A stretch of 60,158 nt of DNA from Balneolales bacterium. GTDB taxonomy: Bacteria > Bacteroidota > Rhodothermia > Balneolales > HLUCCA01. The stretch lies in the NCBI GenBank assembly GCA_024711145.1, contig JANJTJ010000001.1:1-60158 (forward strand). Reading direction: 5' to 3'. The first letter of the stretch is position 1. Every line of letters starts with the position of its first letter. The notes beneath the pieces were generated by a model. It was not told where the DNA came from and ran no database searches. It saw nothing but the letters and a program-made list of their open reading frames with translations. The position numbers and the translations under genes are program-made. Positions 1 through 60,158 of this stretch are shown one piece after another.

Positions 1-13
1 AAAGAAGCCCAGC

Positions 14-144
14 CACTAACAGCGGTTTGGCAAAAGTGGCGGTTCAGTGCTTCGTATGACAGTTTTTCGTAAATTTGAAGTGTGTGCTTCGTATGAACAT
101 TTGTGGTTAAATCGCCACCTTCGCCAAGCCGCAAAACGTTAGCG
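14..144 (+). repeat. attC-like imperfect inverted-repeat element, copy 1
   Basis: Ends are CACTAAC (14-20) and GTTAGCG (138-144). Arms GCGGTTTGGC/GCCAAGCCGC and AAAAGTGGCG/CGCCACCTTC pair imperfectly. Internal 13-bp direct repeat GTGCTTCGTATGA at 47-59 and 84-96. Homologous to 2174-2268. Confidence 0.75.
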
Positions 145-192
145 GTCATTGTAGGACGACCAGAAACAACATCAAAAATTGACAAATAGAAT

Positions 193-675
193 ATGGCAAA
201 AAGTAAATTAATGGAGATGCACAATGTAGGCATTGTTGTAGAATCACTTGACAATGCAATTGCATTCTTCACAGAAATTGGGTTGACACTTGAAGGGCGA
301 ATGATGGTTGAAGGCGAATGGGCAGGACGAGTAACTGGGCTTGGTGACCAATCTGTTGAAGTAGCTATGATGGTTACTCCTGACGGACACTCCCGACTTG
401 AACATTCACAATTTCTGCGTCCGCAAACGATAGCTGACCACAGAACGAATCCTGTGAACTCACTTGGTTATCTAAGAGTAATGTTCAGGGTTGACAACCT
501 TGACGAGCTTTTGGGCAGACTTGAAAAACACGGTGCTAAAGTCGTAGATGAAGTTGTTCAGTTTGGTGACGTTTATAGACTCTGCTACATTCGTGGAGTA
601 GAGGGATTACTTATTGGTTTAGCTGAACAAATTGGTAGCAAAACAGCGACAGACATTTTAGAGGACAATAATTGA
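193..675 (+). CDS. VOC/glyoxalase family protein
   Basis: HNVGIVVESLDNAIAFF...GL.LE start and RLCYIRGVEGLLIGLAE end, typical of VOC proteins. Confidence 0.85.
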   Translation: MAKSKLMEMHNVGIVVESLDNAIAFFTEIGLTLEGRMMVEGEWAGRVTGLGDQSVEVAMMVTPDGHSRLEHSQFLRPQTIADHRTNPVNSLGYLRVMFRVDNLDELLGRLEKHGAKVVDEVVQFGDVYRLCYIRGVEGLLIGLAEQIGSKTATDILEDNN

Positions 676-752
676 AAAAACAACGACACTGCAATCATTA
701 AGCAGACACACTAAAATCATATTCAATCTGCTACAATTGAATGAATGAAAAC

Positions 753-1115
753 TTAGGCCTTTTTCAACACAGACTTTCTATGTTCTATTCCCCATTCTAT
801 CATTTTATCTAGGACTTCTGTGATTTGTTTTCCTGTTTCAGACAACTCATATTCAACAGATACAGGTGTTGTGTCATATACCGTTCTGACCAACACGCCA
901 TTTAATTCCAATTCTTTCAGTTCTTTGCTCAACATTCTGGGTGTAATTTTTGGAATATTGCGTTGAATATCGGTAAACCGTTTTTTACCAAACAGTATTG
1001 ATCCTAAGATTGGCAACTTCCATTTACCACTAATAACATTGAGCGTATCGTTGATGTTTAGCACATATTCAACGGGACAAGACTTAATCTCTTTTAAACT
1101 TAGCTGCTTTTTCAT
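753..1115 (-). CDS. HxlR (MarR/DUF24) family winged-helix transcriptional regulator
   Basis: N-terminal CPVE cysteine, GKWKLPIL, RFTDIQR, ITPRMLSKELKELE, PVSVEYELSETG. Confidence 0.92.
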   Translation of the reverse strand: MKKQLSLKEIKSCPVEYVLNINDTLNVISGKWKLPILGSILFGKKRFTDIQRNIPKITPRMLSKELKELELNGVLVRTVYDTTPVSVEYELSETGKQITEVLDKMIEWGIEHRKSVLKKA

Positions 1116-1131
1116 TTTCCTGACTTTTGTT

Positions 1132-1161
1132 ACTATACTTTAGTATAGCACTATACTTTAG
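1132..1161. promoter_or_regulatory. Putative HxlR-family operator
   Basis: Palindrome CTATAC-TTTA-GTATAG (1133-1148) and 12-bp direct repeat ACTATACTTTAG (1132-1143, 1150-1161) in the divergent intergenic gap. Confidence 0.6.
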
Positions 1162-1176
1162 GAAGCAAATATAGTG

Positions 1177-1184
1177 TATCTTTG
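1177..1184 (+). promoter_or_regulatory. Bacteroidota-type -7 promoter element TAnnTTTG
   Basis: TATCTTTG followed by an A-rich leader and ATG at 1212. Confidence 0.6.
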
Positions 1185-1211
1185 CAATTCACAATTAAAA
1201 AAAATAAAAAA

Positions 1212-2084
1212 ATGATTTTAGTAACAGGAGCAACAGGACATTTTGGAAAGGCAACCATTGACTTTCTATTAAAAAAGGGTATTTCAGCAAACAGCATTTC
1301 GGCTTTAGTAAGAGATGAGGCGAAAGCGGAAGACTTGAAAACAAAAGGCATTAACTTAAAAATTGGCGATTACGACAATTACGCTTCATTGGTAGAAGCA
1401 TTTAAAGGCGTTGACAAGTTGTTATTGGTTTCAAGTTCTGATGTTGTTAACCGTGGACAACAACACGAGAATGCAGTGAAGGCTGCTAAAGAAGCAGGTG
1501 TAAAACATATATTTTATACCAGTTTTGAGCGAAAAAACGATACCGAAACTTCACCTATTTACTTTCTTGCAAAATCGCATATCGACACAGAAAACCTAAT
1601 CAAGGCAAGTGGAATGACTTACACCATTTTTAAAAACAATCTTTATCTTGATGTGTTACCGATGTTTTTTGGAGAACAAGTTTTAACAACAGGTATATTT
1701 TTACCAGCAGGAGAGACAAAATCGGCTTTTGCTTTGCGTAATGATATGGCTGAAGCTACTGCCAGTGTATTGACAAGCGAAGGACACGAAAACAAAGCAT
1801 ATTCTTTAAGCAATACCGAAAGTGTATCGATACAAGAAATTGCTGAAGATTTAAGTGAAATAGTTGGTAAACAAATCAATTATGTAAGCCCGCCTAAAGA
1901 TATTTACGTGAAAACATTAACAGAAGCAGGCGTTCCAGCAGAATATGTTGGAATGTTTGCAGGTTTTGCCGAGGCTATTAAGCAAGGGGAATATTCAACT
2001 GAAAAAACAGATTTAGAAAATCTTTTAGGCAGAAAGCCAACGACAACAAAAGACTTCCTGAAAGTAGTTTACGCATCTAAATAA
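1212..2084 (+). CDS. NmrA-like/atypical SDR NAD(P)H oxidoreductase (QorB/YtfG-like)
   Basis: MILVTGATGHFG Rossmann motif, GVDKLLLVSS, AAKEAGVKHIFYTS, LENLLGRKPTT. Start taken at ATG 1212. Confidence 0.88.
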   Translation: MILVTGATGHFGKATIDFLLKKGISANSISALVRDEAKAEDLKTKGINLKIGDYDNYASLVEAFKGVDKLLLVSSSDVVNRGQQHENAVKAAKEAGVKHIFYTSFERKNDTETSPIYFLAKSHIDTENLIKASGMTYTIFKNNLYLDVLPMFFGEQVLTTGIFLPAGETKSAFALRNDMAEATASVLTSEGHENKAYSLSNTESVSIQEIAEDLSEIVGKQINYVSPPKDIYVKTLTEAGVPAEYVGMFAGFAEAIKQGEYSTEKTDLENLLGRKPTTTKDFLKVVYASK

Positions 2085-2105
2085 TATCTTTAAATTATGT
2101 TTTTT

Positions 2106-2142
2106 ATAGCGGACAGTTTTAGAACTGTTCGCTATTTTTTTT
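2106..2142 (+). terminator. Intrinsic terminator
   Basis: Stem ATAGCGGACAGTT/AACTGTTCGCTAT with a TTAG loop, followed by a T-run. Confidence 0.75.
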
Positions 2143-2173
2143 ATTCTACAACTCGACAGACAAAAACGCCAGC

Positions 2174-2268
2174 AGGTAACAGCAGTTTGGCAAAATGGCG
2201 GGTTCAGTGCTAAATTGAAAGTAAGTGCTTCAAAATCCGCCACTTAGCCAAGCTGCAAACCGTTAGCG
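2174..2268 (+). repeat. attC-like imperfect inverted-repeat element, copy 2
   Basis: AGGTAAC...GTTAGCG ends. Arms GCAGTTTGGC/GCCAAGCTGC show a compensatory change relative to copy 1. Central region is shorter. Confidence 0.75.
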
Positions 2269-2311
2269 CACCCACACCCTTACATTGAAGGCCTCACTAG
2301 AAGGCACGCTC

Positions 2312-2779
2312 ATGACTGCTCAAAAAATCACACCGTCGATCTGGGTTGAAACAACGGATGCCAAAGCGGTAGCCGATTATTATCTCTCGATATTTGCGGA
2401 TGGCAGGCTCAAGGAACACCATGCGTACACGAATCCGCCGGAAGCGGGTGGCGGGGCCTTCGAAACGGCGATCATCGAAATCGCCGGCATGGAATTGGGC
2501 ATTCTGGCGGCGGGTCCGTTTCAGAAGTTCAACGAGTCGGTCTCATTCGTCATCAACACGAAGGACCAGGCCGAAACGGATTATTTTTGGAATGCCCTGA
2601 CGGAAAACGGGGGCCAGGAAGGTTCTTGCGGATGGTGCACCGACAAATATGGACTGTCGTGGCAGGTGGTTCCGGTCGACTATTTTGCCCTGATCAACCA
2701 CGCCGACCCGAAGGTTCGGGAAAAGGCCATGAAGAACACGTTGCAGCAGAAGAAGATCATTCTGGATGAACTGAAATAG
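2312..2779 (+). CDS. VOC family protein (PhnB/3-demethylubiquinone-9 3-methyltransferase-like)
   Basis: QKITPSIW, FNESVSFVI, QAETDYFWNAL, CGWCTDKYGLSWQVVP. Confidence 0.88.
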   Translation: MTAQKITPSIWVETTDAKAVADYYLSIFADGRLKEHHAYTNPPEAGGGAFETAIIEIAGMELGILAAGPFQKFNESVSFVINTKDQAETDYFWNALTENGGQEGSCGWCTDKYGLSWQVVPVDYFALINHADPKVREKAMKNTLQQKKIILDELK

Positions 2780-2786
2780 GTCACGG

Positions 2787-3212
2787 ATGCACGCCAAAGC
2801 CGCCATACAGATCCGCAAGCCGATCGAAGAGGTATTCGAAGGCATCGTGGATCCGTCCATCCTCACCCGGTACTTCATATCGGAGAGCGACGGCCGCCTG
2901 GAGTCGGGGGTCACGCGCATGTGGGCGTTTCCCGAATTCGAAGGGGCGTTTCCGGTAGAGGTTGTGCGCGTGGAGGCGCCGCATACCATCGAATTCGTGT
3001 GGGACTCGGAAACGGTGGTCACCATCACCTTGGAAGCGCGCCCCGATGCCGGAACCGTGGTTCGGGTGGTGGAAGACGGCAAACCCGACACCCCCGAAGC
3101 CATCGAGTGGGCCATCGGCACCACCGAGGGTTGGGCCAACTTCCTGGCCTGCATGAAAGCCCACCTGGAATACGGCATCAACCTGCGCGCCGGCGCCTTC
3201 GACTTCCGCTAA
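2787..3212 (+). CDS. SRPBCC/AHSA1 domain protein
   Basis: IQIRKPIEEVFEGIVDP, GWANFLACMKAHLEYGINLR. Confidence 0.85.
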   Translation: MHAKAAIQIRKPIEEVFEGIVDPSILTRYFISESDGRLESGVTRMWAFPEFEGAFPVEVVRVEAPHTIEFVWDSETVVTITLEARPDAGTVVRVVEDGKPDTPEAIEWAIGTTEGWANFLACMKAHLEYGINLRAGAFDFR

Positions 3213-3240
3213 CCGTCTCCCGTTACCCGTCTCCCGTTAC
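3213..3240. repeat. Heptamer tandem repeat (CCGTCTC CCGTTAC)x2
   Basis: Directly visible; fills the gap between convergent genes. Confidence 0.8.
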
Positions 3241-3243
3241 TCC

Positions 3244-5301
3244 CTACCTCAACTCCCGCTCGAGTACTTCGATCTGGTCGCGGATACGGGCGGCTTCCTC
3301 GTATTCCAGGTTGCGGGCCGCTGTGAGCATGGCCGTGCGCAGGTGCTCGAGCAAGGCGTCTTTGTCGTCGAAGACCACTTCCTGCATGGCCGGGTTGGGT
3401 TTGTACCGCAGCCCGTCGTCGGCCGCCCGCACGTAGCTGAGCGCGGGGGAGTTGTCGCCGTAATCGAAGGGTTTGTCGAGGTCGATTTTCTGGGTGCTGA
3501 TGAGGGCCGGATCGACCAGGGGCTTGAGCTCCTTGACGATGGTCTGTGGCGTGATGCCGTGCTCGAGGTTATACGCCCGCTGGATCTCGCGCCGACGGTC
3601 GGTTTCTTCGATCACTTTCCGCATGCTGTCGGTCACTTTGTCGGCATAGAGGATGGCCAGGCCGTCCGCGTTCCGCGCCGCCCGCCCCGTGATCTGCATG
3701 AGGCTGGTCTGGCTCCGAAGGAAGCCCTCTTTGTCGGCGTCGAGCACCGCTACCAGGCTCAGTTCGGGGATGTCTATGCCTTCGCGCAGCAGGTTGATGC
3801 CTACGAGCACGTCGAAGTCGCCCCGCCGGAACCGGTACAGGATTTCGATGCGCTCGATGGCGTCCAGGTCGCTGTGCATGTAGGCCGCCCGGATGCCCAG
3901 ATTCCGAAGGTATTCGCTCAACTCCTCGCTCATGCGTTTGGTGAGGGTGAGCGCCAATACCCGCTCCCGCTTTTCGATGCGGATGCGGATTTCTTCGATG
4001 AGGTCGTCGACCTGGTTCTTGAGGGGACGCACCTCGATGCGGGGTTCCATGAGTCCCGTGGGGCGGATGATCTGCTCTACGAAGGCGCCTTCAGACTTCA
4101 CCAATTCGTAGTCGGCGGGGGTGGCGCTCACGAAAATGCCCTGGGGCACCAGGCCTTCCCATTCTTCGAAGGTGAGGGGGCGGTTGTCCATGGCCGAGGG
4201 CAGGCGGAATCCGTGTTCCACCAGGGCCAGTTTGCGGCTGCGGTCGCCCCCGTACATGGCCCCGATCTGCGGTATGGTCTGGTGGCTTTCGTCCACCACC
4301 ACGAGGAAATCCTCGGGGAAATAATCCATGAGGCAGTAGGGACGCTCCCCGGGCTTGCGGGCGGCCAGGTACCGCGAGTAGTTCTCGATGCCGGAGCAGT
4401 ACCCGATTTCCTGGATCATCTCCAGATCGAACTGGGTGCGTTGCTCCAGGCGGGCCGCTTCCAGGAATTTCTCTTCTTCGCGGAGCTGTTCCAGGCGCTG
4501 GTTCAGCTCGTTGCGGATGAGGATGATGGATTCGTCGAGGCGGGCCTTGGTGGTGACGTAATGGCTGGCCGGATAGATCTGGAACTGCTGTACCCGCTCG
4601 CGTTCCTTGCCGGTATCCGGGTCGAAGAGGGTCATCTTCTCGATTTCGTCGCCCCAGAACTGGATGCGCAACGCGTACTCGGAATAGGCCGGTACCAGGT
4701 CCACCACGTCGCCCCGCACCCGGAAGGTGCTGCGCGAGAATTCAGCGTCGTTGCGGGTGTAGTGCAGGTCCACCAGGTCGTAGAGCAGCTTGGACCGGCT
4801 GATGTGCTTGCCCTCGTGCAGGCTGATGACCATGGCCGCGTATTCGCTGGGCGACCCGATGCCATAGATGCAACTTACGCTTGATACGATGATGACATCG
4901 CGCCGGCCGGAAAGCATGCTGCTGGTGGCCCGCAGGCGCAGGCGCTGGATCTCTTCGTTGATGGCCAGGTCTTTTTCGATGTACTTGTCCTGGGCCACCA
5001 TGTAGGCCTCGGGCTGGTAGTAATCGTAATAGCTGATGAAGAACTCCACAGCCGCATCGGGGAAGAAATCGCTCAACTCCCGATACAACTGGGCCGCCAG
5101 GGTCTTGTTATGCGACATCACCAGGGTGGGGCGGTTCACCTGTTGGATCACTTCGGCCACGGTGCGGGTCTTGCCCGAGCCGGTAATGCCTAATAGGGTT
5201 TGAAAACGCACCCCCGCCTTCAGACCGGAAACCAGGGCTTCTATGGCTTTGGGTTGGTCCCCGGCGGGTTGATAGGGCGATACGAGGCGGAAATCGGACA
5301 T
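3244..5301 (-). CDS. uvrB: Excinuclease ABC subunit B
   Basis: GDQPKAI, GITGSGKT, HNKTLAAQL, YYDYYQPEAY, DESH, C-terminal UVR motif (LEYEEAARIRD). Confidence 0.98.
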   Translation of the reverse strand: MSDFRLVSPYQPAGDQPKAIEALVSGLKAGVRFQTLLGITGSGKTRTVAEVIQQVNRPTLVMSHNKTLAAQLYRELSDFFPDAAVEFFISYYDYYQPEAYMVAQDKYIEKDLAINEEIQRLRLRATSSMLSGRRDVIIVSSVSCIYGIGSPSEYAAMVISLHEGKHISRSKLLYDLVDLHYTRNDAEFSRSTFRVRGDVVDLVPAYSEYALRIQFWGDEIEKMTLFDPDTGKERERVQQFQIYPASHYVTTKARLDESIILIRNELNQRLEQLREEEKFLEAARLEQRTQFDLEMIQEIGYCSGIENYSRYLAARKPGERPYCLMDYFPEDFLVVVDESHQTIPQIGAMYGGDRSRKLALVEHGFRLPSAMDNRPLTFEEWEGLVPQGIFVSATPADYELVKSEGAFVEQIIRPTGLMEPRIEVRPLKNQVDDLIEEIRIRIEKRERVLALTLTKRMSEELSEYLRNLGIRAAYMHSDLDAIERIEILYRFRRGDFDVLVGINLLREGIDIPELSLVAVLDADKEGFLRSQTSLMQITGRAARNADGLAILYADKVTDSMRKVIEETDRRREIQRAYNLEHGITPQTIVKELKPLVDPALISTQKIDLDKPFDYGDNSPALSYVRAADDGLRYKPNPAMQEVVFDDKDALLEHLRTAMLTAARNLEYEEAARIRDQIEVLERELR

Positions 5302-5306
5302 AGGAA

Positions 5307-5717
5307 TCAGTCGGGAGTGAGAGACAACAATTCCCAGAGTTGGCGTGGGTTCATGATCCTGATTCCGGCTGATTCGAAGTCAAGGTCCAGTAAATCCCGA
5401 TCGCCGGAGACCAACACATCGGCACCAGAAACACGGGCCGAGGCGAGTACCCAGCGGTCGTCTGGGTCATTTGCAGGAATATCTGCCGGAATATCCGGGA
5501 GAGGAACTATGGTATGCTTCCGCAGATAGCGGTCGATATCGTCCACATGCGAACCGGGCATGTTCAGTTTCGCACGTAAGATGCGCGTCAATTCCGAAAG
5601 ATTGAATTCTCCGGTAACCAACTCATGCCGAGAAATGATCAGTTGGAACAGATCGGCTGAGAGACCCCGAGTGGCGAAGGCGCTGAAAAGCACATTCGTG
5701 TCCAAAAATACCCTCAC
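5307..5717 (-). CDS. PIN-domain toxin (VapC-like)
   Basis: RVFLDTNVLFSA, DPDDRWVLASA, LVSGDRDLL. GTG start overlaps the antitoxin stop (GTGA). Confidence 0.88.
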   Translation of the reverse strand: MRVFLDTNVLFSAFATRGLSADLFQLIISRHELVTGEFNLSELTRILRAKLNMPGSHVDDIDRYLRKHTIVPLPDIPADIPANDPDDRWVLASARVSGADVLVSGDRDLLDLDFESAGIRIMNPRQLWELLSLTPD

Positions 5718-5932
5718 GAAATCAGGCGCCAAGCATCATCATCGGTCAGAAGACCCTGTGCTTCTGCGAAGGGGAGTACCCGATTTCGTAGCGATTGGAA
5801 CGATTCGATGTGCAGTTGGCGGCGCAATGCATCACGTACGAGGTCGCTTTTTGCCCTGCCGGTCTGTTTCGAGACCGTTTCGAGCAGTGCGACGAGTTCT
5901 TCATCGAGGCGAATGGATAGGGTGTCTGCCAT
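5714..5932 (-). CDS. Ribbon-helix-helix (CopG-like) antitoxin
   Basis: TLSIRLDEEL...L...SKQTGRAKSDLVRDALRR; small gene directly upstream of the PIN gene. Confidence 0.85.
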   Translation of the reverse strand: MADTLSIRLDEELVALLETVSKQTGRAKSDLVRDALRRQLHIESFQSLRNRVLPFAEAQGLLTDDDAWRLIS

Positions 5933-5937
5933 GTGTG

Positions 5938-5953
5938 ACAATGTAATACAATG
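5938..5953. promoter_or_regulatory. Putative antitoxin operator overlapping the -10 element
   Basis: Palindrome TGTAATACA (5942-5950) and ACAATG repeats, overlapping TACATT on the minus strand (5945-5940). Confidence 0.55.
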
Positions 5954-6001
5954 GTGGAGGTTGGGCAACGCACGGCAATCCGTGGTATTTTATCGGGTTC
6001 C

Positions 6002-7129
6002 ATGCCCGAATCATCCCTTACCGCCCATCGTGACCGGATCGACGCCATCGATCGGCAGATTCTGGACCTCCTGCGCGAGCGCAACGAGGTGGTGAAAGGG
6101 GTGTTGGCGACCAAAATCGCTCACAAATTGCCCATTTATGTGGCCGGGCGCGAAGAGCGCAAGGTGCAGGCCTTCCGCGAAGACGCCCTCCGGCGGGACC
6201 TCGACCCCGACTGGGCCGAGGATTTCCTGCGCATGATCATGAGCGCCTCGCGTGCCAGCCAGAGCACCACTACGTTTCCCATGGCCACCGTGGAGCCGCG
6301 TACCTGGCTGTTCGTGGGCGGCCGGGGCGGCATGGGCACCCTGTTCGCCCGGTATGCCGAGCAATCGGGGCACGAGGTGCGCATATTGGACCGGGACGAT
6401 TGGGACCGGGTGGCCGAACTGGCCGCCGGTGTGCACGTGGCGGTGGTCACCGTGCCCATCCATGTGACCGAAGCCGTAGTGCGCCGGTTGGCGCCGCATC
6501 TGCCGGCCACCGCCATCCTGGCCGATTTCACCTCGAACAAAGCCGATGTGTTGGCCGCCATGCTGGCCGCCCACGCCGGCCCTGTGCTGGGGCTGCACCC
6601 CATGCACGGCCCCGACGTGCAGAACCTCTCCAAACAGCTCCTGCTGGTGAGTCCCGGCCGCGACGCCACCGCCGCCGAGTGGGTGCTCAACCAGTTCGCG
6701 CTTTGGGGCATGCGGTTGGTAAGCGTGGATCCAGATCGCCACGACCGTGCCATGCACCTCATCCAGGGGGTACGCCACTACATGGCCCTACTGCATGGCA
6801 GTTTTCTGAAAGCGCAAGGTCTGAAACCGGAAGAGATCCTCGATTTCTCGAGCCCCATCTACCGCGCCGAGCTCATGATGACCGGCCGGATCTTCGCACA
6901 AGACGCCGGCCTGTACGCCGACATCGTCTTTTCCTCGGCCGAACGTCGGGCCTTGCTTCTGGCCTTTCTGGAGCACCATGCCGCCTTGGCTCGCCTGGTG
7001 GAAGCCGACGACAAAGCCGGATTCGTGCGCGAGTTCGAAGCCATATCCTCCTTTTTCGGCGAGTTCGCCGAAACGGCCCTCCGCGAAAGCGGATACCTCA
7101 TCCACCGGCTGGCCGACCGGTTCGCATAA
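6002..7129 (+). CDS. tyrA: Bifunctional chorismate mutase/prephenate dehydrogenase
   Basis: RDRIDAIDRQILDLL chorismate mutase domain, GGRGGMG Rossmann motif, GLHPMHGP, HDRAMHLIQG. Confidence 0.9.
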   Translation: MPESSLTAHRDRIDAIDRQILDLLRERNEVVKGVLATKIAHKLPIYVAGREERKVQAFREDALRRDLDPDWAEDFLRMIMSASRASQSTTTFPMATVEPRTWLFVGGRGGMGTLFARYAEQSGHEVRILDRDDWDRVAELAAGVHVAVVTVPIHVTEAVVRRLAPHLPATAILADFTSNKADVLAAMLAAHAGPVLGLHPMHGPDVQNLSKQLLLVSPGRDATAAEWVLNQFALWGMRLVSVDPDRHDRAMHLIQGVRHYMALLHGSFLKAQGLKPEEILDFSSPIYRAELMMTGRIFAQDAGLYADIVFSSAERRALLLAFLEHHAALARLVEADDKAGFVREFEAISSFFGEFAETALRESGYLIHRLADRFA

Positions 7130-7140
7130 TCAAACCCTGA

Positions 7141-8429
7141 ATGGAAATCCTCATCCTCACGGTCCTGCTCCTGGTGAACGGAGTGTTCGCCATGTACGAG
7201 ATCGCGTTGGTATCCTCGTCCAAATCCCGCCTCGAAGCCCTGGCCCAAAAAGGCAGCAGCACCGCCCGAACGGTACTGCACGTGTTGGAAGAACCTGAAA
7301 AGATGCTCTCGGCCATCCAAGTCGGCATCACCCTCATCGGCATCGTGTCGGGTGCGTACGGCGGGGTGGCCCTGGCCGACGACGTGAAACCCTTCTTCGA
7401 AGGATTCCCGGCCATGGCACCCTATGCCGGCCAATTGGCACTGGCCTCCGTCATTTCCATCATCACCTATTTCTCGTTGGTAGTGGGCGAACTGGTGCCC
7501 AAATCGGTGGCCTTGAGCGCCCCAGAGCGCATCGTACTGGCACTTACGCCCTTCATGCTCGTGCTCACCCGCATCGCCTATCCCTTCGTGTGGCTGTTGA
7601 GCGTGAGCACCAAAGGCGTGAACCGCCTCATCGGGGTGAAAGCCAGCGACGAGCGGGCCATGACCGAAGAAGAGCTCAAATTCCTGCTCCAGCAGAGTTC
7701 CGACAGCGGCGTGATCGACCAGCAGGAATCGGACCTCATCAAAGAAGTATTCCGCTTCAGCGACAAACGGGCCAGCGAGATCATGACCCATCGGAAAGAC
7801 GTGGTGTACCTCACGCCCGACATGTCGGTGGAGACCATCCTGGACATCCTCCGCCGCGAACCCTATAGCAAGTACCCGGTTTGCGAAGAAAGCATGGATG
7901 ATGTGATGGGGATCGTGACCGTGAAAGACCTGCTGCTGGCCGGCCGGTCCGAACACGGGTTCGACCTGCGCGAGCTGGCATCGCCTCCCTTGCTCATTCC
8001 CGAGAACGTATCGGCAGGCAAGGCCTTGGAGCATTTCCGCAACAAGAAGAACGGATTCGGCATCATCATCGACGAGTACGGATCCGTGCAAGGCATCCTC
8101 ACCCTGCACGACCTGGCCGAAACCCTGCTCGGCGACATCCCCGAAGAGACCGAAGAAATCGAAACCGAGATCGTTCGCCGGGCCGACGGTTCCTGGTTGG
8201 TGGACGGTTCCATGAACATCTGGGACTTCCTGGAAGAAGCCGGCATGGGCGATGCGGAAGACCTCGAGGAGGGCGATTTCAACACCGTGGGCGGGTTCGC
8301 CATGTTCAAGCTGGACAAAGTGCCCACCGAAGGCGACCTGTTCGCCTACCGGAACCTGAAATTCGAAATCGTGGACATGGACAAGAGCCGGGTGGACAAG
8401 CTCTTGGTCACCCGAACAGACCCGGACGA

Positions 8430-8433
<4 letters not shown>
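7141..8433 (+). CDS. HlyC/CorC family transporter (DUF21-CBS-CorC)
   Basis: [24 protein letters not shown] pair, [16 protein letters not shown]. Confidence 0.92.
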
Positions 8434-12112
<3,679 letters not shown>

Positions 12113-12116
<4 letters not shown>

Positions 12117-12673
12117 CGGGGGCGCGGTGCGGGCAGCAGGGCTTCCACCGCGCTCACCAGGGCCGCGTCGGTAGGTTTCACATCGCTGCGGAAGCGGCGC
12201 ACCAGGTTGCCGTTTCCATCAATCAGGAACTTCTCGAAATTCCAACGGATCTCGCCCGTGAAATCGCGGTTGGCCGCCGAGGTCAGATGGGCGAACAGCG
12301 GATGTTGGTCGTTTCCTTTCACACTCACTTTGGAGAAGAGCGGGAAGGTGACCCCATAGTTCACCTGGCAGAATTCGGCGATCTCCTCGTCGCTGCCGGG
12401 CTCCTGTCCCATGAAATTGTTGGCCGGGAAGCCCAAGATCACCAAGCCGCGATCGCTGTATTTGGCATACAATTCCTGCAGCTCCTTGTATTGGGGCGTG
12501 TAACCGCAGCGCGAGGCCGTGTTCACTACCAGAACTACTTTGCCTTGATAGGCGGAAAGTGCGACGTCGCGGCCGCGGATGTCCTTCACGGTGAAGGTGT
12601 GCAGGCCGCCGGTGGCGGAAGGGTTGCTAAGCATGGCCGTAAGGCTCAGAATCAAGGTTGCCAGTATTTTCAT
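12113..12673 (-). CDS. Glutathione peroxidase family protein (Cys type) with signal peptide
   Basis: [32 protein letters not shown]-terminus [15 protein letters not shown]. Confidence 0.92.
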
Positions 12674-12729
12674 CGTAATTTCTCCGGATGGATCGTTTTC
12701 ATAAGGTACTACCCGCGCGGATTCGTTCC

Positions 12730-13449
12730 ATGCGCGTGGCCGTTCTGGGGCTGATGCTCGCGGCGGCGGCACCCACCGCTTCCGCACAGATGTTTTCGGT
12801 GCCCAGCGCCCGCTCGGGCATCACCATGCCCAGCCTGCGGCTTTCTGCCGGGATCGAAGCCACGCAATGGGGTTTCTCCAGCGTACCGTCCAAGGCCGAC
12901 ATCTTCATCCAGTATGAGTTCTCGTCGCCGTTGCTGCGCCTGGAGGCCAGCCTGGAGTCGGTGAAGCTGCATGGCACCTTCGGCCGCAAGTTGGGCTCCT
13001 TGGCCATCGATTACACCGAAATCGGGGTGGAGATGGGCGACGGCATTCCGGTGTTCGCACGCGGGAACTGGGTAGTAACGGTGCCATTCCGCCTGAACAC
13101 GGTGTACACGCTGGTACGCAATTCGGTGACCGAGAACACCGCCCGCGAATTCAACCAGAACGCGGTGGCCGGCGGCACGGGCATCGGCATTTCGGGCCGC
13201 ATGGGCACGCGGGTCCGGTTCGAGGCGGAAGCGCTGGCCCGCTATGGCTATTCCTCGAACGGCTTCAACGGTACCGGCGGCGCCACCCGCATGCTCGAAG
13301 CGACCGGGCGGCTGCATGTGGACCGGTTGTTGGGCCCGGCCGGGTTGTCGGTCGGCGCCGGATACCGCTGGCGCGATTACCTGCTGGACACCGAGTCGCT
13401 GAACCACAGCCATCGGGGCACCCACCTCACCGTGGGGCTCACGTTCTGA
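12730..13449 (+). CDS. Hypothetical outer-membrane beta-barrel protein
   Basis: Signal peptide ending ASA-Q, amphipathic beta pattern, C-terminal LTVGLTF. Confidence 0.65.
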   Translation: MRVAVLGLMLAAAAPTASAQMFSVPSARSGITMPSLRLSAGIEATQWGFSSVPSKADIFIQYEFSSPLLRLEASLESVKLHGTFGRKLGSLAIDYTEIGVEMGDGIPVFARGNWVVTVPFRLNTVYTLVRNSVTENTAREFNQNAVAGGTGIGISGRMGTRVRFEAEALARYGYSSNGFNGTGGATRMLEATGRLHVDRLLGPAGLSVGAGYRWRDYLLDTESLNHSHRGTHLTVGLTF

Positions 13450-13456
13450 GGCGGCC

Positions 13457-13756
13457 ATGAAACCCGACAAACTGTTGCCTGAATTGGAAGACCTGGTACA
13501 GCGTTTCGGCTACCGGGTGCGGCGCGAGCGGGGCAGTTTCCGCGGGTCGAGTTGCGTGTTGGAAGGCGAAAACCTCATCGTACTGAACCGGAACCAGCCG
13601 GTGGAGGTGCAGGTGGCCACGTTGGCGCGGCTGATCCGCCAGCTCGACCACGGCTCCGTGTTTGTGAAACCGGCGGTACGCCGCGAACTGGAAGCCCTGT
13701 GGGACCGGTTCGCCGGTGCCGAGGAACCGGCGTTGCCCTTCGAGGACCCGGCCTGA
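13457..13756 (+). CDS. Hypothetical protein
   Basis: Host-like codon use, tightly packed in the operon, stop overlaps the next start (TGATG). Confidence 0.7.
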   Translation: MKPDKLLPELEDLVQRFGYRVRRERGSFRGSSCVLEGENLIVLNRNQPVEVQVATLARLIRQLDHGSVFVKPAVRRELEALWDRFAGAEEPALPFEDPA

Positions 13757-14541
13757 TGGTGCCCATGACCCTCACGTTCCTGGGCACGGGTACCAGCATG
13801 GGCGTACCGGTTGCCGGCGGATTCGGCCGCGAAACCCCCTCTACCGATCCACGCGACCAACGCTGGCGCACCTCGGCCTGGGTGCGCACGGCGCATACCT
13901 CCGTCGTGATCGATGCCGGCCCCGAGTTCCGTCTGCAGACCCTGAGGGCGGGTATCCGCCGCATCGACGCCCTGCTCATCACGCACGAGCATACCGACCA
14001 TGTGGGTGGCCTGGACGACCTGCGTCCCTTCAACTACACCCAACGCGCACCCATACCGGTGCTATGCCATCCGCGCACGGAAGCGCATATCCGCCGCCGG
14101 TTCGATTACATGTTCGAACCCGACAAAACCCCGGGTTCCGTGGATATGGCGTTCATGCCGGTAGGCCCGACCCGGATCGGAGACCTGGAGATCCGGCCGG
14201 TGCCGGTCATCCACGGCAATCTGGACATCCTGGGGTTCCGGATCAACGACCTGGGCTATGTGACCGATGCCTCCGAATTGGACGACGAGGCCATCGGGTT
14301 GCTCGCCGGTTGCGACACCCTGGTGCTCAACGGCCTGCGTTGGGAGCCGGAGCACCCCACGCATTTCACCATACCGCAGGCGGTGGAGGTGGCGCGCAGC
14401 ATCGGCGCCCGCCGCACCTGGCTGGTACACATGAGCACGCCGGTACGCCATGCCGACACCGACCGGCGGTTGCCCGAAGGCATCCGCCTGGCCTACGACC
14501 AACTCACGGTCAGCGTAGGTGGTCCTTCGGCGAGTCCTTGA
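13756..14541 (+). CDS. MBL-fold metallo-hydrolase (PhnP-like)
   Basis: FLGTGTSMGVP, IDAGPEFRLQ, THEHTDHVGG, YVTD. Confidence 0.9.
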   Translation: MVPMTLTFLGTGTSMGVPVAGGFGRETPSTDPRDQRWRTSAWVRTAHTSVVIDAGPEFRLQTLRAGIRRIDALLITHEHTDHVGGLDDLRPFNYTQRAPIPVLCHPRTEAHIRRRFDYMFEPDKTPGSVDMAFMPVGPTRIGDLEIRPVPVIHGNLDILGFRINDLGYVTDASELDDEAIGLLAGCDTLVLNGLRWEPEHPTHFTIPQAVEVARSIGARRTWLVHMSTPVRHADTDRRLPEGIRLAYDQLTVSVGGPSASP

Positions 14542-15589
14542 GGGCGTCCACCACTTTTTTGACGTCCTGAGCCGCATCCAGGCGGCAGACCATGAGGGTG
14601 TCGTCGGTTTCCACCAGGGCGATACCATCCAACCCGACCAGCGCCACAAAGCGGTCGCTGGAGGTTTTCACCAGGCAATTGGCCGAGCCGATGAACAGGG
14701 CTCCGGCGCTTCGGTCCACGTTTCCGGCCGGGTCTTTGCGGCCGAGTTCATGTACCGCCGTCCAGCTTCCCACATCGCTCCAGCCGAAATCTCCGGGTAC
14801 CACCCGCACATGGCCGGCTTTCTCCATGATGCCGTAATCGATGGAGATGGAGTTGACAGACCGGTAGAAGGTGTCGACGGCGGTGGTGAACCCGGGGTCG
14901 GCGCGGTCGGGCAGGGCCTGGGCCAGCACATGCATGTCGGGCAGGAGGCGGGCGAATTCGGCCTCCACGGTGTCGGCCCGCCAGATGAACATGCCGCTGT
15001 TCCATAGGAAATCGCCCGAAGCGAGGAACCGGAGCGCCGTGTCCAGATCGGGTTTTTCGGCGAAGGCTTTCACCCGATGGGCCGCGAAGGCCCCGCGCCG
15101 CTCGGTGGCCCGTTCGTCGGCCTGGATGTACCCGTAGCCGGTTTCGGGCCGGTGCGGGGTGATGCCGATGGTGACCAGGTCGGTGCCGGCCTCGGCTTGT
15201 TCGAACGCGGCATCCACTACGGAGAGGAATACCTCGGGCCGGGCGATGTGGTGGTCGGCCGGCAGCACCAGCATGGTGGCGTCGGCATCGCGCAGGCGCA
15301 GGATACGGGCCGCCAAAGCCACGCAGGGGGCCGTGTTTTTGGCCACCGGTTCGCCGATGATGTTCTCGGCCGGCAGATCGGGCAGCTGCTCCCGCACCAA
15401 GGCCACATAGGTCGCATTGGTGACCACCAGGATGCGGTCGGGGGTGAACCGGGACCGGATGCGGTCCACGGTCATTTGTATCATGCTCCGTTCGCCCAAC
15501 AGGTTCAGGAACTGTTTGGGCTTGGCGGAACGGCTTTCGGGCCAAAAGCGCGAACCCACGCCACCGGCCATGATAACGGCATATCTCAT
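14510..15589 (-). CDS. manC: Mannose-1-phosphate guanylyltransferase
   Basis: IMAGGVGSRFWP.SR..KPKQF, NTAP, PETGYGYI, EKP, WNSGMF, WSDVGSW. Confidence 0.94.
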   Translation of the reverse strand: MRYAVIMAGGVGSRFWPESRSAKPKQFLNLLGERSMIQMTVDRIRSRFTPDRILVVTNATYVALVREQLPDLPAENIIGEPVAKNTAPCVALAARILRLRDADATMLVLPADHHIARPEVFLSVVDAAFEQAEAGTDLVTIGITPHRPETGYGYIQADERATERRGAFAAHRVKAFAEKPDLDTALRFLASGDFLWNSGMFIWRADTVEAEFARLLPDMHVLAQALPDRADPGFTTAVDTFYRSVNSISIDYGIMEKAGHVRVVPGDFGWSDVGSWTAVHELGRKDPAGNVDRSAGALFIGSANCLVKTSSDRFVALVGLDGIALVETDDTLMVCRLDAAQDVKKVVDALKDSPKDHLR

Positions 15590-15604
15590 GCCGCAAAGAT
15601 AGCG

Positions 15605-16657
15605 CTAGGCCTGCGCCCGATCGGCATTCGGCAGAGTAAAGGAAAACACCGAACCCTTGCCCACCTCGCTTTCAATCATCAACCGCTCCCCATGCGCTTC
15701 GATGATGTGTTTCACGATGGCCAGGCCCAATCCGGAACCGCCCTGCTCCCGCGCGCGCGATTTTTCGGTGCGGAAGAAACGCTCGGTAACCCGGTTCACA
15801 TCCTGCGGGTCTATGCCCATGCCGGTGTCGCGCACACTGATCAACAGTTTGGCCGGGTTCTTGGGGTAGGTTTTGGCACCCACGTCCACCATGCCGCCCG
15901 GTTGGTTGTACTTGATGCCGTTTTCGACCAGATTGACCAACACCTGCCGGAGGGTGACCGGATCGGCCAATACCCGGATGCCCGGATCGAACCCCGCCAC
16001 CCGGATGGTGACCTGCGCGTCGAGGGCTTTCATCTGCAGGGAATCGACCACCTCGAGCACGGCTTCCTTCAGGAAAACGGGTTCTTTGGGGGGTTTGACC
16101 TCACCCGATTCGATGCGGGCGATTTCCAACAGGTCTTCGGTGAGTTCGATGAGGCGGCTCACGTTGCGGTCGGCCCGTTCGAGGAACCGGCGGTTCACGC
16201 GGGGGTCGTCCAATGCGCCGTTGAGCAGGGTTTCTATGAAGCCCTGGATGGCGAAGATGGGGGTTTTGAGCTCGTGGGAGATGTCGCCTATGAAATCCTT
16301 GCGGTAGGTTTCGAGCCGGTTGAGACGCAACAGCTCGGTACGGATGGTTTGCGAGGTGCGGCGGGTTTCCAGCAACAGTTCGTCCACCTCGTCGCGGGGT
16401 GCGAAGGGCTCGTCGGGCGTATCGAACCGACGCTCGGCAATCTGTTGCCAGGCATCGGTGATGCGTCGGAACCGGCGCCGCAGCAGTCGCCGCGCGTGCC
16501 AATACGTGGCCGAAAACACCACCACACCCCCGATGACGGCGTATTGGGCGGCCTCGCGCAGGGGCATGGTGGCCCAGAACGCGAGCCACAACACCACGGC
16601 CGATACCGTGGCCGTAGCCGAAGCCAGCCGCAAACCGGTTTGGAAGAGTTCGCTCAT
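15605..16657 (-). CDS. Sensor histidine kinase (PhoR-like)
   Basis: Two TM helices, HAMP-like linker, SHELKTP, NLVENGIKY, DTGMGI, GGSGLGLAIVKH. Confidence 0.9.
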   Translation of the reverse strand: MSELFQTGLRLASATATVSAVVLWLAFWATMPLREAAQYAVIGGVVVFSATYWHARRLLRRRFRRITDAWQQIAERRFDTPDEPFAPRDEVDELLLETRRTSQTIRTELLRLNRLETYRKDFIGDISHELKTPIFAIQGFIETLLNGALDDPRVNRRFLERADRNVSRLIELTEDLLEIARIESGEVKPPKEPVFLKEAVLEVVDSLQMKALDAQVTIRVAGFDPGIRVLADPVTLRQVLVNLVENGIKYNQPGGMVDVGAKTYPKNPAKLLISVRDTGMGIDPQDVNRVTERFFRTEKSRAREQGGSGLGLAIVKHIIEAHGERLMIESEVGKGSVFSFTLPNADRAQA

Positions 16658-17331
16658 TCCCGGAACCGGTAACCGACCCCCTTCACCGTTTCGATGTATT
16701 CCTCACCCAGCTTCTCACGGATCTTTCGGATGTGGACGTCCACGGTGCGGTCGATCACGAACACGTTGCTTCCCCATACTTCGTTGAGCAGGGTCTGCCG
16801 GTCGATCACCTTGCCTTTGCGCGCGGCCAGGAACCACAACACCTCGAATTCCTTGCGGGGCAACTGGAATTCGGTGGCGCCCCGGAGAACCAGGTACCGG
16901 TCCCGGTTGATGACCAGGTCGTGCGCGAGGATCTCGTTGCCCGGCTCCACCGCCTCGCCGATGCGGCGCAGCACGGTCTTTATGCGGCTCACCAGTTTGG
17001 CGGTGCTGATGGGTTTCTGCAGGAAATCGTCGGCTCCCACATCCAACCCTTCGATCTCGGTCTCTTCGTCGGCCCGCGCGGTGAGGAACATGACGGGGGT
17101 TTTGCGCAGGTCGGTACTTTCCTTGAGCTGACGCACCACGTCGATGCCGGTCATGCGCGGCATCATGATGTCCAGAATGATGAGGTCGGGATGATGCTTC
17201 CGTGCCAGACGCAACCCTTCCTGGCCGTTCTCGGCCGTAAGGACGTTGTAGCCCTCACGCTGGAGGTTGTATTCGATGAGTTCGAGCAGGTCGGCCTCGT
17301 CGTCCACAACCAGGATGGTTTCCTTCGCCAC
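16654..17331 (-). CDS. OmpR/PhoB family response regulator
   Basis: ILVVDDE, DIMMP, GADDFLQKP, RTVDVHIRKIREK, TVKGVGY. GTG start at 17331 chosen. Confidence 0.92.
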   Translation of the reverse strand: MAKETILVVDDEADLLELIEYNLQREGYNVLTAENGQEGLRLARKHHPDLIILDIMMPRMTGIDVVRQLKESTDLRKTPVMFLTARADEETEIEGLDVGADDFLQKPISTAKLVSRIKTVLRRIGEAVEPGNEILAHDLVINRDRYLVLRGATEFQLPRKEFEVLWFLAARKGKVIDRQTLLNEVWGSNVFVIDRTVDVHIRKIREKLGEEYIETVKGVGYRFRE

Positions 17332-17371
17332 GCCCAAAAGTATCTCCGGCTGGTTAAGCGAATGTTACGGT

Positions 17372-17959
17372 TCAGCGGTGCAAGAGCTGTAAGGCTTTTT
17401 TGACCAGGTCGCTTACGGGCAGGTTGTCGGCCCCTTCTTTGGCCAAGGTGGCCAAGGCTTTGTCGGCGTCGGCCCGGCGGTAGCCGAGGGCTTCGAGGGC
17501 CGATGCGGCCTCGGTGCGGGCGTCGGAACCGCCCCCGCCGGGTATGCCGGCACCGGGAGCTCCCATCTTGTCGCGCAGTTCGATGACCATGCGTTCCGCC
17601 GTCTTTTTGCCGATGCCGGGCACCCGCGAAAGTGCGGCCACGTCCTGCCGGGCGATGGCCCCGCCCAGGGCGTCGGCATCCAGACCGCTGAGGATGGTGA
17701 GCGCCGTTTTGGGACCTACGCCTTTTACCGTGATGAGCAGCTCGAACAGGCGTTTCTCGGTGGTGTCGAGGAACCCGAAGAGGCGTTGGTCGGCTTCGGT
17801 GATGTGGTGATGCACCCAGAGCCGCACGGCCTGGCCCGGCGCCGGCAGTTTTTGGGCGCAGGTGACGGTGATGCCTGCTTCGTACCCCACGCCGTGGCAA
17901 TCGATCCAGGCCCGGTCGGGGTGTTTTTCGATGAGGATGCCGTGCAGGAAGACGATCAT
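17372..17959 (-). CDS. ruvA: Holliday junction branch migration protein RuvA
   Basis: MIVFLHG, GVGYE, VKGVGPK, VPGIGKKTAER, ALEALGY. Confidence 0.95.
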   Translation of the reverse strand: MIVFLHGILIEKHPDRAWIDCHGVGYEAGITVTCAQKLPAPGQAVRLWVHHHITEADQRLFGFLDTTEKRLFELLITVKGVGPKTALTILSGLDADALGGAIARQDVAALSRVPGIGKKTAERMVIELRDKMGAPGAGIPGGGGSDARTEAASALEALGYRRADADKALATLAKEGADNLPVSDLVKKALQLLHR

Positions 17960-18525
17960 GAGCGGATGCGTTCGGGGTTGTCGGCGGCGAAGCGGGCCCA
18001 GGCGTCGCCGCGGCGGCGGGTGGAACGGTCGCGTTCGGTCACGGAGCCGGCGCCACCGCGCTGCAGGTGGCACCAGGCCACGGCGAGCGCATCGCTGGCG
18101 TCGCGGGGCAGGTCGCCGTGGTCGTAGCGGAGCACGTGGCCTACCATGCGTGCCACCTGCTCCTTGCCGGCGTTGCCCAAACCGGTGATGGACTTCTTGA
18201 CCATTTTGGGCAGATACTCGGTGACGGGCAAGCCGGCGTTCGCGGCGGCCAGGATGGCCGCCGCCTGGGCCCGCCCCAGCTTGAGCAGGGCGGTGGGGTC
18301 TTTGCCATAGACGGGCGTCTCCACGGCGCAGGCCGTGGGCCGGAAGGCCGCCACCAGGGCCTGCACTTCGCGGTAGATCTCCTGGATGCGGACGGCGTGG
18401 TCGGCATGGCTCAGGCGCAAGACCGAACAATGCTCCACCCGGTAGCCGTCCGGTCCGCGCACCACCACGGCCAGGCCGGTCACGCGCGAGCCGGGGTCTA
18501 TCCCCAGCACGCGTTCTTCATCCAT
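17956..18525 (-). CDS. ruvC: Holliday junction resolvase RuvC
   Basis: LGIDPG, AVE, VKKSITG.GNA.KEQV, DASDALAVA. Confidence 0.95.
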   Translation of the reverse strand: MDEERVLGIDPGSRVTGLAVVVRGPDGYRVEHCSVLRLSHADHAVRIQEIYREVQALVAAFRPTACAVETPVYGKDPTALLKLGRAQAAAILAAANAGLPVTEYLPKMVKKSITGLGNAGKEQVARMVGHVLRYDHGDLPRDASDALAVAWCHLQRGGAGSVTERDRSTRRRGDAWARFAADNPERIRS

Positions 18526-19369
18526 TTCCGTTGTCGGCGCTGCGCGCGGCGTCGAGCGCGGCCAGGTCGTTCATCAACTCTTCGGAAATGCCGTTGCTGG
18601 AGAACCCGCCATCGTGGAACAGGTTCTGCATGGTCACCTTGCGGGTGAGGTCGGAGAACAGGGTGATGCAGTAATCGGCGCAGTCGTCGGCCGAGGGGTT
18701 GCCCAGTGGCGAGAGCTTTTCGGCGAAATCGAACATGCCGTCGAAGCCTTTGATGCCGCTGCCGGCGGAGGTCTTGGTGGGCCCCTGCGAAACGGTGTTC
18801 ACACGGATGCCCCTGGCCCCCAAGCGCGAACCGTAGTTGCGTGCGATGCTTTCCAACAAGGCCTTGGCATCGTTCATGTCGGAATATTTCGAGAAGATGC
18901 GCTGGGCGCCGATGTAGCTGAGGGCCACCACGGACCCGCCGTCGGCGATCATGTCGTGCACGTAGTGGGCATGGTGCAACACGCGGTGCAGGGAGATGGC
19001 CGAGATGTCGAGCGTCTGATGGAACCAGTCGTAATCGATGTCTTCGTAGGGTTTCTTCTTGCGGATGTTGGGCGACATGCCGATCGCGTGCAGGATGAAA
19101 TCGACCTTGCCGAACCGGTCTTTCACCTGCCGCAGGAGGGCATCCACCTCTTCGTCTTTCGAGACGTCGCAGGGAATGATGGGTGCACCCGTGGCTTCTC
19201 CCAGGGCGTTGAGTTCGCCCATGCGCAGGGCGATGGGGGCGTTGGAGAGTACGAACTCGGCCCCTTCGCGGTGGCAGGCCAGTGCGACCCGCCATGCGAT
19301 GGAGCGCTCATCCAGGGCGCCGAAAATGATGCCTTTTTTGCCTGTGAGAAGACCGTGACCGGTGGACAT
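18518..19369 (-). CDS. fabI: Enoyl-ACP reductase
   Basis: GKKGIIFGALDERSIAW, LHAIGMS, YSDMNDAKALLES, VTMQNLFHDGG. Confidence 0.92.
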   Translation of the reverse strand: MSTGHGLLTGKKGIIFGALDERSIAWRVALACHREGAEFVLSNAPIALRMGELNALGEATGAPIIPCDVSKDEEVDALLRQVKDRFGKVDFILHAIGMSPNIRKKKPYEDIDYDWFHQTLDISAISLHRVLHHAHYVHDMIADGGSVVALSYIGAQRIFSKYSDMNDAKALLESIARNYGSRLGARGIRVNTVSQGPTKTSAGSGIKGFDGMFDFAEKLSPLGNPSADDCADYCITLFSDLTRKVTMQNLFHDGGFSSNGISEELMNDLAALDAARSADNGNG

Positions 19370-19472
19370 GACTGTGGGAGCTAATGTGGTACTGATGGTT
19401 CCGAACAAGGATAGGGAGGCGGAAGGCATTTTCACAAACCCCGCTGTTGTTGATAAGCGGTTGATAAAGCGG

Positions 19473-19480
19473 TATCTTTG
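19473..19480 (+). promoter_or_regulatory. TAnnTTTG promoter element upstream of ffh
   Basis: TATCTTTG about 70 nt upstream of the ffh ATG. Confidence 0.55.
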
Positions 19481-19547
19481 GCGTCTGCCTGCCGTTCGCG
19501 GCGGGCTGTTTGTCCCTGATTATTCGTAATCAACCTCAAACCGAACC

Positions 19548-20891
19548 ATGTTCGACGACCTTTCCGGCCGGTTGGCCGGCATCTTCAAGGATCTTTCCGG
19601 CCAGAGCCGCATTCGCGATGTGAACATCGCGGAGACGGTGCGCGAAATCCGCCGCGCCCTGCTCGACGCCGACGTGAACCTCGAGGTCGCCAAGGAATTC
19701 ACCCGCCGGGTGAAGGAGCAAGCCGAGGGCGAAGCCGTTCTGAGCACCGTTTCGCCGGGCCAGATGTTCACCAAGATCGTGTACGACGAATTGGTGCGGG
19801 CCCTGGGCTCCAAGAAGGAAGACCTGCGCATGGCTTCCGTGCCGCCCACGGTCATCCTCATCGCCGGTTTGCAGGGTTCCGGCAAGACCACCTTCGCCGG
19901 CAAGCTGGCCAAGTATTTCAAAGACAAGAAACAGACGCCCATGTTGGCCGCCGCGGACGTGTACCGCCCGGCCGCCGTGGACCAGCTGAAGACCCTGGGC
20001 GGGCAGATCGGGGTACCGGTGTTCTCCATCGTGGAAAAAGACGCCGTGAAAGTGGCCCGCGAAGCCCTGGCCGAAGCCCGTCGCACGGCCTGTTCGGTGC
20101 TCATCGTGGATACGGCCGGCCGCCTGCACGTCGATTCGGACATGATGACCGAGGTATCGCGCATCAAGGATGCCGTGAAGCCCAACGAGATCCTGTTCGT
20201 GGTCGATTCCATGACCGGCCAGGACGCGGTCAACACGGCCAAGGCCTTCCACGACGTGCTCGATTTCGACGGGGTGGTACTTACCAAGCTGGATGGCGAC
20301 ACCCGCGGTGGCGCGGCCCTCTCCATCCGGTCCATTGTCGAAAAACCCATCAAATTCGTCTCCACCGGCGAAAAACTCGACGCCCTCAGCGAGTTCCATC
20401 CCGAGCGCATGGCGCAACGGATCCTGGGTATGGGCGACGTGGTCTCTTTGGTGGAGAAGGCCCAAGAGCAGTACGACGAGACCGAGGCCCGCAAACTCCG
20501 CAAGAAGCTCTCGTCGGATTCCTTCGACCTGGACGACTTCTTCGCCCAGTTGCAGCAGATCAAGAAAATGGGATCCATGAAGGATCTGCTCGGCATGATG
20601 CCCGGTGTGGGCGCGGCCGTGAAGAACATGGATGTGTCGGACGACATGCTCAAACCCGTGGAGGCCATCATCCAATCGATGACACCCCGGGAGAAGGCCG
20701 ATCCGGACATCCTGAACGCGAGCCGCCGCCGCCGCATCGCCGACGGCTCGGGCACCACCGTGCGCGAAGTGAATGAGCTGATCAAGAACTTCGAGCAGAT
20801 GAAGAAGATGATGAAGGTCCTTTCGTCGCAAGGCGGAATGGCCAAGGCCATGCAGGCCATGAAGAACATGCCGAACATGCGTCGGCGCTGA
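19548..20891 (+). CDS. ffh: Signal recognition particle protein
   Basis: GLQGSGKTT, DTAGR, TKLDGDTRGG, Met-rich M domain. Confidence 0.98.
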   Translation: MFDDLSGRLAGIFKDLSGQSRIRDVNIAETVREIRRALLDADVNLEVAKEFTRRVKEQAEGEAVLSTVSPGQMFTKIVYDELVRALGSKKEDLRMASVPPTVILIAGLQGSGKTTFAGKLAKYFKDKKQTPMLAAADVYRPAAVDQLKTLGGQIGVPVFSIVEKDAVKVAREALAEARRTACSVLIVDTAGRLHVDSDMMTEVSRIKDAVKPNEILFVVDSMTGQDAVNTAKAFHDVLDFDGVVLTKLDGDTRGGAALSIRSIVEKPIKFVSTGEKLDALSEFHPERMAQRILGMGDVVSLVEKAQEQYDETEARKLRKKLSSDSFDLDDFFAQLQQIKKMGSMKDLLGMMPGVGAAVKNMDVSDDMLKPVEAIIQSMTPREKADPDILNASRRRRIADGSGTTVREVNELIKNFEQMKKMMKVLSSQGGMAKAMQAMKNMPNMRRR

Positions 20892-20927
20892 CCCTACCCG
20901 AACCAACCACCACCGAAGGAGACTCCC

Positions 20928-21539
20928 TTGGTAAAACTCCGCCTCCAACGCTACGGCCGCAAGAAGTTGCCGTACTACCACCTGGTAGCCGCCGACAGCC
21001 GTTCCCGCCGGGACGGCCGGATCATCGAAGATCTGGGCCGCTACAATCCGGTAGGCTCGCTCGAATCCGTCAAGATCAACACCGACCGTGTGATCTACTG
21101 GCTGAACAACGGCGCCCAACCGTCCGACACCGTCCGTGCCATTCTCAAAAAAGAAGGCGTGTACTACCGGTTGCACCTGCTGCGCTGGAAAAAGTCGGCC
21201 GAAGAGATCGAAGCCACCATTTCCGCTTGGAAAGCCGAGCGCGATTCCGCCAAACCTGCCGTTACCCGCGCCGCTGTCCGCAAGGCTTTGGTGAAGAACG
21301 AAGAAGGTGAAGTGAAGAAACGCCAGGCCGCCGCGGCCGTGGAAGCCGAAAAAGCCGCTGCCGCCGCCGCTGCCGCCGCCGCTACCGCCGCTGTGGCCGC
21401 CGCCGAAGTGGTGGAGGAAGCCCCGGTTGCCGAAGAAGTGGTAGCTGAGGAAGCACCTGTTGCCGAAGCTGCCGCCGAAGCTCCCGCTGTGGAAGCTGCC
21501 GAAGAAGCACCCGCTTCCGAAGAAGAACCCACCGCCTGA
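20928..21539 (+). CDS. rpsP: 30S ribosomal protein S16 with Ala/Glu-rich C-terminal extension
   Basis: VKLRLQRYGRKK.PYY..VAADSR..RDGR, GAQPSDTV. TTG start preceded by AAGGAG. Confidence 0.95.
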   Translation: MVKLRLQRYGRKKLPYYHLVAADSRSRRDGRIIEDLGRYNPVGSLESVKINTDRVIYWLNNGAQPSDTVRAILKKEGVYYRLHLLRWKKSAEEIEATISAWKAERDSAKPAVTRAAVRKALVKNEEGEVKKRQAAAAVEAEKAAAAAAAAAATAAVAAAEVVEEAPVAEEVVAEEAPVAEAAAEAPAVEAAEEAPASEEEPTA

Positions 21540-21553
21540 ACCATAGGAACCCT

Positions 21554-22069
21554 GTGAACGGCTACGCCCGCATCGGTCGCATCCTGCGCGCGCATGGCAC
21601 CACAGGGGAACTGGTCGTCGATCCCGAGCTCGACCTCACCGAGGTGCTCGGTCCCGACCGATTGGCCTATCTGACCGACCCAAGGGGCGGTCCCGTTCCC
21701 GTGAGGGTCGGGGCGCTCCGTCCGGTATCCAAAGGGGACCGGCTTTCGTTCTTTCTCACACTGACCACCGTCACAACCCGGACCGACGCCGAAAAGCTCA
21801 AGGGCCGCTACCTGTTCCTACCCGAGGACGAACTCCCCGAGTATGAAGACGAGGAAGCCGCTTTGGATGGCTACCGGCTCATCGGCACCGACGGCACGGA
21901 GTACGGTACCGTACTCGACGTGATGGAAAACCCCGCCCACCCGCTTCTGGAAGTGGCCGGCCCGAACGGGCGATTCTTCGTTCCTTGGGTCGATGCCTAC
22001 GTCCTGGAGATCGACGACGACGAGGCCACCATCACCGTTGCGGACCTGACCGCGCTCATGGAGCTCTGA
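21554..22069 (+). CDS. rimM: Ribosome maturation factor RimM
   Basis: GRILRAHGTTGE, PRC-barrel-like C-terminal half, conserved operon position. Confidence 0.9.
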   Translation: MNGYARIGRILRAHGTTGELVVDPELDLTEVLGPDRLAYLTDPRGGPVPVRVGALRPVSKGDRLSFFLTLTTVTTRTDAEKLKGRYLFLPEDELPEYEDEEAALDGYRLIGTDGTEYGTVLDVMENPAHPLLEVAGPNGRFFVPWVDAYVLEIDDDEATITVADLTALMEL

Positions 22070-22072
22070 CCC

Positions 22073-22789
22073 ATGCGCATCGATCTGGTATCCGCCGTTC
22101 CCGACCTGCTCCACAGCCCGCTGGAGCACAGCATCGTCAAACGGGCCCGCGAAGGCGGGTACCTGGAGGTGCATGTGCACAACCTGCGCGATTGGAGCCA
22201 GGACCTCAAGCACCGGAAGATCGACGATTACGCGTATGGAGGCGGCGCCGGCATGGTGCTGCAAGCCCAACCCATCTTCGATTGCCTGGAAAGCCTGATG
22301 GCCGAACGTGCCTACGACCATGTGATCTTCCCCTCGCCCGACGGAATCCCGTTCCGTCAGGAGCATGCGAACCGGTTGTCGCTTTGCGGCAACCTGCTCA
22401 TCCTATGCGGGCATTACAAAGGGGTGGACCAACGGGTCCGCGATGTGCTCATCACCGACGAATACTCCCTCGGCGACTACGTGTTGTCGGGTGGGGAGCT
22501 TCCGGCTTTGGTCATCACCGATGCGGTTGCCCGGCTCATACCGGGTGTGCTGGGTGATGCCGAAAGCGCCCTGGAAGATTCGTTCATGGACGGTCTGCTC
22601 GGGCCACCGGTGTACAGCCGGCCCGAGGACTTCCGTGGGCACCGGGTGCCCGATGTGTTGCTTTCGGGCAACCACAGGAAAGTAGCCGAGTGGCGGTATC
22701 AACAAGCGACGGAACGGACGCGCACCCGACGACCCGACTTATTCGACGAGTATCAAAACCCATCCAACCCTGGAAACGACCATGGATAA
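22073..22789 (+). CDS. trmD: tRNA (guanine37-N1)-methyltransferase
   Basis: [43 protein letters not shown]. Confidence 0.97.
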
Positions 22790-23123
22790 ACTGACCTTAG
22801 TGGAACAGACGCAGGTCACCGACAACCTGCCCCCCTTCAATGTGGGCGACACGGTGAACGTGCACTACAAAGTGCGCGAAGGCGACAAAGAGCGCATCCA
22901 GCAGTATGAAGGCGTGGTGATCGGCATCAAAGGATCCGGTGCCAACAAGACCTTCATGGTGCGCAAAATCTCCAACAACGTCGGTGTGGAGCGGATTTTC
23001 CCGTTCTACACGCCGGCCATCGCGAAACTGGAAGTGAAGAAAGCCGGCAAAGTGCGCCGCGCAAAACTCTTCTACCTGCGCGAACTCCGCGGCAAAGCGG
23101 CCCGCATCAAAGAAAAAGGCTGA
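22782..23123 (+). CDS. rplS: 50S ribosomal protein L19
   Basis: [35 protein letters not shown]. Confidence 0.98.
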
Positions 23124-23149
23124 GCCCCCACGGCTTGCCCGGAAACACA

Positions 23150-23179
23150 CCCCGGTCGGTTCGCCGACCGGGGTTTTTT
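23150..23179 (+). terminator. Intrinsic terminator of the ffh-rplS operon
   Basis: CCCCGGTCGG-TTCG-CCGACCGGGG followed by TTTTTT. Confidence 0.9.
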
Positions 23180-23194
23180 CGTTAGTTTGAACCC

Positions 23195-24919
23195 ATGGCC
23201 GATACCTACAAGGCGCTGACTCGGAAGTACCGTCCGAAGTCGTTCGAAGACATTGTCTCCCAACAACATGTGCGAGACACCCTGCGCAACGCCATGACGG
23301 ATGGGCGCCTTTCCCATGCCTATCTGTTCACGGGCCCGAGGGGAGTTGGCAAAACCACCATGGCGCGGGTGTTGGCCCGCCTGATCAACGGCGTCGATGC
23401 CGATGTGGACGGCGAGGCATTGGGCAACACCCTGGACATCATCGAGATCGATGCGGCCTCCAACAACAAGGTGGAGGATGTGCATTTCCTGCGCGACACC
23501 GTCCGTGTGCCGCCTCAGACCGGTACCCACAAGGTGTACATCATCGACGAGGTGCACATGTTGAGCAAGTCGGCGTTCAACGCCCTGCTCAAGACCCTGG
23601 AAGAGCCGCCGCCCTACGTGGTGTTCATTTTCGCCACCACCGAGCCGCACAAACTGCCGGCCACCGTGCTTTCGAGATGCCAACGGTTCGATTTCCGTCG
23701 CATCAAGGTGTCGGAAATCGTGGCGCGCCTCAAGCATATCTGCAAGGAGGAAGCCGTCACCATAGACGACGAGGCCCTGCATGTGATCGCCTCGCGGGCC
23801 GATGGCGCCCTGCGCGACGCCCTCTCCCTGCTCGACCAGGCCATCGCCTTCTGCGGCACCACCATTACCGAAGAGGCTCTGGTGCGCGCTTTGAACGTGG
23901 TGAGCACCGAGCGCCTGTTCGCGTTCATGGAGCAGGTGGCCGCCCAGGACACGCCGGCGGGCATGATCCTGCTCGACGACCTTCTCCTGCAAGGGCACGA
24001 CCTCCAGGAGATACTGGGAGGGTTGATGGAGTTGCTCCGGAACCTGTACCTGGCCCGCGACCAGAAGAACCTGTATCTGATCGAAGTGACCGAAGAAACC
24101 ATGGTCCGGTACCGGAAGGTCACCCAACGGTTCAGTGCCGACGACCTGTTGCGCATGTTGCACCTGGTGGGAGAGGCGCAGGTACGCGTGCGCGATGCCA
24201 CCCAGCCGCGCATCGTGGTGGAAGTGCTGTGGATGAAGCTGCTGCGCATGCCGCGCACCGAAGGGTTGCAGGAACTGCTGGCGGCGTTGCGCGGCATGCC
24301 GGCCGCAGGGCCGCCTGCCGCCGCGGGGCCCACGCATGTGCCCAAGGCGGCCCCGGCGGCCCCCGCGGCGCCTCAGCCGGCGCGCCAAACCCGGGTCGTG
24401 GACGATGGCGACGTACTCGGCGCGCCGGCCATCCGGCGGCCGAAGGCCCTGCACGCCGTCGATCTCGACGGCGTGGCCGCCGTTTCCGGCGGCCTGGAGG
24501 GCAGCCTGGCCGTGGCCATGGCTCCCGAACCGGAGCCCGAGTCGGCCCCGGAAGCCCTCTACCTGCATGATGTGCAGGCCCGATGGGACGAATGGCTGGC
24601 CCGGGTGATGGCCGAAGCCGGCAAGATGATGCACGGGGCCGCCGCCAAGGCTCGGCCTGTGGATCTCAACGGCGAGCGGTTGTTGGTCGAGGTGCCCGAC
24701 CGTTTCACCGAACAGGTGCTGCAGCAGAACCAACGGCTGTTGAGCGGCGTGTGGAAATCACTCATCCGCCATCACCTCTACCTGGATGTGCGGGTGGTGG
24801 AATCGGGCGCCCCGCCCAAAGCCGACGACCCCTATACCCGGTTCAAACAGCTTCAGAAACAGAATCCCAAGTTGCGCATGCTGGTGGATCTGCTGGGTGC
24901 CGAACTGGATTATTCCTGA
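23195..24919 (+). CDS. dnaX: DNA polymerase III subunit gamma/tau
   Basis: RKYRP..F, HAYLFTGPRGVGKTT, EIDAAS, IIDEVHML, NALLKTLEEPP, SRC. Confidence 0.96.
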   Translation: MADTYKALTRKYRPKSFEDIVSQQHVRDTLRNAMTDGRLSHAYLFTGPRGVGKTTMARVLARLINGVDADVDGEALGNTLDIIEIDAASNNKVEDVHFLRDTVRVPPQTGTHKVYIIDEVHMLSKSAFNALLKTLEEPPPYVVFIFATTEPHKLPATVLSRCQRFDFRRIKVSEIVARLKHICKEEAVTIDDEALHVIASRADGALRDALSLLDQAIAFCGTTITEEALVRALNVVSTERLFAFMEQVAAQDTPAGMILLDDLLLQGHDLQEILGGLMELLRNLYLARDQKNLYLIEVTEETMVRYRKVTQRFSADDLLRMLHLVGEAQVRVRDATQPRIVVEVLWMKLLRMPRTEGLQELLAALRGMPAAGPPAAAGPTHVPKAAPAAPAAPQPARQTRVVDDGDVLGAPAIRRPKALHAVDLDGVAAVSGGLEGSLAVAMAPEPEPESAPEALYLHDVQARWDEWLARVMAEAGKMMHGAAAKARPVDLNGERLLVEVPDRFTEQVLQQNQRLLSGVWKSLIRHHLYLDVRVVESGAPPKADDPYTRFKQLQKQNPKLRMLVDLLGAELDYS

Positions 24920-25521
24920 TGCAGCTCACGTCCGAAACCCTCGAGGCGGCCATCGAACAGCTGGCCAAACTGCCCGGTGTGGGGCGCAAGTCGGCCCAAC
25001 GCCTGGCCATGTTCCTGGTCAAACAACCCGAAGAACCGGTGTTGCGCCTGGCCCAGAGCCTGATCGCCCTCAAACGGACCATCCGCAGCTGCTCGGTGTG
25101 CCACACCATCACCGATGGCGAGACCTGCCCCATCTGTGCCAACCCCAAGCGTGCCAACGGCATGGTTTGCGTGGTGGAAGAACCCAAAGATGTGTATGCC
25201 ATCGAGAAGACCGGCGAGTTCAAGGGCCGGTACCACGTGCTGGGCGGGGTCATTTCGCCATTGGAGAACATCGGCCCGGAAGACATCCGGGTGAAGGAGC
25301 TGCTGGCGCGCATCCATGGCGACGAAGGCATCACCGAACTCATACTGGCGCTGAACCCCGACGCCGAGGGCGAGGCCACCACCTATTATCTGCACAAGCT
25401 GGTGTCGCCGCTGGGGGTAACACTCACGCGCATCGCCCATGGCATACCCATGGGTGCCGAGCTGGAATACATCGACGAAGCCACCCTCAGCAAGGCATTG
25501 GCGGGAAGACGGGGGTTCTAG
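24919..25521 (+). CDS. recR: Recombination mediator RecR
   Basis: LPGVGRKSAQR, CSVC...CPIC, YHVLGG.ISP, EGEAT. ATG overlaps the dnaX stop. Confidence 0.96.
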   Translation: MQLTSETLEAAIEQLAKLPGVGRKSAQRLAMFLVKQPEEPVLRLAQSLIALKRTIRSCSVCHTITDGETCPICANPKRANGMVCVVEEPKDVYAIEKTGEFKGRYHVLGGVISPLENIGPEDIRVKELLARIHGDEGITELILALNPDAEGEATTYYLHKLVSPLGVTLTRIAHGIPMGAELEYIDEATLSKALAGRRGF

Positions 25522-25544
25522 GGCGGGCTGCTTACCTTTGGCCC

Positions 25545-26726
25545 ATGTCCGATACCAATTCCTATGCCGCGCGGGCCCTGGTGGCCCACCGCGAAGCGAG
25601 AGGCAAAACGGCCATCGTGTCGAAGATGCCGCTCGAAACCAAAGACGATCTCTCCATCGCATACACCCCCGGGGTTGCGGCGCCCTGCCTGGAAATCGCC
25701 GCCGACGTGTCCAAAGCGTACGAATACACGGCGAAAGGCAACACGATCGCCGTGGTGAGCGACGGTACCGCCGTGCTCGGCCTGGGCGACATCGGCCCTG
25801 AGGCGGGCCTGCCGGTGATGGAAGGCAAGGCGGTCCTCTTCAAGAAATTCGCCGGGGTCGACGCCATCCCCATCGTGCTTTCCGTGAAGGGGGTGGAGGA
25901 GATCATCGCCGCGGTGAAAGCCATAGCCCCCACGTTCGGCGGCATCAATCTGGAGGATATCGCCGCACCGAAGTGTTTCGAGATCGAAGACCGGTTGAAG
26001 CGGGAACTCGACATCCCGGTCATGCACGACGACCAACACGGTACCGCCATCGTGACCCTCGCCGGCATGATCAATGCCTGCAAGGTGACCGGCCGACGGA
26101 TGGAAGACCTGCGGGTGGTTATCAATGGTGCCGGTGCGGCCGGCGTGGCCGTCATCCGGCTGTTGCAACATGCCGGGGTGCGGGAAGTGATCATGGTGGA
26201 CACCATGGGCATCATCCACGAAGGCCGTGCGAACCTGAATCCGGTGAAGGAGGCCATGGCCAAGCTCACCAACCGCGGCATGCGCAAGGGAAGCCTGGCC
26301 GACGCCCTCGTCGGCGCCGACGTGTTCATCGGCGTGTCGGCACCGGGTGTGCTCACCCAGGCCTTGGTGCGTACCATGGCGCCCGATCCGTTCATTTTCG
26401 CCATGGCCAATCCCACCCCCGAGATCATGCCCGACGAGGCCCGCGCCGCGGGGGCCCGCATCATCGCCACCGGCCGCAGCGATTTTCCCAACCAGGTGAA
26501 CAACGTGCTGGCCTTTCCCGGCATCTTCCGAGGCGCGTTGGACTGCCGTGCCAAGAACCTCACCCGTGCCATGTACATGGCGGCGGCCCACGCCATCGCC
26601 GATTCGGTGGCCAATCCAGATCCCGAACACATCATACCGAGTCCGTTCCAGGCCGATGTGCCCGGCCGGGTGGCCGATGCCATAGTCCGGATCTACCGAG
26701 AACTGGGAGATGCCCCCGATGCGTGA
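25545..26726 (+). CDS. NAD(P)-dependent malic enzyme (short form, no PTA domain)
   Basis: AYTPGVA, GLPVMEGKAVLFK, INLEDI, HDDQHGTA, GAGAAG, TGRSDFPNQVNN. Confidence 0.93.
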   Translation: MSDTNSYAARALVAHREARGKTAIVSKMPLETKDDLSIAYTPGVAAPCLEIAADVSKAYEYTAKGNTIAVVSDGTAVLGLGDIGPEAGLPVMEGKAVLFKKFAGVDAIPIVLSVKGVEEIIAAVKAIAPTFGGINLEDIAAPKCFEIEDRLKRELDIPVMHDDQHGTAIVTLAGMINACKVTGRRMEDLRVVINGAGAAGVAVIRLLQHAGVREVIMVDTMGIIHEGRANLNPVKEAMAKLTNRGMRKGSLADALVGADVFIGVSAPGVLTQALVRTMAPDPFIFAMANPTPEIMPDEARAAGARIIATGRSDFPNQVNNVLAFPGIFRGALDCRAKNLTRAMYMAAAHAIADSVANPDPEHIIPSPFQADVPGRVADAIVRIYRELGDAPDA

Positions 26727-27555
26727 GTTGTTCCTCGTGCTGCTGCTGGCGGCACCCGCCCTGCAAGCCCAGGATGCCGCCTTCAAATGGATATCGGCAC
26801 GGACCGGCACCGAAGTACCCTTCGATTCGGTGGTCGCCGCCGCATCGCGCGTCCAGGTGGTCTTTTTCGGTGAATCGCACGACAATCCCGTGGCGCATTT
26901 CCATCAGCTGCGCCTGCTCAAATCCCTGGCGCCGGCCGCCGGCTCGCAGTGGGCGTTGGGAATGGAGATGTTCGAAACCGACCGCCAGGTGGTGATCGAC
27001 GAATATCTGGCGGGCATCGTGAACCGCACCACGTTCGAATCGGACGCCCGCGCCTGGCCCAACCACAAGACCGATTACCGGCCACTGGTGGAGTACGCCA
27101 AATCGGTGGGCATGCGGGTGGTGGGCACCAATGTCCCCCGGCGGTACGCCTCCCTCGTCTATCAGAAAGGATTCGACGCGCTGGAGGCGCTTCCGGCCGA
27201 AGCCAAGGCCTGGCTACCTCCCTTGCCCATCGCCTACGATCCCGAATTGCCCGGCTACAAAGGCATTCTCGAAGCCGCCGGCGGCCATGGCGGTGCGAAT
27301 CTGCCCATGAGTCAGGCGCTGAAGGACGCCACCATGGGGTGGTCCATCGGTCGCATGCTGCGCAACGGGTTGCGGGTATTGCATGTGAACGGCTCGTACC
27401 ACAGCGACGGGTACGAAGGCATCGTATGGTATCTGAAGCGGGAGGTGCCCGGCACCCGCATGGTCACCATAACGGCCCAATACGGCGGGGAACCGGACCT
27501 TTCGAAGGCGGATTTCATCCTATGGACCCATCCCGACATGACCCGCACGCATTGA
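26719..27555 (+). CDS. ChaN family (Tiki/EreA-like) secreted protein
   Basis: Signal peptide, VFFGESHDNP..H, LGMEMFE, DYRPLVEYAK, KDATM, HVNGSYHS. Confidence 0.8.
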   Translation: MRELFLVLLLAAPALQAQDAAFKWISARTGTEVPFDSVVAAASRVQVVFFGESHDNPVAHFHQLRLLKSLAPAAGSQWALGMEMFETDRQVVIDEYLAGIVNRTTFESDARAWPNHKTDYRPLVEYAKSVGMRVVGTNVPRRYASLVYQKGFDALEALPAEAKAWLPPLPIAYDPELPGYKGILEAAGGHGGANLPMSQALKDATMGWSIGRMLRNGLRVLHVNGSYHSDGYEGIVWYLKREVPGTRMVTITAQYGGEPDLSKADFILWTHPDMTRTH

Positions 27556-27567
27556 CTCCCTGATGCC

Positions 27568-28137
27568 ATGACACCCGTTTTTTTCCTGCTGGCGGTATTG
27601 GCCGACGCTTCGGCCGACGACCGGGACCTGGCCATCGCCATCCGGAACGGGGACCATGCCGCCTTCCGCGTCTTCTTCGACCGCCACCACGGGGCCTTGT
27701 CGGCCTACCTCATGCGCCGGGGGGTATCGGCCGAAGAAGCCGCCGACCTGCTTCAGCACGCCTTCGTGACCATTTGGGAGAAGCGGGATACGCTCGATCC
27801 GGAGCTGTCTTTGCGCGGGTACCTGTTCCGCATCGGGTTGAGCAAGGCCTACAACCGATTCCGCGATACGGCCCGGCTCACGCCCCTGGAGCCGCACCAC
27901 GCCGAAGAGCAGGCCCGGACCCCCGACGAGGACATGCACTGGGACGAGATGCGCATGCGCATCCATGCGGCCATCGCTTCATTGCCCGAAAAACGGCGGT
28001 TGGTCTTCGAACTGCGGTACCTGCAGGAACTGAGCATTCAGGAAACGGCCGATGCCCTGGAGCTTTCGCCCAAGACCGTGGAGAACCACATGACCATGGC
28101 CCTCAGGGATTTGCGCGAACGGTTGCGCGAACTCTGA
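27568..28137 (+). CDS. ECF sigma-70 factor
   Basis: Region 2 (AADLLQHAFVTIWE, YLFRI) and region 4 (LPEKRRLVF, ETADALELSPKTVENHM). Confidence 0.9.
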   Translation: MTPVFFLLAVLADASADDRDLAIAIRNGDHAAFRVFFDRHHGALSAYLMRRGVSAEEAADLLQHAFVTIWEKRDTLDPELSLRGYLFRIGLSKAYNRFRDTARLTPLEPHHAEEQARTPDEDMHWDEMRMRIHAAIASLPEKRRLVFELRYLQELSIQETADALELSPKTVENHMTMALRDLRERLREL

Positions 28138-28705
28138 ACCGGATGCGGCGCACGCACCCGACGACCACCATGGCCAGCGTGTAGCCGGGGAAGAGCACCC
28201 CGAAGAACCAGCCATTCATTTCGAGATAGCCCGTTCCGAAAAAATTGGCCAGGTTGATGATGAAATCGCAGCAATACAGGTAGATCCATCGCGCCTGTTC
28301 GTCGGAAAGCGGTATCAACCCGAGCAAGGGAATGGCCGAAACGGCCACCGGTGCGGGTTTTTTCCCGAGCGGCCAGAAAGCCCAACTGGTGAGCATGGCC
28401 ATGCATAACGGCCACAGGAGCGCATAAAACACCACATCGTTGCGCATGCCTTGCAAGCCACCGGCGTCGCCTGTAGCCATCACCATAGCCCCCACCATGC
28501 CATATGCCAGCAACGCCACCGGATGGGCGTCTCGCACGAAATCCGGATCGGTGAACTCGCTCACCCGCTCCTGATACCGGGTGATTCGGCCCTCGACCTT
28601 CTCCCAGGTGGGTTCCGGGGAAACGGTATTCACAACCACCATGATGCCGACCGAAGCCAGACCTATCCAGACGGGGAGCAGCAAGGCATGTAGGCGGGTT
28701 TTCAT
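28103..28705 (-). CDS. Hypothetical membrane protein
   Basis: Several hydrophobic helices; ATG 28705 preceded by TACCTT at 6 nt. Confidence 0.6.
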   Translation of the reverse strand: MKTRLHALLLPVWIGLASVGIMVVVNTVSPEPTWEKVEGRITRYQERVSEFTDPDFVRDAHPVALLAYGMVGAMVMATGDAGGLQGMRNDVVFYALLWPLCMAMLTSWAFWPLGKKPAPVAVSAIPLLGLIPLSDEQARWIYLYCCDFIINLANFFGTGYLEMNGWFFGVLFPGYTLAMVVVGCVRRIRFRVRATVRANP

Positions 28706-28716
28706 GGAACCAAGGT

Positions 28717-28751
28717 AAAAAAAAGGCCCCTTCCGGTTGGAAGAGGCCTTT
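28717..28751 (-). terminator. Intrinsic terminator downstream of tRNA-Pro
   Basis: Minus strand reads AAAGGCCTCTTCC-AACC-GGAAGGGGCC followed by a T-run. Confidence 0.8.
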
Positions 28752-28756
28752 GCTCG

Positions 28757-28830
28757 TCGGGATGACAGGATTTGAACCTGCGACCCCTTGCACCCCATGC
28801 AAGTGCGCTACCGGGCTGCGCTACATCCCG
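28757..28830 (-). tRNA. tRNA-Pro(GGG), CCA not encoded
   Basis: Acceptor stem CGGGATG/CATCCCG, anticodon arm CTTGC-ATGGGGT-GCAAG, T-arm GGTTCAAATCC. TATTTTTG promoter on the minus strand at 28848-28841. Confidence 0.95.
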
Positions 28831-28920
28831 AGCTAGACCCCAAAAATACGGCAGTTTGTCCCATTTCGCCAAACCGAAGGCACCTGCATGCGTAGCCCCG
28901 CGCCATTACATTCCGATCGT

Positions 28921-31900
28921 ATGGTACGCACCCACCTGTTGGCCGTCCTTTTGGCGACGGCCTTTTCCATTTCCGCCCATGCCCAAACCACTGTGCAGGT
29001 GGGAGGGCGGCCGCACATTCCCGGCAATGACACCCTCTCGACCCGGAATTATTGGGTCGAATTCGTCGAACCGCCGCTGTTCGAGTCCTTGCGGCAACCG
29101 GGTGTGGCTGCGGTGCCCGACTACCGGATCCGTTTCGACACCTTCGAGGCAGACCTGGCCCAGGCGCTACCCGAGGTCTCGCGCCGCAAAATACGCACCG
29201 GAGCCCGGTTCCACCGCTTGTTCACCGGCATGCAGGTAACGGCAGACTCGATCGCATTGCTGGTCATCCGGTCGTTGCCGTATGTGAAAGCCGTGCATCC
29301 CGACCGGGAATACCACACCATGGAAAGGGGCGTAGCCAGCCGAACCGGCCAGCGGATCCGTGTGGATGGCACCCCAAGCGGCCGTGGAGCCGGGGTCCGG
29401 GTGGCGATCCTGGACAGCGGGGTGGACTACCTGCATCCGGATCTGGCCGGCATCGGCGGGTATGATTTCGTGGACGGGGATGCCGACCCCATGGATCTCA
29501 ACGGGCATGGAACCCATGTGGCCGGCATCGTGCGGGATATCGCACCCGAAGCGGCCCTGTATGCCGTGCGGGTTCTGAACGACCGCGGCCGGGGGTTGGT
29601 ATCGGACATCCTGGCCGGCATAGAGCATGCGTTGGATCCCAATGGCGATGGCGACCCGACGGACCGGTTCCACATCGTGAACATGAGTCTGGGCAGCGAC
29701 TACGGGTTGCCTACCGACCCCACCTCCGTAGCCGTGCAGAACGCCTCGGCCTGGGGTGTGCTGTTCGTTGTGGCGGCGGGCAATGCCGGTGCCCCGTTCC
29801 CCGTGGAAGGGCAAATACCCGGTTATTTCACCGATGCATCCAGCTCGGTGGGTTCGCCCGCCGTGGCTCCGGCGGCACTGGCGGTTGGTGCCATAACGAA
29901 CGACGGGCGCCTCGCACCGTTTTCGGGAAAAGGACCGGTAGGGCTCACCTTCGCCATCAAACCGGAAATAACCGCTCCCGGGGTGGATATCATATCCACC
30001 TTGCCAGGTGGCACCTATGGCCGCAAATCGGGTACCTCCATGGCCGCACCCCACGTGGCCGGCATGGCCGCCGTCCTACGGTCGGAACATCCGGAGTGGG
30101 AGGGGCCGGCCCTGAAATCGGCATTGGTGCAAGGCGCGCTTTCTTTGGGGGCGGTACCGCTGATGCACCAGGGCAACGGGCAGGTGGATCTGATCCGCGC
30201 CCGTGCCACAACGACGCATGTGGTACCTGCCGTCTTGTCGTTCGGTATGAACCGCTCGCTGGGAGCCACCTGGACCGCATCGCTACCCTTCACGCTTCAC
30301 AATGGAAGCCCGGCGGCGGTGAGCTACCAGATATCCGTTTCGGGCAATACCGGAGCGTACCAGGTACACATTTCCGAAACCGCTTTCGGTTTGGATCCGG
30401 GCGAGACCAAGACACTCACGGCCACAGTGTCGGTAAACCAGGCCGCATTGCCCAATCCGCTTGCCGATATCCGCACCCTGGAGGGAAGCGTGGTGGTCGC
30501 CAGAAGCACGGGCGACCCGATCCGCATCCCCTGGGCTTTTTCGAGGGCCACCGTGTTGCGCATGAGACACGGCGCTCCCTATCAATACCAATTGGGGTTG
30601 TCGGACGAGGCGTACTTCACCTCCGGTCCTTACCATCTCTACAACACCTATGTACCGGTATCGGCCACCGAGGCGGAAGCATACGGATTGGCGCCGGGGT
30701 CCTACCTGATGGCTACGGTGTATCCGGATGCCGGCGAGGGGCCCGCCGTGGTGGTCCATACCGGGTTCGAACTCCCACTGCAGGGAGCCGAGTGGGAAGC
30801 GGGCCCCGAGGAAGCGCGGCATACCGTGGAGTTCGCCGCTACCGATACCGAAGGTCGTGCCCTGGCCGATTACACCGACCAAAGCCAACAGGTATTGGCG
30901 CTGTTTCCCGAAGGGGCCTGGCTCAACATCTTCAATCGGAACAGGGGCGGGCGTATCCGCCTGAGCGACCTTTCGGCGGGAACGCAGGTCCTGGCCCAGC
31001 ATTCGGCGTACGAGCCGGGCCTCCAGCCCCGCTACACGACCTACCAGTTTCCGGTGCGCGAGGGGGTTTGGGGAGACATCCGCTACGGCAATCCGCCCGG
31101 CGATCCGGTATCGGTACAGCTTCGGCACCGGGTGCCTGCTGGTTCGGCGACGGCCACGCTGCTTATCCGGCCCTACCTGATGAAATCGACCGATGCGGGC
31201 GATACGGAGTATGGTGCCACACACCATCTGGCCGAGGTGCCGGTGACAGAAGGCGCCACCTCGCTCCGTGTCACCATGGGTGCCCGGAACCATGAGACCT
31301 GGTTCCAGTCGGTTTCGGTGGACCGCGTACAGGAAGAGCGGCCGGAATACTATCGGATCCTCATGGAAGGGCCCGATCTGACCCGGGTGGGCGGGCGCAT
31401 CGTTCCGTCGTTGCCCGTCACCGCATCCGGCATGTTGCTGTCGTACGGGCAAGGCGATACCATCCGGCTGGGGCATACCCCGGTCAGCCCGCTCCTCCGA
31501 ACGGCGAACGGATATTTCGGCAACCGATCGGCCCAATTCGAATTCGGCATCCGGGGCCAGAACCGGGAGTGGTATTTCGGCGACGAGATGGCCGGAACCT
31601 GGAAGTATGTGGATCCCGAGGGCGCTGTGCTCCATTCCGGCAACCTGCGCGATATCCGTCCCATGCTCGAACTGCCGGATGGCCGCAACCGACTGGAAGC
31701 GGAATTCACCGGCCATGTGGTGGTGGAACAGGTGGCGGGTACCCGTGCGCGGGTCGAATTCGACAACCGCAACCCCAACAGGGATGCCCCCTTCATCGGC
31801 AGCGTGTACCTGACCGACGGAGCCGGTAGGCCGGCCGAGCGTTTCGCGGCCGACGCGCCGGTAGTGGTCCGTTTCACCGCCCGCCGTCTGCCCTTCCCCG

Positions 31901-32469
31901 GCACCGAGCCATCGTATGTGGATGCGGGTCGGACCCGGGTCTGGTTCCGTCGGTTCGGGTCTGATGAACCGTGGACGGAAGCGCCCGTTTCGGTAAGCAC
32001 CCCCGCACAGCCGTTTCTCGAAGGACAGATCTTCACGGCCGACCTATCCGCCGCCACACGCCTGGGCGACACCGGCATTTCGGTACGCATATTGGCCACC
32101 GAACCCGGAGGAAACCTCACGGAATTCATCTATGAACCGATGTTCGGGGTAGGAGGGTGGAAGAAAACGACCCGTAGCCCCGATGATCCAGACAACGGAA
32201 TACCGTCGCATGCGGAACTGGTGGGCGCCTATCCGAACCCGTTCAATCCGACCACGGTGATCCGGTACCGGTTGCCGGCGTTCGGGCGGGCCCGGGTGGT
32301 GGTATATGATCTGATGGGGCGCGAAGTGGCGGTACTGGCCGATGGGTACCTGCCCGCGGGTACCCATTCGGTGTCGTTCGAAGCCGTCGGATTGGCCAGC
32401 GGAATCTATATGGTCCGGTTGGTCACCGAAGCCGGAACATCGGTGCGCAAAGTGACCCTGCTGAAATAG
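28921..32469 (+). CDS. S8 (subtilisin, Vpr-like) serine peptidase with T9SS C-terminal domain
   Basis: Signal peptide AHA-Q; triad ILDSG / HGTHVAG / GTSMAAP; C-terminal YPNPFNP...LASGIY...KVTLLK. Confidence 0.92.
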   Translation: MVRTHLLAVLLATAFSISAHAQTTVQVGGRPHIPGNDTLSTRNYWVEFVEPPLFESLRQPGVAAVPDYRIRFDTFEADLAQALPEVSRRKIRTGARFHRLFTGMQVTADSIALLVIRSLPYVKAVHPDREYHTMERGVASRTGQRIRVDGTPSGRGAGVRVAILDSGVDYLHPDLAGIGGYDFVDGDADPMDLNGHGTHVAGIVRDIAPEAALYAVRVLNDRGRGLVSDILAGIEHALDPNGDGDPTDRFHIVNMSLGSDYGLPTDPTSVAVQNASAWGVLFVVAAGNAGAPFPVEGQIPGYFTDASSSVGSPAVAPAALAVGAITNDGRLAPFSGKGPVGLTFAIKPEITAPGVDIISTLPGGTYGRKSGTSMAAPHVAGMAAVLRSEHPEWEGPALKSALVQGALSLGAVPLMHQGNGQVDLIRARATTTHVVPAVLSFGMNRSLGATWTASLPFTLHNGSPAAVSYQISVSGNTGAYQVHISETAFGLDPGETKTLTATVSVNQAALPNPLADIRTLEGSVVVARSTGDPIRIPWAFSRATVLRMRHGAPYQYQLGLSDEAYFTSGPYHLYNTYVPVSATEAEAYGLAPGSYLMATVYPDAGEGPAVVVHTGFELPLQGAEWEAGPEEARHTVEFAATDTEGRALADYTDQSQQVLALFPEGAWLNIFNRNRGGRIRLSDLSAGTQVLAQHSAYEPGLQPRYTTYQFPVREGVWGDIRYGNPPGDPVSVQLRHRVPAGSATATLLIRPYLMKSTDAGDTEYGATHHLAEVPVTEGATSLRVTMGARNHETWFQSVSVDRVQEERPEYYRILMEGPDLTRVGGRIVPSLPVTASGMLLSYGQGDTIRLGHTPVSPLLRTANGYFGNRSAQFEFGIRGQNREWYFGDEMAGTWKYVDPEGAVLHSGNLRDIRPMLELPDGRNRLEAEFTGHVVVEQVAGTRARVEFDNRNPNRDAPFIGSVYLTDGAGRPAERFAADAPVVVRFTARRLPFPGTEPSYVDAGRTRVWFRRFGSDEPWTEAPVSVSTPAQPFLEGQIFTADLSAATRLGDTGISVRILATEPGGNLTEFIYEPMFGVGGWKKTTRSPDDPDNGIPSHAELVGAYPNPFNPTTVIRYRLPAFGRARVVVYDLMGREVAVLADGYLPAGTHSVSFEAVGLASGIYMVRLVTEAGTSVRKVTLLK

Positions 32470-32551
32470 GTACCTGCCGTTTCATCCGGGGAAACTATCT
32501 TCGGTCGCCCGAGCGTTATGCCCGGACCCGAACAAAACCGAAGGTGTCGAT

Positions 32552-33442
32552 ATGCATTCATCCAGACGGAATTTTCTGAAAACGGCCGCTTTGTTCGCGG
32601 CCGCCAGCGCCTTGCCGCTACCCAGATTGTGGGCCCAGAGTGCGGGTCGGTTCACCGCGTTGCGCCGCAACGTGGGCATCTACACGAACAGCGGGGGCAC
32701 CATCGGATGGATGGTGAATCGGGACGCCACCGTGGTGGTCGATTCCCAGTTTCCCGAAAATGCCGCCGACTGCCTGAAAGGTCTGACGGAGCGGCGCGAA
32801 GCCCAGGTGGATGCCCTATTCAACACGCATCACCATGGGGACCACACCGGTGGCAACGCGGCCATCAACGCCAGAAAGATCGTGGCGCACAAAGGTGTGC
32901 CCGACCTGCAGCGGGCGGCCGGCAACCCCCGGGGCGAAGTGGTTACCGCCACGGCCGTTTTCGAGAACACCTGGTCTGAAAACTATGGCGACGAACGGGT
33001 TACGGCCCGCCACCTCTACGATGCCCATACCTCGGCCGACAGCATCGTGCATTTCGAGAAAGCCAACGTGGCCCACATGGGCGACCTGGTCTTCAACCGG
33101 GTGTATCCGTTCATCGACCAGGCCTCGGGCGCATCGGTACGCGGATGGATCCGCACGTTGGAGACGGCCGCCGCCGATTTCGATGCGGACACCCTCTATG
33201 TGTTCGGCCACGGGCAACCGTCGTTCGGCATGACCGGCTCGAAGGAAGACGTGCTGCACTTCCGTGATTTCCTGTCGGCGTTGTATGCCACCGCCGAACG
33301 GGGCGTGAAAGCCGGCCGCTCCAAAGAGGAAGTGACCAGCCTGATGACCCTGCCGGGGTTCGAGGACTATGTGAGTTTCGGACCGCGCTTGTCGCTGGCG
33401 GCCAACCTGGGCGTGGCTTACGACGAAGCCGCCGGTCAATGA
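32552..33442 (+). CDS. Tat-exported MBL-fold metallo-hydrolase (cyclase-like)
   Basis: SRRNFLK twin-arginine signal, THHHGDHTGGN, AHT..D, HMGDL, GHG. Confidence 0.88.
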   Translation: MHSSRRNFLKTAALFAAASALPLPRLWAQSAGRFTALRRNVGIYTNSGGTIGWMVNRDATVVVDSQFPENAADCLKGLTERREAQVDALFNTHHHGDHTGGNAAINARKIVAHKGVPDLQRAAGNPRGEVVTATAVFENTWSENYGDERVTARHLYDAHTSADSIVHFEKANVAHMGDLVFNRVYPFIDQASGASVRGWIRTLETAAADFDADTLYVFGHGQPSFGMTGSKEDVLHFRDFLSALYATAERGVKAGRSKEEVTSLMTLPGFEDYVSFGPRLSLAANLGVAYDEAAGQ

Positions 33443-35100
33443 CCGGCTGAAGCCCCGTACCCGCGCGGGTCGGCTGCGCCCACCCGCGCGCCATCGGCCC
33501 GCACGAAAATGAAGTGCGCCCGGGAGGTCGGCCCTGCGGTCTCGACCACCCGGTGCCCCATGCCTTCCAACCGGGCCGCCACGGCCGGCGGAATCCATCC
33601 CGGATCGGCCGAGATCCGGTCGGGCAGATGTTGGTGATGGAACCGGGGTGCCGCTACGGCCGCTTCGGCATCCATCCCGAAAACGGCCCCGTTCAGATAC
33701 CCGTGCAATACGGCCGTGATGATGCGGGGGCCGCCGGCCGCACCGAGCACCATGCGGATGTGTCCGTCGCGGGCCACGATGGTAGGTACCATGCTGCTGA
33801 GCATGCGTTTGCCGGGTGCGATGGCGTTGGCTTCGCCCATTACCAGCCCGAACATGTTGGGTGCGCCGGGTTTGGCGGTGAAATCGTCCATCTCGTTGTT
33901 CAACAGGAACCCGGCTCCCCGTACTTCCGCGAAGCCGCCGAAGGTGCCGTTGAGGGTGGTGGTTATGCCGACGGCCATGCCGTCGCGGTCCACCACGGAG
34001 AAATGGGTGGTCTCGGGCGACTCGTACGCCGGTGCGTCGCCGGCACCGACCTGGGAGCTGGGTGTGGCGGCGCCCGGGTTGAAGCCGGCCCACCGGTCTT
34101 TCAGGTAGTCGGCGTGCACCAGGCCGGCCATGGGCACCCCCACGAAATCGGGGTCGCCCAACCACCGGTTGCGGTCGGCGAAGGCGCGGCGTTGGGCTTC
34201 GGCCATGAGGTGCAGGAATTCGGCCGAGGCGGGCCCCATGCCGGCCAGGTCGTAGGGTTCCAGGAATTTCAGGACCTGGGTGAGTACCAACGAGCCGCTG
34301 CTGGGCAGCGGCATCATCCAGATGTCGTCGCCGCGGAAGGTGGTGTGCGCCGGTTGGCGCCAAACCGGCTGGTAGGCGGACAGATCCGCCTCGGTGATGC
34401 GCCCGCCCAACCGCTGCATGGTGGCGATGATGTGGGCGGCGGTTTCGCCCTGGTAGAAGCCCGCCGGGCCCCGTTCGGCAATGCGTTCCAAGGTGGTGGC
34501 CAGGTCGGGTTGGCGGAAGAGGTCGCCGGTTTCCCAGATCGAATCGCCCGGGGCGATGAACCCGGTGGAACCGAAACGGGCGAAATACCTGCGGTTGCCG
34601 TTCAAACCGGCCGCCAGCTCCCGCGGCATCGCAAAGCCGTCGCGGGCGGCGGTGATGGCCGGCGCCAGCAGTTCCGCCCAGGGCCGTGTGCCGTGTTTCC
34701 GGTGGAAAGCCCATACGCCGGCCACCGAACCCGGCACTCCGGCCGCCAAGGCACCGAGTTGGCTCATGTCCGGGTCGTGCTCGCCGGCCGCATCCAGGTA
34801 CATGTCGCGATGGGCGGCGGCCGGCGCTTTCTCGCGGAAATCCAACGCCTCCACGTCGCCTTCGGCCGTGCGCACCAGATAGAAACCGCCACCACCCAGG
34901 TTGCCGGCTTGCGGATAGGTGACCGCCAGCATGAAGAAGGTGGTGACGGCCGCATCGGCGGCATTGCCCCCGGCCCGCAATACGGCGGCACCGGCTTCGG
35001 AAGCCAAAGGCTCGGCACTGCTCACCACCCCGTGGGGAAACGGTTGTGCGGCCAGGCTACCGGTGAGCAGCAGTAGGGCAAGTACGGTTCTAATAATCAT
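33436..35100 (-). CDS. ggt: Gamma-glutamyltransferase
   Basis: GGNAADAA, DFREKAP, ETTHFSVVD, LNNEMDDF, PGKRMLSSM, GAADPR. Confidence 0.95.
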   Translation of the reverse strand: MIIRTVLALLLLTGSLAAQPFPHGVVSSAEPLASEAGAAVLRAGGNAADAAVTTFFMLAVTYPQAGNLGGGGFYLVRTAEGDVEALDFREKAPAAAHRDMYLDAAGEHDPDMSQLGALAAGVPGSVAGVWAFHRKHGTRPWAELLAPAITAARDGFAMPRELAAGLNGNRRYFARFGSTGFIAPGDSIWETGDLFRQPDLATTLERIAERGPAGFYQGETAAHIIATMQRLGGRITEADLSAYQPVWRQPAHTTFRGDDIWMMPLPSSGSLVLTQVLKFLEPYDLAGMGPASAEFLHLMAEAQRRAFADRNRWLGDPDFVGVPMAGLVHADYLKDRWAGFNPGAATPSSQVGAGDAPAYESPETTHFSVVDRDGMAVGITTTLNGTFGGFAEVRGAGFLLNNEMDDFTAKPGAPNMFGLVMGEANAIAPGKRMLSSMVPTIVARDGHIRMVLGAAGGPRIITAVLHGYLNGAVFGMDAEAAVAAPRFHHQHLPDRISADPGWIPPAVAARLEGMGHRVVETAGPTSRAHFIFVRADGARVGAADPRGYGASAGH

Positions 35101-38100
35101 ATTTCCATTGGATGTCGATCCCCGTCTTCCGTGAATCGGAGCCGGTGATCACCAGGTTGAGATTTTGCCGAAGGGCGTATTCGAAGATGATCTGGCTGCC
35201 GGTGGTGTTGCCCAGTTCCTGCAATATGGCCACGAACAGGCGGTCGTTCACATATTTGCCCGCCCGGATGGTGGTTCCGGTTCCCCCTCCCGACCGGGTG
35301 TTGTCGATCTGCACCACATCCAGTCCCAGGCGGCGGGCGGCCATGTCGCCCACGCGGTCGCCCAGAAGGTCCAGGGCCGGGTTGCCCGTACCCGAAGCGC
35401 CCGATAGGGTCTGCTCCAATCCGCTCAAGGCGTTGAAGGGTCTGCTGAACAGGGTATAGCTGATGATGTCTTGCAGTTCCATCTCGGGGTCGCTCTCGTA
35501 CCGGAACCCCGGTTCCTCCAGCGACCCTCCGATCACATACCAGATGCGCACATCGGACGGTTGACGCAGGGCGTACAGTGCCCGGATGTCGAGTTCCGGG
35601 TTTTCCGGGTCGCCATCGAACTGGGCGTTGCCCCGTTCCAACACGAAGGGTTTGCCCAGCTGGGTCACGGTGCCCCTCGAGGTGCCCATGGAGCCGAAAA
35701 GCATGAGGGGGCCGCCCACATCTTTGACCAGGTCCAGCTCGCCATCCAATTCCAGGTCCATCTCGGGGCCGCTCCGGTTGAGCACATGGAACCCGCCATC
35801 GGTGGTGAGGCGCATCTCCAGGCGGGTACGGTCGAAGAGGTCGGTACTGTCGGCTGTTTCGCCCTCCAGGGTGATGTCTTCCACGGAGCCGGCGCCGAAT
35901 TCGTCCAGTTGGAAGCGGCCCCGCTCCAGATCCACGATTCCGGTGAGTACGGGTGCCCCCCAGGTGCCGCTGAGGCGGGCATCCAGATTCACGAAGGCCT
36001 GGGCCTGCCGCGTGTTGGCGGCTTGGAAACGCTGGGCGCGGATGCGGATGGCGACGGTGTCGGTTGTCGCGCCGGATATGCCGATGGCGCCTTGGGCGGT
36101 GAGCTCGCCGTTGCTGACGGCGCGGAACCGGCTCAGCCGGATCCGGCCGGGTTCGAAATCCAGCTCGGCGCTGATGTCCTGCACGGTAATACCGGCCTGC
36201 ACGAGCTGCAGGGAGGCGCGGGATAACCGTGTGGTGCCGGTCAGCACGGGTGTTTCCATGGTGCCGCCGATGCGCAGGTCGGCGTCCAACCGGCCGGCCG
36301 GTTGGCGTACCACGGCCGGATCGGTGAACGCGGCCGCACTCCGAAGGTCGAAATCGGTGGTGGTCAGGCGTAGGTCCAGATTGCCGGTCTGCATGTCCGG
36401 CCCGAAGGGGATGGTGCCCCCGAGGACGGCCGCTTTCTGGCCCGAACTCATCCAAACGCCGTTCAGGGCCAGGCGGTCGGTACGGGGATCGCCCTGCCAT
36501 CCGATGCCAATGGAATCGACCGGTACGCCACCCAGGCGCGAAGCGGTGAGGGCGCCGGACCCGGATATGCGCGGTTCGGCCGCCGTGCCGTCCAGGCGGG
36601 CAGCCATGCGGAAAACGCCGGGTATGGGGTCGTAACCGAACGATTGGAACAGGGCCGCGGCCGAATCGAGCGGGAAGGGTTCGACCAGCAGCTGGCCGCT
36701 GAGGGATTCGGGACCCGCCTCCAGCGGATAGGGGAGGTCGGCCGCGAGGGTGAGCCAGGTGCTGCCATGGCGGATCCCGTTGGCGGATAGGGTGATGCGG
36801 TGGTCGTCGAGGCGGGCGGCGGCATCGAGATGGTCGAGCGCGAAATTCCGGATGGACAGCTTCTCGAAACGGAGGTCGGCATCGGCGCGGAGCGAATCGC
36901 CGGCGGAGGCGAGCCGGAACCGGGCGTGCAGGCGCCCGGAAGCGGGGGTATCGTCGCCGGCCAGGTGCAGGAGCGTGCGTACGTCGCCACTGCGGATGGC
37001 GCCTTCCGCTTCGAGCCGCCCGCCGATCATGCGGCCGGAAACCCATACCTGGGCATCCGATTCGCCGGCCAATACGAGCGAATCCAGGCTGGATGCCTCG
37101 GGAGCATGGCGGATGGTGAAGGCATGGGCTAGATCGTAGGCATGCCCGTCGAGCCGGAGGTCGAGGCGGTCGCCCCGGATGATGTGGGTGGCATTGCGGA
37201 AGCCGCCGCGACCGGCAAGTTCCAGTTTCTGGATGATGCGGCCTTGGTAGCGGATCATGTCGGCGGTGGTCTCGAGCCGATAGGTGAGCGAATCGGCCAC
37301 CCAGCCGTCGATGGCTCCGGACAGCCGGTCGAGATGGAGTTGATCGTACACGATGTCGTCGAACCGCCAACGGGCCGTTACCTGCTGCCCGGCCGGCGTG
37401 GGAGCCAGAGAGGCGGTCAGCGAACCGGTGGCTTCGAGCCGGTCGGCCCCGACGAGCACGGCCAACGGATGCGGATCCTTGAGGGTGAGGTCGATCTGGA
37501 GCAGATTGCCGACATGCAGGGGGTCGGCGAGGTTGCGCACTCCCGAGAAGCCGGCATCGGCGATGTCGCTCCGCAGAAAGCCGGGCAGAAGTACGAGCTG
37601 TCCGTTCCGGAAGGAGAATGGGGCATGAAGGGAATCGAGGGTGGAACCGTTGAGGTCGGAAATGCCCAGGCGGGCGGCGCCGTCGAAAGCCCATGAACCG
37701 GACCGGCTGTTGCCGGCCACCTCGAGGCGGCCGTTGAGGATGGTGGGAAACGGTTCGAAGCCTTCGATACCGGCCAGGTTGAACCGGACGAGATCCACGG
37801 CGGCGGTGAAGGGGGTGCCGGCGTCGTCGAAATGCCAGGAAGCGGTGATGGGAGTCGGATTGCGGCGCAGGGTCAGGGCGCCCGTGAGCCGGAGGACCCG
37901 GTTGCTGACGGTGGTGGCCAGGGTCAGGTCGCGGATGGATTGGGAGTCGATGCGGCTGTCGTGGAGGCGGAAGGAAGCGGCCCAGGAGTCGTCGGGCCGA
38001 AGGCCGGCGCCGCAGGCGTCGAAGCGGAAGCTGAGGTCGGTGGACGGCGCCGGCCCGGTGAGGAAAGCGCCGGCGTCGAGGCCGGCGGCCGAGAGGGAGG

Positions 38101-39238
38101 CGGCCCAGGCCGGCCGATCCCCGAAGGGGTCGGCCGCCGAGAGGCTGGCGCGCACGGTGTGCGCGCCAGCCCGTGCCGTGAAGGGCGCCGTGAGGCGCCC
38201 TTCACGCAGGGTGGCGTCGCCGGCCAGGCGGTCCACCCGCCAACCGGCACCGCGCAGGCCGGCGACGCTCCAGGCCGCCTCGCCCTCGGACCGGGCGATG
38301 CTGTCGAGGCGCAGGGCGCCGCGGAAGTCGGCGCCGGCTTGACGCCAAGCCGGCAGGCCCGCCAAGGCGGGCAGGGAATCGGGGCGCACGGCGCCGGTAA
38401 CCAGCCGAAGCCCGGTTACGGTCGGCGCTCCGGCCATGGACCCCTCCAGGTCCACCACCACGTTCCGCGCGCCGGGCGCCGACACCCGCACGCCCAGCCG
38501 CAGCTCCGACATCGGCCCGGTGAGGTCGGCATCCAACGTGATGGTGCCATCCCACAAGGCCGCGGCGGCCAGGTCCAACCGCTCCTCATGCCGGTTCCAC
38601 CAACCGGTGGCTTCGAAGGCGTTCCGCCCGAATGCCACCACCAACCGCTCCAAGGTCATCAGTCCCCGGTCTTCGCTGCCGGCCGCGGATACCGAAACGG
38701 ACGCCATCCGGAACCGAAGATCCCGGATCTCTCCCCAAGGAACGGCATCCACATAGCTGCCGGCACCATCGAAATGCAGATCACGCACCGAACGGAGGCT
38801 GTCGGGCAAGGCATCCACCCCGGTCAGGGTGGCCGAACCCCGGCGTATGGTGACCGAACGGATGTCGAGGTCTACCGGCAAGGGCTCCATGGCGGCGGTA
38901 TCGGTCGGGGTGGCCACATACCGATAGATCACGTCCAACCCGGCAAAGGCCATGGTATCCACCCGCACGGTTCCGCCGATCAGGGGCCACAGCCGGTAGC
39001 GCACCTTCAGGGTGTCTATGGTCACGGTGAGGGTGGAATCGGCATATCGCACCTCGGTGAGCACGAATCCATGCGCCAGGTCGCCGGTGAATCGGCCGAT
39101 CTCGAGACCCGGCACCGACCCGGTTGCCAAAGAGCCGACCCAGTTCCTCACACGGTCGGTATCGAGCAGCAGGCGGACGGCCACGGCCAGCAGCAGCAAC
39201 ACGCCCAGGGTCCACAGCAGAAGGGTCCGGATGCGCAT
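35090..39238 (-). CDS. tamB: Translocation/assembly module TamB domain protein
   Basis: N-terminal anchor, long beta-rich body, DUF490-like C-terminus (FDGDPENPELDIRA, AGKYV, GIDIQWKYDY), adjacent to an Omp85 gene. Confidence 0.85.
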   Translation of the reverse strand: MRIRTLLLWTLGVLLLLAVAVRLLLDTDRVRNWVGSLATGSVPGLEIGRFTGDLAHGFVLTEVRYADSTLTVTIDTLKVRYRLWPLIGGTVRVDTMAFAGLDVIYRYVATPTDTAAMEPLPVDLDIRSVTIRRGSATLTGVDALPDSLRSVRDLHFDGAGSYVDAVPWGEIRDLRFRMASVSVSAAGSEDRGLMTLERLVVAFGRNAFEATGWWNRHEERLDLAAAALWDGTITLDADLTGPMSELRLGVRVSAPGARNVVVDLEGSMAGAPTVTGLRLVTGAVRPDSLPALAGLPAWRQAGADFRGALRLDSIARSEGEAAWSVAGLRGAGWRVDRLAGDATLREGRLTAPFTARAGAHTVRASLSAADPFGDRPAWAASLSAAGLDAGAFLTGPAPSTDLSFRFDACGAGLRPDDSWAASFRLHDSRIDSQSIRDLTLATTVSNRVLRLTGALTLRRNPTPITASWHFDDAGTPFTAAVDLVRFNLAGIEGFEPFPTILNGRLEVAGNSRSGSWAFDGAARLGISDLNGSTLDSLHAPFSFRNGQLVLLPGFLRSDIADAGFSGVRNLADPLHVGNLLQIDLTLKDPHPLAVLVGADRLEATGSLTASLAPTPAGQQVTARWRFDDIVYDQLHLDRLSGAIDGWVADSLTYRLETTADMIRYQGRIIQKLELAGRGGFRNATHIIRGDRLDLRLDGHAYDLAHAFTIRHAPEASSLDSLVLAGESDAQVWVSGRMIGGRLEAEGAIRSGDVRTLLHLAGDDTPASGRLHARFRLASAGDSLRADADLRFEKLSIRNFALDHLDAAARLDDHRITLSANGIRHGSTWLTLAADLPYPLEAGPESLSGQLLVEPFPLDSAAALFQSFGYDPIPGVFRMAARLDGTAAEPRISGSGALTASRLGGVPVDSIGIGWQGDPRTDRLALNGVWMSSGQKAAVLGGTIPFGPDMQTGNLDLRLTTTDFDLRSAAAFTDPAVVRQPAGRLDADLRIGGTMETPVLTGTTRLSRASLQLVQAGITVQDISAELDFEPGRIRLSRFRAVSNGELTAQGAIGISGATTDTVAIRIRAQRFQAANTRQAQAFVNLDARLSGTWGAPVLTGIVDLERGRFQLDEFGAGSVEDITLEGETADSTDLFDRTRLEMRLTTDGGFHVLNRSGPEMDLELDGELDLVKDVGGPLMLFGSMGTSRGTVTQLGKPFVLERGNAQFDGDPENPELDIRALYALRQPSDVRIWYVIGGSLEEPGFRYESDPEMELQDIISYTLFSRPFNALSGLEQTLSGASGTGNPALDLLGDRVGDMAARRLGLDVVQIDNTRSGGGTGTTIRAGKYVNDRLFVAILQELGNTTGSQIIFEYALRQNLNLVITGSDSRKTGIDIQWKYDY

Positions 39239-39239
39239 G

Positions 39240-41099
39240 TCAGAAGGGGTTCCCGATGCTGAAGTGGATGCCCCATCGGCCGAGGGGGCCGTCGGTCTCG
39301 CCCGGACCCGGATTCAACTTGTACCCCACATCCAGCCGCACGGGGCCTACCGGAGAGCGGTAGCTGAGGCCGGCGCCGGCCGCATACCGTAGGTCCCGAA
39401 CGCCCGATTGGTCGAGGCGGCGCCAGACCTGGCCTCCATCGAAAAAGACCCCGAAACCGATGCCGTTCACCAGATTGTCGAGTTCCTGCCGCCATTCGGT
39501 GTTGAAAGTGAGCACGGCGCGGCCGCCTTCGGGTACGGGGCCATCCACCGTCTGGCGTTTCGGGCCCAGTTCCCAACGCCCGTAGCCCCGCACGCTGGAG
39601 GTGCCGCCGGCATAAAACCGCACGTTGGAGGGTAGTTCGTCGATTTCGGCGGCGAACAGGGCACCGGTTTCCACCCGAAGCGCGAGCTGGGTGGTGCGGT
39701 TCAGGTTCACATATCGCCGCACCTCCATGCGCACCTTGTGGTATTCCACCGAGCCCATGCCGAACAGGCCCGACCATTCATAGAACGGGCGGATGGCCCA
39801 CCCTTCGTTGCGTTCCACCAGGGTGCGTTGGTAATAACCCGACAGTTGCACGGCCGATTGGTTGTACAACTGGGTGGTGTCTTCCAGCGCCACGGATGAG
39901 CTACGTACTTCCCGGTTTTGGGAGATCTCATAGCTGGCGGTGGCGGCCAGGTCCTGGTTGTACCGGTAGATCAGGCTGTTGGTGCTGCCCGCACGGTACA
40001 GGATGAAGGCCTCTTCCACCCGGCGTTGCCCGAACGGAGATACCAGAAAACTGCTGCTGGTATTGAAGGCGTAGGGAATGAGGTAGTCCAGGTTGAGGCG
40101 TTGCTCCAGGTAGGACGCCCGTGCCGAGGTGCTCAGGCTGTGCGCGTTCCCGAACGGGTTGCGGTGGGTCCAGGAAAGCTGCGCCCGGGCATATTCCTCG
40201 TTGCCCAACCCCACCTGCGCCCGGATGCTGCGCAAAGGGAATTCCCGAACCCGGACCACGAGATCCACGGTGGTGTCGGCCGGTTGGTCCGGAATGGCTA
40301 CCGTGGCGAACCGGAACAGATGGTGCGAGAAGAGTTCGCGCTGGGCACGGGCCATGGCCCGTTTGGAAAACCTGGTACCGGTCCGCAACCCGGATTCGCG
40401 GATCACGAGCCGGTCCGGTACCGACACGTTGCCCTCGGTATGCACGGTCCCGATCATGGCGATGGGCCCCGGTTCCATGCGCAGAAACACGTGGGCTTCG
40501 CTGCGGGCGGTATCCACACGGGCATCCACCCGCACCACCCCGAACGCATGGCCGGTGTTCTGCAGATATTCGACCAGGGCGGTTTCGGTGTCGGGCAGGA
40601 GCAAGGGCTCGTAGCGCCGGTTCACCCGCAAGGGCAGCCGGGCCAGCCGCCGCTGGAACCCGCGATCCAAGGCGAAAGCGGGGATGGAATCGGCCGGAAG
40701 GAAGACGGGTTCGACCGAAACCACGCGGATGGGCCGGCCCTCGCTGATGCGGAAACGGATTTCCCGCTTCCAGGGGTGTTCCGATATCACCGTCGGTGTG
40801 ATGCGCACATCCGGAAACCCGCGGCGTTGGTAGAACCGGTTGAGGCGCACCACGTCGCGCCTCAATTCGATCTCATCGAAATATTGGCCGGTATGCCTCC
40901 AGAAGGTGGCGCGTTGGCCCCAGGTACGGCTTCGGGCCATCACCACTTCCCGCAATTCCCGGTCGGAGAAGGTCTCGTTCCCGTCGAACCGGACCTTATG
41001 GATGCGAAGATTCGATTCCTGGCCGGCTGCGGCGGTAGGCAACCAAACAAGGATTGCCACCACAATGGCATACAGCCTAATATGGGAGGGGCTTCGCAT
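39240..41099 (-). CDS. tamA: Omp85 family (TamA/BamA-like) outer-membrane protein
   Basis: POTRA domains (FDGNETFS, FYQRRGF), RFYAGG..SVRGY, SPVGPVRLD, IHFSIGNPF. Confidence 0.85.
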   Translation of the reverse strand: MRSPSHIRLYAIVVAILVWLPTAAAGQESNLRIHKVRFDGNETFSDRELREVVMARSRTWGQRATFWRHTGQYFDEIELRRDVVRLNRFYQRRGFPDVRITPTVISEHPWKREIRFRISEGRPIRVVSVEPVFLPADSIPAFALDRGFQRRLARLPLRVNRRYEPLLLPDTETALVEYLQNTGHAFGVVRVDARVDTARSEAHVFLRMEPGPIAMIGTVHTEGNVSVPDRLVIRESGLRTGTRFSKRAMARAQRELFSHHLFRFATVAIPDQPADTTVDLVVRVREFPLRSIRAQVGLGNEEYARAQLSWTHRNPFGNAHSLSTSARASYLEQRLNLDYLIPYAFNTSSSFLVSPFGQRRVEEAFILYRAGSTNSLIYRYNQDLAATASYEISQNREVRSSSVALEDTTQLYNQSAVQLSGYYQRTLVERNEGWAIRPFYEWSGLFGMGSVEYHKVRMEVRRYVNLNRTTQLALRVETGALFAAEIDELPSNVRFYAGGTSSVRGYGRWELGPKRQTVDGPVPEGGRAVLTFNTEWRQELDNLVNGIGFGVFFDGGQVWRRLDQSGVRDLRYAAGAGLSYRSPVGPVRLDVGYKLNPGPGETDGPLGRWGIHFSIGNPF

Positions 41100-41146
41100 G
41101 GTGCGAAAATACCACCCCCGACTCAACCGCTTGGTATGGATGTCTG

Positions 41147-42394
41147 ATGGAACCTTACAAGAACCCGACCATTATCGTGATCGGTGGAGGCTTTGCCGGC
41201 CTCACCACGGTGCGAAGCCTGCGGAAGGCGCCGGTGCGCGTGATCCTCATCGACAAGACCAACCACCATGTATTTCAGCCGTTGCTGTACCAGGTGGCCA
41301 CGGCGGCATTGGCTCCGGGCGACATCGCGGCACCGTTGCGGGGCCTGTTGGCCGACCAGGCCAATGCGGACACCGTGCTGGGCGAAGTGGTGGCCATCGA
41401 TCGGCAGGAACGGAGCGTGACCTTGGCCGACGGCCGCCGGTTCGGGTACGATTACCTCGTGGTAGCGCCGGGGGCACGGCATCATTATTTCGGAAATGAC
41501 GGATGGGAAGCCCACAGTCCCGGCCTGAAAACCCTGGGCGATGCCTTGAACATCCGCGACATGATCCTGAGGAACCTGGAGGAAGCGGAGCAACGGGGGC
41601 CTGCCGCATCGTTGGCCTATCTGAACTTCGTGGTGATCGGGGGAGGGCCCACGGGTGTGGAACTGGCCGGTGCCATCGCCGAAATCTCCCGCAAAACCAT
41701 GATGCGCGATTTCCGGCGGATCACGCCGGGCATGGTGCATGTGTACCTGGTGGAAGCCATGCCCCAGGTGTTGGGCACCTATTCGGCAGACCTGTCGGAG
41801 AAGGCGAGGGAAGCGTTGGAGCGGCTCGGCGTGAAAGTGCTGACCAACACGCGTGTGTCGAATGTGGATGCGGACGGCGTGGTGACCGACAACGGCTCCA
41901 TCCCCAGCAAAAGCGTGATCTGGGCGGCGGGCAACCAGGCCTCGCCGCTGGTGCGCGCCATGGGCGCGGACACCGACCGCGCCGGGCGCGCACGGGTCAC
42001 GGGGCGCCTGACCCTGCCCGACGACGACCGGGTCTTCGTGCTGGGCGACGCGGCCTACCTCGAGCAGAACGGGCGCCCCGTGCCGGGAGTGGCGCCTGCC
42101 GCCACCCAGATGGGGCGCTACGCCGGCGCGGCCATCGGCCGCGCCGTGGCCGGGCAGGCGCCACCGGCCGACTTCCGCTACGTGGACAAAGGCAGCATGG
42201 CCACCATCGGTAGGGCCAAGGCCATCGCCGACATCAAAGGGTTCCGGTTCAGCGGGTTTCCGGCCTGGCTCATGTGGTCTCTCATCCACGTTTTCTATCT
42301 CATCACCTTCCGGAACCGGGTGCGGGTGTTCCTCGAGTGGATCTGGTACTACCTCACCTTCAAAGGCGGGTACCGCTTGCTCATCAAGCGGTGA
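41147..42394 (+). CDS. ndh: Type II NADH dehydrogenase
   Basis: IGGGFAG, FQPLLYQVAT, GGGPTGVELAG, WAAG, YVDKGSMATIGR. Confidence 0.92.
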   Translation: MEPYKNPTIIVIGGGFAGLTTVRSLRKAPVRVILIDKTNHHVFQPLLYQVATAALAPGDIAAPLRGLLADQANADTVLGEVVAIDRQERSVTLADGRRFGYDYLVVAPGARHHYFGNDGWEAHSPGLKTLGDALNIRDMILRNLEEAEQRGPAASLAYLNFVVIGGGPTGVELAGAIAEISRKTMMRDFRRITPGMVHVYLVEAMPQVLGTYSADLSEKAREALERLGVKVLTNTRVSNVDADGVVTDNGSIPSKSVIWAAGNQASPLVRAMGADTDRAGRARVTGRLTLPDDDRVFVLGDAAYLEQNGRPVPGVAPAATQMGRYAGAAIGRAVAGQAPPADFRYVDKGSMATIGRAKAIADIKGFRFSGFPAWLMWSLIHVFYLITFRNRVRVFLEWIWYYLTFKGGYRLLIKR

Positions 42395-42425
42395 GAACGG
42401 GCGTCGGCATGGCTACATTTCGGCC

Positions 42426-44264
42426 ATGATCGCCACCCTATTGCTCACCGCGGCATTGGTGCAGCCGCCGCAAGCCGCACCGCCCACCCGTTTCACCCTG
42501 TTGCACACCAACGACGAGCACGCCTCGTTGCTGCCTGCGCCGTTGACCGCCGCCGACCGTTCGCGCGGAGGTGCGGCCCGCCTGGCCACCAAAGTGCGGG
42601 AATGGCGCGCCGTGAAAGACGCCCAGGGCGAAAGCACCCTGCTGCTTTCGGCCGGCGATTTCAGCACCGGTTCGCCGTTCAATTGGTTGGTCTTCGAGGA
42701 CGAATCGCCCGAGCTGCAGACCATGGTGGATGTGGGCTACGACGTGGTGATCCTGGGCAACCACGAATTCGACCACGGGCCCGACGAACTGGCCGATTAT
42801 CTGGAACGGGTGGGGTACCCGGCCCTGGCGGAACGCATCCCCTTGTTGTCGGCCAACATCCGCATTCCGGAAGGGCATCGGTTGGGTGGCATGGGTATCG
42901 GAAGCACGCATCTGGTCACCTTGCCGAACGGCCTCACCCTGGGATTCATCGGTCTGATGGGGAAACAAGCCGCCGAGTTCGTGCCCCAGAAAGCGCCCGT
43001 CGAATATGAGGCTCCGGCCGAAACGGCGGCGCGGTTGGTACCCGAATTGAGAGCCGCCGGGGCCGATGTGGTCATCGCCATCACCCACCTGGGTGTGGCC
43101 GAAGACCGGGAATTGGCCACCGCCGTGCCCGACCTGGACGTGATCGTGGGTGGCCATTCGCATACCGAATTGCCCGAACCCATCCTGATCGGCAAAACCG
43201 TGATCGTACAGACCGGGGAGTTGCTCAACAACCTGGGGGTTTTGGAATTGGAATATCTGGCGGATGAGGGCCGCGTGCGGGTGCGCAACCAGGAAAACGG
43301 TACCGCCTTCAATCATCCCTTGGATGCTTCCGTGCCCGAAGATCCGGCTTTGGCAGCCCGCGTGGCCCGGTACGAGGCCCGGCTCGACTCGGTGGTGGCG
43401 GCCATGACCGACGGCCGCGTGGGCAGCCTGCGCCAGGTGGTGACCCATGCCGGGTTTCCCTTGGCCAACCAACCCGAAAAAGCGGAGACGCCCATGGGCG
43501 ATTTCATAACCGATGCGGTGCGCCAAGGCGTGAGCCGGGTGAGCGGCCGGCCGGTGGATGTGGCCTTCATGGCGAACGGGGTCATCCGTGGGGCCATTCC
43601 GGCCGGAGACCTGTCGTTCTACGATCTGGCATCGTTGGTAGGTCTCGGTTCCGATGCCGATGGCAAGCCGGGGTATCCGTTGGTAAGCGTGTATTTCACC
43701 GGCCGGGAATTGCGCCGCATACTGGAAATCACCGTGCTGCTCTCCGAACTGAGGGGCGATACCTACTACCTGCAGGTATCCGGCGTGCGGTTCGCATACG
43801 ACAAAGACAACATGCTATGGCTGCGGGTGCCCTTTGCCGGTACGCCGGTGCCATCGGCCAAGGCCGTGCACAGCGCGGCCTTCGAGAATGGCGAGGCGCT
43901 GGAGTGGGACGACGACCGCCTCTATCATGTCGTGTCGGATTATTACAACGCCTCCTTCCTGCCCTTCATCGGCACCTTGGTACCCAGTCTGGAATTGGTG
44001 ATCAAGGATGAGCAAGGCAACCCCACATCCATCGATACGCGGGTGGTGCGCGATGCCCAAGGCCGGCCCTATCGGGTGTGGCAGGCGGTGGTGGAGCATG
44101 CCATGGCGGAAGCCGCCATACCGGAGCGGTACCGGGAGCCCCAGGGGCGCATAAGTCAGGAGAACCGCCTGCCCATCCAGCTGGTGCCTGGCATCGGCGT
44201 GGTCGCCGTGGTGCTGGTGCCGATCTGGTGGTGGCGCCGGCGTCGCATCCGCGCCGCATCCTGA
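42426..44264 (+). CDS. Bifunctional metallophosphatase/5'-nucleotidase with C-terminal membrane anchor
   Basis: LHTNDEH, AGD, GNHEFD, THLG, GGHSH, NGVIR; C-terminal TM helix followed by RRRR. Confidence 0.9.
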   Translation: MIATLLLTAALVQPPQAAPPTRFTLLHTNDEHASLLPAPLTAADRSRGGAARLATKVREWRAVKDAQGESTLLLSAGDFSTGSPFNWLVFEDESPELQTMVDVGYDVVILGNHEFDHGPDELADYLERVGYPALAERIPLLSANIRIPEGHRLGGMGIGSTHLVTLPNGLTLGFIGLMGKQAAEFVPQKAPVEYEAPAETAARLVPELRAAGADVVIAITHLGVAEDRELATAVPDLDVIVGGHSHTELPEPILIGKTVIVQTGELLNNLGVLELEYLADEGRVRVRNQENGTAFNHPLDASVPEDPALAARVARYEARLDSVVAAMTDGRVGSLRQVVTHAGFPLANQPEKAETPMGDFITDAVRQGVSRVSGRPVDVAFMANGVIRGAIPAGDLSFYDLASLVGLGSDADGKPGYPLVSVYFTGRELRRILEITVLLSELRGDTYYLQVSGVRFAYDKDNMLWLRVPFAGTPVPSAKAVHSAAFENGEALEWDDDRLYHVVSDYYNASFLPFIGTLVPSLELVIKDEQGNPTSIDTRVVRDAQGRPYRVWQAVVEHAMAEAAIPERYREPQGRISQENRLPIQLVPGIGVVAVVLVPIWWWRRRRIRAAS

Positions 44265-44881
44265 TGGGCTGGTACGGACGGGTGCTGTTCCCCTGGTTGA
44301 TGGACATGGGCATGCGAGACCGGCCGTTCGACGGGTACCGGAAGGCGGTGACCGCTGGATTGTCCGGTATCGGCCTGGAGATCGGCGCCGGCACCGGATT
44401 GAATCTGCCGTGGTATCCGTCCACCGTGCGCGAACTGCATGTGGTGGATCCGAACCCCGGCATGGACGGCCGGTTGAAGCGCCGTGCCGAAGCGGTGGCG
44501 TTTCCGGTCCATCATGCCCGGCTTTCGGCCGAGCGCTTGCCCTATGCCGACGGGACCTTCGATTTCGTGGTGTCGACGTGGACGTTATGCAGCATTCCGG
44601 ATGCGGGGGCGGCCCTTGCGGAAGTGCGCCGGGTTCTGAAACCGCAGGGGGAGTTCCGGTATGTGGAACACGGAACGGCGCCCGATGCATCGGTGCGCCG
44701 GTGGCAGCGCTGGCTGAATCCGGTGCAGAAACGGGTGGCCGACGGCTGCCACCTCGACCGCGACATCCCCAAACTGGTGGTGGACGCCGGTTTCGCGCTG
44801 ACGGAGCGCGAGGAAGGGTATGCGGTATCGGTGGGGCGACCCTACGGCTATTTCTACCGGGGTCGCGCGGTCAACGGCTGA
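44264..44881 (+). CDS. Class I SAM-dependent methyltransferase
   Basis: LEIGAGTG, LPYADGTFD, LCSIPD, RVLKPQG, GCHLDR. Confidence 0.9.
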   Translation: MGWYGRVLFPWLMDMGMRDRPFDGYRKAVTAGLSGIGLEIGAGTGLNLPWYPSTVRELHVVDPNPGMDGRLKRRAEAVAFPVHHARLSAERLPYADGTFDFVVSTWTLCSIPDAGAALAEVRRVLKPQGEFRYVEHGTAPDASVRRWQRWLNPVQKRVADGCHLDRDIPKLVVDAGFALTEREEGYAVSVGRPYGYFYRGRAVNG

Positions 44882-46484
44882 TCGGTTCGCGCAGGGCGCG
44901 GCCGGCCCGGGCGCCGGTATGGCGGCCGTCGCGGATGGTGTGCAGGCCGTTCACCCACACATGCGCCACGCCGGTGGCGTATTGATGCGGCCGGGCGAAG
45001 GTGGCATGGTCGCGGATGGTGGCGGCATCGAATAGGACCACGTCGGCATAATGGCCCACCCGCAGAAACCCGCGCCGATGCAGGCCCAGGGTGGTGGCCG
45101 GCAACCCGGTGAGGCGGTGCACGGCGTCTTCGAGCCGAAGCACGCCTTCATCCCGCACATAATGCCCCAGTATGCGGGCGAAGGTGCCGTAGGCCCGAGG
45201 ATGCGGATGCCGGCGTAGGGCCGGGCCGAACGCCATGTAGCTGCCGGCGTCGGACCCCACCGAGACCCAGGGTTTGGCCAGGATGCGCCGCACGTCGGCT
45301 TCGGCCATGAGGAAGTACACGGCACCCACACGGGAGTCGTCCTCCAGGATGAGGTCCATGGCGGTATCTACCGGATGTTGCCCGCGATCGGCGGCGATTT
45401 CGGCCAACGACTTGCCGGCCAGATGCACCAGGGCCGGGTTGTCGAACCCGACCACCACGATGCGCGAGGGATCGCCGGCCAGGGCGTAGAAGTTCTCCCA
45501 ACGGTCCTGGTTTTCCAGCACGGCCGCTTTCAGCCGGGCGCGTTCGTCGGGGTCGCGCAGGCGGGCCAGCCAGGCACGGTGGCCCCCCTCCAACGCTTCG
45601 GGCGGGAAGATGGCCGTGAGGGACGTGGATGCGGCCGTATAGGGATAGATGTTGGCGGCTATGGAAATGCCGGCGGCCCGGGCCGCTTCGATGCGGTCCA
45701 GAATGAGGGGAAGCCGGTGCCAATTGCGCTCCCCGGCCGCTTTCAGATGGAAGATTTCGGTGTGGATGCCCGCTTCGCGGGCGATGGTGAGCACCTCGTC
45801 GAAGGCGTGGTCCAGGCGGTCGCCCTCGCTGCGGATGTGGGAGGCGTAGATGCCGCCCCGGGCGGCGGCGGTCTGCGCCAGAGCCACCAGCTCGTCGGTA
45901 GCGGCGAAGGCGCCGGGTGCATAGATGAGGGCGGTGCTGAGGCCGCGGGCGCCCTGGCTCATGGCCTGGTCTACCAACAGCCGCATGCTGTCGAGCTCGG
46001 CGGGGGTGGGCGCCCGGTTCTCGTGCCCCAACACGCGGATGCGCACGGTGCTGGCACCGATGTAGGAAGCCACGTTGGCCGAAACCCCTCGGCGTTCCAA
46101 CAGATCGAAGTAGGCGCCGAGGGTAGGCCCCTCGCTCCAGCCCTCGCCGATCACTTCGGTGGTGACCCCCTGCAGCAGGTCGCTCTTGGACCAGGGCTCG
46201 GTGCGGTAGGTGTCGCCGGCCCAGGACAGCATGTTGATGAAGCCGGGCGCCGCCACCAAGCCGTGCGCCCGCACGGTGGTGCCGGCCCTGGTACCGGCCG
46301 GCAAGGTGCCTATGAAGGCGATCGTGTCGCCACGGATGCCGATATCGGCGATGCGGAGAGCACCGCCGGTGCCGTCGGCGAGGGCCGCACCGAGGATCAC
46401 GGTGTCGTATTCGGGCGTGCGGAAACAGGCGGTTAGGCCGAGAATCAGCAGAATAAAGCAGCCGGAAGGGCGGAGTTGGGTCAT
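44871..46484 (-). CDS. N-acyl-D-amino-acid deacylase family amidohydrolase (lipoprotein)
   Basis: Lipobox LTAC, APGFI, STALIYAPG, HIRSE, GSD, HPRAYGTF, GHYADVVLFD. Confidence 0.88.
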   Translation of the reverse strand: MTQLRPSGCFILLILGLTACFRTPEYDTVILGAALADGTGGALRIADIGIRGDTIAFIGTLPAGTRAGTTVRAHGLVAAPGFINMLSWAGDTYRTEPWSKSDLLQGVTTEVIGEGWSEGPTLGAYFDLLERRGVSANVASYIGASTVRIRVLGHENRAPTPAELDSMRLLVDQAMSQGARGLSTALIYAPGAFAATDELVALAQTAAARGGIYASHIRSEGDRLDHAFDEVLTIAREAGIHTEIFHLKAAGERNWHRLPLILDRIEAARAAGISIAANIYPYTAASTSLTAIFPPEALEGGHRAWLARLRDPDERARLKAAVLENQDRWENFYALAGDPSRIVVVGFDNPALVHLAGKSLAEIAADRGQHPVDTAMDLILEDDSRVGAVYFLMAEADVRRILAKPWVSVGSDAGSYMAFGPALRRHPHPRAYGTFARILGHYVRDEGVLRLEDAVHRLTGLPATTLGLHRRGFLRVGHYADVVLFDAATIRDHATFARPHQYATGVAHVWVNGLHTIRDGRHTGARAGRALREPISR

Positions 46485-46695
46485 CTGAGGCGAAAGATTT
46501 CGAAAAATCGCCTAAAAAAGTAAGGCGATATGGGACCAAATGAAGAAAAAGCGGCGCAAATCGCATCGAATCGGGACGAAATGCGGGTTCTTGCCTTTCA
46601 ATTTAGGCTTTCGCTTGTTACCATCCGGCACTTGACGTACACATCGGGCTGGTCAGAACCAGTCGGGTCGAATTAAACCAACCAACCAATACGCT

Positions 46696-49600
46696 ATGAA
46701 ACAGTTGATGCGCGCGTTCCTCGTGGGCGCGCTCTGCCTCCTTTCGGGTCAGGCTATGGCCCAGGGGCTGACGCTCTCCGGCGTGGTCACCGACCAATCC
46801 ACCGGTGAACCGCTCCCGGCCGTGAACATCTTCGTTCCCACCCTCAACCGGGGTGCCGTGACGGATGTAGACGGTAATTATTCCTTGGTGCTGCCGGCAG
46901 GCACCCACGAGCTGGTCATCTCTTCGGTGGGGTACAAACGTACCCGCCAGAACGTGACCCTGAGCCGCAACATGACGCTCAACATCGAGATGGAACCTGA
47001 TGTGGTCGGTCTCGACCAAGTCGTGGTGGTCGGTTTCGGTGAGGTATCGCGTCGGGATGTGACGGGCTCCATCAGCAGTGTGACCACCGACGACATCGCC
47101 TACCAACCGGTAAACACGGTGGAGAACGCCATCCAAGGCAAGATCGCCGGGGTGTTCATCCAGCAGGACAACGGGAAGTTGGGCCAGGGCATGACGGTCC
47201 GGATCCGCGGATCCTCCTCCGTTACGGCCGGCAACCAGCCCCTGTATGTCATCGACGGCGTACCGGCCATTTCCGACGATTTCTCCACCAACGGTGCCGT
47301 TACCAACCCGCTGGCCGACCTGAACTTCAACGATGTTGAATCCATCCAGATCCTGAAAGACGCATCGGCGGCCGCCATCTACGGTTCCCGTGCGGCGAAC
47401 GGAGTGGTACTGATCACGACCAAAAAAGGCCGTGCCGGTCGTACCCAGTTCACCTACAACTTCCAGACCGGTTTCAGCGAACCCACCAACAAGATGGAGT
47501 TCATGAATGCCACCGAGTATCGGGATTACTTCCGGCAGGCGGCCATCAACTCCGAGAACTACTATGGAGACGGATGTTCGGTAGTTCCCAACGACCCCAA
47601 CTGCTACGATTACATCGGTGATGTCGAGTTCTACTTCGGCTACATGGCCCAAGGCACCGACTTCGAGAACGCCGAAGTGAATTCGAACTGGCAGGACGAG
47701 GCCTTCCAGGATGCGGGCATGTTCTCGCACGACCTGTCGGCCATGGGTGGCAACGAGCAGACCCGTTTCTACGCTTCCGGTCATTTCAGCGACCAGGACG
47801 GTATCCTCATCCGCAACCGCTACCAGCGGATCAGCGGCCGGTTGAACGTGGACCACAAGGCCAGCGAGCGCATCGACCTGGGTGTGAGCGTGAACAGCTC
47901 CCGTACGCTGAACCAGCGTCTGGCGGCCGACAACGCCTTCTCCACGCCCCTGCAGTTGGTGGCGCAATCGCCCCTGAGCCCGATCTACATCCCGGGCACC
48001 GACGAGCTGAACCCGAACACGATCTACTACAACGGGTTGTTCGACCGCGACTTCGCCTCCTACAAGACGAAGACCTTCCGCACCCTGGCCAATGCCTACG
48101 GTACCTTCCGTTTCTCCCCGAGCCTCATGCTCCGTGGTGATCTGGGTGCCGACATCATGACCGTGAACGACGAAGAGTTCTATGGTCCCGAAACAGCCGA
48201 CAACTGGTCGAACAACGTAGGCGGCATCGGGTTCAACACCTGGCAGCAATCGGTAACCTACACGGCCAGCACCTACCTGAACTGGCAGGGCAGCCTGGCG
48301 CGCGACCATCGGGTTGACGCCACCGTGGGTACCAGCATGCAGTACAGCGACTACAACTACGCCGACGTATTCGGTCGCAACTTCACCGCTGCCGGTCTCA
48401 GAAACCTGATTTCGGCTGCCGAGATTCTCGGTGGCGGATCCAACGGTTCGGAGTACGCCTTCACCTCGTACTTCGCCCGCGCCAACTACAACTACAAGGA
48501 GAAGTACCTGGCCACCATCAGTGGTCGTGTGGACGCCTCCTCCCGGTTCGGTGCCGACAACCGCTACGGCTTCTTCCCCGCCGCCTCCTTCGGCTGGGTG
48601 ATCACCGAAGAAGACTTCAGTGCTTCCATCCGTGAGCAGCTCTCCTACGCCAAAATGCGTGTGAGCTACGGCCTTACCGGTAACGCCGAAATCGGCAACT
48701 TCCCGTACCTGGCGCTGTGGGGTGGCAACTCCTACGCATCGCTGCCGGGCCAGAGCCCCACGCAAACGGCCAACCCCGACCTGAAATGGGAGCAAACGAG
48801 CCAATTCAACGTGGGTATGGACTACGGCCTGTTCAACAACCGCGTAACCGGTGAGTTCGACTGGTATGTGAAAAAGACCGAAGACCTCTTGCTGAACGTG
48901 AACGTTCCGGCCACCACGGGCTTCCTGAGCGCCGTGAAAAACGTGGGCAGCCTGGAGAACAAAGGATGGGAACTGGTGATCAACACCTTCAACCTGACCG
49001 GCGACTTCAAGTGGAACTCCTCGTTCAACATCTCTTCGAACAAGAACAAGATCACGAACATCGACGGCCAGGTAATCACGGGCGGGTTCATCAACCGCGC
49101 CATCGAGGGGCAACCCATCGGGGTGTTCTATGGCAAGGAGTACGCCGGAGTTGACGAAACCAACGGCGACGCCCTCTACTACGTGTACGCTGCCGACGGC
49201 ACCCGCACCACCACGGCCAGCTGGTCTGCCGCCACCGACCGCGTGATCGGCGACCCGAACCCGGATTACGTGGGTGGTTTCACCAACGCCTTCTCCTACA
49301 AAGGGTTCGACCTGAGCGTGCTGTTCCAGTTCGTACAAGGCAACGACCGCTACTTCGGTGGCATGGGTCGTTTCGCGGTTGCCAACGGCGACTTCTTCGA
49401 CAACCAGACGCGCGACCAGCTCAACAGCTGGACGCCCACCAACACGAACACCAACGTTCCGGAAGCCCGCCTCTATGGTGGCAACGGTACCCGCCATTCC
49501 AGCCGGTACATCATGGATGGTTCGTACGTGCGTCTCAAAAACGTGACCCTCAGCTACAACGTGCCCCGCACGCTGCTGCAAGGTACCGGCATGTCGAAAG

Positions 49601-49767
49601 TCCGTCTGTACACCACCGGCATCAACCTGCTGACCTGGACCGACTACAAAGGTTGGGATCCGGAAGTGGACACCGACTTCATCGGCGGCAACATCGGTCT
49701 GGGCAACGACTTCTACTCGGCGCCTCAAGCCAAAACCATCACCTTCGGGGTTGAGATCGGTTTCTGA
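46696..49767 (+). CDS. susC: SusC/RagA family TonB-dependent transporter
   Basis: CarboxypepD-like N domain, IRIRG, PLYVIDG, LKDASAAAIYGSRAANGVVLITTK, NPDLKWE, C-terminal Phe. Confidence 0.95.
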   Translation: MKQLMRAFLVGALCLLSGQAMAQGLTLSGVVTDQSTGEPLPAVNIFVPTLNRGAVTDVDGNYSLVLPAGTHELVISSVGYKRTRQNVTLSRNMTLNIEMEPDVVGLDQVVVVGFGEVSRRDVTGSISSVTTDDIAYQPVNTVENAIQGKIAGVFIQQDNGKLGQGMTVRIRGSSSVTAGNQPLYVIDGVPAISDDFSTNGAVTNPLADLNFNDVESIQILKDASAAAIYGSRAANGVVLITTKKGRAGRTQFTYNFQTGFSEPTNKMEFMNATEYRDYFRQAAINSENYYGDGCSVVPNDPNCYDYIGDVEFYFGYMAQGTDFENAEVNSNWQDEAFQDAGMFSHDLSAMGGNEQTRFYASGHFSDQDGILIRNRYQRISGRLNVDHKASERIDLGVSVNSSRTLNQRLAADNAFSTPLQLVAQSPLSPIYIPGTDELNPNTIYYNGLFDRDFASYKTKTFRTLANAYGTFRFSPSLMLRGDLGADIMTVNDEEFYGPETADNWSNNVGGIGFNTWQQSVTYTASTYLNWQGSLARDHRVDATVGTSMQYSDYNYADVFGRNFTAAGLRNLISAAEILGGGSNGSEYAFTSYFARANYNYKEKYLATISGRVDASSRFGADNRYGFFPAASFGWVITEEDFSASIREQLSYAKMRVSYGLTGNAEIGNFPYLALWGGNSYASLPGQSPTQTANPDLKWEQTSQFNVGMDYGLFNNRVTGEFDWYVKKTEDLLLNVNVPATTGFLSAVKNVGSLENKGWELVINTFNLTGDFKWNSSFNISSNKNKITNIDGQVITGGFINRAIEGQPIGVFYGKEYAGVDETNGDALYYVYAADGTRTTTASWSAATDRVIGDPNPDYVGGFTNAFSYKGFDLSVLFQFVQGNDRYFGGMGRFAVANGDFFDNQTRDQLNSWTPTNTNTNVPEARLYGGNGTRHSSRYIMDGSYVRLKNVTLSYNVPRTLLQGTGMSKVRLYTTGINLLTWTDYKGWDPEVDTDFIGGNIGLGNDFYSAPQAKTITFGVEIGF

Positions 49768-49807
49768 CCGGCCAGCGAACACCATTTAGAGCAAGAACAA
49801 CAGAACT

Positions 49808-51184
49808 ATGAAAACACGTGCACATGCCATCATGGTCGTAGCACTCTCCGTGGGCTTGGCTGCCTGCGACGGGGTGCTCGATCTGGCACCGCAAGCCTCC
49901 ATCACGGATGAGGTTGCGCTCAGTACGCCCGAAGGGGTTCAGAACACCCTGGTAGGCGCCTACGACACCTTCGGTGGAACCAACGGCTACGGCGGTTCCT
50001 TCGTCTATGCCATGGAGCTGTATGGTTCCACGCAGAACGAAGTGATCTGGAACGGCACCTTCTTCGACCAGCGCGAAGTATGGCAGAAGAACATTCCCGC
50101 CACCAATGCGGTGATCACGGGAATGTGGACGGCCGGCTACAACACCATCAACCGCGTGAACAACGTGTTGAGTGCCTTGGATGTGGTATCGACCGACCCG
50201 GCCGACCCCGACCGCGTGCGCATCGAAGCGGAAGCCCGGTTCATCCGTGGCACCACCTACTTCGAGCTGGTACGCGCCTTCGGCAAAGCCTACACCAACG
50301 GCGACCCGGCCGTGAATCTGGGTGTTCCCCTGATCACGACCCCGACCCGTGCCATCGACGAGGCCTCCAATGTGAGCCGCGCCACGGTTGCCGCGATCTA
50401 CACGCAGATCGAATCGGACCTGACCTTCGCGAAAAACAACCTGCCCACCGACAACGACATCTATGCCACGACCTTTGCGGCCAGCGCCATGTTGGCTCGT
50501 GTGCACATGTCGAAGGGCACGGCGTCCGATTACACCGCGGCCGCCAACGAGGCCAACCGGGTGATCACCTTGGGCGGGTTCTCGCTGGAAGCCACCTTCG
50601 GCGATGCCTTCAACCAGGTTGAAAACGGCGACGAAACCGTCTTCTCCGTGGTCATCACGCCGTTGGATGGGACCAACAACAACCAGGTATACTATGCCTC
50701 CAGCGGATTCGGCGGTCGTGGCGATATCGATGTCGCCGACGTGCATCTCGATCAGTACGAACTGACCGACGTGCGTCGCGCCTTCTTCCATACGGACAGC
50801 GGCGAGCGCCACACCAACAAGTTCCGGAACTCCGGGCGCAACGTGGTGGTGGTCCGTTTGGCTGAAATGCATCTCACCCGCGCCGAAGCCAACTTCCGCG
50901 TAACCGGCACCGCCGCCGGTGTGGGTGGCGTAACGCCCCTGGATGATGTGAACACGGTTCGGGTGCGCGCGTCCGCCACCCCGCTACTGGCGGTCACCTT
51001 GGCCGACATCATGGCCGAGCGCCGTCGCGAGCTGTCCTTCGAGGGGCACATCTTCCACGACATGCGCCGCACGGGTGGCAACATCGACGGTGAAGCGTCC
51101 ACGTTGGACAAATTCGTGTTCCCGATTCCGGAGCGCGAGATCCTCGTGAACCCCAACCTGCAGCAGAACACGGGCTACAACTGA
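49808..51184 (+). CDS. susD: SusD/RagB family lipoprotein
   Basis: Lipobox LAAC, EARFIRG, RLAEMHL..AEA, ERRRELSFEG, QNTGY. Confidence 0.93.
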   Translation: MKTRAHAIMVVALSVGLAACDGVLDLAPQASITDEVALSTPEGVQNTLVGAYDTFGGTNGYGGSFVYAMELYGSTQNEVIWNGTFFDQREVWQKNIPATNAVITGMWTAGYNTINRVNNVLSALDVVSTDPADPDRVRIEAEARFIRGTTYFELVRAFGKAYTNGDPAVNLGVPLITTPTRAIDEASNVSRATVAAIYTQIESDLTFAKNNLPTDNDIYATTFAASAMLARVHMSKGTASDYTAAANEANRVITLGGFSLEATFGDAFNQVENGDETVFSVVITPLDGTNNNQVYYASSGFGGRGDIDVADVHLDQYELTDVRRAFFHTDSGERHTNKFRNSGRNVVVVRLAEMHLTRAEANFRVTGTAAGVGGVTPLDDVNTVRVRASATPLLAVTLADIMAERRRELSFEGHIFHDMRRTGGNIDGEASTLDKFVFPIPEREILVNPNLQQNTGYN

Positions 51185-51185
51185 G

Positions 51186-52580
51186 TCAGCCCTGTTTGAA
51201 CAACCGGTCGTAGAGCCGGTACCGGTATTCCGGATAGGATTCCTTCAAGCGCCTGGTGGTCCCCCACCAGGCGCTTGTCGTTAGGAGCACCAGGATCGGC
51301 CCGGGAACCCCCGCTTTCCATAGGCCGGCCAACAGTACGATCACCAGCATGCCGACCACTGTGACCCGCGTGGAGGTGTTGTTCTGGAAGCTGGTGAGGC
51401 TCTCGATGCTCAGGAAATGGGTGATGCGCCGGGGCTTCCAGAGCGATCCCCACAGCGCTACCGGCACCAATCCGAGGGCTACGGCCGCATACAGCCACAG
51501 GTAGTTCCACTCCAACACGCCGATGGCCTGCAAGGCCACCGCGGTGCAGAGCAGGTCGTAACCGAGCACGGGCCAGAGCACCCCGTAAAACGCCTTGCCC
51601 ACGCGGCCGGCGTTCCCGTGCGCCTGGTCGTGTGCCAGCCAGGTCTCCCGGTAGAAACCGGCCAGGTTGTTCTGGATGTAGGTGAACGGCGCTACCGGCA
51701 GAAACATGAGCATGGCGTAGTACTCGGTCCACCAGGCCATGGTATGCCATTGCCCCCCGTTCACCAGATAGGCATACAGCACGCCCACGAACTTGAGCAG
51801 GGGCAGGATGAGCAACAACGGGCGGATGCTGGCCCGGCGCAGGTAGATGCGCAATTCCTCGGGCAGGCGCCGGTCCCATCGCATGCGGTCGGGACGCACG
51901 CCGCGCCGGTCTTTGGTATGGGTGACGGCACCATCCAACCGGAGATATACCCAGACGGCCGCCCCGGCCCAAACCGCCGCCAAGCCGAGGCGGCGCCATT
52001 CATCCCACCATCCCATATAGCCCATGGCCGCGTATGCGATGAGGCCGACCGGTACCAGGCTCCATACCATCAGGTTCCCGACCCGATGCCGGATCTCCTG
52101 CTCGATGAAGATCTTGCCGGCCCGTTCGCCTACCAATGCCCCCGCGAACAACACCAGCGTGGTGAGGCAGGCCACCCATCCGAACAACAGGCTGCCCGCT
52201 TTCACCGCGAACAGGAATACCAGGGCGTACAGGTAATACAGGTGGATGAAATCGTGCGCGGCGTTGGCCGCCAACCGCACCGCTCGCGATATGGGATAGG
52301 TGTCGCGGATGAACCGGCCCGACGGCCGGTACCCGGGAAAATAGTTGACGAACACCACCATGCTGAGCACCAACAACTGCAGCAGGATGTCGGCCTGGGC
52401 TATGCTCACCTGCACCCGGTCGCTGGTGACCATGCGGTCGAACAGGTACCCGTAGTAGTACCCGTAAGCCGCCGAAAACACCACGGCACCCAGGCGCAGC
52501 ACGTTGAGCCAGCGGACCTCGCTGGCCAGGAACATGGCCCGCAGTTTCACGCGCACCAGAAAGGCTACCGTTTCAACCAT
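51186..52580 (-). CDS. Polytopic membrane protein, probable ABC permease
   Basis: Many TM helices; overlaps the end of the ABC ATPase gene. Confidence 0.7.
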   Translation of the reverse strand: MVETVAFLVRVKLRAMFLASEVRWLNVLRLGAVVFSAAYGYYYGYLFDRMVTSDRVQVSIAQADILLQLLVLSMVVFVNYFPGYRPSGRFIRDTYPISRAVRLAANAAHDFIHLYYLYALVFLFAVKAGSLLFGWVACLTTLVLFAGALVGERAGKIFIEQEIRHRVGNLMVWSLVPVGLIAYAAMGYMGWWDEWRRLGLAAVWAGAAVWVYLRLDGAVTHTKDRRGVRPDRMRWDRRLPEELRIYLRRASIRPLLLILPLLKFVGVLYAYLVNGGQWHTMAWWTEYYAMLMFLPVAPFTYIQNNLAGFYRETWLAHDQAHGNAGRVGKAFYGVLWPVLGYDLLCTAVALQAIGVLEWNYLWLYAAVALGLVPVALWGSLWKPRRITHFLSIESLTSFQNNTSTRVTVVGMLVIVLLAGLWKAGVPGPILVLLTTSAWWGTTRRLKESYPEYRYRLYDRLFKQG

Positions 52581-53320
52581 GCCAGTCCGGTGTCGTCTTT
52601 GGGTCTGTCGTTGAGCAGGTCGAACAGGGTTCGGTCCAACAACCCTTCGCCGCGTTCTTTGAATGCGGCCAGGCTGCCGTCGTACACCATGCGCCGTTCG
52701 TGCAGCACCCAGACGTGGTTGGCCAATTGCTCCACATAGTTGAGGTTGTGCGAACTGACCAGGATGCCCCGCTCCGGATGCATCCACCGCAACAGAAACC
52801 GGATGAGGGTCTGGCTGGCGGCCGGGTCGAGCCCCGAAAAGGGCTCATCGAGTATGAGGAGGTCCGGGTTGTGCAGCAGCGCGATGATGATGCCCATTTT
52901 TTTGCGCATGCCCACCGAAAACGACCCGCAACTCTGCAGCAACACCCGGGCATCGTCGAAGAAGTAGTCGAACAGGGTGCGGATGCGCAAGTGCCGCTCC
53001 GCTTTCGGGATGCCGTACAGCCGGCAGGAGAATTCGAGCTGTTCTTCGGCGGTCAGTTCGTCATGCAGCAGGTCCTCCTCGGGCATCACCCCGATGCGGC
53101 GGCGGATGGCCTGGGTCTCTTTCGGGTACCGCATGCCCATCATCTCCACAAACCCGGCATCGGCCGGTACCAGGTCCAGCAGGATGTGGATGAGGGTGGA
53201 TTTCCCCGCTCCGTTGTTGCCCAACAACCCGACCACCGTGCCCGGTTTCAGGTCGAGGTCCAGCCCGTCCAATACCTGGTTGGTTCCGAACGCCTTCCGG
53301 ATGCCCTCGGTTCGCAGCAA
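52565..53320 (-). CDS. ABC transporter ATP-binding protein
   Basis: GNNGAGKST, FSVGM, LILDEP, SSH. TTG start after GGAGGGG. Confidence 0.9.
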   Translation of the reverse strand: MLRTEGIRKAFGTNQVLDGLDLDLKPGTVVGLLGNNGAGKSTLIHILLDLVPADAGFVEMMGMRYPKETQAIRRRIGVMPEEDLLHDELTAEEQLEFSCRLYGIPKAERHLRIRTLFDYFFDDARVLLQSCGSFSVGMRKKMGIIIALLHNPDLLILDEPFSGLDPAASQTLIRFLLRWMHPERGILVSSHNLNYVEQLANHVWVLHERRMVYDGSLAAFKERGEGLLDRTLFDLLNDRPKDDTGLAWLKR

Positions 53321-53347
53321 ATGCCCCTCCGTATATTCAAGGTTACC

Positions 53348-53845
53348 ATGACCAAACGCTACCAGGACACCCTCCCCGTTCCCACCGCCCACAACGAAAA
53401 AACCGTTGCGATGTCGAGGGTCCGCATGAATGAACTCGTGATGCCCAACGATACGAACCCCTTGGGCAACCTCATGGGCGGGCGTTTGTTGCATTGGATG
53501 GACGTATGTTCGGCCATTGCCGCCCAACGCCACAGCAACCGCAGCGTGGTTACGGTGTCGGTAGACAGCGTGGAGTTCAAACACGCCATCAAACTGGGCG
53601 AAGTGGTGGTGATCGAGGGCGAGGTGACCCGCGCGTTCCGCACGTCGATGGAAGTGGCCATGGAGGTGTGGGCCGAAAACCTGCGCACCGGGTCGCGGCG
53701 GCTGTGCACCACCTCGTTCTACACGTTCGTGGCGGTCGATTCGGACGGCAATCCCATACCGGTGCCCCCCATCATCACCGAAACGGAGCTGGAAAAGACC
53801 CGCTACGAGGAAGCCGCCAAACGCCGCGCCGCCCGCCTGGGCTGA
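53348..53845 (+). CDS. Acyl-CoA thioesterase (hotdog fold)
   Basis: VMPNDTNPLGNLMGG.LL.WMD, VTVSVD, TSMEV, FVAVD. Confidence 0.92.
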   Translation: MTKRYQDTLPVPTAHNEKTVAMSRVRMNELVMPNDTNPLGNLMGGRLLHWMDVCSAIAAQRHSNRSVVTVSVDSVEFKHAIKLGEVVVIEGEVTRAFRTSMEVAMEVWAENLRTGSRRLCTTSFYTFVAVDSDGNPIPVPPIITETELEKTRYEEAAKRRAARLG

Positions 53846-56725
53846 TCAGCGCAGCAGGGTCACGTTCCGGTAACGAACCAGGTCGCCCGCCGACAGGCGC
53901 AGCCGGTACACACCGCTGGCCAGGCCTCGGGCATCGAACGGAATCTCGTGTTCGCCGGCACTGTAGAACCGGTCTGCCAGCACGCCCACGCGCCGCCCGA
54001 GCACGTCGTACACCTCCACCCGCACGGTTCCGTTGGTCGGCACGAAGAACCGGACGGTGGTTTCCGGGTTGAAGGGGTTCGGATAGGGCGCGTACAGGGT
54101 GGCCACCGTCGGGCGCGGCCCCGGCTCCTCGCCGGGTATGGTGAGCGGACTCACCGCCACTACACCCGCCGCTCGGGCGGCCGCCACTTGGGCGCGGAGG
54201 ATCTCCAGCGTTTCCCCGAAGGCCAATACGAACCCGGTGGTGAGGCTGTCTCCGTCGTTCAGCCGATATGGCCCCGTAGCGCTGAGCACGGCCACATCCA
54301 CTTGCTGGACCTGGGTGAACGCCCGGCCCACGGACACGGCGCCGCGCTTTTCGACCGGGGTGAAGCCGTCGTCGGTGGGGCTGCCCGCCGAGTAGTAGGT
54401 TCCGAAGCGCGACTCGGTTACCGGCCCGTCGTAGGCGTTGTCGATGGCCAGGGCCGCGCTGATCGGCCCCAGATGCGCCAGGGCCACATAGGGATAATCG
54501 GCAAGGCCGGCGGGATCATACACGTACTGCAGGCTGTCCGCTTCCACCCATCCCACATTGTTGGCGGTGTAATCGCCGATATCCCAATCCAGGAAAAGTC
54601 CCAGGTACAGGTCTTCGATGTCGGCGCCGTTGGGATCGGTATTCTTCACCTGGTATTTCAGGAAAACGGTGCGGTTGAGGGATTCCGAATCGAACGCGAA
54701 CACCTCGTGGCGGATTTCCAGATCGGGCGCCACCGGTAGACCCGAATTGGTGAAGAGGGTGGAGCCATCCAGATCGGCCACGATGCCGGGTCGGCGGGTG
54801 GTGAACCCACGGGACGGGCGGAAGTGGCGGTCGAAGCCGGACGTGGCCCTCATGGTATTGATGACATGGATGCTGCCGTCGGCGGTGCGGGCGGTGATGA
54901 GCAGGCCGCCTTCATACAACATGTTTTCGGAGGCGGTGGTATCGGTGCCCGAAACCCGCAAGGTGCTGAACCCGATGCCGTTGGCGCCGTTGGTGGCGTC
55001 TTCGAAGCCTACGGTACCGTTGGCGCCCACCGAGGTGCGTATGCGGTTGGCGTCGATGCGGTCGTAGGTGAAGTTTTCGTAGCGCACGTTGTCGAAATCG
55101 CGGTACCCCAGGCCGCTGTCTTCCCACTCCACACGCACGAGGGGTATGCGGGCGAAATTGTAACTGCCCGCAATGCGGATGGGAATCTCCACTACGGCGG
55201 TACCCTCGTTGCCGGTGGCCGGCAAGGGGGCCGTAGCCCCGGCCGGAAAAGTGATACCCGCTTCCAAGGCCGTAAACGATACGGACATGGCTCCGGAGGC
55301 CACCCCCCGGTTCACGAATTCGAGCCGGAGCACACCCGTCTCCTCCACATCCAGCTTGCGGCCCGAGGCGCTCAGGAACGAAGTGGTCACGATTTCCCAA
55401 CCGGGCAGGGGCACGGCGACAGCCCGGTAGGCGTCCACATACCCGTTACCCAGCTTGTAGGCATACAGGGGGTTGGTGTTGGCGGCGTACAGGTCGGTCC
55501 GGTTGGCGCTGGCACGGATCTGCAGGCGCACCCGGTTCGGGCTCCAATCGGGGTGTGCGGCACGTACCAACGCCGCAATGCCGGCCACCAGGGGGCTGGC
55601 CATGGAAGTGCCCGAATTCTGGACGTAACTGCCGGTTCCGATGGCGCCGAGCACGTCCTGCCCCCGGCTCATCACATCCACGGAGTAGCCGAAATTGGAG
55701 AAATTGGACCGCAGTTTGTCCTGGCGGATGGAGCCCACGTTCAACACTTCGGGGTAACTGCCCGGGTAGAAGGACCCCTCGCTGTTGTCGTTGCCGGCTG
55801 CGGCCACCACCAGGGAGCCGTTGGCCGTGGCGAATTTGACCACGTCGTGCCCGAATTGGGAATACCCGGGCCCACCAAAGCTGCAGTTGATCACATCGGC
55901 ACCGTTCAGGGTGGCGTACAGGATGCCGGGGTACCCGTAGCCGATGGCGGTGGGGTCGGCCATGGTGCCACCCACCCGCACCACCATGTACCGGCTGTCG
56001 AACCCGGTGCCGGCCAATCCGGTGGTGTTGTCGGTTTCGGCGGCGGCTATGCTGCCCACATGGGTGCCGTGCGTGCTGCCGTTCGGCCGCGGATCGGCGT
56101 TCTGCTCCGGGGTGTTGATGTCGCCGCTGTTCCAGAAATTCCAACCGATGGTATCGTTCTGGATGTGGGAGAACAGCTCGGACATCGACGCCGCCAGCCC
56201 GGGTGAAGGGTTGCGCCACAGGTTGCCGTCCAGATCCGGATGCCGGTATTCGGTGCCCGAATCCACGATGGCGATCACCACATCGGGGTTGGAGGTGCTC
56301 ACATCCCAGGCTTCGAACAACCGGTGCAGGCCGAAGAAGTCGTGCCCCGGCCGGCCGATGAGCGAATCGTTGGGTACCCGCGCCGTTCGCATCATATACA
56401 CGGGTTCGGCATAGGCCACGCCCGGCATGTTGGCGATCTTGGACGCCACGAAGGCCGGATCCAACCCCGAAACGTACCGCACCTGGTAGGTCCGCTCCAG
56501 GTCGTCGGGCAAGGCCCCACCCCCGGCTTTGCGGAATCCCGGGGTCATCACCGGTATCATTTCGGTCATGCCGAACACCCGCAACTGGTCGGCCACGGGA
56601 TCCACCGCCTTGGCCCGCCCGGCCGGTTCGTGGAATTTGACCATGATGCGGCCGGGAACGACCTCCTGGGCCGTGAGTGTGGGGGCTGCCGAAAGCAAGC
56701 CGAGCAGAAGAATGAGGTAGCGCAT
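53846..56725 (-). CDS. S8 serine peptidase with T9SS C-terminal domain
   Basis: Signal peptide LTA-Q; IVDSG / HGTHVGS / GTSMASP; C-terminal YPNPFNP...LASGVY. Confidence 0.92.
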   Translation of the reverse strand: MRYLILLLGLLSAAPTLTAQEVVPGRIMVKFHEPAGRAKAVDPVADQLRVFGMTEMIPVMTPGFRKAGGGALPDDLERTYQVRYVSGLDPAFVASKIANMPGVAYAEPVYMMRTARVPNDSLIGRPGHDFFGLHRLFEAWDVSTSNPDVVIAIVDSGTEYRHPDLDGNLWRNPSPGLAASMSELFSHIQNDTIGWNFWNSGDINTPEQNADPRPNGSTHGTHVGSIAAAETDNTTGLAGTGFDSRYMVVRVGGTMADPTAIGYGYPGILYATLNGADVINCSFGGPGYSQFGHDVVKFATANGSLVVAAAGNDNSEGSFYPGSYPEVLNVGSIRQDKLRSNFSNFGYSVDVMSRGQDVLGAIGTGSYVQNSGTSMASPLVAGIAALVRAAHPDWSPNRVRLQIRASANRTDLYAANTNPLYAYKLGNGYVDAYRAVAVPLPGWEIVTTSFLSASGRKLDVEETGVLRLEFVNRGVASGAMSVSFTALEAGITFPAGATAPLPATGNEGTAVVEIPIRIAGSYNFARIPLVRVEWEDSGLGYRDFDNVRYENFTYDRIDANRIRTSVGANGTVGFEDATNGANGIGFSTLRVSGTDTTASENMLYEGGLLITARTADGSIHVINTMRATSGFDRHFRPSRGFTTRRPGIVADLDGSTLFTNSGLPVAPDLEIRHEVFAFDSESLNRTVFLKYQVKNTDPNGADIEDLYLGLFLDWDIGDYTANNVGWVEADSLQYVYDPAGLADYPYVALAHLGPISAALAIDNAYDGPVTESRFGTYYSAGSPTDDGFTPVEKRGAVSVGRAFTQVQQVDVAVLSATGPYRLNDGDSLTTGFVLAFGETLEILRAQVAAARAAGVVAVSPLTIPGEEPGPRPTVATLYAPYPNPFNPETTVRFFVPTNGTVRVEVYDVLGRRVGVLADRFYSAGEHEIPFDARGLASGVYRLRLSAGDLVRYRNVTLLR

Positions 56726-56778
56726 GACGGATGGCAAAGTACGAAGCCGGTATATTAGCCCCGAACATTCCCACACGC

Positions 56779-58356
56779 ATGGACTCACCGCCGGAATCCC
56801 AACCCCGCGTGCGCCGGATCGCCGCCATCGATCTGGGTACCAACTCCTTTCATGCGCTGATTGTGGACATCCGCCCCGATGCCACCTATTCCATCGTGGA
56901 TTCGATCAAGGAGATGGTGTTTCTGGGCGAGGACGGCCTGGGTGGGTTCCTGTCCGAAGCGGCCTTCACCCGCGGGTTGGAAGCGCTGGCCAACATCCAG
57001 ACGCTCTGCACCAGCTACAAGGTGGAACATGTGCTGGCTTATGCCACCTCCGCCATCCGCGAAGCATCCAACGGCGGCGATTTCATCCAACGGGCCATCG
57101 ATGAGGTCGGCATCAAGATCATGGCCATTCCGGGCGTCACCGAGGCGGAGCTGATCGGTACCGCCGTGCAGCATGGCATGCACCTGGGCACGGCGCCGGT
57201 GCTCATCATGGACATCGGCGGCGGGAGCACGGAATTCATCCTGGCCAACCAACGCGATTTCCTGCACCTGGAAAGCCAGAAGATCGGCGTTTCGCGCATG
57301 CGGAAGGAGTTCATCACCTCCGATCCGCCGTCGAAAGCCGACATCAAACACCTGCAATCCCATTATCTGTCCCGTCTGAAAGGGTTGGTGGAAGCGGCCG
57401 AATCGTTCCGCCTGGAGACCCTGGTGGGCTGTTCGGGCACCTTGCAGACCATCGCCGTGATGATGGCCCACCTCACACGGACCGATGTATCGGTAACACT
57501 CAACGAATTCGAATACACCGCCGACGCCTACCGCCTGTTCCACAAACGGGTGATGGGCATGACCTCCGCCCAACGGGCCAAACTACCCGGTATGGACCCC
57601 AAACGGGTGGACCTCATCGTTCCGGGCATGGTCCTGCTCGACACCGTGCTCACCCTGTTCCGCATCCAACGGGTACGCACGTCGGTGCAGGCCATGCGGG
57701 AAGGCATCATCCTCCGGTACATCCGTCGCGAATACAAAGAGCTTCGGCGGATGGCCGAGATCGCCGACCCGCGCCGCCGCAGCATCTTCGAACTGTTGCG
57801 CAAATGCAACTGGCACGAGGACCATTCGACCCACGTGGCCCGGTTGGCCTTGCAGCTTTTCGACGACCTCAAGCCCTGGCACAACCTGACCCCCGAAGAC
57901 CGGGAACTGCTCGAATACGCCGCCCTCACGCACGACATCGGCTACCACATCTCCCATCACAAACATCATAAACATGCCCTGTACCTCATCCTGAACGCGG
58001 ATCTCAAGGGGTTCACGCAGGAAGAGATCGAGATCATCGGGCATGTGGCCCGGTACCACCGCCGCAGTGCCCCGAAACACAGCCACAAGCAGTTCGAGCT
58101 GCTTTCGCCCGAGCAGAAACGCCGGGTGAAGGCGCTTTCCGGCCTGTTGCGCGTAGCAGACGGGTTGGACCGCAGCCACTTCCAGAACGTGCAGGCCGTG
58201 GATGTGGTGGTCACCCAAAAGCAGGTGACCCTGCAAGTGCGCACCATGATCGACCCCCAACTGGAAATCTGGGGTGCCATGCGCAAACGGGAGCTGTTCG
58301 AAAAACTGTTCGATCGGGAATTGGCAATCGAACGGGTGGAATCCTTCGACGAGTGA
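56779..58356 (+). CDS. ppx: Ppx/GppA exopolyphosphatase with HD domain
   Basis: AAIDLGTNSFH, ATSAIREA.N, DIGGGSTE, REG, HDIG, RVADGLD. Confidence 0.93.
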   Translation: MDSPPESQPRVRRIAAIDLGTNSFHALIVDIRPDATYSIVDSIKEMVFLGEDGLGGFLSEAAFTRGLEALANIQTLCTSYKVEHVLAYATSAIREASNGGDFIQRAIDEVGIKIMAIPGVTEAELIGTAVQHGMHLGTAPVLIMDIGGGSTEFILANQRDFLHLESQKIGVSRMRKEFITSDPPSKADIKHLQSHYLSRLKGLVEAAESFRLETLVGCSGTLQTIAVMMAHLTRTDVSVTLNEFEYTADAYRLFHKRVMGMTSAQRAKLPGMDPKRVDLIVPGMVLLDTVLTLFRIQRVRTSVQAMREGIILRYIRREYKELRRMAEIADPRRRSIFELLRKCNWHEDHSTHVARLALQLFDDLKPWHNLTPEDRELLEYAALTHDIGYHISHHKHHKHALYLILNADLKGFTQEEIEIIGHVARYHRRSAPKHSHKQFELLSPEQKRRVKALSGLLRVADGLDRSHFQNVQAVDVVVTQKQVTLQVRTMIDPQLEIWGAMRKRELFEKLFDRELAIERVESFDE

Positions 58357-58391
58357 CACGACCTGTCACTCCGCATGCCTAGTTTCCCGGC

Positions 58392-60158
58392 ATGCCCATC
58401 CGCCTCCGTACCGCACCCGCCAGTGGCCCCTTGGCCGCCATCCTGACGGCAGAAGCCGCCCCTACCGACCTCGTTCTGGTGGGTTCCCAGCTCATGGAGC
58501 GCGAAACCCGCCGCGCCTTGCAGGCGGCCTTGCGGGGGCCCGCGCCGGATGTGCGCACCTTGGCGGCCTGGTTGGACGAGCAGGCCTGGCTGCAGGCCGA
58601 CGACACCTTTCCAGCCGTGGTGGTGGCTCCCCGGGAGCGGCCGTTGCTCATCGAGGAATGGATACGGACCGAGGGTGCCGCCTGGGAGGCCACCTGGGGG
58701 CATCCCGACATGGTGCGTGCCCTGAGCGACCTGCTGGCCCTGGCAGCCCGTGCGGGGGTGTCTGTCGCCGACCTGGATACCGCGGCCGAACCGGTGCGCG
58801 TACTGCGCGATTTCGACCGGTGGTTCCGTGGCCGGGGGTTCCGCTGGCGCGAATCCCTGCCGGGCCAACCCTTCACGCCCGATCCGGCCTGGCATGCCTG
58901 GCCCACGGTGTGGATCCATCAGATCGACCATCTGTTCCCCACGCAATGGGCGGCCATGGACCGCCTGGTGCGTTTCTGGGAATCGGTCGGCACCCGTGTC
59001 GAAATCCTGTTATGCGACACGGGGCTGCCCTATGTGCGCCGCACGGTGGCGCGTTGGGGGCTGCCCGCCGAACCCGTGGCTGGCACGGCGGCCGTTCCGG
59101 AACCCGTATTTCTGAAGGCGTCGAACCCCGTTGCCGAGGTGGAAGCCGTCTTCACGGCCGTTCTGGATGCCATGCAGGCCGATTCGAACCTGCGTCTGAC
59201 CGATTTCCGCGTGCTGGTGGGAGACCTTTCCACCTACCGGGCCGACATGGAAACCGTGGCCCGGGAATGGGACATACCCATCCGCATCACCCAGGGGGCG
59301 CCGTTCCGGTCGCATCCGGTTGCCGCCCGCTGGCTGCGGTTGTTCGCCTGGCGGCCACGGGGCTTCCGCATGGACGAGGCCTACGCCATCTTCGCCGACC
59401 GTACGCTCAAACCGCCCGGCGAGTCGCCCGACATGCGCGCCCTGCTCCGTGTGGCCCGCGAAATCAACGAACCGCTGATGGGCCGTTTCCGCCCCGATGG
59501 GAAGCGGGAGCAAGACCTGGCCTACCAGGAAGCCCATTTCCAGCGGTTGGTGGCCATCCGGGACCTGTTACCGCCCTCCACCGACGCGCCCATTGCCGAA
59601 TGGTGCCGACGCACAGCCGCCTGGATGGGCCGGTTCGACCTGCGGGCCAACGAGGAAGTACGAACCATCACCCGGCGTTTGGAAGACATCCTGAGGGGGT
59701 TGGGCGATACCTACACCCGGTTGGGCCTGGACCGCAGCGTGGACGAAACCACTTGGTTGCGCACCTTGGATGTGTGGTTGGCCGGATTTTCGCAACGTCC
59801 CGACGACCGGCCGGACGCCCTGTTGGTGACCGAAATCCACCATTTGCCCGATACCCACGGCAAAACCGTGTTCGCCATCGGCATGGCGGAGGGCCTGTAT
59901 CCCAGGTTCCATGAGAATCCGGTATTGAAGCGGTTCGGGTCGGGCTGGCGCAAGCCCCTGGATGCGGCCGAGCCGGACCCCTTGGAGGAAGCGCGGCACC
60001 ACCTGGCCCGGCTGGCCGCATCGGCGGAGGCGTGGCGGCTGAGCCGGCCGGCCCGGACCGGGAGCGGCGAGCGGGCGCCGGGGCTGTTGTGGACCGAATA
60101 CGCCGCTCCCTATGCGGAATCGGGCCTGCCGGCTTGGCCGCCGCGCCCGTCCGGTGGC
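58392..60158 (+). CDS. AddB/RexB-like protein (helicase-like N region; nuclease domain expected beyond the window), partial
   Basis: Partly hand-translated from ATG 58392 with the frame rechecked near 59820; absent from the ORF track, consistent with no stop before the window end. Contains ASNPVAEVEAV, DFRVLVGDLSTY...WDIPI...G.PFRSHP and VFAIGMAEGLYP. Confidence 0.65.
   Translation, partial: MPIRLRTAPASGPLAAILTAEAAPTDLVLVGSQLMERETRRALQAALRGPAPDVRTLAAWLDEQAWLQADDTFPAVVVAPRERPLLIEEWIRTEGAAWEATWGHPDMVRALSDLLALAARAGVSVADLDTAAEPVRVLRDFDRWFRGRGFRWRESLPGQPFTPDPAWHAWPTVWIHQIDHLFPTQWAAMDRLVRFWESVGTRVEILLCDTGLPYVRRTVARWGLPAEPVAGTAAVPEPVFLKASNPVAEVEAVFTAVLDAMQADSNLRLTDFRVLVGDLSTYRADMETVAREWDIPIRITQGAPFRSHPVAARWLRLFAWRPRGFRMDEAYAIFADRTLKPPGESPDMRALLRVAREINEPLMGRFRPDGKREQDLAYQEAHFQRLVAIRDLLPPSTDAPIAEWCRRTAAWMGRFDLRANEEVRTITRRLEDILRGLGDTYTRLGLDRSVDETTWLRTLDVWLAGFSQRPDDRPDALLVTEIHHLPDTHGKTVFAIGMAEGLYPRFHENPVLKRFGSGWRKPLDAAEPDPLEEARHHLARLAASAEAWRLSRPARTGSGERAPGLLWTEYAAPYAESGLPAWPPRPSGG

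Follow-up and report, generated by a model that had tools for sequence, protein, structure and literature searches.

Hairpin elements at a contig start of a Balneolales genome are recombination sites of an integron-like cassette array, most likely served by a tyrosine recombinase without the IntI-specific insertion

The window analysed here, the 60,158 nucleotides at the start of contig C56 of a binned Balneolales genome, opens at base 1 of the contig almost directly on a hairpin element, and a related element in the same orientation follows at a distance of 2.0 kb. In a preliminary description made from the sequence alone, the two were said to bracket an AT-rich block and to be cassette recombination sites of an integron-like array with a distinct recombinase. 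No integrase was found in the contig or in the genome. The locus raises two questions: whether these hairpins are indeed sites of gene-cassette recombination, and which enzyme would act on them.

Both hairpins were located on the forward strand. Site a (positions 14-144) consists of a 5' core CACTAAC (14-20), paired arms, a centre of about 70 nt containing a 27-nt internal direct repeat, and a 3' core GTTAGCG (138-144). Site b (2174-2268), the last site of the array, has the 5' core AGGTAAC (2174-2180), a shortened centre and the 3' core GTTAGCG (2262-2268), and the core-to-core distance is 81 nt in site b versus 117 nt in site a. The 5' halves of the two sites are 78% identical and the 3' halves 81%, and their covariance-model scores are 134.7-155.6 bits (site a) and 87.2-102.6 bits (site b). 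The layout originally proposed, core, 1 nt, 10-bp arm, second arm, variable-length centre, arms, 5 nt, core, was confirmed in both, as was the covariation of the 10-bp arm, which amounts to one compensatory pair (GCGG/CCGC to GCAG/CTGC). The GC content is 33-44% in the block between the sites and 52-63% directly 3' of site b, compared with 62.8% for the genome, and the GTT core of site b (2262-2264, forward strand) forms the boundary between AT-rich cassette DNA and GC-rich DNA. Single-strand folding z-scores of the two sites are modest (-1.1 to -2.9), so that folding energy alone is insufficient for the case, which is carried by the specificity of the model matches.

Covariance models built from the copies were run against the 2.30-Mb assembly and recovered exactly four copies, all with E <= 1e-16, on a single strand and at array ends, without the scatter of REP or MITE elements; no fifth copy was found up to E = 10. 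The other two copies, C94:259-402 and C94:1843-1986, lie together at the start of a second contig, and the arrangement is alike on the two contigs. An Rfam scan of positions 1-3000 gave no match near any gathering score. Because contig C56 begins at site a, we consider the array to have been cut off by the assembly, and the expected upstream continuation is found in a contig of sequencing run X1 that extends before position 16.

Beyond this genome, a family of sites of about 143 nt is present in 64 of the 151 genomes of the order, arranged in the same-strand arrays that cassette sites had been expected to form. Among 45 aligned sites, 86.4% of the pairing cells are paired versus 60.5% in shuffles (none of 500 shuffles reached the observed value), compensatory changes occur in 23 of 26 stem pairs, and the covariation score is 0.563, against 0.165 when shuffled and at most 0.106 when slid, in an alignment that was fitted to the model and contains related, non-independent genomes. 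The AAC/GTT pairs are invariant in 42-43 of 44 rows, and the conserved cores of a site are brought together only by folding. Folding is more favourable for the bottom strand in just 33 of 44 sites, with a mean gain of 1.8 kcal/mol. The last two observations are indirect hints that, as in integrons, a folded bottom strand may be recombined and the product resolved by replication; the choice of strand would possibly be made through conserved mismatches.

A further regularity concerns the bases that follow each site. Scored at anchored core positions, the six bases after a site's GTT fully complement the 5' core of the next site in 14 of 20 neighbour pairs (12 of 13 in genome G051) and that of the site itself in just 1 of 26 cases; canonical arrays, analysed as a control, gave 8 of 16 for the next site and 0 of 21 for the own site. 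Complementarity of this kind to the following site is characteristic of cassettes that were circular and opened at GTT, the cut position being resolvable no finer than within or just before GTT. On contig C94 the boundary score is 5 of 6 positions. The window's own pair, sites a and b, reaches just 3 of 6, a score that was explained only with the help of contigs from other sequencing runs.

Cassette 1 (139-686, forward strand) begins at the TT of the site a core and carries a glyoxalase/VOC-family ORF (193-675; Pfam), and in contig C56 its own site is lost. Its first 16 nt are identical to the start of the C94 cassette, and in genome G017 a gene 76% identical to the VOC gene is followed by its own site. 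The two cassettes are fused at 680-686, and these 7 nt occur both in the tail of cassette 1 and within the opening stretch of cassette 2. The body of cassette 2 (683-2261, forward strand), missing about 18 nt at its start, holds a reverse-strand gene for an HxlR-family regulator (753-1115) and a forward-strand gene for an NmrA-like NAD(P)-binding protein (1212-2084), both assigned by Pfam, and the same gene pair was found within arrays of three other genomes (G027, G112 and G021). The C94 cassette holds three ORFs, and one cassette of G027 holds five.

Logan contigs of runs X1, X2, X15 and X17 supplied the partner ends predicted for these cassettes. In X15, a loose end before 683 provides the missing start of cassette 2, which is the exact complement of the 5' core of site b, and a contig of X1 extends past 686 into a site with a 5' core complementary to the start of cassette 1, thereby supplying the site that this cassette lacks. 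Record 3 of X1 (657-868) bridges the fusion itself. In X2, site a is joined straight to cassette 2, an array variant without one cassette. Contigs of X15 and X17, two runs from other studies, carry 683-2176 flanked by sites; over these 1,494 bases 22 letters differ in X15 and 24 in X17, and the gaps number 2 and 11, respectively. Together with the boundary rule in the arrays of relatives, these contigs support the original proposal: both hairpins are true sites of cassette recombination and form the end of an integron-like array.

The circular 139-2262 junction that the same proposal envisaged, or a joint of precise excision, was not seen in the run contigs, an assembly form that drops rare variants. 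Two joints that resembled excision, 140 to 2178 in X2 and 148 to 2177 in X17, have sides shorter than 30 nt and were read as cross-mapping of other family members. An apparent return from 2176 to 17 in X15 and X17 was likewise rejected as a circle, as in these contigs cassette 2 ends in a site whose centre is long, as it is in site a.

The GC-rich stretch from 2269 to 3243 on the forward strand, up to the end of uvrB, is context. Its two forward-strand ORFs, 3-dmu-9_3-mt/PhnB-like (2312-2779) and AHSA1/SRPBCC-like (2787-3212; both Pfam), are treated as flank and not as cassettes, and model R2 gives no site in this stretch. In 10 family relatives the match to the flank is limited to the uvrB part; a second match was obtained only in G010 (C49), to the first ORF and on another contig. 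There is no site beside uvrB in the seven family relatives scanned, and the position of the array is particular to this genome among those searched.

We compared the sites with those linked to canonical IntI in the same order. The preliminary description had regarded the 1-nt versus 5-nt loop beside the core as a departure from canonical attC; this did not hold, as the canonical sites of the order are equally asymmetric (2 versus 6 nt) and the asymmetry is hence not distinctive. The real difference is that conserved mismatches replace bulged bases. A mismatch of A opposite C is conserved in 39 of 45 sites of the 143-nt family, and by our reading of the alignments the arms lack bulges in 33 of 42 sites (26 of 42 carry no gap flagged by the script, and in 7 of the other 16 the flagged gap is confined to the spacer), whereas in all 22 canonical sites the 5' arm shows 1 to 4 gaps due to extra bases. 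Model R1 gave just 17 and 14 bits on eight canonical-IntI loci, on the basis of which the two site types were distinguished, and model R2 produced two weak matches (25 and 20 bits) in eight canonical loci versus 40 matches in the 15 loci searched that encode a shorter recombinase. A hairpin scanner was used only to locate canonical sites, as it reports sites on both strands and gives false matches in GC-rich coding DNA.

This shorter recombinase bears on the second question. The suggestion of a distinct enzyme is supported in the relatives, where the sites adjoin an insertion-less IntI/XerA-like protein and not canonical IntI, and found no counterpart in the genome under study, a MAG that is 90% complete and in which neither an integron integrase nor the related short recombinase was found; the link to an enzyme consequently rests on relatives, and the genome's own recombinase may be either unassembled or absent. 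The enzyme adjoining the arrays is a tyrosine recombinase of 274-280 aa in which the IntI-specific insertion, for which co-occurring recombinases were to be inspected, is absent (about 42 residues missing). It shares 33% identity with canonical IntI. On TIGR02249 its 216 bits stay below the cut-off of 265, and on NF040815 its 237 bits exceed the cut-off of 220. Among solved structures its best match by sequence is archaeal XerA (147.5 bits, versus 130.9 for IntI4), and it thus stands roughly equally near to XerA and to IntI4. A C-terminal KSP-x-(D/E)-x-L motif is common to the short recombinase and IntI and absent from this genome's XerD-like protein. In a quick tree, six canonical IntI proteins group in a single clade (support 100), nested among relatives without the insertion; its outgroup is this genome's Xer proteins, its IntI sequences come from one order only and its deep nodes are weak, so that gain and loss of the insertion cannot be separated from it.

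The genomic association follows the short enzyme. The genome-level table of site and short enzyme (31/33/11/76) gives an odds ratio of 6.5, versus 1.24 for canonical IntI. Among the sites listed, a site lies within 15 kb of the gene in 19 of the 42 genomes with the short enzyme, and none was detected in 11 of the 42. The enzyme was undetected in 33 of the 64 genomes with sites, 15 of which have canonical IntI only and 18 neither. At six loci examined, an attI-like junction was identified 85-86 nt upstream of the recombinase gene in three, as a 9-nt exact match behind a conserved stretch, and at 210 and 499 nt in two others; at the sixth locus (L045) no such match was found. Loci from other lineages agree in orientation: 23 of 80 have sites, 51 in all, of which 50 are directed away from the gene for the recombinase. 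Bacteroidia recombinase genes are co-oriented with their arrays, and their products bear an N-terminal extension, for which Pfam returned no family in the seven co-oriented recombinases analysed. Named carriers of the site and recombinase families are mostly Bacteroidota, with others in Calditrichota and Ignavibacteriota.

The foremost alternative is that the array is an ordinary integron remnant of the kind called CALIN, with normal attC sites served by canonical IntI, the short recombinase of the relatives being an uninvolved neighbour or a Xer-type enzyme with a different function. A CALIN is a set of two or more attC sites called by the model of IntegronFinder without a nearby integrase, and the sites described here may already be called ordinary attC or CALIN by that program. 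The definition is also given in 10.1101/2024.07.02.601686. The overall architecture and the boundary rule are as in canonical arrays, and canonical IntI is common, exceeding the cut-off in 85 of the 151 genomes of the order; in the 15 genomes with sites, canonical IntI and no short enzyme, IntI could act in trans. Integrons have moreover been reported from Chlorobi, Ignavibacteriae and Salinibacter (PMC9024848). Against this, none of 11 same-contig cases has a site less than 20 kb from canonical IntI, arrays occur with the short enzyme and without canonical IntI in eight genomes, and at three loci the start of the first cassette coincides with the conserved junction that lies 85-86 nt from the gene for the short enzyme. 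The near-absence of R2 matches from canonical loci and the bulged bases of the canonical sites argue in the same direction. We consider it unlikely that the array is an ordinary remnant.

Much less probable is an assembly chimera, in which AT-rich blocks of another organism were joined to a GC-rich genome through a common site. The genome is a binned assembly, the AT-rich blocks are both at contig starts (C56 and C94), and in another X1 contig site b leads, after 2265, into different AT-rich DNA. The arrangement is nevertheless repeated on two separate contigs, and record 6 of X1 (2105-2448) bridges the site b junction with three differing letters and one gap; X1 is probably the source sample of this genome, so this bridging contig is not fully independent. 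Finally, a non-cassette repeat, whether a REP/MITE-like hairpin, a structured small RNA or a terminator after genes, would fit the conserved, fixed-length centre with its internal repeat and the location 3' of gene ends, but is largely refuted by the four single-strand copies at array ends, the same-strand arrays adjoining a recombinase in relatives and the lack of an Rfam match, and it offers no explanation for the boundary rule or for the variants in which a cassette is present or absent at the core.

Our preferred reading, to which we assign a probability of roughly 70%, is therefore a variant integron: attC-type sites in an array of once-circular cassettes, most likely served by the insertion-less IntI/XerA-like recombinase. 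Sites a and b would delimit the final two cassettes of the array that the assembly has cut off, each cassette having been a circular unit opened at the GTT core, whose first bases would pair with the 5' core of the site at its own far end. In contig C56, cassette 1 (VOC gene) appears to have lost its site and become fused to cassette 2 (HxlR and NmrA-like genes). The GC-rich host would have taken up its AT-rich cassettes from a common pool, and the two AT-rich islands of this genome would be captured cassettes. The mismatch-bearing sites of about 143 nt would most likely be recombined as a folded strand by the short tyrosine recombinase, whose gene stands at the array head in relatives, with the attI-like junction 85-86 nt upstream.

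The site family obeys the integron cassette rule without bulges and travels with a recombinase without the I2 helix. In published work (PMC4792948; PMC7790495), single-strand attC recombination and the choice of strand are attributed to the IntI-specific I2 helix and to the bulged bases bound by it. The main texts of open-licence PMC papers and bioRxiv preprints yielded no account of cassette arrays paired with an integrase that lacks the insertion. For the broader idea that a second, parallel kind of integron, its integrase either never endowed with the I2 insertion or able to dispense with it and its sites marked by mismatches and not by flipped-out bases, is widespread in Bacteroidota and neighbouring phyla, we see evenly balanced chances. 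If this idea is true, folded-strand cassette recombination needs no I2 domain, which is viewed in the field as the key innovation of integrons, and many clusters filed as integrase-less would have a cognate enzyme. The occurrence of both site types in one order offers a natural side-by-side comparison with canonical integrons, and the question is open to direct experiment in cultured strains in which the system is present (Flavobacterium aciduliphilum DSM 25663, Aquiflexum sp. TKW24L, Flavobacteriaceae bacterium S0862 and Jejudonia soesokkakensis CCUG 63830).

Among known systems, sedentary chromosomal integrons and CALINs, for example that of Vibrio cholerae with its VCR sites, share with this array directly repeated, foldable AAC...GTT sites, cassettes circularly permuted at GTT, sites that are uniform in length and sequence within a family, a recombinase gene with an attI-like junction at the array head (here in relatives), small accessory cassette genes and the occurrence of recombinase-less clusters. 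They differ in that the enzyme here lacks the IntI-specific insertion and falls below the TIGR02249 cut-off, the sites bear A-opposite-C mismatches in place of bulges, the cassettes are often multi-gene, and the Bacteroidia recombinase is N-terminally extended and co-oriented with its array. The canonical integrons of the same order have unequal core spacers, the boundary rule and AT-rich cassettes in common with it, whereas their 5' arms carry extra bases and models R1 and R2 barely recognise them. Xer/dif-type modules, such as the pdif modules of Acinetobacter plasmids, use short duplexes in which two recombinase-binding arms flank a central spacer. XerA and XerC/XerD resemble the short enzyme in being simple tyrosine recombinases without the integron insertion, but the sites described here, unlike those of Xer-site modules, are hairpins of about 143 nt in one orientation whose cores, 81-117 nt apart, are linked by covarying stems.

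The two hairpin elements of the window, which comprises the initial 60,158 bases of contig C56, were confirmed on sequence inspection. Site a (5' core 14-20, 3' core 138-144) and site b (5' core 2174-2180, 3' core 2262-2268) both lie on the plus strand, with 78% and 81% identity between corresponding halves. The layout proposed for them in the preliminary description was borne out, including the unequal centres, with 117 nt between the cores of site a and 81 nt between those of site b. The GC content is 33-44% up to about position 2200 and 52-63% immediately beyond. A scan of the assembly (2.30 Mb, 138 contigs, 62.8% GC) with two covariance models, a check that had been suggested, yielded exactly four copies, namely sites a and b and two further ones on contig C94 (259-402 and 1843-1986), and no fifth copy up to E = 10. 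C94 is built alike, with an AT-rich block running from the contig start, closing in a site, and GC-rich DNA beyond. The suggested comparison with Rfam gave no match for the sites, and their folding energies, taken alone, are ordinary (z from -1.1 to -2.9). An imperfect 27-nt direct repeat (47-73 and 84-110; spacing 37 nt, 78% identity) lies in the centre of site a.

The AT-rich block of the window encodes a glyoxalase/VOC protein (193-675; cassette 1), followed by an HxlR regulator on the minus strand (753-1115) and an NmrA-like protein (1212-2084; together cassette 2), and C94 encodes a cut LinB-like nucleotidyltransferase C-terminus, a glyoxalase, a RibD_C protein and a YjbR protein. These genes are of the small accessory kinds usual for cassettes. 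The cut ORF at the start of C94 (3-254) matches a lincosamide nucleotidyltransferase-like C-terminal domain (PF21418) and is possibly a resistance-type cassette gene. The pair of HxlR and NmrA-like genes also forms a cassette module, about 65% identical to this one, in arrays of the genomes G027, G112 and G021. Between site b and uvrB, two small GC-rich ORFs (2312-3212; PhnB-like and SRPBCC/AHSA1-like) do not adjoin uvrB in 10 relatives of the family, and could be old cassettes that have lost their sites, or genome-specific genes.

Using R1, a covariance model built from site copies, the window's site family was detected in 64 of the 151 genomes sampled from the order. Over 45 model-aligned sites, 86.4% of the cells are paired, against 60.5% in shuffles, none of 500 of which reached the observed value. 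Compensatory changes occur in 23 of 26 pairs, and the covariation score is 0.563, compared with 0.165 for shuffled alignments and at most 0.106 with slid partners, in an alignment that was fitted to the structure and whose sequences are related to one another. Site length is 141-147 nt in 40 of the 45, with a conserved centre.

Under a model of cassettes as circles opened at the core, the bases just after GTT are expected to pair with the next site's 5' core and not with that of their own site. A perfect 6/6 complement to the next 5' core was found in 14 of 20 neighbour pairs overall (array of genome G051: 12 of 13), and a perfect complement to the own 5' core in 1 of 26 sites; in canonical arrays serving as control, a set surely gapped where sites were missed, the counts were 8/16 with the next site versus 0/21 with the own. 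The apparent exceptions in genome G027 arise because five copies of a mini-cassette interrupt the array; when these are counted, the four following junctions fit too. This gene-less unit of about 130 nt occurs in locus L044 (contig C33) in five identical copies (16717-16849, 14592-14724, 7067-7199, 5611-5743 and 4354-4486), the first directly at the array head, and has a short hairpin site of a different type to itself; it could be an empty, selfish cassette or one that supplies a promoter or a small RNA. The three ORFs between the two C94 sites constitute a single cassette, since the block agrees with the rule at 5/6 positions. Both VOC-type cassettes of the genome share their first 16 bases from the core onward, behind sites that differ in their arms, which places the cassette boundary at the core.

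The window's own neighbour pair scores only 3/6, and no site was found behind its VOC gene; both are explained by contigs of public runs. In run X15, a site precedes position 683, and its 3' core exactly complements the 5' core of site b, so that the DNA ahead of 683 there is the missing start of cassette 2. In run X1, which is probably the source sample, a contig extends past 686 into a site whose 5' core exactly complements the start of cassette 1 and which is the missing site of that cassette. Another X1 contig (657-868) spans the fusion of the two cassettes, located in 7 shared bases, a further one spans the AT/GC junction at site b, and in yet another site b is followed by other AT-rich DNA. 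A contig of run X2, from another study, lacks cassette 1 and joins site a straight to cassette 2 at the core. The segment 683-2176 is found flanked by sites in X15 (22 differing letters, 2 gaps) and in X17 (24 differing letters, 11 gaps); these runs are labelled as single organisms. A circle junction, for which read mapping had been proposed, was not seen in the public-run contigs, which drop rare forms. With the boundary rule and the predicted missing ends found in public runs, the reading of the hairpins as cassette sites is strongly supported, and the window contains an array end without a recombinase, in which one cassette is fused.

In this genome (assembly 90% complete), neither a canonical IntI (TIGR02249, cut-off 265) nor the short recombinase described below was found; the search for the former returned just two Xer-like genes, with 80 and 56 bits. 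In relatives, a tyrosine recombinase of 274-280 aa adjoins the arrays. This short recombinase has 33% identity with one of the order's canonical IntI proteins, is missing about 42 residues of the IntI insertion and has a C-terminal motif in common with IntI. It reaches 216 bits on TIGR02249 and 237 on NF040815 (cut-off 220), and is about equally close in sequence to the solved XerA and IntI4. It was found in 42 of 151 genomes, 19 of which have a listed site at most 15 kb away on the same contig, with weaker, shorter matches in 2 more. In three loci, the first cassette's predicted start is matched exactly over 9 nt at 85-86 nt upstream of the start codon of the recombinase, right behind a conserved stretch that we take to be the attI counterpart; the match lies at 210 and 499 nt in two further loci and is absent from one. 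Recombinase-gene fragments (ORFs of 112-219 aa) adjoin sites in G001:C2, G002:C14, G003:C17 and G028:C1, including members of this genome's family, which suggests decaying platforms.

A canonical IntI scores above its threshold in 85 of the order's 151 sampled genomes (30 of 61 in a smaller set) and could also act on these sites in trans; 33 of the 64 site-bearing genomes show no short recombinase. At the genome level, the odds ratio is 6.5 for site and short recombinase versus 1.24 for site and canonical IntI, the relatedness of the genomes inflating the significance of any p-value. In the 11 genomes having both on one contig, a site and the canonical IntI are never within 20 kb of each other, and a second covariance model, R2, gave 40 matches across 15 searched short-recombinase loci versus 2 weak ones in 8 canonical loci. 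Eight genomes have sites and the short recombinase without a canonical IntI. The sites are assigned to a variant integron system in which the cognate enzyme most likely lacks the IntI insertion, the tie between the two being gene neighbourhood in other genomes.

Beyond the order, 51 R2 matches were found in 23 of 80 listed loci, a sample of those encoding relatives of the short recombinase. Among the listed loci, 50 of the 51 matches face away from the recombinase gene, lying either upstream of it and divergent or downstream and co-oriented, and the carriers include cultured strains of Flavobacteriia and Cytophagia and MAGs labelled as Bacteroidales, Chitinophagales, Calditrichales, Ignavibacteriota, Spirochaetota and Patescibacteria. 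Recombinases co-oriented with the array have N-terminal extensions of 63-290 aa (among others in L052, L053, L055, L070, L075, L076, L087 and L122), for which a Pfam search gave no match. In a quick tree with weak deep branches, six canonical IntI form a single clade amid insertion-less relatives.

Passages in published work record integrons for Chlorobi, Ignavibacteriae and Salinibacter ruber (PMC9024848), list integron-bearing phyla (PMC8618304) and note, for an 'integron-like' subgroup of recombinases, that the insertion 'is not fully conserved' (PMC8138268); in searches of open-licence PMC papers and bioRxiv, no description was found of cassette arrays linked to an integrase without the insertion. 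Strand choice and the block of the second exchange are described as resting on bulged bases and the I2 helix in PMC4792948, and the abstract of PMC7790495 likewise traces single-strand attC recombination and strand choice to this helix and the bulged bases held by it. In six IntI-adjacent arrays of the order, our own hairpin scanner located 22 canonical sites, with spacers of 2 nt behind the 5' core and 6 nt ahead of the 3' core; the unequal loop is therefore common to both site types, which refutes its earlier use as a distinguishing mark. All 22 have extra bases at fixed places of the 5' arm, which are the bulged bases expected of attC. In the window's site family, fixed bulges are absent: by script, 26 of 42 sites have no internal gap, and, on reading of the alignments, 7 of the 16 gaps so flagged sit solely at the unequal spacers, leaving the arms bulge-free in 33 of 42 sites and with one single-base bulge of varying position in the other 9. 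In 39 of 45 sites, one fixed position has an A opposing a C, and a second A/C and a T/G mismatch recur. The A/C positions turn into G-T wobbles on the complementary strand, which is modestly more stable in 33 of 44 sites (mean 1.8 kcal/mol). The canonical sites of the order carry bulged bases, whereas the window's site family has conserved mismatches without fixed bulges, and where the centre of classical attC is 'variable', that of the window's family has a conserved length and a partly conserved sequence.
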